Counted from the stretch's first letter, positions 1 through 64,000 are shown. The stretch is DNA of 64,000 nt from Utricularia gibba (GCA_002189035.1 NEEC01000009.1:2170001-2234000); one strand, 5' to 3'. Made by a program: numbers and translations. Notes: generated by a model not told the origin, from the letters alone.

Positions 1-3
1 TTG

Positions 4-325
4 CTAAAAATACACGTCTTTCGTCTCCGACTCAGAAACAATGAAGCATATTCCAGGTTGGGTTAGAGGTGGCCGCTGGGGATCCACCGGTGCTGAATCT
101 CTGCATTTACTGGTGGTCGGAGGGAGTAGAGTAAATGTGCGTATGGTGATAGTCATGGGTGCTGCGCTTTGACCGATCTTTTCTGCGTTGTATTTTTGCG
201 GTAAATCGAGGAGCAATGTCTCTTTCGAGGTTTTGTTCATCAAATTCACTTGGTTCTGAGTGGAGGGGGAGACCCAGTTTTCTGATGAAACCGCTACCAC
301 CACCATCTTCTTCCTTTTCCGCCAT
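4..325 (-). other. Possible 5' part of an unidentified gene running off the window edge
   Basis: Exon-like, GC-moderate sequence below a plausible minus-strand acceptor (~358) and a CT-rich leader (~600-700). Two overlapping ORFs (4..306, 107..325); neither is recognisable. Confidence 0.2.
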
Positions 326-2488
326 TAACAGCTCGATGCGTCGACATCATCAGATGCTGGCAGTAGGGGACCGAGAAATAAAAACCCGCCTTCAATTTCT
401 ACCTGAATTATTCCATCATTTATTATTATTACATGAATATTTTCCAATCAAACAATCCAAACCCAGGCCTAGTTGCTCCATTTTTCAGCTTACTACTCAT
501 CCCACATCGAATGTTAAACAAAATAATCTTTGCTCATGCCGTTATAAATACCCCGCGATTTCAATTTCTGCTTGACATCTGGATTTCCTTTTCCTTTCTT
601 GTATTGTAGTAGAAGCGGTAAATGGAGGAAACAGAGTCGCTATTGGGATGGCTATGATGGGTGAGTAAGAGGAGTGGGTGGCAGGGTCATTCTCGTCACA
701 AAATTGTTCCCCTTACTTCCTTTTCAGACAAGGTGGACTGAATACGATACTGCGTGTTCGTAAGCGTGCATCGTATATCAACACCCCCCCTTCGCTATTC
801 CACAATTTCACTTTCACCCCCATCCCCTGCTCTACTATTACTACTGCTACAAATAAGACATGATATGATTTAATTGATATCCATAAATGAGATGTGGTTT
901 AAATTTACAATAAACAACATTCTTCAAATCTCAAATAAGGTCTCATGATGAGATGTTTAAATTTATTCTATATTAAATACGAGTAAAATTAATTTACATA
1001 AAAAATAGATAATTTAGAAAACATGAGGGTATTTTGTAGAGAATCTTATTAAAGAAATGGTAATTTATCACGTGTTTGATATAAAATGAGCGTATTTTGA
1101 TAGATTGATAAATGAAATATTCTTGACTCTGATAGAATGTGAAAGATTGGTTTATGCTAAATAACACATGTGAATCTCATATTTAATATTATGGATTAAA
1201 TATCAAATAATACAAATTCATGTATGGTATGGGTTTAATTAATCTTATGATAAAAAAAATCTGTATATTCAATTATCTTTAAAATTAAATTATAGAATTT
1301 ATTTTAGACAGTAACATATAAAAATAAATAATATTCTTTAGATTGAAAAAAGGGGTAGTAATGAGGTATATCACATACTTGCAGATTTGGATGAATATTT
1401 TTGTGACCAAGTGTTTGTGAAGATGGTGAGCCCCGCCATGTCTCTCTACCACCTTCTCTGGGCGATGGTCTTCCCATCAACACTTAGACAAAAGATGAGT
1501 GTCTTAGAGAATCATTCAACGTTAATTTCAGGTCCACTTGGACCCCAACATGCTCAATTACTACAATCACTTCACTTAATACCAATTCCAGGTTGACTCA
1601 TGCATTTTTGAACATGCATGTGAGAAAATTATTCATCTTTAATATTAATTTTTTTATTTAATCTATGTAAGAAAGAAATTGAGAAATTTTAGTAGTGGTA
1701 AGGGTGCACCAGATAGTGTTACACCCTATGGGAGAACTGTTTATAATTTGTGATATATGTGCCTATTTAGTTCTTAAATGTTCCAGAAAATTGTATACAA
1801 TACATATTATTTAAACTTTATGGTATATCGTTATTTTATATTTGAAAATAAACAAATATTTATAATAAAAAATTATAATTTGTGTGAGTGGGAAAAGAAT
1901 GGGGGGAAAAATGAATAAAAAAAGAGCAGGAAAGGGTAAATGTGTCAGTACCTCAAAAACAACCCTTTTAGGACCACAAAAAGTCACTGGTCCATCAGCA
2001 TAATTTTCCTGTAACAGGATTTAAATAAAAATAAAAATACAAAAAGACATTTCAAATGCAAATAATTCTCTTAGGACCACACCAGAAGCAGCCAGCCAAC
2101 CAGCCTCATCACATGACATCAATTGAACTTCTCCCAACCTGCAATAGTGGTTGCTTTTAGTCTTTTGGGAGAGGGCTCCTGAGCTCCTTTTATCGAACTT
2201 CTTTCTGTGTGTTTTCTCCATCTACGACCCAGAGTCGTGGAATGGGTCTTCTGTTGGAATTTCGGACTGGGAAGCAACTAAATAACTGTAATTTTCAAGC
2301 AACATGGAGTTGAGCCCACGGGTGGACCCCAAGTGGCTTTGATGCATTGGCTTGAAAAGAACACCCCCATGTTGATAGCATCGATCATCCATCTCTCTTT
2401 GAAAGTAACCAAACTGATGAGAAGTCAGGGGTACCTACATGGATGGACTGAACTGATGATACAAGAGCCCCTATTTATGAGCAATACA

Positions 2489-2489
<1 letters not shown>

Positions 2490-2530
<41 letters not shown>
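2490..2530. repeat. (AAT)n microsatellite, ~13 units
   Basis: Perfect aat run read directly. Confidence 0.97.
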
Positions 2531-2531
<1 letters not shown>

Positions 2532-3517
2532 CTAGATGCACTTACTGCTTGGAACTTACTTTCATGTCCTGTTTCTAGAAGAGGAGCTTATGGTGCATGA
2601 ATACAGCACCTACCAATAGCTCAAAAATGGGAGGGCGTATCCTATATTTGGAAATGTAAATAAAAAAATAATGAGGCGTATTCAAGTAGTTGATTTGTGT
2701 CCAAGTTCTGTGCACAACAAACGCTAGCCTCCAAGTTTGAAGAAGAAAGAAGAATGACCTGCACAAAAGGGTAATGCCTTTGGTTGGAGGTGAAGAAATT
2801 TGGCTGGTGAAACATCCTTTTCTTAAGATCTGAGAAGGATCTCCATGTCAATTGCAAGCTTTTGTCTCCTTCGTTGAGTAGACAGTTGATCATCATCATC
2901 ATTCTTCGCTGCTCCTTACCAAGTATTCGAGAAATTTAATAATATGCTCTTAGGAGCCCCCAAGTGGCCGAGCGGAAGACGACACAGAGGAAGCAGTAAA
3001 TGTTATTCCTTCGTCCCAGAGATGGTCCCCTCCCCTTCCATTGATGTAAGAGAATACATGAATCTTGACTTCAAGCCTGCGATTGATTACCACTTTTCAG
3101 GTGAAAAAAAAAACAAAATCTTTAATGGCATTACATATCTTTTTTTTTTTTTTTTCTGGTGTATGGGGGAGGAATCAAAGAGATCAGATCAACTAGTTTT
3201 CTCTTTACCTGGATACATTTGGTCCACTCCACTTGCATCCTTTGTTGTTTTCATGCGCTTTGAGGTGGAACTCCATGGACCACTTAGGGCATGCCGACCT
3301 CCTAAACAACAAACGTCGACATTGTTAAATACTCCAAGCCCAGGCAATAATGGGCGTCAGTTACCACAAAGCCCAACTAAAAAATGGCTTCAAATCACCG
3401 AACTCTACTTCAAGCCCAAACCAGAAGAAAGATGACAGTTAAACCAACTCACTTACAAAAAAATCATTATTAAAATTAAATAATATTTTATTTTTAAATA
3501 AACCAACTCACAATTTA

Positions 3518-3955
3518 TTGGCAAAAATCATGGCCATCGTCTCCACGGCCGCCTTCGACGCAGCGTACGGTGCCATATTTTTCAGAGACGCAACCCACCA
3601 TCGACAATGCCAAGCATATAATTCTCATTCCTCGCCTTTCTTGATCCTATTCGAATACGGAGTCAAATTTCTCGATCCTTGTGTCGGCAAGGGCAGGCTA
3701 TTTTGCGTCGATTACACCTGCAGAGTTTACTAGAACCTTACGGAGAAATCGAAGAATGATTATGCCGCATCGAACAGTGCTTTCACCTGAGCTTCGTCAG
3801 AGGCATCGGCCAGGACGCCGACAGCGTGTTGTTTTTCTCAGGCATTGATTTCTGCGACCATAAGATCAGCCTGAGAAGCGTAGAGTGTAATTGACGACGA
3901 TCCGAGAGAGGCCAAATGAACGGCGATGCTGCGGCCGATTCCGCTGGATGCAACG
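3518..3955 (-). pseudogene. Decayed short-chain dehydrogenase/reductase (NADPH-dependent aldehyde reductase-like) pseudogene
   Basis: Across shifting frames the minus strand gives ASSGIGRSIAVHLASLG (Gly-rich cofactor motif), LADASDEAQVKALFDAA*, VLVNSAGV (NxAG motif) and YAASKAAVETM (YxxxK). It has several in-frame stops and frameshifts and no C-terminus. Confidence 0.85.
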
Positions 3956-4160
3956 GAACTACAACTATGCCCACTCCGTAAACTTGCAACGGCACCGCCA
4001 AGGGATCAAGAATTCTTCAGAGGAGACGGGTAAATGGCAAAAAAAACACTGATGTATGAAAAAATCAGTTTTAAAAATTAGAAAATAGGTTAAAAGATAA
4101 AAATAGTAAAAGAAATTAAACACGTAAAAATTCTGAGTGCCAATGAGTTCTCTATGTTTA

Positions 4161-4214
4161 TGGGCCCGAGGTTCACAAGCGGCCCAGGCGTTTTTAGGGT
4201 AAACCCTAAACCCT
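4161..4214 (+). promoter_or_regulatory. Site II elements plus telo-box upstream of prohibitin
   Basis: TGGGCC at 4161, GGCCCA at 4181, TTTAGGGT-AAACCCTAAACCCT at 4193-4214. This pairing is typical of mitochondrial and ribosomal gene promoters. Confidence 0.7.
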
Positions 4215-4623
4215 TCTTCAAGCCAGAAACCTGTAAAAACTGAAACCCTCATCGCGGGGAGAGATTCGTCTTCAACCTCCGTTGGTTCCTCCTTGCCAAC
4301 CTGAATTTGGTGCTTCAGAGGTACGTCTATGGGCTTCGGAGTACATGATTTGAGCCTAATTATGATTGGTTTGATGGATGATAACGCACGGTCGGAAAGG
4401 GGGGAAATGATTTGATACGTTGAGCAAATGGAAGGGTTTTATTATGCCATTTCTTCTTCTTTAAAATTTTTTGGGGATTGCGTATTCCGGAGCTAAAGAC
4501 ATTGTAACTTTTCCAACTGAATTTGACTTTGATTGAATTGCTGCCTTTCAAGGAGTTCAAGATGAGTTTCTTTTATTTGACATTATTTTAATTCATTCAA
4601 AAGCAGAGCTATTGAAGGAGAAA

Positions 4624-5927
4624 ATGAATCCTGGAAATATTCCCAAGATACCTATTGGTGGAGCAGCTTCTGCCCTGATAAAGCTTGGAGTTGTTGCTGG
4701 GATTGGAATTTATGGGCTAGGTAACAGTCTCTACAATGTTGAGGGAGGTCACCGGGCTATTGTCTTCAACCGCATTTGGGGCATAAAAGACAAGGTTATG
4801 CGTTGCCTCTTTTCACAGAAGCGGACTTGCTATTCTAATTCGTCTTCTCTCTGTTGTCCCTTTTGGTGGCTACCTTTTATTACATGTTTTTGGGTGTAAC
4901 TCTGGTTCTATTTCTAACTATTCTATTGAATATTGCTCAGGTGTATCCTGAAGGAACACATTTTATGATTCCATGGTTTGAAAGACCCGTGATTTATGAT
5001 GTTCGTGCACGACCCCATCTCGTGGAGAGCACTTCTGGAAGCCGTGATCTTCAAATGGTAAAACGCTATCTATCTGTTTCATCACTCAACCACAGGTTTC
5101 TGATGGGAGTTATTCTGTTTGCATATTCTTGCAGGTGAAAATTGCTCTCAGGGTACTTACACGCCCAGTCCCCGATCAGTTGCCAACTATTTACAGGACC
5201 CTAGGTGAAAACTACAATGAACGGGTTCTGCCTTCTATTATTCATGAGACGTTAAAAGCTGTGGTAGCTCAGTATAACGCAAGCCAACTTATCACCCAGA
5301 GAGAGGTATCTGTTGCAAGGAGTTGAGATTGATTGTAATTGTTTCATGTAGATTTCAAGTATTAATATTGGGTGCTTTCCTTTTTTGTTTTTATGCAGAA
5401 TGTCAGTAGGGAAATACGAAGAATACTGACTGAGAGAGCTATAAACTTCAATATTGCGTTGGATGATGTTTCTATTACTAGCCTGACTTTTGGAAAGGAG
5501 TTTACTGCTGCCATTGAAGCTAAACAGGTTGCTGCACAAGAAGCTGAAAGGGCAAAATTCGTCGTAGAAAAGGCTGAGCAAGACAAAAGAAGTGCTATTA
5601 TCAGAGCCCAGGTGAACAAGAACACAGGCACACTACATTTTGTCTTCATGCTCATCCTCACATTCCTGTTGTCGAAAGTGGAAAATCGTGCTACCATGCA
5701 TGTTACCCATCGCATGCTTTTTCATACAGGGAGAGGCTAAGAGCGCGCAGCTGATCGGGCAAGCCATCGCCAACAACCCCGCATTTATCACGCTGAGGAG
5801 AATCGAAGCATCCAGAGAAATTTCCCACACTGTGATGAGTTCAAGCAACAAGGTTTACTTGGACTCTGATGAGCTGCTGCTAAACCTTCAAAATTTGAAG
5901 TACCCACAGGATGGAAGCAGCTACTGA
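4624..5927 (+). CDS. PHB2: Prohibitin, type II (PHB1/PHB2 class), mitochondrial
   Basis: 5 coding exons (4624-4794, 4941-5057, 5135-5305, 5399-5611, 5730-5927), all GT-AG. Motifs [77 protein letters not shown]. Confidence 0.96.
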
Positions 5928-6125
5928 TTGCGGCTTGGCGGCGGTAGCTCAGTGAATCCTTAGGCTACTGAAGCTCTGAATTATTCGAACCCGGCATCAT
6001 AAGTTAATCCACTGCAGTGGGTGTTGCTCTCAGTGCATTCCTCATATCATGAACACCGTAGTGGTTGGTTTCAGTAACATCCTCACATTCTGTGTTGATT
6101 GTTCACACGGCCGCACAAGCCTAAC

Positions 6126-6392
6126 TGCAGTGTTACAATCAAGAGCTCCCAAAATCAAGAGGAAGAGGAACATTCTTTGTCTCTGTAAACTTAGTGCAGT
6201 TTTACGATCAGGAGTTCTAAAATTGTCACAGCAGATGAAGAGGAAGAGGATTCTACGGCTGCGCAAATCTATCTCCAGTGTCACATTCAAGAGACGAGTG
6301 GGATTTCTTTGCTTCTGTAAGCAAACCGCAGTGTTAAAATCGAGAGTTCTCGAAATCTACCCAGCAGATGAAGAGAAAGAAGAGGATGGTTC
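6126..6392. repeat. Degenerate 4-unit tandem repeat (~52-80 bp units)
   Basis: Units start tgcagtgttacaatcaagag (6126), tgcagttttacgatcaggag (6195), tccagtgtcacattcaagag (6275) and cgcagtgttaaaatcgagag (6327). Three carry aagaggaagagga-like tails. Confidence 0.75.
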
Positions 6393-7302
6393 AGATTAGT
6401 GCGCGAGCGACTTCTATAACTTCCGTCAATGCCTTGCTGAAATCTTCCAGAATCTCCATTCTCCGGTTCCGATTCACACGGCTTTCTTCGTCTACGATTT
6501 CTGGGACTACTGAACAGTCATCCCGGGCAGTGTGGGAAGAAGCGCTTCCTTTGAAAAATAGATTGGGTGTGTGGTGCGCATAAATTGATTTTCGTCAAAA
6601 AATAAAGAATGGTATTTGCACCGCAGCAACGAGCGCGGGTTGCGGCCTGCGGCATTTGGCGCATCCAAGAAAACATCTACAGAATCCCAAATGCACCAGT
6701 TTCTCAGGCTCCGGTGCACGAATTCTCCCCCATTTGGTGATGGTAGCATCAATCTCATCTCCTCCTCTTCATTTGAATGCTTGTTTCGCGGGAATTTGTT
6801 TTATGGCATGGCATGTATGGAAACACAGTTTTTGAAAGAGGAAAAAAGGCAAAGATCGTTGATAGCAACGATTCCAAACATCGAAAGAGGTTGGAATCAT
6901 CGAGGATTCAACATTCTTGGTAGAATCAATTCTGCAGCGGATAAGGTATTCAAACTCGTGATGCTTTCCTTTCTTTGATTGTTCTGGATTAATGCACCCA
7001 GCGATTGAACATTCACCTTTTAATCGAAAAAGAAATTAGTTTGAATGCATTGGCTAGTGGTGTTTGAATGAGTTTACCTTTTATATTCCGAATTGTAGCA
7101 AAAATGTGGAACTTTCTTATTTTGCCATTTTTTCTTGCAACATCCCATCTGTATTGAAAGTGTTCATTATATTGCCTTCCATCCTTGATATTTATTTAGG
7201 TTGGATGATGCCTGGTGTTCTCTAGCCTTTTGATTCCTCCTTTTAGTCAGATAATGTTCTGATTTTAAACTCAGTGTCGGAAAAGCTCAGGGGCATTTGT
7301 CG

Positions 7303-9395
7303 ATGACTTTAAGAGCAGAGAACTTGAGTATGGAGGACGTTCCTCCTGCCATCAGTATTGCAAAGTGCCACAACAACAATTCTCTAAACTTGAAGAACGG
7401 TGAGCCAGAAAAGATGGTGCAGGATGCTTCATTTTCATTCAAGACTCTCTCTGAAGAGACGAAGAATAGACCCTGTGTTCAAGCAGAGAAGAATGTTGCT
7501 AGTGATACCAATAGATTGTCGAAGGCAGTTTTTGTGGCCAAACATGCTCCATCGTCTTCTCCTCAATCCACCATAGAATTCTATGCAGTTGCAGTGAAGT
7601 TGCAAAAAGTGTATAAAAGTTATCGGACTCGAAGACACATTGCAGATTGTGCAGTTGTTGTAGAGGAGCTATGGTTTGTCATGATTCTGCGAATTGTGTC
7701 TTATTGTACTTTGTTGCATGCTTATTACACTAAGCGGTCATAACGACTTCGATAGGTGGAAGGCCTTGGACTATGCAGCTCTGAAGATGAGCTCAGTGTC
7801 ATTCTTCGAGAAACCGGAAACAGCTGTTTCTAGGTGGTCTAGAGCCCGAACTAGAGCAGCCAAGGTTACTACAAAGAACCATTTTTCTTCTTCATGTTCC
7901 ATTCATATTTGAGTTGATCCCCCTGACTTTCATATGTTTACTGAAAGAGATTACTAAAGAACTGTCTTCCAGGTTGGAAAGGGGTTGTCCAAGTATGAAA
8001 ATGCCCAAAAGTTGGCTCTGCAGCACTGGCTTGAGGCAGTAAGTATTGATTGATGTTTGTTTCGTTTTCTCTTTTCTTTCTCATCTGCCTCAAACATGGT
8101 TCCGGCTAATAACTATTAGTCAATCATAAATTTTGATAGATTGATCCCCGTCATCGATATGGGCATAATTTACATCTTTACTACGAAGTATGGTTCAATA
8201 GTGAAAGCATACAACCTTTCTTTTACTGGTTAGATTCTATTCTATCATCATCCCTACAGATCCTTGTACACTTGATTAGTTCTCCAGCTTATCTGATTTG
8301 CATTCGTAGGCTTGACATTGGTAATGGAAAAGATGTCAATCTGGAGGAGTGTCCGAGGGTAAAATTGCAGCGGCAATGCATCAAGTATCTAGGGCCGGTG
8401 AGCCTCAAAAGCCATATTCCATTTTCATCATTCCCAATGAACAGTATAACATGCCCAGTACTTTTATTTATTTATTTTTTATTTTGAACAGAAAGAGAGA
8501 GAATCCTTCGAAGTTTTGATTCACAACGGGAAACTTATTTACAAACAGAGTGGTGTCTTTGTGAATTCAGATGAGAGTTCCAAATGGATTTTTGTTCTTA
8601 GCACTACAAGGACCTTGTACGTAGGACAGAAGCAGAAAGGCCGGTTTCAGCACTCGAGCTTCCTTGCGGGTGGCGCAATCACGGCAGCGGGAAGACTGGT
8701 GGCCCGTGATGGTTTTCTAGAGGTAAATCTTCAGCGAGTTCCATTAAGATACAAATGATCTCACTTCACAATTTTTTTTCAACAGGCGATTTGGCCATAC
8801 AGTGGTCACTATTTTCCCACGGAAGACAACTTCAACGAGTTTCTCAGCTTCCTCGAAGAGCACTCAGTGGATCTTGCCAACATAAATGTAATGAACATTC
8901 GTTTTTTGGCCTCTTCAACCATGGTTTTCTGCTCTAAAAAAACAATGCTTCCATGTTCTCTTTCAGACATATGCTGCTTATGAAGAAAATCCTCCAATCA
9001 GCGGTGATGCGGATACCGGCACCAACAACGAATCCATTCCAAATCAAACTCCGGAATCTGCATCTTTTGATAAGGAAGCTCCAGCAAGTGTACCAGAAAC
9101 CCAGCCCGTGCACCAAGATGAAAAGCCACTGTTTCAGTTGTCCAAACGCGTGTCTCGAAAATGGAGCACCGGAGCTGGACCCCGTATCGGATGTGTCCGG
9201 GAATACCCCGCGGAGCTTCAGTTCAGAGCACTGGAGCAGGTTCAGATCTCGCCACGAGGACCTCGCGGCCCTTTAAGCTGCTACGGCCCTATTCCTTCGC
9301 CTCGCCCGAGCCCCAAGCTTCGGCTTTCTCCGAGTGTCGCGTGCATGGGGCTCCCCAGCCCCAGAACCCCCGTCTCCAAAGGTCAATTCTTTTGA
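7303..9395 (+). CDS. IQM: IQ-motif calmodulin-binding protein (IQM family)
   Basis: [13 protein letters not shown] (IQ motif), [59 protein letters not shown] over ~8 GT-AG exons. Start codon uncertain. Confidence 0.93.
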
Positions 9396-9743
9396 TGAGG
9401 AATCAACACAAGATAGAAAAACCCCGAGTTTGCTTCTTTCCATTTTGAAATTTCTTCATTTTTTTCATCAGCTGTTCTTTCTAAAGAAGCGCCTATGAAG
9501 TAGATTTACAATAGCAATTAGAAATGCATATTCGGGAATGATGCCCTCATAAAACAGACAAATTACGAAACGCACCTGAAAGCATATTCTGCAATTGTCA
9601 GAAATTACAGAACTTCCCCGGATAGAACGAGCACACAGGGGTCGTGGTAACATAACATCAAATACTGGGACGGAAATGATAAAATAAGAATTTTCCGGCA
9701 CCCTCCTGGGGGTTCAACCATTGGGCAGTCGTTGACGCAAACA

Positions 9744-10256
9744 ATGAACCCGCAGATCCGTTTCGCCTTCAAATTATTCGCCTTCGCCGGCGCTTACCTT
9801 TTCACTCGATCGCGTACTCCGCCGAGTCGGCGCAGTTATCCCGAAAAATCAATCGCGGTTCTGTTCGTCCTCGAGCATCTCAAGTGGCTATGGCTCTTCA
9901 ACGGTCGCCTCATTCGCGACGCCGAAAATCAGGCCGAGATCCTCGACGGCGACGTCCGTCTCTTCAGAGCCTTCCTCGAGGATTACCAGAATGGGCGTAA
10001 CCAAGATCCGGCGGTTCAAGATCTGGCGGATCAGATCCGAATCGTAGTTGCGCAATCGGAATCTGTGCTCGCTTCGGCTCGCCGACTAACCGTCGAGAAA
10101 CATAGCCAGAATTTTCTACAGAGAAATTTCAGCGTTTCGATGGATCTCAAGAACGCCACCAAAGATCTCCACACCTTGAAGGCTAAGGTGAATAGCATTT
10201 ACGAAAAGAGCAGTGCTATTTGCGCCGCGCGAAAGGCGCGCCTGCGGGCGACCTGA
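9744..10256 (+). CDS. Stand-alone NLR coiled-coil (Rx-N/NRC-like) domain protein with a 35-aa N-terminal extension; no NB-ARC or LRR
   Basis: Intronless 170-aa ORF. AVLFVLEHLKWLWLFNGRLIRDAENQAEILDGDVRLFRAFLED...LADQIRIVVAQSESVL aligns by eye with asterid CC-NLR N-termini (A-V-x-F-L-L-E-N-L-K-Q-L-L ... D-L-R-L-F-K-A-F-L ... I-R-D-V-V-Y-E-A-E-D-V-I-D). No P-loop is visible downstream. Confidence 0.75.
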   Translation: MNPQIRFAFKLFAFAGAYLFTRSRTPPSRRSYPEKSIAVLFVLEHLKWLWLFNGRLIRDAENQAEILDGDVRLFRAFLEDYQNGRNQDPAVQDLADQIRIVVAQSESVLASARRLTVEKHSQNFLQRNFSVSMDLKNATKDLHTLKAKVNSIYEKSSAICAARKARLRAT

Positions 10257-10601
10257 GATTCGCCGCCGGTGGCGATGGTGGTAGCGGTATTGCATTAGTA
10301 CGGAATGTGTTTGTTTGATTTGCTTAAAATCCCAGTAAATTTGAATGAAGGTATGCTTAGTTCACGTAGCTAGGAATCGGTGTTCGGTGACTGCCCAATG
10401 TATATAAATTATGGCAGCAACACCGTACACATTGACTAATGTTTTTAATATAATTATATGCTTAATTGCATGTAAAACTGCCGAAATAAATGTTAAATTA
10501 AAATAGAATGAGTTGGGATGATTCTTAAAATTTTGGAATTCCATTGCAGAAACCTTATCCACCCACGTTTTGGAGCAAGAGGTATAACAAAGGTAATCCA
10601 T

Positions 10602-10610
10602 CCACGTGGC
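10602..10610. promoter_or_regulatory. Palindromic G-box (CCACGTGG) ~180 bp upstream of LCYE
   Basis: CCACGTGGC read directly. G-boxes are known bZIP/PIF sites in light-regulated carotenoid genes. Confidence 0.55.
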
Positions 10611-10790
10611 AGATTTGGAGTCTAAGAGCATTTCCTTCCCCTATCCGTTGAAGCCTCGCATTCTGCGTGGCCATAGAAGCCGCCGTCGAACTCCACACTT
10701 TATTCTCTTTCAGTCATCGCGGTTTTGACTTAGGCACTAGCGCCTATTTGATCCGAATTGTGAAGCTAATTTGGCTAGAAACAGCCAGGG

Positions 10791-13228
10791 ATGGAGGGAT
10801 TAGCCGCGAGAAACTTGGCTGCATTGGCCGTCTGTAATTTCCCAATCACGGTTTCCTCGAGGAGGAATAGGCTGAAAAATGAGTTGGGTTTCTCTATGAA
10901 TGCACAAAGATTGCAGATTGCGGCGAACCTTTGTGTCCCTCCGGCCGCTGTGAGCGGGGGAACCGAGAGTTGTTTGGAGGTTCCCGTGAAGGAAGATTTT
11001 GCGGATGAGGAAGATTACGTGAAGGCAGGTGGGTCTGAGATTTTGTTCGTTCAAATGCAGAAGGAGAAGAGCATGGATTTGCAATCAAAGCTTTCTGACA
11101 AGGTGGCTACTGTGTTACGTTTAGTTGTTGCTTAAGAATGGTTCGGTGATTCTATCTGTTTCTGTTGTTATACTCTTAGTTGCCAAGAATTTCACCTAAT
11201 GATGGAACGTTGGACTTGGTTGTAATTGGCTGTGGACCTGCTGGTTTGGCTCTGGCTGCAGAATCGGCTAAGCTAGGGTTGAATGTAGGTCTAATTGGCC
11301 CTGATCTTCCTTTTACAAATAATTATGGTGTGTGGGAGGATGAGTTTAAAGGTGCTGACTTATCTGAAGCAATTCATCTCTTTGTACACTATTTACGCAA
11401 TGCCCCTGACGCAGGATGTGTCTTTTTTCAGATCTTGGTCTAGAATGCTGCATCGAGCATGTATGGGGGGATACAATTGTGTATCTTGACGACAACAATC
11501 CAATATCCATCGGGCGTGCATATGGGCGTGTGAGTCGGCATTTGCTCCATGAAGAGTTGCTAAAAAGGTGGATGTCGATTGCCACTGTTGAAGGATCTCT
11601 CGTTCCTCATCACGTACTCTTCTGTGTTTCTTACCCTTTTATTCTTGGTAGGTGTGTTGAATCTGGCGTTTCATATCTTAGCACGAAAGTTGAAAGGATA
11701 GTTGAAGCTTCAAGTGGCCAAAGACTTGTAGAGTGTGAAGGCAATTTTGTTGTCCCTTGCAGGTGATCCTAGGCCTGATAAATTTAGTGCATGGGTCTCT
11801 CAACTGCATAACTAAATCTGGGTGGCTTGGTGCTGGAATTATAGCTGAATCATCATCATCATCACTTTGCACTTTACACTTCACAGGCTTGTGACTGTAG
11901 CATCTGGTGCAGCATCAGGGAAGTTCCTCGAGTACGATGTTGGAGGTCCAAGAGTCTCAGTCCAGACGGCGTATGGTGTTGAGGTTGAGGTAGGATTAAA
12001 GAATGCAGCTCTTCTATATGTTAGCTTTCAGTTAGAAGGGAAAGATGAGGCCAGCTTGATCCTTTCAGGTGGAAAACAGTCCATATGACCCTAACCTGAT
12101 GGTTTTCATGGATTATAGAGACTACACAAGTCACCGAGCTCAATGCCTAGAATTAGAATACCCAACATTTCTATACGCCATGCCAATGTCACCAACTAGA
12201 ATTTTCTTTGAGGTGTGATCAAAACTCCATAAGTTATAACTGTTGCACTGTAAAAGGATCCCGGTTTTTCATTTAGTAGCTGACAGAGAACCTTAACAGG
12301 AAACCTGTTTAGCCTCAAAAGACGCCATGCCATTTGAACTTCTAAAGAAAAAGCTCATGTTGAGGCTGGAGACAATGGGAGTTCGCATTGTTCAAACTTA
12401 TGAGGAGGTACCTGAATCAATCTTGATGAGTTGCAGTTATTCCTTCCTGCTGGATGGATTGCTATCGCTACATGAAACTTTGTGCAGGAGTGGTCATACA
12501 TACCTGTTGGTGGTTCCTTGCCAAACACAGAGCAAAAGAACCTAGCCTTTGGTGCAGCTGCTAGCATGGTTCACCCAGCAACAGGTACTATTACAGCATT
12601 GAAATTTGCATCATGATGAATTGGAGCAACTTCCAAACATGAACTAAGACAATGAAACACAGGCTATTCAGTGGTTAGATCCCTATCGGAAGCTCCAAAA
12701 TATGCATCTGTTATTGCAAGTATTTTGGAACGAGACAACCTAAGGAATGCAAAACAGTGGCCAAGAGCTGTTCCTGAGAATATCTCAATGCAAGGTAATG
12801 AATGACACATGAGCTTCTACACATATGTAGCAAGTACCCCTAACTGCTCACTTGCTTCAGCATGGAATGCACTTTGGCCGATAGAAAGGAAACGACAACG
12901 TGCCTTTTTTCTATTCGGATTAGCTCTCATACTGCAACTCGACACCAAAGGCATACGAACATTCTTCGACTCATTCTTCCGCCTACCTAAATGGTAAGTG
13001 TATCAAGAAACACACACTCCCCTAATCACTCGGATCATATCTCGTTTTTTCTTCCTCTGCAGGATGTCTCAAGGATTCTTGGGCTCAACACTTTCGTCTT
13101 TGGATCTGATGCTGTTTGCTTTGTACATGTTCGTGGTGGCCCCAAATGACATGAGGAAGCGCCTCATCAACCACCTTCTGTCTGATCCAACAGGGAGCAT
13201 CATGGTTAAAACTTATCTCTCTCTATAG
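10791..13228 (+). CDS. LCYE: Lycopene epsilon-cyclase
   Basis: DLVVIGCGPAGLALA (FAD binding), NNYGVWEDEF, PTFLYAMP, EEWSYIPVGGSLP, KRQRAFFLFGLALILQLD, about 10 exons, ending ...KTYLSL*. ALILQL keeps Leu at the ring-number switch position, which predicts a mono-epsilon cyclase. Confidence 0.97.
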
Positions 13229-13570
13229 ATTATTACCTTTGTAGGGGCTGAACTGTGGAAGGTTAAGGCTTTTAGTGTGCTGTTCACGATGAGAAACACA
13301 TGCCCTTGCTCTTGCCCGAATTTAGGGTTTGTATAGAAGTTAAACAGCCACTCTGTTTTGTCACTGAAACTGTAACTGTACGTCTGGTAAAAAAAAAAGT
13401 AACTTGATTCACTGCGGTAATTCCAATCCATATTTTTACCATATGTATATGAACATTGGCCACCCGAATAGTGTTGAGGGTCACTACTGAATAAATGTAT
13501 CAAGAACTCTATATGAATAAAATACATTTGTATGGACAGTGTTCACGGCAACAGTGATGAACCAAAGAGC

Positions 13571-14687
13571 TCACCTAATCCACCTCGCTTGGTAAAAAAG
13601 TAAAAACGCTCTCCACCCTATCCACCGACAACACCAAACTCCCTGATTTTATGTTGAACAATGGCTCATCAGTGCCCAACCCCCTGTGCAGTGAACACAG
13701 CTCTCAGCATATTAGCAGATCAGCATTTGAAGGAGTGAGGCCGTAATAAAGCATAATCATCAAGCAGTTTTTCGCACTGAAATTTATGTGATTTGTATGC
13801 AATGGTTCACTGGGAAGATAGCATGATCTGAGACCACGGAAGATACCCTTACCCAGAAAATTCAGGCAAAACAACTGACCACCGGAACCCGAGGTCGACT
13901 CCTGGACACAAACCAAGGGATGTTTTGTTTTTCACAGTAGACACTCTTTCTCCAAAATAATTTGATGTAAGCTTCCATTTTACTCCTGTTGCCTTCATCT
14001 CAAAGCTATGGCCTATTCCTACCTAACCATTTGAGAGCATGAGTATCTTGATCAGCTCCATAACCATGCACAAATGCACAATCTACATTAAAAAAAGGAA
14101 CACAGTAAAGCAACCAACCTGAAGACAAAGGAACTTGGTTATCGGAATTTTCCTGGATATGACTTGCACATCTTGGTCTAGGGGAGAGCATATGAACTTC
14201 CATTTCTGGTTTTCAGCTAGCGGCTTCACCACAAGCTTCGGTTTAAAATCATTCACTGTTTCATTATAGAACTGTAAAGGCAACAGCACACTCGTATTTC
14301 AGATGATTCGCACAAAACACGAGAGCTGTAATAAGCTCTCACACCTCTTAACTTTCAAAAACAAGCCCTTCACTTAATCACCCTGAATGCGAGCATAATA
14401 AAGAACGTCAATCAATCCTTTCATTTAGCCATACCTATTGGTGGAATGTGAAGTGAGTTCATTCCATGCACAATTAACTGAAAAATCGTCTCAAATAAAA
14501 CAAAACCAGAACAAAATGAAGCGACTCTACTGAAACGAAACAGCCCAAGCAGAGAATGTACCTCCAAGTTGAGACCCAGCCGGATTCCCTGAATTTCCTT
14601 CCTAAACTTGAAGAAAATCTCATTCGGAAAAAAATTCACGTGTATCCTATCCAACAAAGTGGATTCTCCATTCGAATTCCCCTCCAT
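13571..14687 (-). CDS. Conserved plant protein of unknown function (beta-strand-rich)
   Basis: Four in-frame GT-AG exons: MEGNSNGESTLLDRIHVNFF...GLNLE / FYNETV...KWKFICSPLDQDVQVISRKIPITKFLCLQ / VGIGHSF...KWKLTS...NKTSLGLCPGVDLGFRW...LPEFSG / LGTDEPLFN...DRVESV*. It resembles a conserved uncharacterised plant family. Confidence 0.8.
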
Positions 14688-16820
14688 CTTCCCGCTCCAC
14701 ACACCAAGAATCTGTTCGAAGATCAAACCTAACTACTACAAGTATCGGCGCGGGCTGGTCCGTCACGTAAATGGAATTGGGCCTGCACCGAGTCCACAAT
14801 ATACAGGCCTACGCGGCCCATAATCCCAAGCCTTTCCATAATTGCGATATGATTAGTCATGTTTTAATTGCCATATGTAACCAATTAGATTCTCCATTCG
14901 CTTTCGTTAATCACGCGATTAGTGGTTTTTTAATCGCGACATCATACTTGAGGGCTGCGCTGGCTTAACGATTATTGGTCCACTTTTGACGACTTTCTGA
15001 AAGGTGTTTCCCACTAAACTTATTATTATTATTATTAAACCTTATTTTAATAAAATTTGTGACGTGTTCCCAAAATTAGGTACAAACCACAGAGAAAACT
15101 TTGGAAATGAAGAATTAATAGCCCCGATTTTGGTTCACCAGTCCAAATTAAGCCCTAGTTTGATTGTCAATTGTGGCATGTGTCATTTTTGTTAAATAAT
15201 AGATGTTAATCATGTGTTTTGTAGAAAAGGATATTTTTTTTGTATCCAACATATTAAAATTAAGGATTCGATAAATCATACAAATTAAACTGCACTACAT
15301 AATAAACATAAATCATATTAATAAATATTAGTATCAATCAATTAATAATGATTTTATGATTTTTATATATATTTAATTATTTATTATAATAAAAAGTATT
15401 TAAATATTAGTCTAAATCAATTAATTTATTTATTATAATACCACAAATTAAAAATGTGGTAGCTGAAGAGTGGCGAGATTTGAAGTTTCAAATCATGCAA
15501 ATCTGTGTGCTGGATGCTTTTTTGAGCAGTTTTTGTTATTATTTTTCAGAAAAAAATGGGGAAGAAGCAGTGGACAGGGAAGTTGTGCATCCCTGTCAAC
15601 TGTGGTTGTCGCTCGGGAGTCAGAGATTTTTTTTGTTCATATCCTTTATCCATCCATATCTATGTGATGCAGCGACGTGCAGCCTAATTCAATCAACGGG
15701 GAGCTTCGTCCCCGCCGTCAATGGCCGAGAAAAATGGGTTTGCATGGAAGAAAACTGGAGTCCCGTTAAACTCTGTGGTCGTTTTTGGCACCCTCTTTAG
15801 ATACCCATTTTTGAATACCGAGCGAGCGCACTGAGTGACCCTCCACCGGCCGTCGTTTCCTTTCCTGCAACTTGCTTGTCGCTTCTGTGTGACTTGACCA
15901 GTGTTTCCTGGGTTGAATCGGATCCCTCAGTCTCCCAGGGAATTGCGTTGCGTATCTCCAAGTGGCTTCCATGGAGCCAGCTCACGCATAGCTCATCTAT
16001 CAATTATTGCAGATTGATTTATGATCGTCTCCCATGTGCGCCATGGCAGCGGTTGTTGCACTTCTAACTGCTAAATTAAAACAACCTGTGTGACTGATTG
16101 ATTTATTCATTCATTCATTCTCACGCCCTTCTCTGCTTCTGTGATCCATCTTTTCACTTGGAGAAAGCACCTTCCTGTTCCATGCTTGGAGCCCAAAATG
16201 CATGGGGCCAAAGCTATAGAACCTCTATTCATGGCTTCAAGTATACAGTTGTATCCACGCACTCTACTGCGCTTACAGAGGTTACCACTCTGTGTGTTCC
16301 TACAGTGTGATATATGCATCCTAACCACCCTCTGATTAGGACACACATTGCGATCCTAAGCCTTGGGATTGTTAAAGCAACCCCAGGGACGAAAGCGAAA
16401 CTATAGGACCAGTGGACGAGGGAATACAGCCGGGTCACTCGTTTACCCACATGGGTTTGTTTCATTATGATGCGTTACAGAACCAAGCACACGCTCATCC
16501 GATCCTGAATTTCAATACTGTGAGCATCCGCTAGGGTTTTAGGAGACAGAAGAGACACTAAGGGCATACTCCATGTTCAGCAAAGAAGATAAATAGATTC
16601 AAGCTCCCAGTTACATGATCATTCGAGCATTCGACTGTCATGCTTCAGAGAGAGGTCAGTGTCACCAATCTGAGTCAATTTCTCAAGCAGTGGCGGGTAG
16701 CCTATCCAAAACAACGCTGCCATACCCTGGGCGTGTCTATAAATGAGAGTGCCCAGTTATTCCCCATTGTCCACACCAGTAACGGGAGAGCAGAGAAGAA
16801 AAGGGAAAGAGTTGGGAAGC

Positions 16821-18868
16821 ATGACTCCTCCATCAAAACCCAGCCTTTTGATCCCCATCCTCCTGTCTCTTGCTTTCCTCGCCGCATCTCCAGCTGCCTC
16901 CTCGCCAACCGTCAATGAGGCGGCGGCGATGATCGAACGCAACCGCACGGCGTTGTCTGTGGGAAAGATGGCCACCGCAAATCCTCAGACCGCCGATTTA
17001 ATATCCGCACTCCTTCAGAAGGCCATCCAGGAGACGACCTTGCCGTGGAACTACTTCGACGGTCCCGTCGCCGCCAGTTCTCTTGGCGCATCTCCCGCCG
17101 GTATTTTTCAAGTTTATTTCCTTTTTTTTTATTTTTACTTAAATAATATGAGGAATTTTCCATGAATGTCGAAACTAGTCAACTTGGACATGCATCCAAA
17201 CGTGTCGTACTTGTTGCTATTGTACGACCCCCGATAAAAATCTAAAATCAATATTTTTAATGTATGGGTTATTAAATGCATGATGTTCATAGTAATATGT
17301 ATTTAATTTTATTATCGATGTCATGTTTTTGCTACTATTTGACTTAGATTATGTGTTGCTATGTAAGGTTGGCTACTGTTACATTATGTTTCATACATTT
17401 AAACAAAAAAAATACGCATCATTTTTTTCTAATTAATCATTGTTGTGTGTTTGTGACGACAGATTGGTGCCGTGAGCTGACGGAGATGTCGTTACAGAGA
17501 TTGAATCAAGCGCTCACCGCCTTCGAGAGGTCGCCGGAGGACGGCAAGGCGGACATCCAGACATGGCTAAGCGCCGCCATCACCTTCCATGAGACATGCA
17601 AAGATGAGGCTGAAGCTCATGGCTTGGCCGATCCTCACATGGCCAAAATCTACGAGAAGATGGAATACTTGTCGAAACTCGTTAGTAACGCCTTAGCCAT
17701 GCTGAACAGCCATATCCCCCAAACATTTAATGGAAGTGGCTCTCCGGCGAGCCACAGCGCTGATGATGAAGGATTTCCGAGCTGGGTGTCGCCGGCTAAC
17801 AGAAAGCTCCTCCAGGCCACGGCGGTGAAAGCAAATGTTGTTGTCGCGAAAGACGGGAGCGGGAACTTCAGGACGGTGACTGAGGCACTCAACGCCGCCA
17901 CCGGCGGCCGATTCGTGATTTACGTGAAAGCAGGAGTTTACAATGAGAAGATTAAGATCAAGAAGAATGGGATCACGTTGATCGGCGACGGAAAATACTC
18001 CACGATCATAACCAGCGGCAGCAGCGTCGGCGGTGGCACATCGCTACGTGGCAGCGCAACCTTCAGTAAGTTCATTTTACATTTTAAATTCCTGAATTAC
18101 AATTTATTTAATTCTTGATTGCTTATATATAATTTATTTATTTTAAATATATTGCTTTATAAATTCTATAGTGATCATCGGAGATGGATTCATTGCAAAG
18201 GACATCGGGTTTCAGAACGTGGCCGGCCCGGAAAAACACCAAGCAATCGCGTTAGCGGTTATCTCCGATCGATCGGTGCTCTATCGGTGCAGCATCTCCG
18301 GCTATCAGGACACACTCTACGCGCACTCACTTCGACAATTTTACCGGGAATGCGACATCCAAGGAACAGTTGATTTCATATTTGGCAATGCCGCAGCCGT
18401 CTTCCAAAGCTGCACTTTGGTCCTCCGCCGCCCCGATCCGGAGGCGCGTACAATACCATCCTGGCGCACGGCCGGAGCGATCCGGGGCAGAACACCGGGT
18501 TCAGCGTGCAGGGCAGCAAGATCGTCGTCGGCTCCGACTTTGCACCCCTAAAAAACAAGTACAATTCCTACCTCGGCCGGCCGTGGAAGGCCTATTCCAG
18601 GTCCGTCGTCATGACGTCGGACATCGACGGGGCGATCGCGAGACGAGGGTGGATCGAGTGGGACGGTGCCGGCAGCTCGACTTACAGGACGTTGTACTAC
18701 GCCGAGTATGCCAACACGGGAGCCGGGGCGGCGACTTCCGGCAGGGTGAATTGGCCGGGGTATCATGTAATTGCTATGGCGGACGCGTCCAAGTTCACGG
18801 TGTCGGCCTTCATCGGAGGCAACTCGTGGCTGCCGTCGACCGGCGTCGACTTCGCACCCGGTCTGTGA
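16821..18868 (+). CDS. PME: Type I pectin methylesterase (signal peptide + PMEI pro-domain + PME), with an apparent 1-bp frameshift at ~18431
   Basis: Signal peptide; [16 protein letters not shown]; RKLL processing site; [10 protein letters not shown]; QAIAL; YQDTLY; [12 protein letters not shown]; [10 protein letters not shown]. The frame shifts at the C run at 18431-18434 and resumes as [23 protein letters not shown]. Confidence 0.9.
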
Positions 18869-19172
18869 TATTAAAGCAACCCAGAATTCTCGTTTTATGG
18901 TTTGTATATGGGCCCCACTCTCTATGACCCACTACTGAATATGTAAAGCCAGCAAATTATATAATTTTAGGCAATTTCTCACAATATAATAAAATACGGG
19001 ATTTTTAAATTTATTTGTAATATAATAATAATATGTTCATTTATAAAATAATTATGTAATACTTATAATTATTATTTTCCATGGACGAGATTCAACGCAG
19101 AGTCAAGGATTCAGAGCAGTTTGTTAAAGAAATGCTTGTTTACCGAGAAGCAGAGCGATGAGGATATGGAAA

Positions 19173-20111
19173 CTAGCGTTTGCAGGTCCTGCAGTAGTGA
19201 TCCTTGATGGGAGTCCCGCAGTTGTAGCAGAAGGTATTCCCACATCTGCATCTCATGAACAAACAGCCATCAGATTTCTCGACGAAGAACCTGCATCTGG
19301 AGCATCTTCTCCATTTCTGGTTTGCCGCAAGAGTCAGCAGCATTATGTCCTCATCTCCCCTTTCATCGTCCCCAAGCTTCTGAAACTCAGAGCAATCAAT
19401 GCCGGCGTGCCAGGGGACCCTGCAGTCAGCGCAAAACGGCCTTTTGCAATGTGGACACTCAGTCTCAGCAGCGACACCACAGTCCCGATTCCGGTCATCG
19501 ATTAGCAACGCCGAGCAATCCTTGTGAGGACAGTACAGTTTATGTGCTCCCAGAATCAGAGCTTCACACAAGGCATCGCTCCAACGATCAAAAACTTCCC
19601 GTGGAAGAAGAGGGCCACAGTTATGGGGCTGCAGTACACCGAAACACCCAGAAACAGGGCAGTTTATAGTCGTGATGTTATCCTGCAACCTTGCGGCAAC
19701 ATACTTAGCGATGCAATCGGAACAATAGGAATGCCGGCAACCCAGCTTGCGAAATAAATCATTTATAGGCTTCTCATCGACACAAATTTCGCACATGAAG
19801 GTCAATGGGGCGTCAATTTGGGGGCCTCTTGGAGTTTCGGAGTTGGAAGACTCGCCAATGTAAACCCTTCTCTTGCTGCCGGGCACTGAACGATACACCT
19901 CCACATCGCCATCAAAATAAACCGACTTTTTGGATGGGCCGGCGAGCAAGTTTGGTGGAAATGAGTACTGCGCAACAACAATCCCCTCCAGTTTACTTGT
20001 ACCCTTCTTAGCGGTTGCCTTGATCTCGTAAAGAAAGAGGATTTCTTCGTCGTCGGTTATCCCACCGGACAAATTTCTGTGTAACGGAGGATTCATTACT
20101 CCGGCAGCCAT
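19173..20111 (-). CDS. RBR (RING1-IBR-RING2) E3 ubiquitin ligase, RSL1/RNF144-like
   Basis: Intronless 312-aa ORF: CEIC...CRHSYCSDC...CPVSGC (RING1), YCPHKDCSAL...ECPHCKRPFCADCRVPWH (IBR), WRRCSRC...EKSDGCLFMRCRCG...FCYNC (RING2). Confidence 0.95.
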   Translation of the reverse strand: MAAGVMNPPLHRNLSGGITDDEEILFLYEIKATAKKGTSKLEGIVVAQYSFPPNLLAGPSKKSVYFDGDVEVYRSVPGSKRRVYIGESSNSETPRGPQIDAPLTFMCEICVDEKPINDLFRKLGCRHSYCSDCIAKYVAARLQDNITTINCPVSGCFGVLQPHNCGPLLPREVFDRWSDALCEALILGAHKLYCPHKDCSALLIDDRNRDCGVAAETECPHCKRPFCADCRVPWHAGIDCSEFQKLGDDERGDEDIMLLTLAANQKWRRCSRCRFFVEKSDGCLFMRCRCGNTFCYNCGTPIKDHYCRTCKR

Positions 20112-20672
20112 TTGGAGTAATCTTGATCAATCAATCAATCACCAACTAAAACGGCATACTTGCGGCTCCCCGTTTATAAAACTCATCCGGGATTTTGATC
20201 GGAGAAGAGGTACTTCATGAGCAGCAACGCCTCGGTGTCAGGAAATCCTCTGTACAAGAGAATTTATCAGCCTCGGGGAACAAGAATTTGAGGGGGTTTT
20301 AGCATCCCGAGTGAGGAAATCTCGCTGGCTCCCACAGAATCCTTGGTGGGAATGCGAATCATCGCCAAAACCTCTAAGCATTCTTGGATCTGATTTAGAG
20401 CTAAAAAAACGAACGGCCATTTAATTCAAATGTGCGACAAGGAATCTTTTTTTTTTTTTTTGGTTTTTGTGTAAGAAGAACAAACCGACTGCTTAAAACT
20501 CCAAACAATGGATCCCACTTGAGATCCTCGTTCTACCAAATAAAATTGGCTCCTTGCCCAGTGGAACACAATGCTGCCACACAAGCAGTTAGCCCAGTAA
20601 GAAGGTAACATTTTCAGATGCCGCGTGCAACAAAGATACAGTCACTCTATGTAGATCGGATTTGAAAATCAA

Positions 20673-22071
20673 TCATCCCAGGATGGGAAAGATTCGAGCA
20701 AGATGCTGTAATGGAACCTCGTTTACGATGCCCTTCTTGAGCTCTGGGTGATTGAATTCAGAGGGAGGGAGGATGATGAATTGGCCTTCTGGTTTACTGT
20801 CAATCAGCCATCCAGATTTGGCGACACGTTGGTCGATGAAATTGTCAAGGGCCAAGCCTTCCATATTGACAGCCTGCAAGAAAAAAAAAAAAGGACCTTC
20901 ACAAAGGCTTCGAAAAAATACATACCAACACAAGCAATTGTCACACACCGCAGCAAGAACAGATCTTGGTACTCGTTGGTACGTCAGTGAAAGCACGTGA
21001 ACTGCATAAGCTTGGATGGCTTGATCAAAACCTTTGCGTACCATAAACAGACGTCACATTAAGAGCACAGAGAAAAGAAAACTCGCACACATAAGGATGA
21101 AGCACAAAAAAAAAAACAGAGGTATTATAATCCTTGATACCTGGTACAGCCTCTAGCATGTGGCGGTTTTTGGCAGCTTCCTCCCAGAACTGATGGAACC
21201 TGGCAGTCTGGAAAGGAAGTTTCTTATCATAAGAACAACGAGCATGAAGCAGAAGAAATCTAAAATGTAAGGAAATTTTACCTCCAAGTAGTGTGAAAGA
21301 ACTATAAGGGTCTTAAATTGTTCCTCCATTTGCTAGAATTCGAAAGAGAGGAAAATTGCAAGTTAGGGTGGTTAGAGAAAAACCCAAAATTGAAACACCC
21401 TAGTCTATGAGTAGGGAAAATTATAGACAAAAAATAAAATTTGGGGATCCAGAATCTATACAATCACAAGTGTCTCAAAAAAAAAAAAAAAAAGTTACCA
21501 CTCTCTCAGGAATCAGAAAGAGGCAAAGGCTGAAATCGGGTGCGGGCATTGCCATTAAAGCCTGCAAACAACGCCAATGCAGATACATTCAAATAAGAGA
21601 AGAAAGACGATGGATGTTGCTATGTCACCTATGTCAAACACCTTGATTAGAATCCGGGCTACAATCGGGATCCTCATTTTGTCCGGCTCAAACTGCAGAA
21701 TCAGTAAAATCACCCACAAATTAAGCAACGAAAGAAAACATTCGCAGCTCCTCGAAAGATAAACATGTATCATCGAAAACAAAACAAGACATAGAAATAC
21801 AGGAAAACCTGATAGAGGCGCAGCAGGCTAAGGTTCGCATTCAAGCTATAAGTTTGAGATGAGACCTAGAGTAAACTCAAATGGTAACCAAACGTGATAT
21901 AAAAAATGCAACAGCGAAGTAGACTGAAGAAAACACTATAGTTTCATCAAAACTCACTTGTTCGTTGACATAGTTTTCGAGATCGGGGAGGATTTCGGGG
22001 CTGTAAGGATTGACGGCTATCATTTGATCCACCGTGTAGGAAGCCGGCGACTGCTGCTTCTGATTCGCCAT
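20673..22071 (-). CDS. eIF3K: Eukaryotic translation initiation factor 3 subunit K
   Basis: NPYSPEILPDLENYVNEQ / VSSQTYSLNANL / FEPDKM / ALMAMPAPDFSLCLFLIPERV / QMEEQFKTL / FHQFWEEAAKNRH / ...LQHLARIFPILG*; 8 exons. Confidence 0.96.
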
Positions 22072-22630
22072 CGTATCGCTGTATCTCTATCCCTATTTTC
22101 CACCAAATTCGCCAATTTAGGGTTCCTGAAACAACCTTCACTCCCCAAATCCCAGGCCCTAGTCCATCAATTGAAGCCCAAGCGAGGAACCGTGGCCCAT
22201 TTTCCTTGTCAAAATAAAAAAGAAACACTTGGAAATAAAATATTACAAGGCAACAACTTTTAAATATTGTCCAATTGGGCTTGTGCCTATTTTTTGGAAG
22301 CAACCTGGAGGGCGCGAACTTAATGTTTTATTGGCATATTTAGGACGGCAGATAAAAAAAAAATATTTACAGATGAATATTCTCATGATGTTTTTATAGA
22401 ATAAATATGAAACTATCATAAACTTTGATAATTTTTAGACGAACACGTTTTTTTGATGCAGAAGTATGTTTTTTTGGAACCGCCATTTAACTTAAAATTA
22501 AGAGAACTTTAAATCTTATAATTGAAAAAAAAACTTTTAAATAGTGTTATTAAGACATTTTTATTTCAATAACCAGAAAAATTATCGTCAATTATTTGAA
22601 GGCAAAAGCAATGTAATGATTTGGGAACCA

Positions 22631-22769
22631 ACGTGGCACGTTAACCACGAGCGGAAATAGGAGAAACAGCCCGGTTGTTTCCCGGTTCACACCTCACACT
22701 CAACAAAGCATTGCAAAAACAAAAATGGACGCGTCCAGCAATCAGAGTGTCCAAACTGCGCCACGTGTC
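22631..22769 (+). promoter_or_regulatory. Two ABRE/G-box elements upstream of the ERF
   Basis: ACGTGGC at 22631 and GCCACGTGTC at 22760. Confidence 0.55.
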
Positions 22770-22937
22770 CGAATCGTTGAAGCTGGACGCGGCTTCTTTG
22801 ACTCCCTCTGACTCCTCACTGGACGAAACTCAACTCCGTATATATGTGGATGGCGAGCCACCATTTCTCCTCGTCAGCTCCTAAGATTCCAACAGCAGAA
22901 AAAGAATCTTTCACTCTCACAGCCCAGTTTCTGGATA

Positions 22938-23567
22938 ATGTATCGATCGCCATCGCCGTCGCCGTCGTCCCAGGAGAGCTCCCCGTCCTCCGCCGCCGGT
23001 GTCAAGTACAGAGGCGTCAGGAAGCGCAAGTGGGGGAAATACGTGTCGGAAATTAGGCTACCCAATAGCAGGGAGAGGATTTGGCTCGGCTCCTACGACA
23101 CGGCGGAACAAGCAGCGCGAGCCTTCGACGCGGCGCTCTACTGCCTCAGGGGCCGCAGCGCCAAGTTCAATTTCCCCGACACTCCGCCGGAGATAGACAA
23201 CGGTAGGTCTATGAGCCCCGCCGAGATACAGGTTGCAGCGGCGCATTTCGCGTACGCGGATTCCGGCGCCCAAGCCGAATCGGATCTGGTCGGTGCATCC
23301 GAATCTCGTTCCGGTTCTTTTGAAGGTGAAATTACGGAAATGTCTCTGGTTGACAATTACAGCACGTGTTTTGATGGTGCCAATGGTTTCATGGAGCTGG
23401 GGTCATTTTCAGAGTTCGACTCTTATTGGGATAGACCCATGACGCCGTCGCTGCTCCCGCCGGCGGGTTTCCCGGAGAACCATGAGCATGTTTTTAGCTC
23501 GGCGAGTTTCCCGGAGAACGATGAGCATGTTTTTAGCTCAGGGAGCTCATTCCTTTGGAACTTTTGA
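22938..23567 (+). CDS. AP2/ERF transcription factor, DREB A-5 (ERF016-018-like)
   Basis: Intronless. [44 protein letters not shown]; C-terminal FLWNF motif. Confidence 0.95.
23461..23538 (+). repeat. In-frame 39-bp tandem duplication within the ERF C-terminus
   Basis: cggcgggtttcccggagaaccatgagcatgtttttagct followed by cggcgagtttcccggagaacgatgagcatgtttttagct (2 mismatches). Confidence 0.95.
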
Positions 23568-24150
23568 GACATGTGTCTGTACACCCCCTATCCCATGCCT
23601 CGAATGTACTAGAGGAAAAAATATCTACTTCTCCCACATCGGAAAAAAACAATAAAAACGGGAAGAATTCTCTATATAAACCTCTTGCTTGTACACATAC
23701 GATCGAAATGAATTCATCACTCTACCAATCCTGTTGCGATCAACTTTCAATATCAGATTCACAGAAATCTGGTACAATTATGTTTTTTTTTTTAAATATA
23801 GACGGTCACAAACCGAACCTTTTTGCAAAGGAATTCCGTGCAATCTTCGCTCCTATTATGATGGCATTTGATGGTAGAAGATGTGTTTCATCACAATTTT
23901 GCCAACTGTTCATCAATCCCGCTGCTCTTCGTTATCTGTACGAGTTTCTTAACTCAAGTCATGAGTTTTTCTCGAATGAAATTATACATCAGTCTTAGAT
24001 ATGATATCGCTTTACGGTTTTCTAGGATTTTAAAATATTGTTACAAATATGTCTGAATATTCCAAACCAGACGGTAACACAAGTCGTTACAATTGAAGAA
24101 AACTGGATAATGCAGAACTTGGTCACTCCCAATCTCAAGCGAAGGGGAAA

Positions 24151-25055
24151 TCAAGGAGCCGCGAATCTGGGAAAGGCTGGGGCTTCCTCGGCAGCCGGCT
24201 CAGGCTTCTTGGCTTCGTACGGCGCATTTCTGCATCCAAATGCATTTTCAGAACTTTCTCATAAATGGAGGGGCTGACTTCCAAGTTTCCAACAGATGAT
24301 ACCTTCGTGCTATCGCATTCAGATCTCAAACCATGAACAATAAAGATCCGTACATACTATGCATATTTTATGTTGTTAGTATAAGAAGAAACAATCTAAA
24401 AATTACATTAGTATAATTATAATTAATGAAACATATTTCTTATGTATATTATTGTGTATCTGATCCCTTGATTTCAACTCAACCAAATGAGTGACTGTTT
24501 ACCTCTTTTTTCTCTTCTCCAGAAAGCGAGCCAATGAATGCTTACTGGCGAAGGGCAACAGATCTGGTTCTGGGTACCGGAACAACAAAAGCGCACACAC
24601 ATACGCACTTCAATACCGGCAACTGGTTAAAAATGAAAACTAGAAACCGGCTAAAGGCGTTCTTCTTTCACAGCCGCTTACCATCACCGGAGATCAAACT
24701 CGGCGGCTGGTTTTGATGGCGCTGCTTCACGGGGAAACGCGACGGTGTGCTTGAGTAGCCGGCTAACTTCATGATCTCCTTTGCTTTTCCTGCGGGAAAA
24801 TCGTCGAACACAACAACTTTACCCGCGTAAAAAATAGTCATCTGACCGTTCTTAGACTCCGCCGCCCTTTGATCGCCGTCCCGGGCGGAGCTTCCAATCT
24901 TCGCCATCAAATCCAACGTCCCTGCTACCGACCCAAAAAGTTAGATAAAATTCAATTTCAACTCATGTGAACGCTGATATGAATAAGAAAGAAAGACCCC
25001 GAGTCTTCTCCGCCGTCCTGTATGAACTCAGGCCGGCCTTCTGGCTGGACTCCAT
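24151..25055 (-). CDS. JAZ: JAZ/TIFY repressor with a divergent Jas motif
   Basis: ZIM domain QMTIFYAGKVVVFDDFPAGKAKEIMKLA; Jas exon 24503-24563 DLLPFASKHSLARFLEKRKKR, ending at the conserved Jas intron; last exon ...NAPY. First exon and start codon are less certain. Confidence 0.9.
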
Positions 25056-25208
25056 TATCTCCGAGGGATCTGATGCAGGAGAGCACTGGGAAGAAGCAAC
25101 CAAATTATACAGTGAAATCCGAACAATGTACCGCATTATCGTTGCCTAATCATTTTATCGATTATTAAAATTAATTAATATTCCAGGCTTGACTGCAGCC
25201 CCCCGTTG

Positions 25209-25214
25209 AACGTG
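25209..25214. promoter_or_regulatory. T/G-box (AACGTG), candidate MYC2 site in the JAZ promoter
   Basis: AACGTG ~150 bp upstream of the JAZ ATG. It is a short motif supported only by context. Confidence 0.35.
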
Positions 25215-26064
25215 AAAGGTTAAAAGAGCACGAGCTCTATTATGTCCGTCGCGGCTGCTTCCGTGACCTCTTGGCCTACCATGATCTACATGGCTGCCAC
25301 GGCAATTAAAATATATAAATATTTCTATTTTTTTTAAGAAATAAAGTTTAATTGAACACCTAGTTGCTATTTAAATTCAGTAACACGGAGGAGTATGTTC
25401 ATTTTCAAGTTATAGGTTTCATCGAATCTAACATTAGAATAATATCTAAACGATATATACACATAAAATTATATGTTAAAATACTATAAAAATAGAAATT
25501 ATCAAGGGATCCATATGATAGTTATTAGAACAATCAATCATATATTAAAAAATAAAAGTAAACTCATCAAATATATAATAGATTATATATTATTAATAAT
25601 TAATTGAATCTAATTTTTTATAATATGATCTATATTTCATATGTATTTAGATTTCAGGAGTATTCATCCAATCAATTGGATCTTTAATTTCAACAATAGT
25701 TTCATAAAATTATCAAAGATGATTCGTTTTATCAATCGATCAATCAGATGTACGTGTAATTATTTCATTTCTTTGTAGTTAGTGAAGTAATTATAGTTGA
25801 AATATTTTGAATGATTTTATATAAATTTAATTAAATATTTATTTTCAATTTTTTTTTGTGAATAAAAAAAGTGGTTATGAATATTTTGAAAACTTATTTG
25901 CTATTTTTGTTCATTACTATAATTCATTACATAGCCGTTATAATCTAATAAAAAAAAAAAGCACGACATCTTCTTTGGTAGGAATGTCGGCGCCCTATCT
26001 ATATTATCTTATTCATCTGTCCGCCTCAGTTTTGCTGATACGCAACGGTGACCGACATGCGCAG

Positions 26065-27999
26065 TCAGCCCGACTGCGGAAGTCGGAGCCCCGGCTGGAA
26101 CGCGATGCCGGTGGAGGGCAGCCACTCGAGCCCGACGATGAAGTACTTGACTGAGTACGCCTCCGCCTGCTCGCGAGTAGTCAAGACGTGGTATCCGGGC
26201 CATTTAACCCGACCCTCCAGGGGGAGCCCGGCCCCGAATTCTTGTACTCCGCGTAGTAGAGTGTGTCCAGTGCGAACTTGCCGCTCCACTCGAGCCAACC
26301 GGCGGGCCTGATCGCCTCACTGATGTGTGATTCCATGATCACCGTTCTGGAGTACTCTTTCCAGGGCCGGCCGAGGTACGTCTCAACCGTGTCTAATGAA
26401 GCGAGTACCTGTGGGGAATACCCATTGGGAGACGTTTGAAATAGGATTTTTGTTATGGAAAATATACTGGAATTTTTGGAGTTGTACCTCGGGATCTGCG
26501 GTGATGTTGCAGAAATGGATGGAGAAGCCGGTGCTCTCAGCGGCTTGCTTACGGCCTTGTGCCGTGATGATGTTTTTCTGGTCGGGGAGAGGCTTCCGTG
26601 CGATCATAGTGCAGTCCTGGAAGACGGCGGTGGCGTCGCCGAAGATGAAGTCGATGGTGCCGGTGATTACACATTTTTTGTAGAACTGCCGCTGCGCGTG
26701 GGCGTAGAGTGTGTCCTGGTACCCCCTGAAGGCACACCGGTAGAGCACCGACAGATCGGAATCGGATCGGAACGCCACCGCTTGGTGCTTCTCTGGCCCA
26801 GCCGTGTTCTCGAAAGTAATGTCCCTTGCGATGAATCCCTCTCCGTTCACAGCTGCGCGCCAATAAATAATGGATATTTCCGGTAACCATACGGTGCATA
26901 GTTGGTAAATAGATCAATGATCGTTACCAAAAGTGGCTGATCGGAAAGTGGTCCATCCATCGGCGTAGCTGCGATTCCCGGTGATAACGGTTGCGTCGAT
27001 TCCGTCGCCGATCAGCATCATGTTCACCTTTTTCTTGGACATCTCAACGTACTCCTGATATACGCCTTTCTTGATGTAGATAACGTATCGACTGGGGGAA
27101 CAATCCGGGGCTGCGTCAATAGCCTCCTGGATAGTCTTATAGTCGCCGCTGCCGTCAGCCGCAACCACCGCGTTCGCGGTGATTTCAGCTCCTATTTCCT
27201 CTATATCCTCCGCCTGCAACCAGGCCAGCAATACCTTCTTCCCGCCGGCGCTAATCGTTCGGTTTCCGCCCCCCTGGCTGATCCCCTTGAAGGATTTACA
27301 GCTTCCCGAGCCACCAATCTTCCCATCTCCAGCAGGGCTCCCCGGCTCACTTCCTAAACGCCTCCCACCGCCGCCCACTTGTACGGCGGCGACGTGCTTA
27401 TCATGAATAGTCTTGACGTGCGTGAGGATTTCAAGAATGAACGAAGAAATTCTGTCCACGCGGGCAGCGACTATCTTCTTGAAAACAGGATCATGATCCT
27501 CCAACTCGAATCCCTGCAGACACGTCTCTTGATTCGCCAGAGCTGCACTCAGCCATGTCCTCATGTCCGCCACCACGTACCCCGTCGCGTTAGGACACCC
27601 TGCCCCACAAATCCATCTTCTGTAAGGAATGCCGTCATCCTGAGTAAAGTGATGCGAGAAGTTGAAAAGTTTACCGGTCGGAAAGCCTTCTCTCTCGAGG
27701 GTGAGGGAGAGGTGATCCAGAGTGGAGTCCATCAGCGCGACGCAGTCTCCGATCGCACGGCTGAGACGGGTTTCTCCCTGGTGGCGCTCGCTCTGGAGTT
27801 TGGACATCGTTGAGATCATATTGTGGATGATCCCCACCGTCGATTTCGCCACGAACGAGAGGTCCACATCAAACGATGCTAATCCATGGAACGATTTGGT
27901 TATCTGAAAGTGTTTGTGTGCCTCGTGGAGGCCAAGATGCGACCTGCAGCCGCTTATGAAACATAAAAGGAAAATAAAACACAAGATTTTCGAAGCCAT
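26065..27999 (-). CDS. PME: Type I pectin methylesterase (PMEI + PME), with an apparent 1-bp frameshift at ~26222
   Basis: Signal peptide [18 protein letters not shown]; AIGDCVAL; [16 protein letters not shown]; [10 protein letters not shown]; HQAVAFR; YQDTLY; DFIFGDA; [11 protein letters not shown]. Introns at 27600-27674, 26853-26927 and 26409-26487. After [11 protein letters not shown] the conserved RVKWPGY continues in another frame (G run 26220-26224). Confidence 0.9.
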
Positions 28000-28427
28000 T
28001 TTTTTTTCTGGGAAAAAGAACAAAATACAATTTTATTCGTTTTTTTATAAATCCAAAAATAAAAAAGAAAAAAAAACTATATAAAGAAAACTTTCTGCTG
28101 TGGAAATGAAGCCGGAAGGGGTCGTCATATTTATAGCAGAGATAGGGAAGGAGCCGTTAACAGACATTCTAAAATTAGGTGAATATAGTTACTAAAATTA
28201 GAATAGAAATCATCCATCCATCCATTTCCATACATTCTATTTAGGTCCATTAGCTCGACCCGACCAATGTCGGATCCACCGTAATCGAATTCGGGTCCAT
28301 ACCAATAAAAAAGGAAGGCCAATGGAGAGTTTTTCTTACATAACAACTTGGCAGAGTGTTGATTGGAGTTGCAGATGATGCGACAGCGGTGATTCCAGGT
28401 GATCGATGTCCTGGAGCAGCCCGGACA

Positions 28428-29995
28428 TCATTGAGCTTTGAGCTCCTCCTCAAACTGGAGCAGTCTCTTCTTCAGAGGCTGCAGGAACAGTTGCAGGTCA
28501 CCGATGACGCGCCGCTTGTCCTCCTCTGAACCCACATCTTTCTCTTCTGTCAGCTTCACTTCCATCTGTGTACATGCATCTCATGTTGGTGAGCTCGTTT
28601 GTGATCTTTGCAACTCGAGGAGCTCCGCGCGGGAGATGGAAGCTTTGATCGAAAGGAGATATGAGTTGGGCAGGGGAAGGAATACCTGTAAGTCATCCAG
28701 TTCGCCAAGTGAGAATTCGGGAACTTCGATGCGACCTTTCAGTTTCTTTTTCTCCCCTCCGATTTCCCATTCCCCTGAAGAGAACAATGAGGATGGAAGA
28801 CCATAATATAAAATGACGTTTGTACGGGAGGAGGCTGTTGAGGTTACCTTTCAATTTGATGGTTAACTCGTACGTGTAGCCAACGCGTTTTTTGTTTCTC
28901 ACGGTTACCAGAAAAGCCTGCAAGAGAAAGCACAATTCATCTTACTGATCAACATGATGATGATGATACACATGAAGTGAAGCGCAAAAAGGGGCAGACG
29001 GGGCACATATGGCACCCTTGTAAAGAAGGCATCGCCAGAGAGTCAGCAACGCAAAGGATGCTTGTGAAGAAACGGGACTCACATCTCCGGAGCATCTAGT
29101 GACTTCGTCAACTTCTGCTCTTCCGTTTGGAAATTCCAAGGACCCAACGGACATTACCAACTCCTGCAATATGAGGGACCATTGAGCTCCTTCCGAGGAA
29201 GCGTACCTTAGAAAAAAGACAATTCTTTCCAGAAGTGTAAGAAAACCCAAGTGGTTGCGAATGTGCCAAACACATGTAGTATCACTTGCTTTCTTCCAAT
29301 ACCCGCATACACATGGAAATGGCAACATATCCCCTTGAAGAAAAGGGATACGATAACTGAAAAGTGAGAAAAGCTAGCCAAGCATGACTACAGAGATGCT
29401 CTTAGGACTAAATTTCCCGCTACATGTCTCATCTCCATTTTTTTTGTTGAGTTTTCATGGAATTTCCTTGAAGGCTAGTATGATATTCTCCCATCTCAAA
29501 TATGAATCTAAAGAACAACACTCTATGAAAAAAATCAACTTAAATCACGGAAAAGATAAACGAGGCAGTGCCGCTGCAAAAAAGGCCAGCACAAACCTTG
29601 ATTCTGTTGCTGGACCATGTGTTAAGATTTTTTTCCTCCCACGTTCCAGCCTGCAAAAAAGTATTTGTTCCAGAGTAAATACACAAAAATAGACAACCCA
29701 TCCCAAGAGGCCACAAAAGAAAAATCTTTCTCCAAAATTTCTTCAAAAAACAAGAAACAGGACATCAGAAGGATCCGTCAGAATTGAAAAATAAACGAAA
29801 TCCACTTTCTCATACCCGATTCCAAGCGGAGCCTAAATGGGTTCCATTCGCCTGATTGCAAATATCCACGGGGTCAATCTTTCTGGGTACGAGTAATGGC
29901 GCGGCTTCAGAGGTCGTCTGTCGAACCCAGTACGTGTATGAAGCCGATTGCATCTTCTTCTCCGACGCTACAGCCGCCGCCGCACCGCCCTCCAT
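28428..29995 (-). CDS. Activator of Hsp90 ATPase N-terminal domain protein (Aha1-N only)
   Basis: SYTYWVR, GSAWNR/AGTWEEKNL, CSGD/AFLVTVRNKKRVGYTYEL, G.IEVPEFSLGELDDLQ, ending LLQFEEELKAQ*. Confidence 0.9.
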
Positions 29996-30071
29996 TTCCT
30001 CCACGCACAAATGCAAATCAGTGAAAGTTCAAAATGAATGGACGGAGACCAGCAACGCCCACCAAATGACA

Positions 30072-30086
30072 AGAAGTTTCCAGAAG
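30072..30086. promoter_or_regulatory. Perfect three-unit heat-shock element
   Basis: aGAAgtTTCcaGAAg (nGAAnnTTCnnGAAn), ~80 bp upstream of the Aha1-N ATG. This fits HSF control of an Hsp90 co-chaperone. Confidence 0.7.
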
Positions 30087-30668
30087 TTGAGGATTTGACT
30101 CTGACGGACAAGTAAAGAAGAACTCTCTGGAACCTTCATTTCCTTTCTAAAATGGACAGATGCAGGCGCCCAAACCCAGGCCCAAAATTTAGACCACAGG
30201 GGCCCAGCAGTTGCCACATCTACGGACCGATCAACCAATCAGGGGCTTCTAATTGGCCCATCCGTTTCATGGGCCATAATGCATATTGAATCACATCTGG
30301 ATAAAGGCCCATGATTCTAGACGGAGCCCATATGAGGCCCATAACCAGGTTGCTTATACGGGCTATACCTGCTGGGCCACTACCGACATATAAATGAGAC
30401 TGACCACATGGTGTTCGATCATTTGCTTCGAAAATAATTCTATTAAAAAAAACAGTTTTAAATTTCTGTTCTAGAAGGGTTATGCCTGCAACCAAATTTC
30501 CCAAGATCCTAAAAACGAAGACAGAAGTTGTGCGAAAGAGAACTCACGTTAGAGAAGCATAAGCGACAGTCACAGCAGCTCATACATTTTTTTTTTTTTT
30601 TGATCTTTTGGCAGAGCTCAAAACCTTTTCTGTGATGCGTTTATGGCAGAGCAGAGCATATGGGTGCC

Positions 30669-33600
30669 TCAGTTGATCTTGGGTTTCGGCTTTCTGGGCT
30701 TCAGGAGGAACCACCAGAGTGCAAAGGAAATGACGACGGCGGCCGGTAACAGTGTCATGTCTAAGTCAACCTCGACATGCCTCTGCATCGTGCAGTGAAT
30801 TGGATGCAGGCTTTCGATGGTCAAATCCACGTAGTCCGACAAACTGCAATACGAAGCATGTCCGCAGGTAATATATAAAACTTCGATGAGTATGAATGGA
30901 TAATACAGCATGATTCACAGGCTGACCTTTTCGATGCATCCTCTAGAGTGTGAAGCTGCCTCAGAGCGTCGACGTATCGTAGTTCTCCCATGATGCTGGA
31001 AATCTGAAAGAGAAATCATATGCAGCATGCACTCAGTGTCATTCTTCGTGAAACAAAGCTTTGGGAATTGACTTACTCTTCTCCACAGGCTAACAACATA
31101 ACGATGTTTGTTCAGCAGTTCACCCTCGTGGATCTTGAAGAACCAATAAGTTTGGTTACCTGCTCTTTGTTAAGGGCCTACAGCAAGAATTTTTGGTCCA
31201 AGACATCAAGAGAGAAAGCATGGATAAAGATTGAACCCCAAGTCAAAAAACCTGCCGATTCTGCATTTTTGCTAGTAGAAAACTAAAAGCTACGCACATG
31301 GGAATGCTTCATCACCCACAGGATAGAATATGATGAAGCATTTCTGTGAACGCTGCATAAAATCTTTCTGTCTAGCATTCCAACTCCACAACCAGCATCA
31401 TTTGCTATGAAAAAAAGGATACTTGTTTGTTCCATGACAAGACGGTGAATAGCCAAATTCACACGTTGTATAGATTCTTCGAGAGTTGTTATAATATAGC
31501 TCCTGGCTATCGTGTCATGATGGAACTGAGAGATCTTCCAGCCCTGGGAGGTGATGGAAAATGGGTTACAACCAGCTGACCATATCCATTCCTGTCACAA
31601 GCAAACAGGTAAAATTGAGTACATCTGCGCTTCAGTGATGTCCCAGTAATCCAAAAGCAAGCAGTAAAATAGTATCCTTCGACTGGTATATTACTGGTAT
31701 AAGAAATAAGAGGATATTTGATAGGAATGAATCTATTCCCATTCTCAGTTGTAAGAACTGAAGCATGTACAGATACATTCAATAACCCCAATAAGTATCG
31801 TTATGTGCTCAGCCTCTGAATAGCCTGCTCATGTTTTGTTTTTAGGTTTATTAGCTTAAAAAACGCAGAAGGTGCTACCATCAATATAATTAAATTCATG
31901 ACAGGTGACATATCGCAACCTCAATAGCAGTTTCATGAGCTTCACTGTAAGCCAGATGAAGAGGAAGGAACCCAGCAATATGCTCAGCTACAGCAGCCAG
32001 AGCAGCTTTAGTGGGCCTCCTGTGCATGAAAACTTTTAGTTCATTTGAGAATGCTTACTAATGAAATGAGACTATGCTGAAACTGATGTGAATGAAGAGT
32101 ATGTTGGAGTGAGCCGATCAATGAATGACTTGAAGAAACCTTTGCATGCACACCAGAACAACGCACACAAAAAATCTTCCCCGCTTGTGGAAACATGAAG
32201 GCCGTGAAGACAGAAAACCATATCGCCCAAAGAATGAGAGCACAGGAGTTTGTAATCACCAAGGAATTATATAAAAATGAGTTAAAAAAATTGACCTTAA
32301 ATCCCACAGAAGCGACTTGCCATTGCATTGCAGATGGCTTTCCCATGAGGACGGCTCAGACTGAGCAACAATAACCATATCAGAGAGGGCTTTCGCTTGA
32401 TAATGCTTGTCAATCAACAATGCATCACTGTGAATGAACCAAAAGATAGGAACCTCCAGGGTGGACCTGCCACTTGCATGTGAGCCTACATTATCAAGAA
32501 GGAAGCTTATATAACATTGCAAAGGTGCTCCTACTGTAACCATTTTGACGAACTAAAATTCTTACATCAGAATCCATACCTTTCAAAGAAGCATGCTCCT
32601 TCAGCTTCTGCATCTGATGTTGCAGAATAGCAGAATCAAGGTAAGAACGAACAGTTTTCCTGTAGGTTCCATTCACAAGTAACAAAGGTACAGCAGCTGC
32701 TCTCCGAGCCACGGAAAACGCCATAGCCAAAGCAGGGTCTTCAGACAATGGTAACCTAACATAATGCAGCTCAAAGAATTGAGCAAGATGATAACAGATT
32801 AAATACCAAAAATGCTGACAGGATGAATCAATGAGAACACCAGCCACTTAGAACCTGGCACATGACTGCACATATTAATTGAAAATGGAAAAGTTGCGCC
32901 TTCAAATATCAATAATGAGAACAGAAATTTGTATTCTGAATATTCATAAGCGGCAGAGGAAAAAATACTTATGAGAGACTCACAACTCTGTGCTGAACTG
33001 AACTTTCTGAGAAGGTAATACAAGAGAGCTCAACCCGTCTGTGAGACTCTTAAGATCAACAGGTAACTTCTTGACATGTCTTACTTTCTGCCAGATAAAG
33101 CAAGAGTTAGGTAAAAAAAAAATTGAAATTATTCGACAGTAATACATAAACATGCATCTTGGACCTCTTGCGTGATGAAAAACATCTGGAAAGAGATTTT
33201 TTCATAATAATGGAATGCACCATCGGCAAGAGAAGGCGAAATTATGTGCCTCAACGAACCCCACAGTGTCTCCCCAAGATGTGATAAAAATATATCACGT
33301 GCAACAGTATAATTCTGAGAGTCCTGCAAGATCAAAGGGTATTTAGCATACGGAATATACTTCCAGCCATAAAACTAGAAAAAAATAATGCAAGAACTAA
33401 GGTGGGTCTGTTTTGAAGGACAGACAAACCTCATAAGCATCACTAAATAAGTTCCATTCCTCCATGCGCTTCAATGCCTCAATAGCTTTTCTCTTATGCC
33501 TCTCCTCATATTGCTCACCCTCATACTGCTGGAGCTCACCTTTCAAATCTTGCATTCGTTCATCAAGCTCTGTTATATTGATTTTCCAGGAAAATGTGTT

Positions 33601-36600
33601 AGAATGAGGCAAATCACGTTATTGTCAACAGTTAAATTTCAAGAACTATGGTGGACAAAATGGAGACCATGGGATAATCACTTTAATTGTGGCCCATAGA
33701 CTACCTTCACATAGTGCAAGCTTGACTCTTCTTCCTTTGCAATGCTTAAAAGCAAAGAGCTCATATACATCAATTTCAGCAAGTAGGATATCAATGGCAT
33801 GATGATCGCTCTGGAGTGTAAAAAAATTTGGACACAGTGAATCAGGAACACGGCAATGCCCTCATACATCGGAGCAGTATAAGAAAAAAAATCCCATCCT
33901 AATATTTCTTTGGACGCCATTCAAAAAGAATAATAAAAAAACATACATCACCAAATACTGAGAACTTTTCCTGAATTGCATCCTGAAGTCTATCTTCTGC
34001 TTCATCTTCTGAAATTTCTGGACAGAGGAGCCACATTAGAAGGTACAATAAAAAAATAAATAGAATATACTCAGCAATAAGGATTCAGACACAGCAAACA
34101 ATGCTGCATGAGCAATTACCTGCAACGGCACCAATTGTTTTCTCTACGTTTGGAAGGCTTTTATCAGTACGTACTCCTCCACCAACAGAAGGGCCCCATG
34201 AAAAAGAGCCACCAGCAGTCAAATCAACAAAAGCCCACCTGGATGGCAAAAGTTAATAAAAAAACTTTTTCTTGAGTTCACGTATGTAATCTGAGGTAAT
34301 GACTGATCAAGCATTTAACTAAGTAGACACCTTTGATTCCCAATCCATGTATCAGTAAGGCAATCAGCATGGAATCCATCAAAGTTTCCAGATTTCAAAG
34401 ATGTCTCCACTAAGAGCTTCATGTCATCATTTTGGCTATTCAATATCTGAGGAGAAAAGAAACCCTAGAATGTAAGTTTGTGGCATATAATCACCATTAT
34501 AGTATTCAGCTAGATAGGACATGTGAATTCAGATAGTCAAACACAAATCAGTGATAGATATGCAGAAAATATACCTTCAAGATTTTGCTCTGTATTATAT
34601 CATCAATGCCCTTTCCTTGGTATAACTTTTCAACGTTTTTTAATGCATCGAAGCATCTATTATACCAATCAATCTGTCATGAGCAGATGAATAATATCAC
34701 TGTCGGCTTGTATTTTCCCTTTTTAACAAAGTAAAAAAATGTTCACATGATGAAATCCAAAAGGTTCAATTGATCGTCATCATATGAAAGACCACCAAAT
34801 TATCAGATGTTTTCCAATAGGAAAGCAACCATAAAACAAAATATGAGACTCTGCATGCAGGTACAATTTGACTATTTTAAAGAAATTACAAAATATATAA
34901 ATATTTGTGAAAGAAAACTTCAGGTATAGAAGAACCAAGATGACAAACCGTGTCGGTTTCATCAGTTACTGTCCAGGAAAACTTGGCCATTGGGTGCTTT
35001 TCATACAATGGTCTTTTGATATTATCCAGGTCTAGAAAAGAATAACGAGTACATAATAGAAAATGCATTTGGCAGAGTAAGGGAAAAATTTTGACAGCAT
35101 ATATGACATACCTAGAACACTGTCTGGAATATTTCCAGACTGCAGAATTTTTGTCTGCAAGGATTTATTCTGCATATACCAACATCTAAAGTTCAGATTA
35201 AATTTGACAGAAAGGGGAAGAGGAGTGGTGAAAAAAATTAAACAAGCACAAATAAGGAAAATATTACTCATCAGTTACATATTTTTAATGTACTATGAAA
35301 ACAACTTGTTGACTAGGCCAACATGAGACATACCTCGTGGAGAAATTTTATCTCGGATGAGGACAAACCTCGCCTGAAGCATACCTTAGAATTAGTTAAT
35401 CAAAAGGGAATTTCAAAAAAAAAAAAAAAGGAAACATAAATTTGTACATCCCCATCTTGAGATGAAATGGAATTAGTATATGAAATAGGCTTCACGGGTA
35501 AACAAAAGTATAATTGGCATACCAGAAACATTCAACAAGCAATTTTGAAGTAAACAGTATTTATCCAAACCCAGTCTCTTTGATAACGCTACACCAAAGC
35601 AATAAACAAAACAAATCTTCAAAATGGAAGCCAGGAAATCATCATTTACTCCCATTTATTTGAAATATGAAAGAGTACCAACAAAGAAGATAAAACTCTC
35701 ATGGAATTGTAAATTCAGTAGGTACATGCAATGCAAGCATTCTTGCAAGAAGAGAGAAGTTTTCCACCCTCAAAAATACCATGCAATGGAATGTTTCTGA
35801 AAGGCTTAAGGACCATCAAATTTGCGATGCTTCATGAACATATAATAAAATCAGCTATCACAATTAGGCATACCTATAACCATATGAACCCATTTTGGCA
35901 TCTCGCTTTGGGTTCAAGATGAATACATTGTAGGCATCTTCCAACTTCAGATAGTCTACAAGGCTACTGAAAAGAAAACTGATCATATCTACGTCAACTT
36001 GCCAATTTCCGTTTTCATCATCCCTTCAAAACCAAAAATTTACTAATGAGATGGGTTCACAAAAATTTTCCATGACCAGGATAGAGAGAAAAGTTCAACT
36101 CATATCAGGAAGCATCAACCAACCTGCTATTAGATATATCATCTTTACGACCAAGTATACTGATGGCACTTTCAAAAATGGATGTTACCTTCTCATCCAA
36201 TTGAATGGCATGCACTGAAAAACTTCAGATCATAGGAGGAGACGACAGTAGCCATTACAAGACAAGTGAGGGGTTAGAGGGCTCCTGAAATACGTACAAA
36301 ATGGAATGACAGAAAAAAAAAAACAGATAAGAACGTACTTGTAGTTTATGCGGCTGACAAGGGGCATATAAGTGTTTTGCCCATGATCTACACTAATCTT
36401 ATAAAATGGGGTAAGAGTTTCTCCAAGTTTAGGAATCCTAGTATGTTCAAATATATGATCGATTTTTGTGAACCAGCGCTCCAATTCATCAGCATTCAGC
36501 TTGAATTCTGAAGAAAAAGATAGCAATTAATAGTAGGTATCTAAAGTCCATAATTCAACAAGAGCTATACAAAGCTACGATTTAGAGGCATTCTTGCATA

Positions 36601-37429
36601 CCCTTGTTTCCCTTGCCTTCGAATCCAATAAATATGAAGTTTACAGGCACAGGGATATAGATTGAATCAACTTCCAACACGTTCAAAAAATTTGCAATGT
36701 TTCCTGAACTCCATAAGACAAGAAAACCTTCAGACCCTTAATAAGGTGATTCCATGTACTAATACGAGTTTTAGAATTACAGGTGGAAAGGCCGGTGTAA
36801 CTGCATAAGCAATGCCAGTGTAATGCTAAAACAAATGTGCCCCGAAATTTTTTCAAGATAAGTACCTGCCTTCGTATAGTTGATGACGCCTCCGCTACCC
36901 GGTTTAGTAGATTCCATGTCATCAAAACCTGAATGAAAAACACGTTCCAGTTACAACGTTTCACGTGCCTTAGCAGAAAAAAGGAACGGAAAATGAACCT
37001 ACCACTATGGAGTACTCTTTCACTCCAGAACCGACTTTTCTCCTTGAGATTAAACAAAGAAAATGCAGAAGCCGTCCTGTTTTTACGACTGGAAGATATA
37101 TCACCATTGGACACAGCCGCGAACAGCTGAAATCAGGGGCACGTCAACGAAGCTCCAAAAGACCCAGTCTCAAGAGGGCAATACCGTGCCACATTTTTTT
37201 CATAACTATAAGACGTTGAAACTTACAGTTTTACGTAAAGGGTAACAAACTACACATTTGATCAACAGAACTGCAAACTACAACTATGCTATGAGCAATG
37301 AAATTGCAGGGCAATACAGACACAGAAGCTTCAGACAAACACAATGGGAAGAGCATTGAAAAAAAAATCGGTACCCACCAACAGTTGGAGCAAGAGTAGC
37401 GATATGCGACAAACTCTGGGCGTTAACAT
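30669..37429 (-). CDS. Large multi-exon conserved plant protein of unknown function (signal peptide, C-terminal TM, ends KPKIN)
   Basis: MLTPRVCRISLLLLQLL/LFAAVS signal; SAFSLFNLKEKSRFWSE; ELERWFTKIDHIFEHTRIP; WAFVDLTAGSFSWGPSVGGGGVRT; LSEDPALAMAFSVARRAAAVPLLLVNGTYRKTVRSYLDS; SLHPIHCTMQR; LKPRKPKPKIN*. It resembles Arabidopsis At5g58100 as recalled. Not every exon was checked. Confidence 0.88.
31160..31422 (-). other. U12-type (minor spliceosome) GT-AG intron
   Basis: Donor GTATCCTTT, branch site CCCTTAAC ~10 nt before CAG. The flanking exons join in frame as EQT-S-NQTYWFF. Confidence 0.85.
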
Positions 37430-37764
37430 TGAAGCGAATATCAAGAATCAATCTTTCTCCCTGTTCACCAACTCCCGCATCGAAATAACCACATGGGATC
37501 GGACTTGAAACCCAAGAGTCTGGTAGAACAACGAGCTTGATCCGGGCTCTCGGTGACACTCAACTTGGCGAGGGACAAAATGCGCCGCTTGTCTATGTAC
37601 TTGTTCACCAAGTTTTGGACTTGAATGTCGCGCTTCAGATAACAACGAACGAATAGTCGTTGAACCACTAAATAGCAACTTTTCGTGGTTTTTATTTGCA
37701 AGTTCTAAAATTCATTACCCACAGACTTTACCATCGGCTTTAGTTAAAACCAACCGGTCCGATG

Positions 37765-37818
37765 GAGATTTGCCCTTCGATCACCACTGTCGAGACTTGC
37801 CCTTCTATCACCCCTGTG
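37765..37818. repeat. 27-bp tandem duplication in an intergenic/promoter region
   Basis: gagatttgcccttcgatcaccactgtc / gagacttgcccttctatcacccctgtg (4 mismatches). Confidence 0.85.
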
Positions 37819-38123
37819 TAACTTGCGTATGCGTCGCCTGCATGATCGAAAGAAGCATCTTTTCTCTAAAAAGGGTGTCTTGTATAATTTAGAACACCAA
37901 AAACACAAGACTCGTTCGCAAACAAGGCCCCTTATCTGATACATTTGTACATGAAACTTCAGGCACGCAAGGTTCCTAACTTGGCCTACCCACATTTGAA
38001 CCAACATCAGATGGCTCTCAGACAGCAAGTACATATCCTAGCTAAGTGCAAGGAACCTAAACCGGTTTCAATCTGTAATAAGACATTTGTAAGCACAGGC
38101 GATCGGGCACAAAGGGCAACAGA

Positions 38124-39461
38124 TCAAAGATGGAAAGTGTTCTCTACATCCACTTCGTCATGTTCATGAACTAGTTTGCCATCACTCTTACGCTTCGGTG
38201 GGGTGTTCTGATTAGTTGAGTGTTTAAGCTTGGGAAAAGGGGGTTCATTGCAGCCATCTGAAAGCCCTGGCCTGCCGAGCTGCATCTCTGTGTCGACGTC
38301 CAGTGGCATCCACGCTAAGGGTAGGACTGCACAAACTAGAATCATCAGTGAGATGAATTTGATGCATAATGAGCGTTCCGTATGATAGAGGGAAATAATT
38401 ACTCGTCACCTTTGGCAGGTTGTACAGAGCCTGGTGTCCCAAGACCGCCAAAACCATTTGTCAGGAGATGAGCACGCTTTCTCACGTAGTTCTCTTGGAG
38501 AGGTCGTGGTATTTGAAAAGAAAACCTTGAAATGTGAATCCCCTCTTCACCATACTCCGGGTGATCAGTCAGGAACCTTAAGCATTAGCACCGTGATGGA
38601 CGATATACATCAAAAGCTATTATCACATAAAAGATAGTAGTTAAAGACAGTACCGCTGAACTTCAAGCAGTGAACGAAGTCTTTTCCCATTTGGTGAAGC
38701 GTAGTACCTATAGCATATGCGCTAGAAGTTAGGAACGAGTAATCAATCTCATGATCAAATAACAACTAATGATCTGTAGGCAGCCAACTGTAATCTAGAA
38801 ATACGGAAGCCAAAGAACTTATAAACGTTGAGGAGATTTGGCTGCGGTTTCCTATTAACTAAAGATGATATAGTGATCTGCCAAGGAATGCTTACACATC
38901 TGCAAACTTGGTGCCACCTTCACCTCTAATTCTCAGTAATCTTTGCCAACCAGATGGCGTTCGAGGGATGTTAGGTTTGTCGATAGCCCAAAGCCTGCTG
39001 CCATCTTGTGTTATATCAGGTGGATCTTCACATGAAATTTCAGGCTTCCATTCTCGGGCTGATTCACAGAAGAAGGGTTTCTCTAGAATGCATTCGCGTA
39101 TCTCTTCGTACTTCTCCATTGAAGGAACTAGCCTCCATTTGAAGCAGTTAGCACATTGAACAGTGAAGGCCCCTATAGATGGAAAAATCTTTGGAGTCTG
39201 CTTGGTTACAGAATGCTGTCTTGATGAAGATAAAGGTTCAACGGCAACATTTTCTGTAGGATCATAACACACCAATTGACTCCCGGCATTGCGAGTTTGG
39301 TTTTCTTCATTTTCCAAGTCACCATTATTCAAACCCCCTTCAGATGTTTCTACTCGATCCCGACAATCAGACAGAAGATCAACTTGAAGCCCTGGCCTTT
39401 CTTGTGAACTAGGATCCTCCTTACCACTATCAAGGTCGTCCATTGTCAAACTTCCTGCCAT
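38124..39461 (-). CDS. MBD2: Methyl-CpG-binding domain protein with CW zinc finger (MBD2-like)
   Basis: SIGAFTVQCANCFKWRL...FFCESAREW...SCEDPPDI (CW finger); WAIDKPNIP..PSGWQRLLRIRGEGGTKFADV/YYASPNGKRLRS; FSFQIPRPLQENYVRKR. Start codon uncertain. Confidence 0.93.
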
Positions 39462-41834
39462 TTTCTCATTCTTCAACTTTACAGTAATTTTTAATGCATT
39501 GGACTGCAAGGCTAACTCCAACTGCGATATTGCTGCAGCATGATGATCAATCCGAGTGGTTTACCTTAGTCTCACCATCACCATGAACAGAAAATGACCT
39601 CTGATCTTGGATACATGGGCCTTATAGCTACTCAATCTGAAGCCTGATGCAAATTACACTGAGAATAAGCGGACAAGGCCTACAACGTAACATAACTACT
39701 ATCAGGTGGAAATTGTGAAAACAGGAATGCACATTTTGAACAACCAGCGGAGACAAAGAAAAATACAATTTACTAAAGAATATGGAAGCAACGCAGAATG
39801 GCAGCAAAATGTAAATAAAGGAAAGACAAAAAAAAAAGTCAAGAGGAGAACAAAGACAACTCTAAAATCATGTAAAAACAACAACTATTCATGTCAATTC
39901 TACAATTTCATCACATAGTTTGCGAGTCCAACAATTCCAACATTTGACACAGAAGCATATACCATGTGAAATTTGAATTCTCCCACGCAGTCAAGCTCAG
40001 CGCAAGAGGTCAAATATGTGCACAAGAAGATCAACTCGGATTTGAAAGCACAGCAAGAAAATATTTAGCTCAGAGAAGTCAACGGAATCTAAAAACACAC
40101 TAATGTAGTGATCACATCCTCAAAGCACAGTGCATAGGGAAAACAAAAGCACTTGGGGATCAGCCAGCTAAGGAGGATACAGGAAAGGAAAGGCAAGCGC
40201 AGCCCCACTAGGCGCGGAGAAGAGATTACACAATATGAAACCAAATGCAAGAAAAAAATGCACGGTCTTGAGATAGGAAACGAAAACCCATGTGTCAACG
40301 CAAACAGACCGGAGAAACCCACCAAGGAAATGAATCTATTAAAACCACTTCAGTAATCAATACCAGAAATGACGGATTCACAAGCAACAAAAAACAGCGA
40401 ATCCCGACGGATCGTCAGGCATTCTCGCACGTAAGCATCACTACTTCCGTCACCGTTGTTTTCAGTGCTTTCGTTCTTCTCGGTCAGGAAGTCGCAGCAT
40501 ACGCATTTCGCACCACATGGGTCAGGAAAAGAACTGACATTTTCACTAAATTATAAGCGATTTTAGTGTAAAAAGTGTTTCTTTATTAACAAGAAACTCC
40601 TTAAAAAAACACGTATGCAGCGAAAGAGTTATACCACGCGCGTGTTGAAAAGCAGCGGACACATTCGAGTCTCTTGCAAATTCACTGTATTCCGTATACA
40701 CCCTCTGGGGCGACTTTATTTTATTGGAATTGGGGTTAGTTCCCAATGCCACACATAATTCATGCACGAGGGAAATGCAAACGGAGCCCCCCAACTGAAT
40801 CAGCAGGGAATGGATTTCGGGACATCAGGGAAGGCCGCAATAAAAGAGTGGCAGCATCCAAAGCCTTCGATTCAAGCTGTGATATCTGAGCAGCAGAGGA
40901 TGAGCTTAATGAGGGGTGACCGAGAATCAAGTAGTAAGAGACTGGACAGAACTTCATAGAGAAATGCAAATGCGCAAGAAATTAATGGTAATAAGATTGC
41001 AGCTATAATTCATAAGATGAAGGTAGAATGGCAGACGACAGAAGATCCATCTCTGGCCATAGCTGGAAAACATTTTGCAGATGAAGCAACAATGGGAATG
41101 AAAACAAGGAAGCACACTTGTTGATCTACTATTGTGGCATATCCAGGGATTCCAGTACAATGAGAATAATAATCGGAACATAAGAATTAAGGCAATTGTC
41201 CAAACCTTCAACCTGCCGGAGTTGACAAGTCATGATGCAAAGGTTAAATGAAACAAATGCGCGAAGCATCCTGCTATATGAAGCCAGAGCCAAAGCCAAA
41301 GGAGATAAAGGATTTTTAGGGCACCAGGCAGCCACCATGTTAAAGAGATTCATTCAGCTAATACGCTGGTGATTCAAAGTCAGATCACATGATGAAAAGA
41401 TCAAGGCAGGTGATCCAATTTCCCCTCCAAATTTTCACTTATGAATCGTAATATCCCAATGATAGTATGCAAACACGAGCGACATTCTGTCATATAAAGC
41501 TAATGCCAGTCATAGTACGCAACCACCAAGTTGCTGCTGGTGAGCACCCAATTCACATCATGGAAGCATAATGATAGACGACTCATATCCAGAAAGAAAA
41601 CATATCCCCGAGATCAAAGAACACAGTACAAGAAGAAAGATAGTCAGAATTTATCTGCAGATCAGGTAACCGTAAGGAGAAAAAAAGAAGCATATCTGTT
41701 GATCTTCTATTATTACAACATCCAGAAACCTAACAACCTCGGGGACGATGCCAAAAATCGAAAACTTCATACTGAAAAGTCGAGTGATAACGCATAATAC
41801 CGAAGCGAAATGAAGCATCAAAAAGAAATCGCGC

Positions 41835-42074
41835 TTAAACAGGGCTAAGAAGTTGAGCGAGAGATGGCCTCGGCTCAGATCTCATCCCGATTACGATAAT
41901 CAATGGGATGAATCCGTAGTGAGTGATGACTTTCCCCTTCTTTAAAGCCCAGTTAGTCCATTCTTTAACACATTTGGTCGTCGCCGCAAACGTCGATCCC
42001 CCATCGTCATCCGCCGCCGCCGACTTCTTCACCGCCTTACCTTTTCCAGCCTTGAGAGAAACCTTCGACGTCAT
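41835..42074 (-). CDS. TOM7: Mitochondrial import receptor subunit TOM7
   Basis: [46 protein letters not shown]. Site II elements lie upstream (42229-42300). Confidence 0.95.
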
Positions 42075-42506
42075 TGGAATTGTAACCCTAACACGTTTAC
42101 GAGCAGTGCTCTGGGCGTGCGATTTAGGGCTTACGAGCGTATTGTGCACAAGTCGCTGAATTCAAAAGACGTAAATACCCCTTGAGTGAGGCATGAAGAA
42201 AATGGCTACAACGATAATTTGACACCGGTGGGCCTGCTACTTAGGTTAGGTTTTTGTAGACGTCTGTTGCTTTGAGGCCCAGTGGAATATCAGAGGCCCA
42301 AGACAAAATAGGGTCCAGCTTCTGGAGAAATCTAGAAGTCTAGTGATACAAGCCAATAAGTAAGGTTTCGCGGGAGTCTCTGGACAACAGTGGATCTTTG
42401 GGATTCTCGGAAGTTTCTTGTATTTTCCTGCACATTCTTCCTGTTTTCTCCACCTTGTTGCTGTGCAGTTTTTGCTTGAGACAGCGAGTTTTTGTATTCT
42501 CTTAGT

Positions 42507-43661
42507 ATGAAGAGTGCTTTGGGAATCATGGAGGACTACGCTCTGTTAAAATTGAAGAGGAAGGATCCGGAAGAATTCAGCGATGATTTCTCTGAATTTT
42601 CGCTCTCTTCTCCGGCCAGGAAGATCCGGCGACTGGTATGCTCTAAATGTTTGGGTTATTGTAGTTTAATCCTGTTTCTGTGCGATTGTCTTCCCGTAGT
42701 TTTCGGGATGTAGATCGATTATGCAATTTTGTCAAGTCTGCGCGTCGTCTGTGGGTAGAGCGGCCTTGATTTGAATAACGGTGTTTTGTTTTTGTGATTT
42801 AGGACGTGGAGCTGCCTCCGATCGTGGTGCAGGAGGAATGTGAGATGCCTTTAGTTTCTGAATATTCCCCTGTCAAGGAACTCAATCCTGGTTATCCGTC
42901 TAATGCTGCTGTAAAAATTGATGAATTATCTAGTGTGCCACTTAATGAAGAAAGGGCGATTGTTCTCTTTAATCCCAACAGCACGGCGTCAACTTCGTTC
43001 ATTTCACCATCGCCATTGAGGTTCTTAGTTTCTGTCGGTCCTCAAATACTGTCGGGGATCAAGAGTAAGTGAACAGTTTGATATAGCCTTAGTTTTCCAT
43101 ATGAATGTTGAATATCGTTTGGATCCTTTGTGTGCGCCTGCTGTCATTGATGAATGAACAATATTTTGGTTTTGCATCATTCTGATCATTTCAACTGTCT
43201 GTTTTTCTGTAGCAGCAGCAACTTGAATCTGTTCGTTTATGTGGTTACTTGATTCTGCCTTGCTGCTTAGCCATACTTGTGCCTGCAAACTCTTATACAT
43301 GCTCATATGGTCCACAGATCATGTCTTGCTGCCGAGAAATTCGAACATTGTGATGGGAGTTGATGATGATGCAGCAGAGGCTGATCCATCTGCACCATAT
43401 AACAACTGCCTAGCTGTCATTCCATGGGCACCACAATCACAGCCGCCCTCCGTCAGTGAGCCTGAGAACTCCGACTTCATGGACGCCCAAGAAATTGTAG
43501 AAGAGGAAGCAATGGATGTAGAAGACAATGCCACCCACAAACAAAGTAGCAGGATGCTCATTGGTGACGGCGTCCATCAATGGCGGCTGCAGCAGCAGCA
43601 CTGCTTTGTTTCACATCCTCCCCTGAACACGAGCTCCCCTGTCAGCTGGTACCAATATTAG
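42507..43661 (+). CDS. Conserved uncharacterised plant protein
   Basis: Three exons: LKRKDPEEFSDDFSEFSLSSPARKIRRL / DVELPPI...NEERAIVLFNP...ILSGIK / ...NNCLAVIPWAP...MDVED...QQQHCF...SPVSW. These motifs match a family recalled as neighbouring MBD2 in Arabidopsis. Confidence 0.8.
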
Positions 43662-43983
43662 ATGCCCTTTCGTAGCAGCAAGCCAAGGAGCATCATCACT
43701 TCAGCTACTCCCAATCCAAAGAAGGTTGTATGGTAACTTCTGTGATGGTTGTTTTTCAAACTCGAAGTCTGCGAGCACAGAGAAAATGTGCGATCTTTGG
43801 CGCATCAATCACATCTTTGCCATCAACTCAGTTCATGAAAATCAAAGCAAGTATATGGATAAGAACAATATTGTGCTTTGAGTTCAATCCAATGAATTTT
43901 TAATTATATTTTAAAATATTTAGGAGATAAAAAAAACTTTAATTAATTTTAAAAAGGCTATAGATATCCCATATTCCAATTTT

Positions 43984-44080
43984 GGCCCATTTCAAAATTG
44001 GAAGATATTTTTTAATTTTTTATTGGGCCCTAAAGCTGCGGCCCAAACATTTGTTCTCGAAACAGCGGAAGGAACCCTAG
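43984..44080 (+). promoter_or_regulatory. Site II cluster plus telo-box upstream of RPP3
   Basis: GGCCCA at 43984, TGGGCC at ~44023, GGCCCA at ~44040, AACCCTAG at 44073. Confidence 0.65.
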
Positions 44081-44159
44081 TTCATAATCGCCTCCTCGTT
44101 CATTTGCTTTGGTTCAAGAAGATTTCGGGCGGCGGCCGTTTTCGTTGTGAGCCGAAGGA

Positions 44160-44601
44160 ATGGGAGTTTTCACGTTCGTGCTTAGGAAGTCTGGAGGGGA
44201 TTGGAATGCTAAGCAACTCAATGGCGATCTGGAGGATTCCGCCGAAACCACCTATGAACTCCAGCGCAAGCTTGTTCAAGCTGCCTACGCTGCTGATTCT
44301 TCCGGCGGTGTACAATCTTCTTTCTCCCCCATCACTCCTCACTCCGCCGTGTTTCAGGTTCTTGTTAACGCGATTTCGATTTCGTATTCCTCGAGTCTGC
44401 GAATTTCGATTATAATTTTCGCCATTCGCGTAGGTGATTATTGGTGGAGGCGGCGGTGGAGGCTTTATCAGTGGAGGTGGCGCTGCAGCAGCAGAGGCGG
44501 CTTCCGGTGGCGGTGCGGCCGCGGAAGCTCCTGCGGCTGAGGAGAAGAAGGAGGAGAAGGAAGAGAGTGATGACGATATGGGTTTCTCACTCTTTGATTA
44601 A
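44160..44601 (+). CDS. RPP3: 60S acidic ribosomal protein P3
   Basis: MGVFTFV...LQRKLVQAA...[11 protein letters not shown]...SAVFQ / VIIGGG...[20 protein letters not shown]; one intron. Confidence 0.96.
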
Positions 44602-46302
44602 GGTCACCAGTTACAACTTTAGCTATTCTGCGTTCCATGTTTCTCTTTTAATCAAGCACTCGTTGAATCCCTCGTTTGGGTTTCAGCAGATTATCGGTTT
44701 TCCTATGTGAGTTGTGCTACAAACCAATCTTAATTTTTGACTTCGTTCATCTATCATTCTTCAGAAACCGTTCTGTACTTCATTTGTTCCTAACACACAA
44801 GCCCCAGCTCAGGACATTTTCATGAATCCAGAAGTTGCTTCCTTTCTACTGCAACTGGATACAATCCAGTGCTTTCAACAAAAGATCATCTCCCCTGATA
44901 TATAATCTCCTTTCTTGATTTCAAGGAATTGGTCCTATCATCTGCCATATTCGTGCAAAGTTTGCTCCTTTCCGTATACCATGGTGCTGAACCAATTGCA
45001 AAATGTGTCCTTGATGCAATCTCGGCTTCCTCGAGTACAAAAGAGTGGCCAGAATATGGCTTCGATTTTCCCCTTAAAAAAATAGGGATGTGTTATAAAA
45101 TTGACCATCCTCCTATTATAAAATTGGCCACCTTCCTTGATTGATGTTACTTGTGTGAGAAAATTAGTTACCTTATAAAAAATTAGTATATCGTATGATA
45201 GAGAATCATAGGACTACCATTTTTTTAAATGTCCCAAAATATAGAGCTTCTTTTTAAGATTGGTTTGGAGATGTCTCAGTCAAAACTTGCACTGTTGTTG
45301 GGCTGATAATTGTGGGCCGGGGCCTGGGTAGATGTGTTGCGTTTCACGCGCCTACGCAGGGGCGTAGTCTTCTCCTCTTGTCCTCTTTTTTGAATACAAA
45401 ATCGCCGGCTGGTGATGTAAATGTCGCGTACGGAAGCGAAGGTTCTCCCCTCGTCTCTCCCAATCGACCCTTCCGATGTGTACGTACACTGTTAACGTTT
45501 TACATACAAAAACAAAAAAAGAATGAAATTGCGAATCGTCAACGAACGATCTGCGGGGTCGTTGCGTATGCGTCCCTGTTCCTGTGACGCGCTTGTATTT
45601 TGATCGTAATATGGCGTGAGCTTTGGTTTTCTTGATGTTTTTCAGCGCACTCGGTGTCGAAGATCTCTAAGGGCGGACCAAGTGGAGGTATGCATTTGGG
45701 GACGTGTTAGAGTTTTCTGTTTCGGGATTCAGATAGATACTTCGGGAGGTCCCTTCTGGCGTCTCCATATTAAGGTTTGTTCGTTTCGCTGTTGCCGTTG
45801 ATGATTGTCACGGTGTTTGTGTCAGACTTGGGTAGGGGTGTATAGCGTAGTGAAATGTTTTCTGCTAAGCAGCAGGTGCACTTGTGTGTTTAGGAGGGCA
45901 ATTTGCTCATGTTGTCGAATTAGTGGGATTCCTTTTACTTGGAAATCTTCGGGTAATTCATTTGGAACGATGATCAATCTTGTTATTATCCTCCTTCTTT
46001 TGAAACTTTTTATCGCCGCCGGTTTTTTCATTGATTTTAGTGGATTCGGTAGCATTCATGAAGTGTCGAAAGACTATGAGTCGCGTTTTTTCCGGCATCT
46101 GCAAATGCTTTTGTGATATCTGAGCATTAATGTCATATGTTTTGATATAATGCATGCAATTTTTTTCTTTGCAGGACCTGATTTTTGCAAGCCATAATTT
46201 TGTTATCCAGTTTTGTTGATTGAATAATCACGTTCCACTTGGTGTTTTGAGGAAGCAGGAGGAAGGAAGTTGTAGTATTTCCGGATTTTATGCGTATTTT
46301 TG

Positions 46303-48952
46303 ATGAAGTCAGGTCAGGCATGGCGCTCAGGCATGAAATTCATGCAGTCATTGCCTGGGAATCGCCAACACGGCCCAATAAAGAAGCCAACATGGATAAT
46401 CACTCTGATTTCCATGGTTTGCGTCTTCTTAGTTTGTGTTTATGTTTACCCAGCACAGCACTCCGCTGCTTGTTATATGTTCTCATCGCATGGCTGCAAG
46501 AAAATGCAACGGTGGCTTCCTCCCACGCTGTCTAGAGAACTAACCGATGATGAAGTTGCTTCTCGAGTTGTAATTAAGGATATATTGAATATGCCCCCAG
46601 CTGTTTCAGTGAGACCAAAAATTGCGTTCCTGTTCCTAACACCTGGTCCATTACCTTTTGAGAGACTATGGGAAAGGTTTTTCCAGGTACTTCATCTTTT
46701 ATACATTATTTTATTTTTTAAAGTAATTTAGTATATTTATGTTTGCTTCTTTAAGTCATACATGAACCTCCTCTCTAATTTTGTACCTCGCGCCAAAGAC
46801 ATACTGTATGTTGTTTAGAATTCAGGATAATACTGATCACCTAATAACTGTATAGTTAGTATCGCTGCAAGCTTTCACCTCGTTTTTAGTTTCAGCTCTT
46901 TTTTTGTTTTAATGTTGTGCAATATGCCGTCATTTGTGAAATCTCCTCTGGATTCTTTCTCCGACAGGGTCATGAAGGTAGATTTTCTGTTTATGTGCAC
47001 GCATCCAAGGATAAACCTGTGCATTTCAGCCGTTATTTCATCAATCGAGAGATACGTAGTGACAAGGTTTTCAGCTTGTTCTTCTTTTCTTCATCATTTA
47101 AGAATATGAAACTAATCAGGGATTTTCATTCTTAAAATTTTGGTTGTTACCAAAAGATTTGGGGGGGGGGGGTGGTGTTGCCTACGGTGATGCTAAGACT
47201 GTCATTAGTTCACACCTGCAGGTAGAGTGGGGGAAAATCTCAATGGTTGATGCAGAAAGGCGGCTTTTAGTTAATGCACTGAAGGACCCTGATAACCAGC
47301 ATTTTGTGCTGTTGTCAGACAGGTACAGTGAAAATTGTTCCGTGTTAATTTCTTATCTTCCGACTTGTGCATTCAAATTTTGCATATCCCAAATAGACAT
47401 ATCTACCTGACTTGCAGCTGTGTCCCACTCCGTGACTTTGATTATGTGTACAACTATCTGCTGTACACCAACGTCAGCTTTATAGATTGGTAAGATGGTA
47501 TTTTTCTTTTTGAGATATATTCCCTTTTTCTGTTTACTCAATTTTGGGGAATCTTTAAAAAATTGATTGTTTTCAAAAAAAAAAAAAGTATGTCGTTGAA
47601 TATATTTAGAGAGCTTTCCAGCCCCACAGATGTTTGATGTTGATCTTATTTTGCTTTATGAGAGTAAACTTAGGGTAGTTTGACCATAGAACTTGAATGT
47701 TTGATGATCAATGGCTCAAATTTATCCAGCTTTGAGGATCCTGGTGTGCATGGAAGTGGCAGGTACAGTGAGCACATGCTGCCAGAAGTTGAAAAGAAAG
47801 ACTTCCGCAAGGGGTCGCAGGTGTGTTATTATTTTTGGTTTAAACCCACTTTCGGTTGACAGATTGCATGATTTTGGAACAAGCGTCTCAACTTTTATCA
47901 ATTAAAACTACCAAATATTAGTCCTTGGAGTCGCTTGCGTAGTTTTCCACTGAATATTAAAATACGATATTATTAAGTGTTATCTAATTATTCAGAGCAA
48001 TTGACACCTTTGTCTTCTAATGATGCAGTGGTTCACTATGAAACGGCAACATGCAATTGTAGTGATGGCTGACAGCCTCTACTACACAAAATTCAGAGAT
48101 TATTGCAGGGTACTCATATCATTTAGGCTGTTTTTACATTTACTACTATTTCATTGATCTTGATTTTGGAACTCAGTGATTTTCAAATTCCTTTTATTTA
48201 TTTATTTATTTACTGACAGACCAAACCGCATATTTGACTTACCTAATGTTTCACCTGTTCATTCTATTGAACAGCCGGGCATGGAAAAAGGTCGCAACTG
48301 CTACTCTGATGAGCATTATCTGCCCACATTCTTCAATGTGAGCTTTCTGAGAAATGTTACTTCCCCACCTCCTCCAACTCATGTGTCACATATATATAGA
48401 TATTTTCGCTGGATGAAACTTTTTCTAATTCCTTTCCAGATGTTTGATCCTGCTGGAATAGCCTACTGGTCAGTAACACATGTTGATTGGTCAGAAGGCA
48501 AGTGGCATCCCAAATCATATGGCGCACAGGATGTCACGGTTGAGTTGATTAAAAATATTACAGTATAACACTCTTTCTCTCTTGCCTCCATATTCATCCG
48601 TGATTTCCATTTCCCTTCTATCATTTTTTTCAAATGTCTATATTCAGCTCGTTTATTATATTGAAGTATGCTCATTTGTCTGATTCATTTTATTCCTATT
48701 CTGGCAGTCTGTGACTGAGAGTGTGCACGTTACGAGTGAGGAAGTGGTAAGCATCTATCTTGTCCATGCTCTTTCTATGTCATTGCGTTGGGTGATACGA
48801 AGGCTCGCTTCTATGTGGTGCAGAAGCAAACTCAAAGGAGACGATGCACGTTGAATGGACGCCACCGGCCCTGTTACTTGTTTGGCAGGAAGTTTTTACC
48901 CGAAACTCTTGATACTCTCCTTCAACTCTTTTCTAATTACACATCCATGTAA
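46303..48952 (+). CDS. Core-2/I-branching beta-1,6-GlcNAc-transferase family glycosyltransferase (BC10/DUF266-like)
   Basis: N-terminal TM; PKIAFLFLTPGPLPFERLW; GHEGRFSVYVHAS; WGKISMVDAERRLL; FVLLSDSCVPLR; FRKGSQWF; DEHYLPTFF; HVDWSEGKWHPKSY; RPCYLFGRKF. A 5'UTR intron lies upstream. Confidence 0.93.
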
Positions 48953-49520
48953 GTGGCATGGAGAATCCTTTTGATGATTCTTTGGTCGAATTGCCCCTGT
49001 TGCATTCGACCCCGATTATACTACATCGGAACAGAGCAAGCGACAGATAGAAACTGATCATAAGTTCATGGGAAGAATCTGAATCTCAAGAAATCGTATG
49101 GCGATGCTTTAAACTCCTTCTGGACACTGGCACCTTCATGTTGCAAGATGCAGAACAAAGCAAAAGCATGTTTACCCCCCTAAGGTGTGGTCTATTTCTC
49201 CTGTTCTGCTTCCTGATTTTTCCATCTTACTTTTTCCCTGCGTTCAAAAACCACTCCTCGGATGGAGGAGAATATTTTCATTAGATGACAGATTTTATAA
49301 ATCTCTATTTCTCTTAGTTCAGAAGTTGTGATGATTCCATGACTCTCATGCACTTGTAGTACATTGCTCAAAATAAAACTGAAAGTTCAAGAAACATAGC
49401 TATTTCAGTGACAACTTTTTGCCCATGCTACGAGCACTCCTTTCAAGAACAGGCTAAGTGGATTTTTGTCCACAAGAGCAACACATTCAAGAGATGTCCG
49501 ATTTCAACTCATGTTTCTCA

Positions 49521-51123
49521 TCAGCAGAAGCATGGGTAAGCAAAGTGTGTCTTCTTCACAATATAGGGCGACATGGAATCGCTCATAGACAAAGAACCGT
49601 TTTTAGATGGAACAAGAACATGTTCCTTGCCATTGGCAATCCTTTCACCAACAACACTGACATAGAATCTGCTCGGAAAGGCTGGGATGAAGATGTCGGC
49701 CTGTGAGCAGATGTATATGTCGATGGCCTTTTCATATGTTCCACTCTTAGAAGCCAGGAACTTTGCCTTCTCGTATGCCGGCATGATCGCATCCTGTAAG
49801 TGGAATGATTCGATCCAGAATGAGGATATGAGTGAATTGTTAGTATCATGCTAAAGAATATGCTACCTTGTTGTAAGTTTGGGGGAAATGGTTCCTTATT
49901 GTGTCAAGACTGGTGTGCCATCCGGCTTGTGTAAGGTATATGGTTGCATTGGCATGAGCACCGACCCTCTTCAAAAAATGGCTGATTTCTTCTGCATTGA
50001 AACAATGCTCTGTGGCTTGACAATTGCTTTTCTGGAGAACCTCTAGCCTAAGATCCACAGCTACAAAATGGCCTCTTGAGTTTAAGCTTATGCTTTGGAG
50101 TGTCTCCACCATGGACTCAACAAGGTCTTGGAGCACTTCATTGAGCTTGAGGCTTTCAAATGCTGCTAGACAGTGATACTCCTCCTCTGTTTCACTGTTC
50201 AGTCTTCCCATGCTGGCAGATGAATCCTCAAAGTATGTGACAATCCTCAAGTTATGGCTCCTTTTGAAGATGGGCTCAATGGTTGCAGCAATGTAGTTCT
50301 TGGAGACCCTTTCCGGAACCCGAATGATACGGAGCTTTGGTTTCGAAGATTCGAGGGATCGATTCTTGGTTACTTGGACCACCCTTCCAACACTTGCTAT
50401 GAACTTGTTAATATCATATATCTCTTCAAAATGCCTGCAAGAGGCACACACAAGCACAGGGATGATCCCAGTGGAATGCATTGTATGAGCACTCTAGATA
50501 ACCAACCCCACCTTTTGTCTCCTGAGTTTGCTTCTCTGATGTCAGGAAGAACAAGTGTTGCTCCAACATGCTTCGCTATTAGAATGGCATTCGCCACCTG
50601 AAACAAGGTTTGAAAGTGCTCATCTCTGCTTATTTTGGGACAATGCGGACTCTTATGAGTAAAAGAGAGAAAAACTAACCTGTGATGCATGATACTCAGG
50701 GCCATGAGTCAATGAAAAGAAGATGTACCCATTGGTTTTCTCATCTCCTGCAAAGTATCCGGCCAAGTCAAAGAACACCAGCCTTTCAGGTGGATAGAGA
50801 TGTTAGAACTCTTACTCATTGAATCCTTTCTCCAGCATGGCCTCCTTGTCTCATTGCTTCCCTTGACAGAACCACCATTGACTACCTTTGAGGTCTCAGA
50901 ATGTTCATACTGAACAATGCGTGATACTGGAACCATTTCCTTTACCAGAACAAACCACTACTCAACTTGGAAACATGCAAAGAACATCCAAAATCCAAAA
51001 AACGAATCAAGAAATGGCTACCAGAAATGGATCAATGTGTTCTCTCTTGATCATGTTTCCAAGCATTGCAAACATGGAGAATGTGAGAATGGCTGCCATC
51101 ACTTGCCTCAGATCAACAGCCAT
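49521..51123 (-). CDS. MSR: MANNAN SYNTHESIS-RELATED (O-fucosyltransferase-like, GT106)
   Basis: MAVDLRQVMAAILTFSMFAMLGNMIKR; GYIFFSLTHGPEYH; AKHVGATLVLPDIR; HFVAVDLR; IYLTQAGW; IDIYICSQADIFIPA; SPYIVKKTHFAYPCFC*. Confidence 0.92.
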
Positions 51124-51652
51124 TTCTCCACAAACTCAAGAGAAGCAATCTGCTTGCTCTTCTCTGTGGGCTCCAGGCCTCACCACTGTGAATGAAAAGC
51201 TAGCTATGAAAACACACCAAGTGAGAGTAGGAGGTTTAGAAAACACCAAAGGTGACTTGAATGCACATATTATGGCTCTTGGCTCATTCGCTTTCTCTTC
51301 CATTTTCTTGTTAGGCTCCTTTGTTCCTTTGCATCGGAACAAGGGGCTTTTCTGCTTAGAAAGATGTTGTCATTTCCCAGTGATGTCATGCCAACAAGTT
51401 TGTTCTTTTGGTATACTCAACTATAAATACTAACCTTAAATTAAAAAATTGTGTAATTTCAAAATATTATTCGGTACGATGAAAATTAATAAAATTATTT
51501 ATTTTCAGTTTTAAAATGCGATTTTCTATTTTTATTTACCTTTTCTGGGGTTCTCTCGAGCTTCACGTATTGTGTGTGTTTCTTTCTTGCTTTCTGCATT
51601 TGAAGGCTCGCTCTCGCAAACCTGGGATTCTTTTTCAGCACGCGCTGTGAAT

Positions 51653-53052
51653 ATGAGGTATGTAAAGATTTCATAGTTTTTAAGGTAAAGATTTGCGTTT
51701 TTCTTGAATAGTTTGTGGCGGTGACGGCGTTCTGATGCTTTTGCTTGATGCAGTCGGCAACCGGAGGTTTTGTGGGCGCAGCGCGCGGGGAAGTTGTACC
51801 TCACTGTGTCGCTCCCCGATGCGAAGGATGTTTCAATGAAATGCGCACCGGAGGGGTTGTTTAGTTTCTCTGCAGTGGGTGTCAATGGCGAAACCTTCTG
51901 CTTCAGTCTCCAGCTCTTCGGTAACATTGCCCCTGAGGTATAGCGCTTTTTACGTCTCGTATTTTGGGAATCTGTTTTTCTCGGCTTAGTTTGTGGAAAG
52001 TTCGTTCAATTGTGGCTGTGGATTTGTGTAGATCAACTAATAGGGATGCCGGAACGACTTGTGTAACTTGGATGTTGTGTAATTAGACACAATATGTTGA
52101 TCTAGTTTGTCGAACTATCAGCCTCTGCTCCTGAATTTCGACTTTTCTAGATTTTCTTTGACTTCGTGTTGGAGATGAAGTTGAATCACTCCCAAAAAGT
52201 GCATCTACTGGATAACCTTATGTTATGAGTCTGGTTTCTTTTGGCCATAGGGGAGGATGGTGTCTTGACTATACGATCAGGGATTGCTTATTGAATGCAG
52301 GATTGCAAGACAAAGATTGGTTTAAGGAATATATTTTGCACAATACAAAAGGAGAAAAAGGAATGGTGGAAAAGACTTCTTAAATCAGAAGAGCGGCCTG
52401 CCCCCTACATTAAGGTTGACTGGAACAGGTGGTGTGATGAGGATGACGAAGATTCAGAGTGTGAGCCTTGCTACCCATTCTTCCTTCTCTTTGCGGCATC
52501 CTTATTATTCCCTATATAATGTTCTTGTTATGCTTGTTAAATGTCAATATTTTTGTGGCGTGACGAGTTTTAGCATGTTTTGGGCCGTTCTATTCTGTTA
52601 GCTACATGGTAGACTCTCTGATAGTGTATACTTGCTACCTTTACTTCGTAATCGCCTCATTAACTTCTCTTTCATTTGATTGCTACTTGCAGCCAATGGC
52701 GATGATGATATTGAGGTAACCATCGAAACCGTGTTGCATCCCAATAGATGATATTCCCTGTGATCTTTGTTCCCAAATGGCCATTCTTGTCTCGATGTAG
52801 GACTCTGGTGATGGTGAGGACAGTGACGACGAAGGGATGCTTTGTGAGTACTTTCCCCCTTTTGCTTAGACACATTACCTCAATGCTGTGAACTGAACCA
52901 CAACGGAGAAGCATCCTCAGTTCTCAGAGGGAACAGCTTACACTAGACAAAGATGACAGCTTTGCTTCTACTCAGCTTCCCCATGTGCTTATCTCCTTCC
53001 CTTTGACACAATTGCAGATCTCCCAGATTTAGAGAAAGCTAGAGGAAATTGA
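51653..53052 (+). CDS. P23: Hsp90 co-chaperone p23 (p23-2-like)
   Basis: [27 protein letters not shown]; [29 protein letters not shown]; acidic tail; [11 protein letters not shown]. Includes a 23-nt micro-exon (52693-52715). Confidence 0.93.
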
Positions 53053-53543
53053 AGAAGATAGAAGAAGATGCTCATCCCCTCCATTCTCATTACTGGTGAT
53101 TTATCTCATAGCCTTGATGTCAAACCCGAAGGCACTTGAGCTTTTCTGGCCTGTTTTCCGTGTTCCTTTTCCTTTTCTCTTAGCAAGGGGGAGGTTTAAT
53201 GGGAAATCAGAGTTTCAAATGGATCGGATTCGAATTCAAGCAAAAAAGAAAATAAATAAATTCAATCCATAATTTACAATATTGGTTCTTTAAAATATAA
53301 ATAAAAAATTTAATGCATTTTTAACTTTTAAACCTAAAAATTAAAATGTAGTCCACATTTGAGAAATAGGCCAAATGGTAAATACTGAAAGGTTATGGAG
53401 CTAAATTAAGATAACCGAGATTTGAACCTAGTAAAATGTGGGCTGCAGGCTGCATCGAACATTAACTACAGAGAACGACGTTCCAAGTCGTCTGACTGAT
53501 GATCCCTCCGCTGTGATACGGCTGAAAGCTCGCAACGCCGGAA

Positions 53544-55994
53544 ATGAGCTTTGGCAACATTGTATATCTCAACATCGGTAATTTTTTCTGTCTTGATGCG
53601 TGTATTTATACGAGGAATTGGTGCTGAACTTTGCATTTTGATCCGCTGAGATATTTCGTTTGCTTCATATTGAAAGTTGAAAGCGTTCTGATTTTGAAGT
53701 TGTTGATTTGTAGTATTTTGGTTGTTTGTAATGAACCTGGGCGGTGATTGATTTGGGTGAGAATATTGCTGTTTTCTTTTCACTCTTTGGGAACTAGATT
53801 TGATCTTATAGATCCGTTGAATTGTCAATTGGGATTGGAGAATGAGGAGGGCTGGCGGGATGGCATGCTGGGGTGCTAGTCTGTATTTAACTTTGTTGTT
53901 GCAGTAAAAATACTTTCTAATGATTCTTTTTTAGGGGGCAAGAAATTTTGGACGACGGTTGATACCTTGACTCAACGTGAGCCAGATTCAATGCTGGCTG
54001 CTATGTTCAGCGGCCGTCATACAGTTCACCAAGACCCACAAACGGTTTGGACACTGCTGTGTACATCCTGTGATTTTTTAGGATCTCTAGCTCGTGGACA
54101 ATAATAGGAACCTAATATTTGTAAACTATGACCCTTGTGGCGATTCCAGTTTACCTGCGTGTATTCTGTATTTCTTACAGTAGCAAATTCTTAAGCCACC
54201 ACTGATTCTGATGCCAGATTTATTTTAATTCTTCGGTGTCTCTAAAGTGCTTACACTTATACTGGTGCAGGGATATGTTTTTGTTGACAGAGATGGAAAA
54301 CATTTTCGGCATATTTTGAATTGGTTGAGGGATGGTATAATTCCTTGCTTAGAGGAATCTCAATATCCAGAGCTTCTACGCGAAGCTGAGTTTTATCAGC
54401 TTCTTGTGAGCTACCTATTAATGAAATACTTGTTAGATTTTCGTTAATCCTTGCAGGGCGATTTGTTATGTTGATTTGTTTGCTTTTCTCTATAATGACT
54501 TCTTTAATGAGCCATGAGCATAACAATAATTATGGCGCCTAGTCCTCACTTATGCGCGCTTGTGTTTACTCCAGGGATTAATGGATGGTATTAAAGGATG
54601 TATGAATAAAAGGAAGGATGAAGACGAAATGGGAACTGAACTAAGCCGCACTGACATCATCAAATGCATACAGTCTAAGAGGGTCAGATTGCGTGGAGTG
54701 AATTTATCAGGCCTCGACATGTCCAAACTGGTATTATTGATCTTTCTTCTAAACTATTGTTGTTCTAGCATTCACCAGCACTTCCAACTCCATGAGATAT
54801 TGCTATCTATCATTTTTTCCTAAATAAATGCAGGATTTGTCATTTGTCGACTTCAGTTATGCATGCCTAAAGAATGTATTTTTTTCACGTGCAAATCTTC
54901 AGAGTGCAAAATTTAGGGTAGGGGCTCTCTCCTCTTCTACAATCAGCTAATAAATTGTCAAATGTTTAGACTCTATGATAATCTTGAGCATTCATCTCAC
55001 CAGTGTCCTCTAAACTGAGGCAGGATGTAGATGCTGAGACTTCCATTTTTCATAATGCCATTTTAAAAGAGTATGGCTAACCATTTTTACTTCATCATGA
55101 ATCTCAAAATGTATTTTTGTAATTAGTTTATCTTTTGCATGAAAGGTGTGAATTTACGGGAGCTAATCTTCGTGGGGCTGTCCTTGCTGGAGCCAATCTT
55201 CAGAGTGCAAATTTACAGGGTAATTCTTGGTAGATCTCATCTACTTGAAATCTGAAGTTAGACTAAGTAATTAGTTACTATGATTGTAACTGCACATACC
55301 GTTAAATTTTGTTTTTGTTTCTCATCAATCTCCATTTTTTTAACCAATCACAGATGCTTGTTTGGTCGACTGCAGCCTGTGCGGTGCAGATCTGCGTACG
55401 GCACATCTTCAGGTTCACTGCTGTACCTTAATTGGATCTTATATGTTTCCTCTAGCCCTTACTTTTTTTGTGATGAACCTTTGTGAGGTTCTTTTAAATG
55501 AAGGACATATCTCCTGAAATTCTTACAGAGTGCTGATCTTACAAATGCCAACCTAGAAGGAGCAAATCTCGAAGGAGCTAATCTAAAGGTCAAATCCCCT
55601 CAACCATTAGCCTTTGCTCGCTCATCGAGCAGGGAATTTTTTTGCCAAGTTTTTTTTTTTAAATCCTGAAATTTAGTGTATTAGAGTAATTTAAAGTATG
55701 TAGCAATGTACACCTACCTTAAATGGTTTACGGTGCTCTTCTCTCTAGGGTGCCAAGCTAACCAATGCAAATCTGAAAGGTGCAAATCTACAAAGGGCTT
55801 ATCTACGCCATGTCAATCTTCGTGAAACTGTAAGTCATCCTCCTGCAAGGAAATCCATGAAGACACTGTCTCTTTTATTCAGTGCTTCCGCAGATTCTGA
55901 GTATGGAAAAATCGAACATTCTTTTTTGCTTCCTTGACAGGACTTGGAAGGAGCCAGACTCGATGGTGCCAATCTACTTGGAGCCATCAGATGA
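53544..55994 (+). CDS. FIP2: FH-protein interacting protein FIP2 (BTB/POZ + pentapeptide repeats)
   Basis: VYLNI/GGKKFWTTVDTLTQREPDSMLAAMFSGRH; YVFVDRDGKHFRHILNWLRDG; repeated ANLxG/ADLxN pentapeptides; ends GANLLGAIR*. Confidence 0.93.
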
Positions 55995-56404
55995 TCCCTT
56001 TGTTTCATGAAACCGAACCAGGATGATGATCTCCACAGTGTCTTTACTTTCGTTTCCAGAAACCAGATTTTACTCATTGTTGCATTGCCTCCCACCAGAG
56101 AAGCATCGACTGCATTGTAAAACCAGTGCTCTGTGTACATGCTTTTGGAACTTCACTTGGTAACAACAGGTGGTGGAGTGTGGGCACAGATTCGGGCCAG
56201 TAATGGGCCCAACGCCCACACTTGGCCCAATATATCGACCCAAAGTACAATTGGTGGTGCCAATCCAATTGATTGATCGTACCGGCGAGGCCCAGGAGCT
56301 ATTGAATTCAACCACGTGAATGCCACCAACTTGAGAAAGGTGTGAAGGGGTATTTTGGTCAACGAAAGTGTCCAATATACGGTATGTGGGCCCCATACAA
56401 GATC

Positions 56405-56760
56405 TCTACCAACTTTTTTTTTCTTTTAATATACAAAAAAGAGACTTCTCATCAACCACCCCCGCCAGCTGAGAAAAAATACTAAAATCATCCAAAGTCA
56501 AAGAATGCTACAAAGAAAAAAGTAAGAAAATAATATAATAATAATAAATCATGAATTTTGGATGCTAAAATTAACCTAGTTTTATTTCAGTATGGTTTTT
56601 TTTTTTTGCGAAACGGTAATAATTTGATTTACTGTGCCAGCAAGTTGGGTTAGCTCGCGGTAGGTAAGAGTCCAAGGTTGGAGATAGATCCACGCGCGTG
56701 GAGTCGCGCGTGACATACATACGAGTGCAACGCCGATTCCTACTCGCTCTATAAATTCAT
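56405..56760 (+). promoter_or_regulatory. Met-synthase proximal promoter: AC (MYB) elements, CGCG boxes and TATA
   Basis: CTACCAAC at ~56406, GGTAGGT (reverse complement ACCTACC) at 56659, CACGCGCGTG at 56691, TATAAAT at ~56750, then a CT-rich leader and an intron starting at ~56856. Confidence 0.5.
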
Positions 56761-57564
56761 TCTTTCACCCATTTCGAGAGCTCGCGTCCTGCCTCTTCTG
56801 CCATCTTTTCTATCTTCACCCAGCCCCCCTTCTGTTCCGTCATCCCAATTGTAAGGTGAGGTATGCATTCATCCCTCTGTCATCTTATTTCATTGGTTGC
56901 GGTTGCTCGCTATGCTGATCTGCTTCTGTTTCTGTCGTTTCTGCGTCGGGAAACTGCTTGTTTCTTATTTTATAATCTAACTTCATGGAGTTGTCGCGTC
57001 GTTGACTTAGATCTAAGGGTGAGAGTATGATTTTGGAGTTTTTGAATGACCCAAATGGTGTTTGAATGCGCGGTGATGTGTGTATGCGGGATCTTTGTGA
57101 ATGCGATGTCTTGGGAGTAAAAGAGTGGATCTTGATCTGGATTTGGATCGTTAGATCTGGGATAATGAAGCTGTTCCGCATCTTCAGTAGTTTTAAATCT
57201 ATCGTGTATCGTCTCCGCTCATCCTTTTAGCGTACATGATTTGATCTTGATCTGGACTCTGTTGTTGTTTTAACTTAATGATCTTTTTCTGATTGGAAAC
57301 TTGGATCAGTTTGTGCGCATTTCATGTTTCATTCCAATGATTTTTTTTTTTAATTTTGTAGTATTTGGGATTCAAAAGTTTGTCTTTTTTTGTTTATGAA
57401 TGCGATGAAGGACATCGGCCAACCTTAGTTATGAATGCGGTCAACGACCATTAACTGAAAGACAACCTTCAGAAGAAAACTTTTATCTTTATGAATGCGA
57501 CTAGTTTTCTTCCCTCATTGTCTTTTTCCTGAGTTCCACTAATGTGTTTTCTTCTGTCAGTAGA

Positions 57565-60500
57565 ATGGCATCGCACATTGTTGGATATCCCCGTGTGGGC
57601 CCAAAGAGAGAGCTGAAGTTTGCTCTTGAGTCTTTCTGGGATGGAAAAAGCAGTGCTGAAGATTTGCTAGCGGTGTCCGTTGATCTCCGGGCTTCTATTT
57701 GGAAGCAGATGTCTCATGCTGGGATCAAGTACATCCCAAGCAACACATTCTCATATTATGATCAGGTGCTTGACACAACTGCAATGCTCGGTGCGGTTCC
57801 ACCAAGATATGGCTGGACTGGAGGGGAAATTGGCTTCAGTACCTACTTCTCTATGGCTAGAGGAAATGCCTCGGTTCCTGCTATGGAGATGACCAAATGG
57901 TTCGACACAAACTAGTAAGTGATGCGGCCCCTTGATCATAGAGTATGCCATTCAATTCTTTATTCACGAGTTAAATCTTTTTTTTTTTTGCAGCCATTAT
58001 ATTGTTCCAGAATTGGGTCCTGACGTGAAGTTTTCCTATGCTTCTCACAAGGCTGTTAATGAATACACAGAGGCAAAAGCGGTATGCTCTATTTTAGTAT
58101 AAGCTGGGCAGAATATTATCTGATTCCTCAAATGCTTACTACATGCTTCCTAATTATGTTTTTTATGATGTCGGATGCAGCTCGGTGTTGACACTGTACC
58201 AGTGCTTGTTGGCCCTGTGACTTATTTGTTGCTCTCCAAACCAGCCAAGGGTGTAGAGAAAACTTTCTCTCTTCTTTCCCTGTTGGACAAGATTCTCCCA
58301 GTCTACAAGTATTGGATAGTTGGTTCTTTTATCAGCATGCATGCATTCCAAATTTTGTATGAATGATTTTTTAGTTAAACGAGCAAATTTTGCAGGGAAG
58401 TGATTTCAGAGCTGAAGGCAGCTGGTGCTTCTTGGATCCAGTTTGATGAGCCAACCTTAGTTATGGATCTTGAGTCTCATCAGTTGGAAGCATTTACTAA
58501 GGCCTATGATGAACTTGAGTCATCATTATCTGGTGTTAATGTTCTAGTTGAAACTTATTTTTCCGATTTGCCTGAAGCTGCATACAAAACACTTACATCA
58601 CTAAGTGGTGTTTCTGGATTTGGCTTTGACTTGGTCCGTGGAACAAAGTCTCTTGATTTGATCAAGGGTTCATTTCCTGCTGGAAAGTATCTTTTTGCCG
58701 GAGTTGTGGATGGTAGGAACATATGGGCTAATGATCTGAGCTCATCTCTTGCCACTTTGAAGTCTCTTGAGAGCATTGTAGGAAAGGGTATATGTTCTTC
58801 TTATTCTTACACTTACTCAGTTTCTTCCGTTTGTGGTTAAAATGGTTTATTTTATTGCACTGATTATGTGTTATTGCATCCTTCTTCAGACAAGCTGGTC
58901 GTGTCCACCTCTTGCTCACTTCTCCACACCGCTGTTGATCTTGTGAATGAACCAAAACTCGACAAAGAAATCAAATCTTGGCTTGCATTTGCAGCTCAGA
59001 AGATTGTTGAAGTAAATGCTCTTGCCAAGGCTTTGGCTGGAGAGAAAGATGAGGTATATCTGGGTCCAAATGAAACCCCATGCATTATCTTTCATAGTGT
59101 CTTATTTGTTCTGATGCATATACTGATTATTCCTCTAATCCTTGATGCTGCAGGAGTTTTTCTCTGCCAATGCAGAAGCGCAGGCTTCCAGGAAGTCTTC
59201 TCCCAGGGTGAATAACGAAGCAGTTCAGAAAGCTGTATGTCCAATGTTTTGAATCTTTGATAATGAGATACATCATTGCGTCTTAACCATCCATCCTTTT
59301 ATTCGACCAGGCTGCTGCTTTGAAGGGTTCTGATCATCGCCGTGCTACTAATGTTAATGCAAGGCTTGATGCGCAACAAAAGAAGCTCAACCTCCCAATT
59401 CTGCCAACTACAACTATTGGTTCATTCCCTCAGACAGTGGAACTTAGAAGAGTGCGACGTGAATACAAGGCAAAAAAGTAAGTTTTTTTGGCTTGCTATT
59501 TTCTGTGAATCTTTGGCCAATCCATAAAAAAATCATAACTTGTTCTTCTTTTTCTTAATGTAGGATCTCTGAGGAAGAATACATCAGCTCTATCAAGCAG
59601 GAGATTCGCAAAGTTGTTGAACTTCAAGAGGAGCTGGACATCGATGTCCTTGTTCATGGAGAGCCTGAGGTTTGCCATTTTTTTTCTTGACTAGCACACC
59701 TAGCCACAACACCACTCGAACATACGGATGCACAAACTCACCGCTTCAAATCGCCCTGTTCTTGTAGAGAAACGACATGGTTGAGTACTTCGGTGAGCAA
59801 CTCTCTGGGTTTGCCTTCACTGCCAATGGATGGGTTCAGTCATATGGATCTCGATGTGTTAAGCCGCCAATCATCTACGGGGACGTCAGCCGCCCCAATC
59901 CCATGACCGTTTTCTGGTCCAGTGCCGCCCAGAGCTTCACCAAACGCCCAATGAAGGGGATGCTTACCGGCCCTGTAACCATTCTCAACTGGTCCTTTGT
60001 GAGAAACGACCAACCAAGGTACTGAGCCTGAGTGCTCCAACTGAACAGATGAATTGGTTTACCAGTGATGCTAAGTGCCATTGTTTCTTCAATTTCCAAG
60101 GTTCGAAACCTGCTATCAGATTGCGCTGGCGATCAAGGACGAAGTCGAGGATCTCGAGAAGGCTGGCATCACCGTCATCCAGATCGACGAAGCTGCACTG
60201 AGAGAAGGGCTGCCACTGAGGAAGTCCGAGCACGCCTTCTATCTCGACTGGGCCGTTCATTCCTTCCGGATCACCAACTCCGGAGTCCAGGACACCACGC
60301 AGGTGATGTGTGCTCCCTTTCATCTTCACCCTTTAGAACTCAGAGTCATCATTATCATCTGCATTCTCATTGGTTGAAATGCTGAAACTGCAGATCCACA
60401 CCCACATGTGCTACTCCAACTTCAACGACATCATCCACTCCATCATCAACATGGATGCCGATGTGATCACCATCGAGAACTCCCGCTCCGACGAGAAGCT

Positions 60501-60762
60501 CCTCTCGGTGTTCCGCGAGGGAGTCAAGTACGGCGCCGGAATCGGTCCAGGAGTCTACGACATTCACTCCCCAAGAATCCCCTCCACGGACGAGATCGCA
60601 GAGAGGATCAACAAGATGCTCGCTGTTCTTGAGACCAACATCCTCTGGGTGAACCCCGACTGCGGCCTCAAGACCCGCAAGTACGCCGAGGTGAAGCCTG
60701 CCCTGGAGAACATGGTGGCTGCGGCCAAGCTCCTCCGCTCCCAGCTCGCCAGCGCCAAGTAA
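57565..60762 (+). CDS. MS1: Cobalamin-independent methionine synthase
   Basis: [25 protein letters not shown]; [11 protein letters not shown]; [12 protein letters not shown]; [14 protein letters not shown]; [17 protein letters not shown]; [13 protein letters not shown]; HTHMCYS and [11 protein letters not shown] (Zn ligands). Confidence 0.98.
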
Positions 60763-61656
60763 GAGGCGAAGCAAAAGGAAAGCAGTCCCCAGGCAGCGTC
60801 TCTTCTACCATTTCCCCCTTGTAGTTTTTCCCTTGGTATAAATTTTGATTTGGTTTGTTTTGGTGTTTGTCGTTTTGTTCTCTAATTACTGTTTAGTGGG
60901 CCGCTCTTTACACCCATTTATCCAATTGGTTTTGGGCCTCTTGTTGTTTTAGGCCCAAATATGGCCCAGATGCTAACGCCTTTATAATTAATTAATTTTC
61001 AATAAATTAATCTGATAATGTTATACTATTTAATTCTATTTTAATTTACGAATAAAAATAAAATGATTTAAGAAATTGGTCCAAAGGTGTCTGTGATTCC
61101 CTTTGGCTGGCCTGGCCATACACAAGATGCCGAGGTAGAGAGGAGAGAATACACAAAAGTGGGCGAGTCCGGGAAGAAGACAAACAGCAGAGAACACGCA
61201 AATTAGCAGCTTTTTTTCTCTCCACAAGACATGACAACGTGGTTCTTTGTATTCCATCTTCTTGCCATTTTCTCATTTCTTTCCTATTCCCTTTCTCATC
61301 ATCTTCCTCAATAACACTTTTTTAGTAACTTCAAAATGCAACGGAACCAAAATATAAAACAAGGAATCACCTTTGACAAGTTGAGTCCAATTCAGTTGAG
61401 AGTTCTGTAGCTCCATCTGGAGCCAATGAAGAGTGAGTACCTGAAAAAGCATAAGCGCTTGTATGGTTACTACAATAATGTGGGCTGGGTGGTCACGGTG
61501 AGATGGATCCCGACACATGAATAAGTTAATTGCTCAGTATTTTTTGTCTCCATGGAGAACCAAGAATTTAAGCACGGGTCTGCACTGCAGGGATTCTCCC
61601 ATGGCTCACTCACACAGTGATAATTGCTCAATCATAGAGAAAAGAAAGGGGAGATA

Positions 61657-61764
61657 GTGGGGAGTCTGGAATGGAGACTGATCCAAGATCTTGCTTCTTC
61701 TGCTTCCTCTGAAGAAGGGAAGAATGAATTGTTTAATGATCTCGGACCAGGCTTCATTCCCCAC
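61657..61764 (+). ncRNA. MIR166: MIR166 precursor hairpin
   Basis: Exact mature miR166 TCGGACCAGGCTTCATTCCCC at 61742-61762. The complementary arm GGAATGGAGACTGATCCAAGATC (61668-61690) pairs with 61738-61760 (1 G:U, 3 mismatches). Confidence 0.95.
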
Positions 61765-62388
61765 GCCCATTTATCTGTAATCAGATCATCTGGTTTCCTT
61801 CCTTCTGGTAAATGAGTTCACTCACCTTGTTCGTGTCCGCGGTCAGCACTAACATGACATCTTCTTCTTTCATCATTCAGTGTGATCATTGCTTGTAAGA
61901 ATATCAGCATGATACTACCATTGCTCTTCTATCCTATCGCAGCACTGCATGATTAATCAATTCCCACGGCTCCAAGGAAGCAACAGAGTCATTTGCGAGT
62001 GCGTCTTCCTCTCGCTTCTACTGATTCTCTCTCCGTTGCAAGCTTGACTCTTGTCGGTGATCGGAGACACGGATGCGGCCACCGGGGCCTCGATGTCTAG
62101 CGGTGATCGGAAACTTGTTAAAGATTGATCCTGAAAGAACCCACGTTTGTTCATGAACGCCTTACCAAAACAGAAGATAAGCAAGCTATAATAGTGTAAT
62201 ATGTAGTCAATAATTTTGCTCGCGAAAGCAATAAATACGAAATTGCGTACCGATGAATTTGAGATTTCGCGATTCCCAAACTCTTCCGGCAAGAATTCCG
62301 TTTCTCCAAGGCAAAGATTTCTGCTGAAATTTCCACCAGAATCGGAATCGGAGGCGTAAGTTTCTATTAGACGCTGCTTTATTGAGAA

Positions 62389-63860
62389 ATGGCTGGTAAG
62401 GAACTCGAAAATCCGGCGCACGTCGCGGTATCCGATAACGAGAGTGACGATGACGACAATATTCCGGCGCTGAGCTCTGAAGCTATCGCTGCGCTCAAGG
62501 AGTTTCTGGCGGAGCAGAATGGGGAGCTTACTGCGACGGAGGATGCAGAGGAAGTGGTATTGGTGGCGGAGGACTGGAGACTCAGCCAATTCTGGTACGA
62601 CCGCCGCACCGCTGAAACTATGGCCGCGGAGGTGGTGGCTCTGTGTGAAAATCTCGATTCTCCTCAAATCGCCTGCATTGCTTGTCCTACGCTTTACGCC
62701 TATCTCAAGGTAATTCGATCAACTTCTGCTATTCAGGGTTCTGATACTAGGGTTTAACAAGGTACTGTTTTCAATGCACCACGTACATCACTTTTCTTGC
62801 TTGCTCCTCTTGTTTTTTTGCCCTGCTCTTCATTCTTTAGAGTAGAATCAATGTACACTGGCATGAATTGGTACCAGATTTCTAGACAATCGGTGTTTCC
62901 TTAGGCCATTTCTGTGTGCAGAAAATTGCACCGGAGTTGGCTGTACAGCTTCTGGAGTATGATAATAGGTTTGAGTGCTATGGATCCGAGTTCACTTTCT
63001 ACGACTATCACGAGCCGGAGAAGCTTCCATTGTCATTGAAGGGGACGTTCCCGATTGTTGTCGCTGATCCACCTTACCTGGTACGTCTATTACCAGATAC
63101 CTTGAGGGATAGAGCTACCTATCTTATAGGAAAAAAGCTGTGATACTGTGTTGTGAAGTGATTTTGTAGGCCTTTTCTTCAAATGTACTTGTACATTATG
63201 ATTACTTGGCAGTTTTCATGGGGCATCAAATCCTTAACTGAACTGGGAAATTCCTATTTTTGGTTGTCAGTGCTTGAGGTTTGAACCTTTAATCTGATGA
63301 ATACCAACTATAAACAAGATGAATCCCTAGGATTGATCTAGATATTAGTTATTCATGCCGCCAGGGTATTTTTAAGCTTTAAATGGATTAGATGTGACAT
63401 GTGTTCCAGCTTTCAAACGCTTGAGTGCTGACACTTCAAGTGATGAGTGTGTTTTCAGAGCAAGGAGTGTTTGGAAAAAGTCGCAGAGACCATAAGATAT
63501 CTGGCTAAACCAGGGGAGTCTCACATAATTCTCCTTACAGGTAGAGTTATGCATCTTTCTGTTTCTCTGGAAAGCAAATATTTTTACATCTCTAGTCATG
63601 CACCTATCCTAACATGATCCATCCCCTCGAATGCTAAATGAAATGATCTTCTCAGAAACAGAAGTATACAACTGTTTCTGAGCATTTAGTCATATTGTTT
63701 CATATCCCTACCAGGTGAAGTGCAGAAGCATTTAGCTGCAGAACTTTTGGGCCTGCGACCCTGTGGTTTTCGGCCACAGCACTCCAGCAAACTTGGCAAT
63801 GAGTTTCGTGTTTTTACAAGCTATGATCCGGTGAATAGACTGGATGGCTGGGAAACATGA
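62389..63860 (+). CDS. EEF1AKMT1: EEF1A lysine methyltransferase 1 (N6AMT2/Efm5 family)
   Basis: [12 protein letters not shown]; [11 protein letters not shown]; [10 protein letters not shown]; LLEYDNRF; FYDYHEP; VVADPPYL / SKECLEK...LLTG / ...[21 protein letters not shown]; 4 exons. Confidence 0.94.
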
Positions 63861-64000
63861 ATCTTCATCGTATCCATGATTGGTGTTGTGATGAGAAAAT
63901 AGCCCTGATACACCAACCTACAACTTCATTCCTGTTTTTGTGCAGGATACGTTGGAGTTCTTTTTCGTCTCTGCATTCATGCATTCCTCTCTGTCTTCTA

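What the first reader, a model, noticed from the sequence alone, without database searches (positions are those of the whole stretch)
9744..10318. Stand-alone NRC/MADA-like NLR coiled-coil capped by a targeting-like N-terminal peptide
Seen: an intronless ORF whose residues ~36-155 match the four-helix CC domain of asterid CC-NLRs, including a MADA-like alpha1 helix (SIAVLFVLEHLKWLWLFN) and a degenerate EDVID (ESVLA). Where the Met of MADA should be, there are 35 extra residues: a hydrophobic stretch FAFKLFAFAGAYLFT followed by R/S/P-rich RSRTPPSRRSYP. In the adjacent frame just past the stop, GDLRFAAGGDGGSGIALVRNVFV* resembles the CC-to-NB-ARC linker. The gene therefore ends right at the NB-ARC boundary, and no P-loop follows. 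Known: the MADA helix needs a free N-terminus for resistosome pore formation. Inference: this may be a repurposed, organelle-targeted or membrane-anchored CC-only protein, either a protease-unmasked executor (RRSY resembles a mitochondrial presequence cleavage site) or a dominant-negative decoy, rather than simple debris.
Basis: partly seen in the sequence, partly recalled or inferred. Interest (0 to 1): 0.75.

Follow-up and report, generated by a model that had tools for sequence, protein, structure and literature searches.

The report
Conserved capped coiled-coil gene from NRC helper
This small gene is what remains of a plant immune-receptor (NRC helper) gene: only the cell-death 'head' plus a new 33-residue cap. 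It has been kept under selection across the mint order, so it is probably a working protein rather than debris, but its job is untested.

Summary
Window 9744-10256 (+) is an intact, intronless 170-codon ORF. Residues ~34-155 are an NLR coiled-coil (CC) domain, preceded by a 33-residue basic/hydrophobic cap. No NB-ARC or LRR lies anywhere in the 64 kb.

It is not an isolated oddity. I found about 22 relatives across the order Lamiales, in Gesneriaceae, Plantaginaceae, Phrymaceae, Orobanchaceae, Lamiaceae, Scrophulariaceae, Bignoniaceae, Pedaliaceae and Genlisea. Outside Gesneriaceae most are 162-186 aa. All share the cap, whose best-conserved block is YLFTRSRTP.

The family derives from the CC exon of an NRC2/3-type helper NLR. 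In Sesamum, Handroanthus, Erythranthe and Salvia it still sits next to such a helper gene. Decayed NB-ARC remnants survive in Gesneriaceae, Penstemon and Sesamum.

Pairwise dN/dS is about 0.25-0.35, cap included. The window's own branch gives about 0.26, and the copy groups with Genlisea (100/98 support).

The gene ends at the NB-ARC boundary because that is the ancestral exon 1/intron 1 junction.

Function is inferred only. The most likely role is a non-executing CC protein that modulates NRC helpers, possibly directed to a membrane by its cap. I found no expression data, could not run targeting predictors, and simple hydrophobicity scales do not support a transmembrane anchor. I found no paper describing this family.

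The parts
9744..10256 (+). Complete intronless ORF (170 codons plus TGA) of the capped CC-only gene
   Evidence: ORF list and sequence. Colinear from Met1 with 162-186-aa relatives in most other Lamiales families.
9744..9842 (+). Family-specific N-terminal cap, residues 1-33: basic, with no acidic residue in these 33 positions, a hydrophobic helix at about residues 3-24, then TRSRTP
   Evidence: K10, Y18, F20 and T21 are invariant and P26 nearly invariant in 22 sequences. pN/pS is 0.30 versus Handroanthus, with 0 of 2000 bootstraps at or above 1. AF2 places a helix at 3-24 with pLDDT 72-78. Over residues 1-36 the window carries 7 basic and 1 acidic residue; across the family KD19 is 0.9-1.4 and the Hessa sum +4.5 to +7.8.
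9843..10208 (+). NRC-type coiled-coil (Rx_N) domain, residues 34-155, with a MADA-like alpha1 that is no longer N-terminal and a degenerate EDVID block
   Evidence: Pfam Rx_N at residues 38-116. NRC3/NRC2a alignment, residues 36-110 to chain 3-77. AF2 with alignment gives pLDDT 83.4. VIA-align gives NRC3 Z 13.6, rmsd 2.9 A, model 52-162 to chain 19-131.
10209..10256 (+). Poorly conserved C-terminal tail and stop codon; the TGA lies in a CCTGA motif also used as stop in Erythranthe and one Logan contig
   Evidence: DNA alignment of tails; protein alignment.
10247..10318 (+). Relic of the 3' end of the ancestral NLR exon 1 read in the +1 frame (GDGG-type linker), with the old splice-donor GT at 10298-10299; no exon 2 follows
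   Evidence: Translation. Comparison with the Sesamum NRC exon 1 end (GAG|GTGACC) and family tails (TAG|GT). No NB-ARC in the window.

Best explanation
The ORF at 9744-10256 is the Lentibulariaceae member (sister to the Genlisea aurea copy) of a Lamiales-wide family of small single-exon genes.

Shown here:
- The family arose by tandem duplication of an NRC2/3-type helper NLR.
- Only exon 1 (the CC domain) survives. The NB-ARC-LRR exon decayed or was lost, and remnants are still visible in Gesneriaceae, Penstemon and Sesamum.
- A conserved 33-residue basic/hydrophobic cap replaces the free MADA N-terminus.
- The cap and the CC have been under purifying selection since before the Gesneriaceae split, and also on the window's own branch.

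Inferred:
- The MADA alpha1 helix is buried behind the cap, and the EDVID block that normally contacts the NLR's own LRR has degenerated. The protein therefore probably does not act as an autonomous ZAR1/NRC-style pore former.
- I think it most likely works as an accessory or modulator of NRC helpers: a CC subunit that associates with NRC CC domains and tunes or dampens them, with the cap setting its location or keeping alpha1 inert. This would be analogous to the truncated NRG1C and to NRCX.
For: - Homology: Rx_N match; family profile versus NRC3 2.9e-28, NRC2a 4.5e-25, NRC4 3.3e-19, ZAR1 1e-8. The fold is closest to NRC3/NRC4/Sr35/NRC2/ZAR1 CCs, Z 11.2-13.6 (Foldseek order).
- Parent gene: the neighbour of the Sesamum copy is a two-exon CC-NB-LRR whose second exon hits NRC2a at 3.4e-234.
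- Linkage: an NRC plus capped-CC pair is present in Sesamum, Handroanthus, Erythranthe and Salvia.
- Family breadth: 43 hits in the exhaustive search, and every hit that shares the cap is short. 20 named or Logan members were found with the profile.
- Single origin: the 22 capped sequences sit on one side of a 99/98 branch, and window plus Genlisea group at 100/98.
- Selection: pairwise omega is 0.15-0.65, mostly 0.25-0.35, in the cap as well. The window terminal branch has median dN 0.29, dS 1.09, omega 0.26. pN<pS in 2000 of 2000 bootstraps for four window pairs. A neutral 170-codon ORF survives in only 5.6% of simulations at d=0.2 and 0.1% at d=0.66.
- NB-ARC decay: in Gesneriaceae the Walker-A lysine is replaced. 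Sesamum keeps a 61-aa remnant cut by a copia element.
- Literature: a free N-terminal alpha1 is required in the ZAR1/NRC4 model, and N-terminal domains would preclude it (PMC6944444).
Against: - I have no transcript or protein evidence for the window copy or for any relative. The Logan contigs examined are either exactly colinear with the genome (Sesamum) or lack a poly(A) tail, so they give no sign of transcription.
- The window copy scores just under Pfam's gathering threshold. By my reading of alignment A3 it departs from the family at 4 of 14 near-invariant positions.
- It evolves faster than the parental NRC CC: omega about 0.3 versus 0.09-0.18.
- In the window and in Genlisea no NRC gene is adjacent.
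- The modulator role is by analogy only; no interaction or localisation was tested.
- The NG86 estimates use saturated dS for the window pairs.
Confidence: 0.7

Rival explanations
1. Pro-form executor. The cap is a cleavable organelle-targeting or pro-peptide. Processing near the conserved R-x-x-PEKS junction frees a MADA-like alpha1, and the CC alone oligomerises and permeabilises an organelle or other membrane.
For: Cap residues 1-33 carry no acidic residue in most members. Over residues 1-36 the family has 5-9 basic residues against 0-2 acidic and 4-7 Ser/Thr. The PEKS junction and the hydrophobic pattern of alpha1 (V39, F41, L43, L46, L49) are conserved, and Glu is common at the position of NRC4 E11. 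The NRC4 N-terminal 29 residues suffice for cell death (PMC6944444). An RNL helper was reported to act at the chloroplast envelope (abstract of 10.1101/2024.09.19.613839).
Against: The hydrophobic moment is low, 0.18-0.32. No targeting predictor could be run. There is no evidence of cleavage. Oligomerisation normally needs the NB-ARC. A constitutively made pore former would be costly.
Confidence: 0.12
2. RPW8-like membrane-tethered CC. The cap is an uncleaved signal anchor that pins the CC to an endomembrane or host-pathogen interface membrane, where it amplifies or executes defence independently of NRCs.
For: AF2 predicts a helix at residues 3-24 followed by a basic cluster, which by the positive-inside rule would leave the CC cytosolic. 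The architecture parallels RPW8.2 and the N-terminal anchors of flax L6/M (my own knowledge, not checked in papers here).
Against: KD19 is 0.9-1.4 (below 1.6) and the summed Hessa free energy is +4.5 to +7.8 kcal/mol. An invariant Lys sits in the middle of the hydrophobic stretch. Together these make it a poor transmembrane helix. There is no RPW8 Pfam hit.
Confidence: 0.12
3. Decaying relic. The window copy is a pseudogenised NLR first exon that happens still to be open, lying in the intergenic space upstream of LCYE.
For: No NB-ARC or LRR is present. The Pfam score is sub-threshold. The C-terminal tail is unconserved and read in another frame than in Sesamum and Handroanthus. No expression evidence exists. 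The copy sits 535 bp upstream of the LCYE start codon. Degraded copies do exist elsewhere, e.g. Handroanthus P0011.
Against: Terminal-branch omega is about 0.26 with dS about 1. ORF survival under neutrality is below 6% at d=0.2. All 13 family-invariant residues are kept. The gene is retained in two compact, deletion-prone Lentibulariaceae genomes. The stop is at the same motif as in Erythranthe. Only very recent inactivation is compatible with these data.
Confidence: 0.12
4. Exon 1 of a full NLR whose NB-ARC-LRR exon lies elsewhere (assembly gap, long intron or trans-splicing).
For: The ancestral donor GT is still recognisable at 10298-10299. The parental gene has an intron exactly there.
Against: An in-frame stop precedes the donor. 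There is no NB-ARC or LRR in 64 kb. A lycopene cyclase gene follows within about 535 bp. Most members outside Gesneriaceae end at the same place, and Genlisea has a PPR gene 140 bp downstream.
Confidence: 0.02

Closest known systems
NRC helper NLRs (NRC2/NRC3/NRC4; MADA-type CC-NLRs)
   Same: The CC domain is homologous and structurally closest to theirs. The family is a tandem paralogue of an NRC2/3-like gene in four Lamiales families. The alpha1 hydrophobic pattern is retained.
   Different: There is no NB-ARC and no LRR. alpha1 is not at the N-terminus, with 33 extra residues in front. EDVID is degenerate. The gene has one exon and encodes 162-186 aa in most families.
NRG1C (N-terminally truncated helper that antagonises NRG1A/B) and NRCX (atypical NRC modulator)
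   Same: Both are helper-NLR derivatives thought to modulate their full-length relatives rather than execute (abstracts). NRG1C is also a genomic neighbour of the full-length genes.
   Different: By its title and abstract, NRG1C is truncated at the N-terminus; that it keeps the NB-ARC/LRR part and lacks the CC-type head is my own knowledge. NRCX is full length. Here the opposite piece is kept, the CC head alone, with an added cap. No functional test exists.
RPW8/HR proteins of Brassicaceae (stand-alone CC_R with an N-terminal hydrophobic segment)
   Same: Small stand-alone four-helix-bundle 'head' proteins with an N-terminal hydrophobic stretch, related to the heads of helper NLRs (own knowledge).
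   Different: A different domain family: only Rx_N (PF18052) is reported at E up to 10, with no RPW8 hit. Different plant order and an independent origin from NRC.
NRC-dependent sensor NLRs with N-terminal domains, and MADA/MADAL NLRs with extensions over 15 aa (e.g. Rpi-vnt1.3)
   Same: Extra residues in front of the CC would preclude a free alpha1 (PMC6944444).
   Different: Those are full-length NLRs with extensions reaching about 600 aa or of unverified gene models. Here the extension is a short conserved peptide on a CC-only protein.

Membership tests
Rx_N / NLR coiled-coil domain (PF18052) | Score at or above Pfam's gathering threshold (27.7 bits) | tested here: not met
   The window ORF scores 25.8 bits, E=1.1e-5. 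Relatives score 28.5-37.4 bits and pass.
Rx_N / NLR coiled-coil domain (PF18052) | Demonstrable homology and fold of a CC-NLR four-helix bundle | tested here: met
   Family profile versus NRC3 2.9e-28 and ZAR1 1e-8. AF2 pLDDT 83.4. NRC3 Z 13.6 with 111 residues at rmsd 2.9 A; the top 8 rows are all CC-NLR resistosomes.
NLR (STAND NTPase immune receptor) | NB-ARC domain with P-loop | tested here: not met
   No tblastn hit to an NB-ARC-LRR exon in 64 kb. The ORF ends at residue 170. LCYE follows.
NLR (STAND NTPase immune receptor) | C-terminal LRR | tested here: not met
   Same search.
MADA-CC-NLR | MADA motif at the very N-terminus (free alpha1) | tested here: not met
   The alpha1 equivalent starts at about residue 34-36. 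'MADA' itself is replaced by EKSI or PEKS.
MADA-CC-NLR | Score with the published MADA HMM | not testable with these tools
   The HMM is not available here. By eye, consensus positions V6, F8, V10 (as Leu), L13 and L16 are retained.
NRC helper clade (NRC-H) | Placement in the NRC-H clade of an NB-ARC phylogeny | not testable with these tools
   There is no NB-ARC to place. Indirect evidence: the best PDB hits are NRC3 and NRC2, and the Sesamum tandem neighbour hits NRC2a at 3.4e-234.
RPW8 (PF05659) | Pfam RPW8 match | tested here: not met
   Only Rx_N is reported at E up to 10.
Signal-anchored / transmembrane protein | Hydrophobic segment able to span a membrane | tested here: inconclusive
   KD19 is 0.9-1.4, the Hessa sum is +4.5 to +7.8, and Lys10 is invariant. 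These are crude scales; DeepTMHMM and SignalP were not available.
Organelle-targeted precursor (mTP/cTP) | Predicted transit peptide and cleavage site | not testable with these tools
   Only the composition is known: basic, Ser/Thr-rich, with no acidic residue in positions 1-33 of the window cap, and muH 0.18-0.32 across the family.

The most novel reading that the evidence does not exclude
The capped CC family is a Lamiales-specific, NB-ARC-independent cell-death or ion-channel module held inactive by a conserved pro-peptide. Targeting and cleavage of the cap at the R-x-x-PEKS junction would free a MADA-like alpha1 that then forms a pore in an organelle membrane. This would be a resistosome 'head' that has become a stand-alone, protease-gated executor.
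Probability: 0.1. Interest if true: 0.9.

Novelty: new variant of a known kind. Interest (0 to 1): 0.64.

Why it matters
NLR surveys usually keep only genes with an intact NB-ARC domain (for example the methods quoted). A CC-only family like this one is therefore filtered out, and I found no paper describing it.

NLR-derived fragments normally decay quickly. This one has kept an open frame, a conserved added N-terminal peptide and omega of about 0.3 across at least nine Lamiales families. It also survives in Genlisea and in the window's genome, both apparently compact.

Its ancestral linkage to an NRC2/3-type helper makes it a concrete candidate regulator of the NRC network, which underlies many resistance genes of asterid crops. 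It is also a natural experiment on whether a MADA helix tolerates, or is controlled by, an N-terminal cap. Both questions can be tested directly with standard N. benthamiana assays.

Tried and rejected
1. NB-ARC or LRR elsewhere in the window: tblastn with the Sesamum NB-LRR exon found nothing.
2. Syntenic orthologues in an IQM-LCYE interval: none. Relatives lie beside an NRC helper, or beside AMT, peptidase C1 and kinase genes. The Genlisea copy lies between a DEAH helicase and a PPR gene.
3. Transcript evidence from Logan contigs: the Sesamum contigs L002-L006 are exactly colinear with the genome, and the two I read in full (L012, L013) lack a poly(A) tail. None gives any sign of transcription.
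4. Exact look-ups of window proteins found nothing. As a calibrator, the window's ERF017-like ORF also has no near-identical protein in the collection (best 52%). The lack of a near-identical hit to the CC ORF therefore says nothing about expression.
5. Transposon capture: a perfect 12-nt inverted repeat brackets the ORF, but I saw no target-site duplication or known terminal motif. Left as unexplained.
6. Cap derived from the parental 5' UTR: the sequence upstream of the Sesamum NRC start codon is a GA microsatellite with no similarity to the cap.
7. Transmembrane anchor: not supported by the KD or Hessa scales.
8. Single-sequence AF2 gave a poor model (pLDDT 64), so I replaced it with the alignment-based model.
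9. The ESM Atlas gave only sub-0.9 Rx_N leads.
10. IQM identity of the upstream gene: no Pfam hit, so it is not verified here.

Full report
**What is at the site**

Window 9744-10256 (+) is an uninterrupted 170-codon ORF. The open frame begins only four codons upstream, at a TTG at 9732, so the frame cannot extend much further 5'. Its G+C content is 53-56%, against 34-37% in the flanks.

Pfam finds one family, Rx_N. Residues 38-116 match profile positions 1-79 of 93 at E=1.1e-5 and 25.8 bits, just under the 27.7-bit gathering score. Against PDB sequences the only plausible hits are NRC3, NRC2a, NRC2 and ZAR1, with query 36-110 aligned to chain 3-77. The ancestral initiator Met would therefore fall at about residue 34, and 33 residues precede it.

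tblastn with an NB-ARC-LRR exon finds nothing in the 64 kb. A lycopene cyclase gene (Pfam 8.9e-18) begins about 535 bp downstream.

**It belongs to a family**

- A word search gave one hit, a 185-aa Sesamum protein that is 45% identical over 161 residues, including the N-terminal extension.
- The exhaustive HMMER search gave 43 hits. Every hit that shares the extension is short: Handroanthus 183 aa, Genlisea aurea 165 aa, Penstemon 230 aa, and the Gesneriaceae members 224-386 aa.
- A profile search added Sesamum alatum, two Erythranthe, Castilleja, two Salvia, Buddleja, Dorcoceras and several Logan contigs.
- In the 22-sequence alignment the cap is among the best-conserved parts. K10, Y18, F20 and T21 are invariant and P26 nearly so, and the consensus block is YLFTRSRTP. 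The junction to the CC reads PEKS.
- No full-length NLR with this cap was found.

**Origin from an NRC helper**

In Sesamum the gene lies about 8 kb downstream of a two-exon CC-NB-LRR. That gene starts with a canonical MADA motif and has its intron exactly at the CC/NB-ARC boundary. Its second exon matches NRC2a at 3.4e-234 and NRC3 at 6.8e-219.

The family profile hits NRC3 (2.9e-28), NRC2a (4.5e-25), NRC4 (3.3e-19) and ZAR1 (1e-8).

The same NRC plus capped-CC pairing is seen in Handroanthus, in Erythranthe (AMT, RPL24, NRC, capped CC, kinase) and in Salvia, where the NRC is inverted and possibly broken.

Remnants of the lost second exon survive in three lineages:
- Sesamum keeps 61 aa including a P-loop, cut by a copia element.
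- Penstemon keeps a P-loop-like stretch.
- Gesneriaceae keep a longer NB-ARC in which the Walker-A lysine is replaced.

A maximum-likelihood tree puts all 22 capped sequences on one side of a branch with 99/98 support. Gesneriaceae split first, and the window copy is sister to Genlisea at 100/98. The family therefore predates the Gesneriaceae split and was inherited vertically. The window's genome behaves as a Lentibulariaceae. Earlier scan notes call it probably Utricularia gibba, which I did not verify.

**Why the gene stops at the NB-ARC boundary**

The tails of the family members align at DNA level up to a conserved TAG|GT, which is the old exon-1 donor. Handroanthus and Sesamum read through to it. 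Erythranthe, one Logan contig and the window stop earlier, at a TGA inside a shared CCTGA motif. The tail beyond about residue 155 is not conserved.

**Selection**

| Comparison | Result |
|---|---|
| Nei-Gojobori omega, eight genomic copies, all pairs | 0.15-0.65, mostly 0.25-0.35 |
| Cap alone, all pairs | 0.09-0.69 |
| Sesamum-Handroanthus (unsaturated, dS 0.47) | omega 0.35 |
| Sesamum-Erythranthe (unsaturated, dS 0.73) | omega 0.30 |
| Window terminal branch, three-point estimates (medians) | dN 0.29, dS 1.09, omega 0.26 |
| Bootstrap over codons, four window pairs | pN<pS in 2000 of 2000 replicates |
| Bootstrap, cap alone versus Handroanthus | pN<pS in 2000 of 2000 replicates |
| Neutral simulation (substitutions only), ORF stays open | 5.6% at d=0.2; 0.1% at d=0.66 |
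| Parental NRC CC exon, same species pairs | omega 0.09-0.18 |

The capped CC is less constrained than the parental CC but clearly constrained. One caveat applies: dS for the window pairs is saturated, and no likelihood codon model was run.

**Structure and the cap**

With a 47-sequence alignment, AF2 gives pLDDT 83.4. It places helices at 3-24 (the cap), 33-83, 89-121, 124-129 and 133-169.

Foldseek's top rows are the NRC3, NRC4 and ZAR1 resistosomes, with weak E-values of 2e-3 to 0.1. VIA-align gives NRC3 Z 13.6 (111 residues, rmsd 2.9 A, model 52-162 to chain 19-131), NRC4 12.6, Sr35 12.3, NRC2 11.9 and ZAR1 11.2. Z in this range is common for helical bundles. However, the top eight rows are all CC-NLRs, and the register agrees with the sequence alignment.

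Cap properties across the family, residues 1-36:
- 5-9 basic residues against 0-2 acidic, and 4-7 Ser/Thr.
- Kyte-Doolittle 19-residue maximum of 0.9-1.4.
- Summed Hessa free energy of +4.5 to +7.8 kcal/mol.
- Hydrophobic moment of 0.18-0.32.

It is therefore a poor transmembrane helix and not strongly amphipathic. Whether it is a signal, transit or pro-peptide could not be decided here.

**Mechanism**

Shown: identity, origin, conservation and selection.

Inferred: in the ZAR1/NRC4 model a free N-terminal alpha1 is needed, and N-terminal domains would preclude it (PMC6944444). The family also lacks the NB-ARC that drives oligomerisation, and its EDVID block has decayed. I therefore favour a non-executing role as a partner or modulator of NRC helpers, by analogy with NRG1C and NRCX (abstracts), with the cap controlling location or keeping alpha1 inert.

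The rivals are a protease-unmasked executor, an RPW8-like membrane-tethered CC, and recent pseudogenisation of this particular copy. Each keeps roughly 10-12%.

**Known or new**

Four literature searches found NRC, NRCX, NRG1C and MADA papers but nothing on a capped CC-only NRC derivative in Lamiales. Truncated NLRs and stand-alone heads are known kinds, so I rate this as a new variant of a known kind.

**Limits**

- I have no expression evidence. The Logan contigs give no sign of transcription.
- The protein collection evidently lacks this genome's proteins. Even the neighbouring ERF has no near-identical hit, so absence there is uninformative.
- One preprint states that U. gibba has lost all NLR genes, while scan notes list NLRs in this genome. 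This is unresolved.

Noticed in passing
window 9719-9730 and 10389-10400: A perfect 12-nt inverted repeat (CATTGGGCAGTC / GACTGCCCAATG) brackets the CC ORF and its relic tail. By my estimate about 0.1 such pair is expected by chance in 2 kb. I saw no target-site duplication. It could be chance, a hairpin or a trace of how the gene moved.
   Followed up: partly
L001:11895-12077 and 12643-16528 (Sesamum indicum CM090905.1): The Sesamum capped-CC gene is followed by a 61-aa NB-ARC start with a P-loop (65% identical to the neighbouring NRC). A Ty1-copia element interrupts it there.
   Followed up: partly
L011:12304-15227, minus strand (Salvia splendens): The NRC homologue next to the Salvia capped-CC gene is inverted, and its NB-LRR part matches in several separate pieces. 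It may be a broken helper gene.
   Followed up: no
L008:3975-4472 (Genlisea aurea KE527142.1): The Genlisea copy is squeezed between a DEAH-box helicase gene (362 bp away, opposite strand) and a PPR gene (140 bp downstream). This is a different neighbourhood from the window's, so the gene moved at least once within Lentibulariaceae.
   Followed up: partly
whole genome (notes) versus literature: Preprint 10.1101/2023.10.25.563953 says Utricularia gibba has lost all NLR genes. Earlier scan notes for this genome list several NLRs, including an NRC sensor-helper pair, and other notes call the genome probably U. gibba. Either the species assignment or the published statement needs checking.
   Followed up: no
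P0011 (Handroanthus impetiginosus PIM97941.1): A second Handroanthus copy keeps the cap and alpha1 (56% identity over the window's residues 1-63). It has an unrelated 64-aa N-terminal addition, and its similarity to the family stops after alpha1, so it is probably a decaying duplicate.
   Followed up: no
window 22938-23567: An intronless ERF017-like AP2/ERF ORF. Its best public relative is only 52% identical (Penstemon), which illustrates how fast this genome's proteins evolve.
   Followed up: partly
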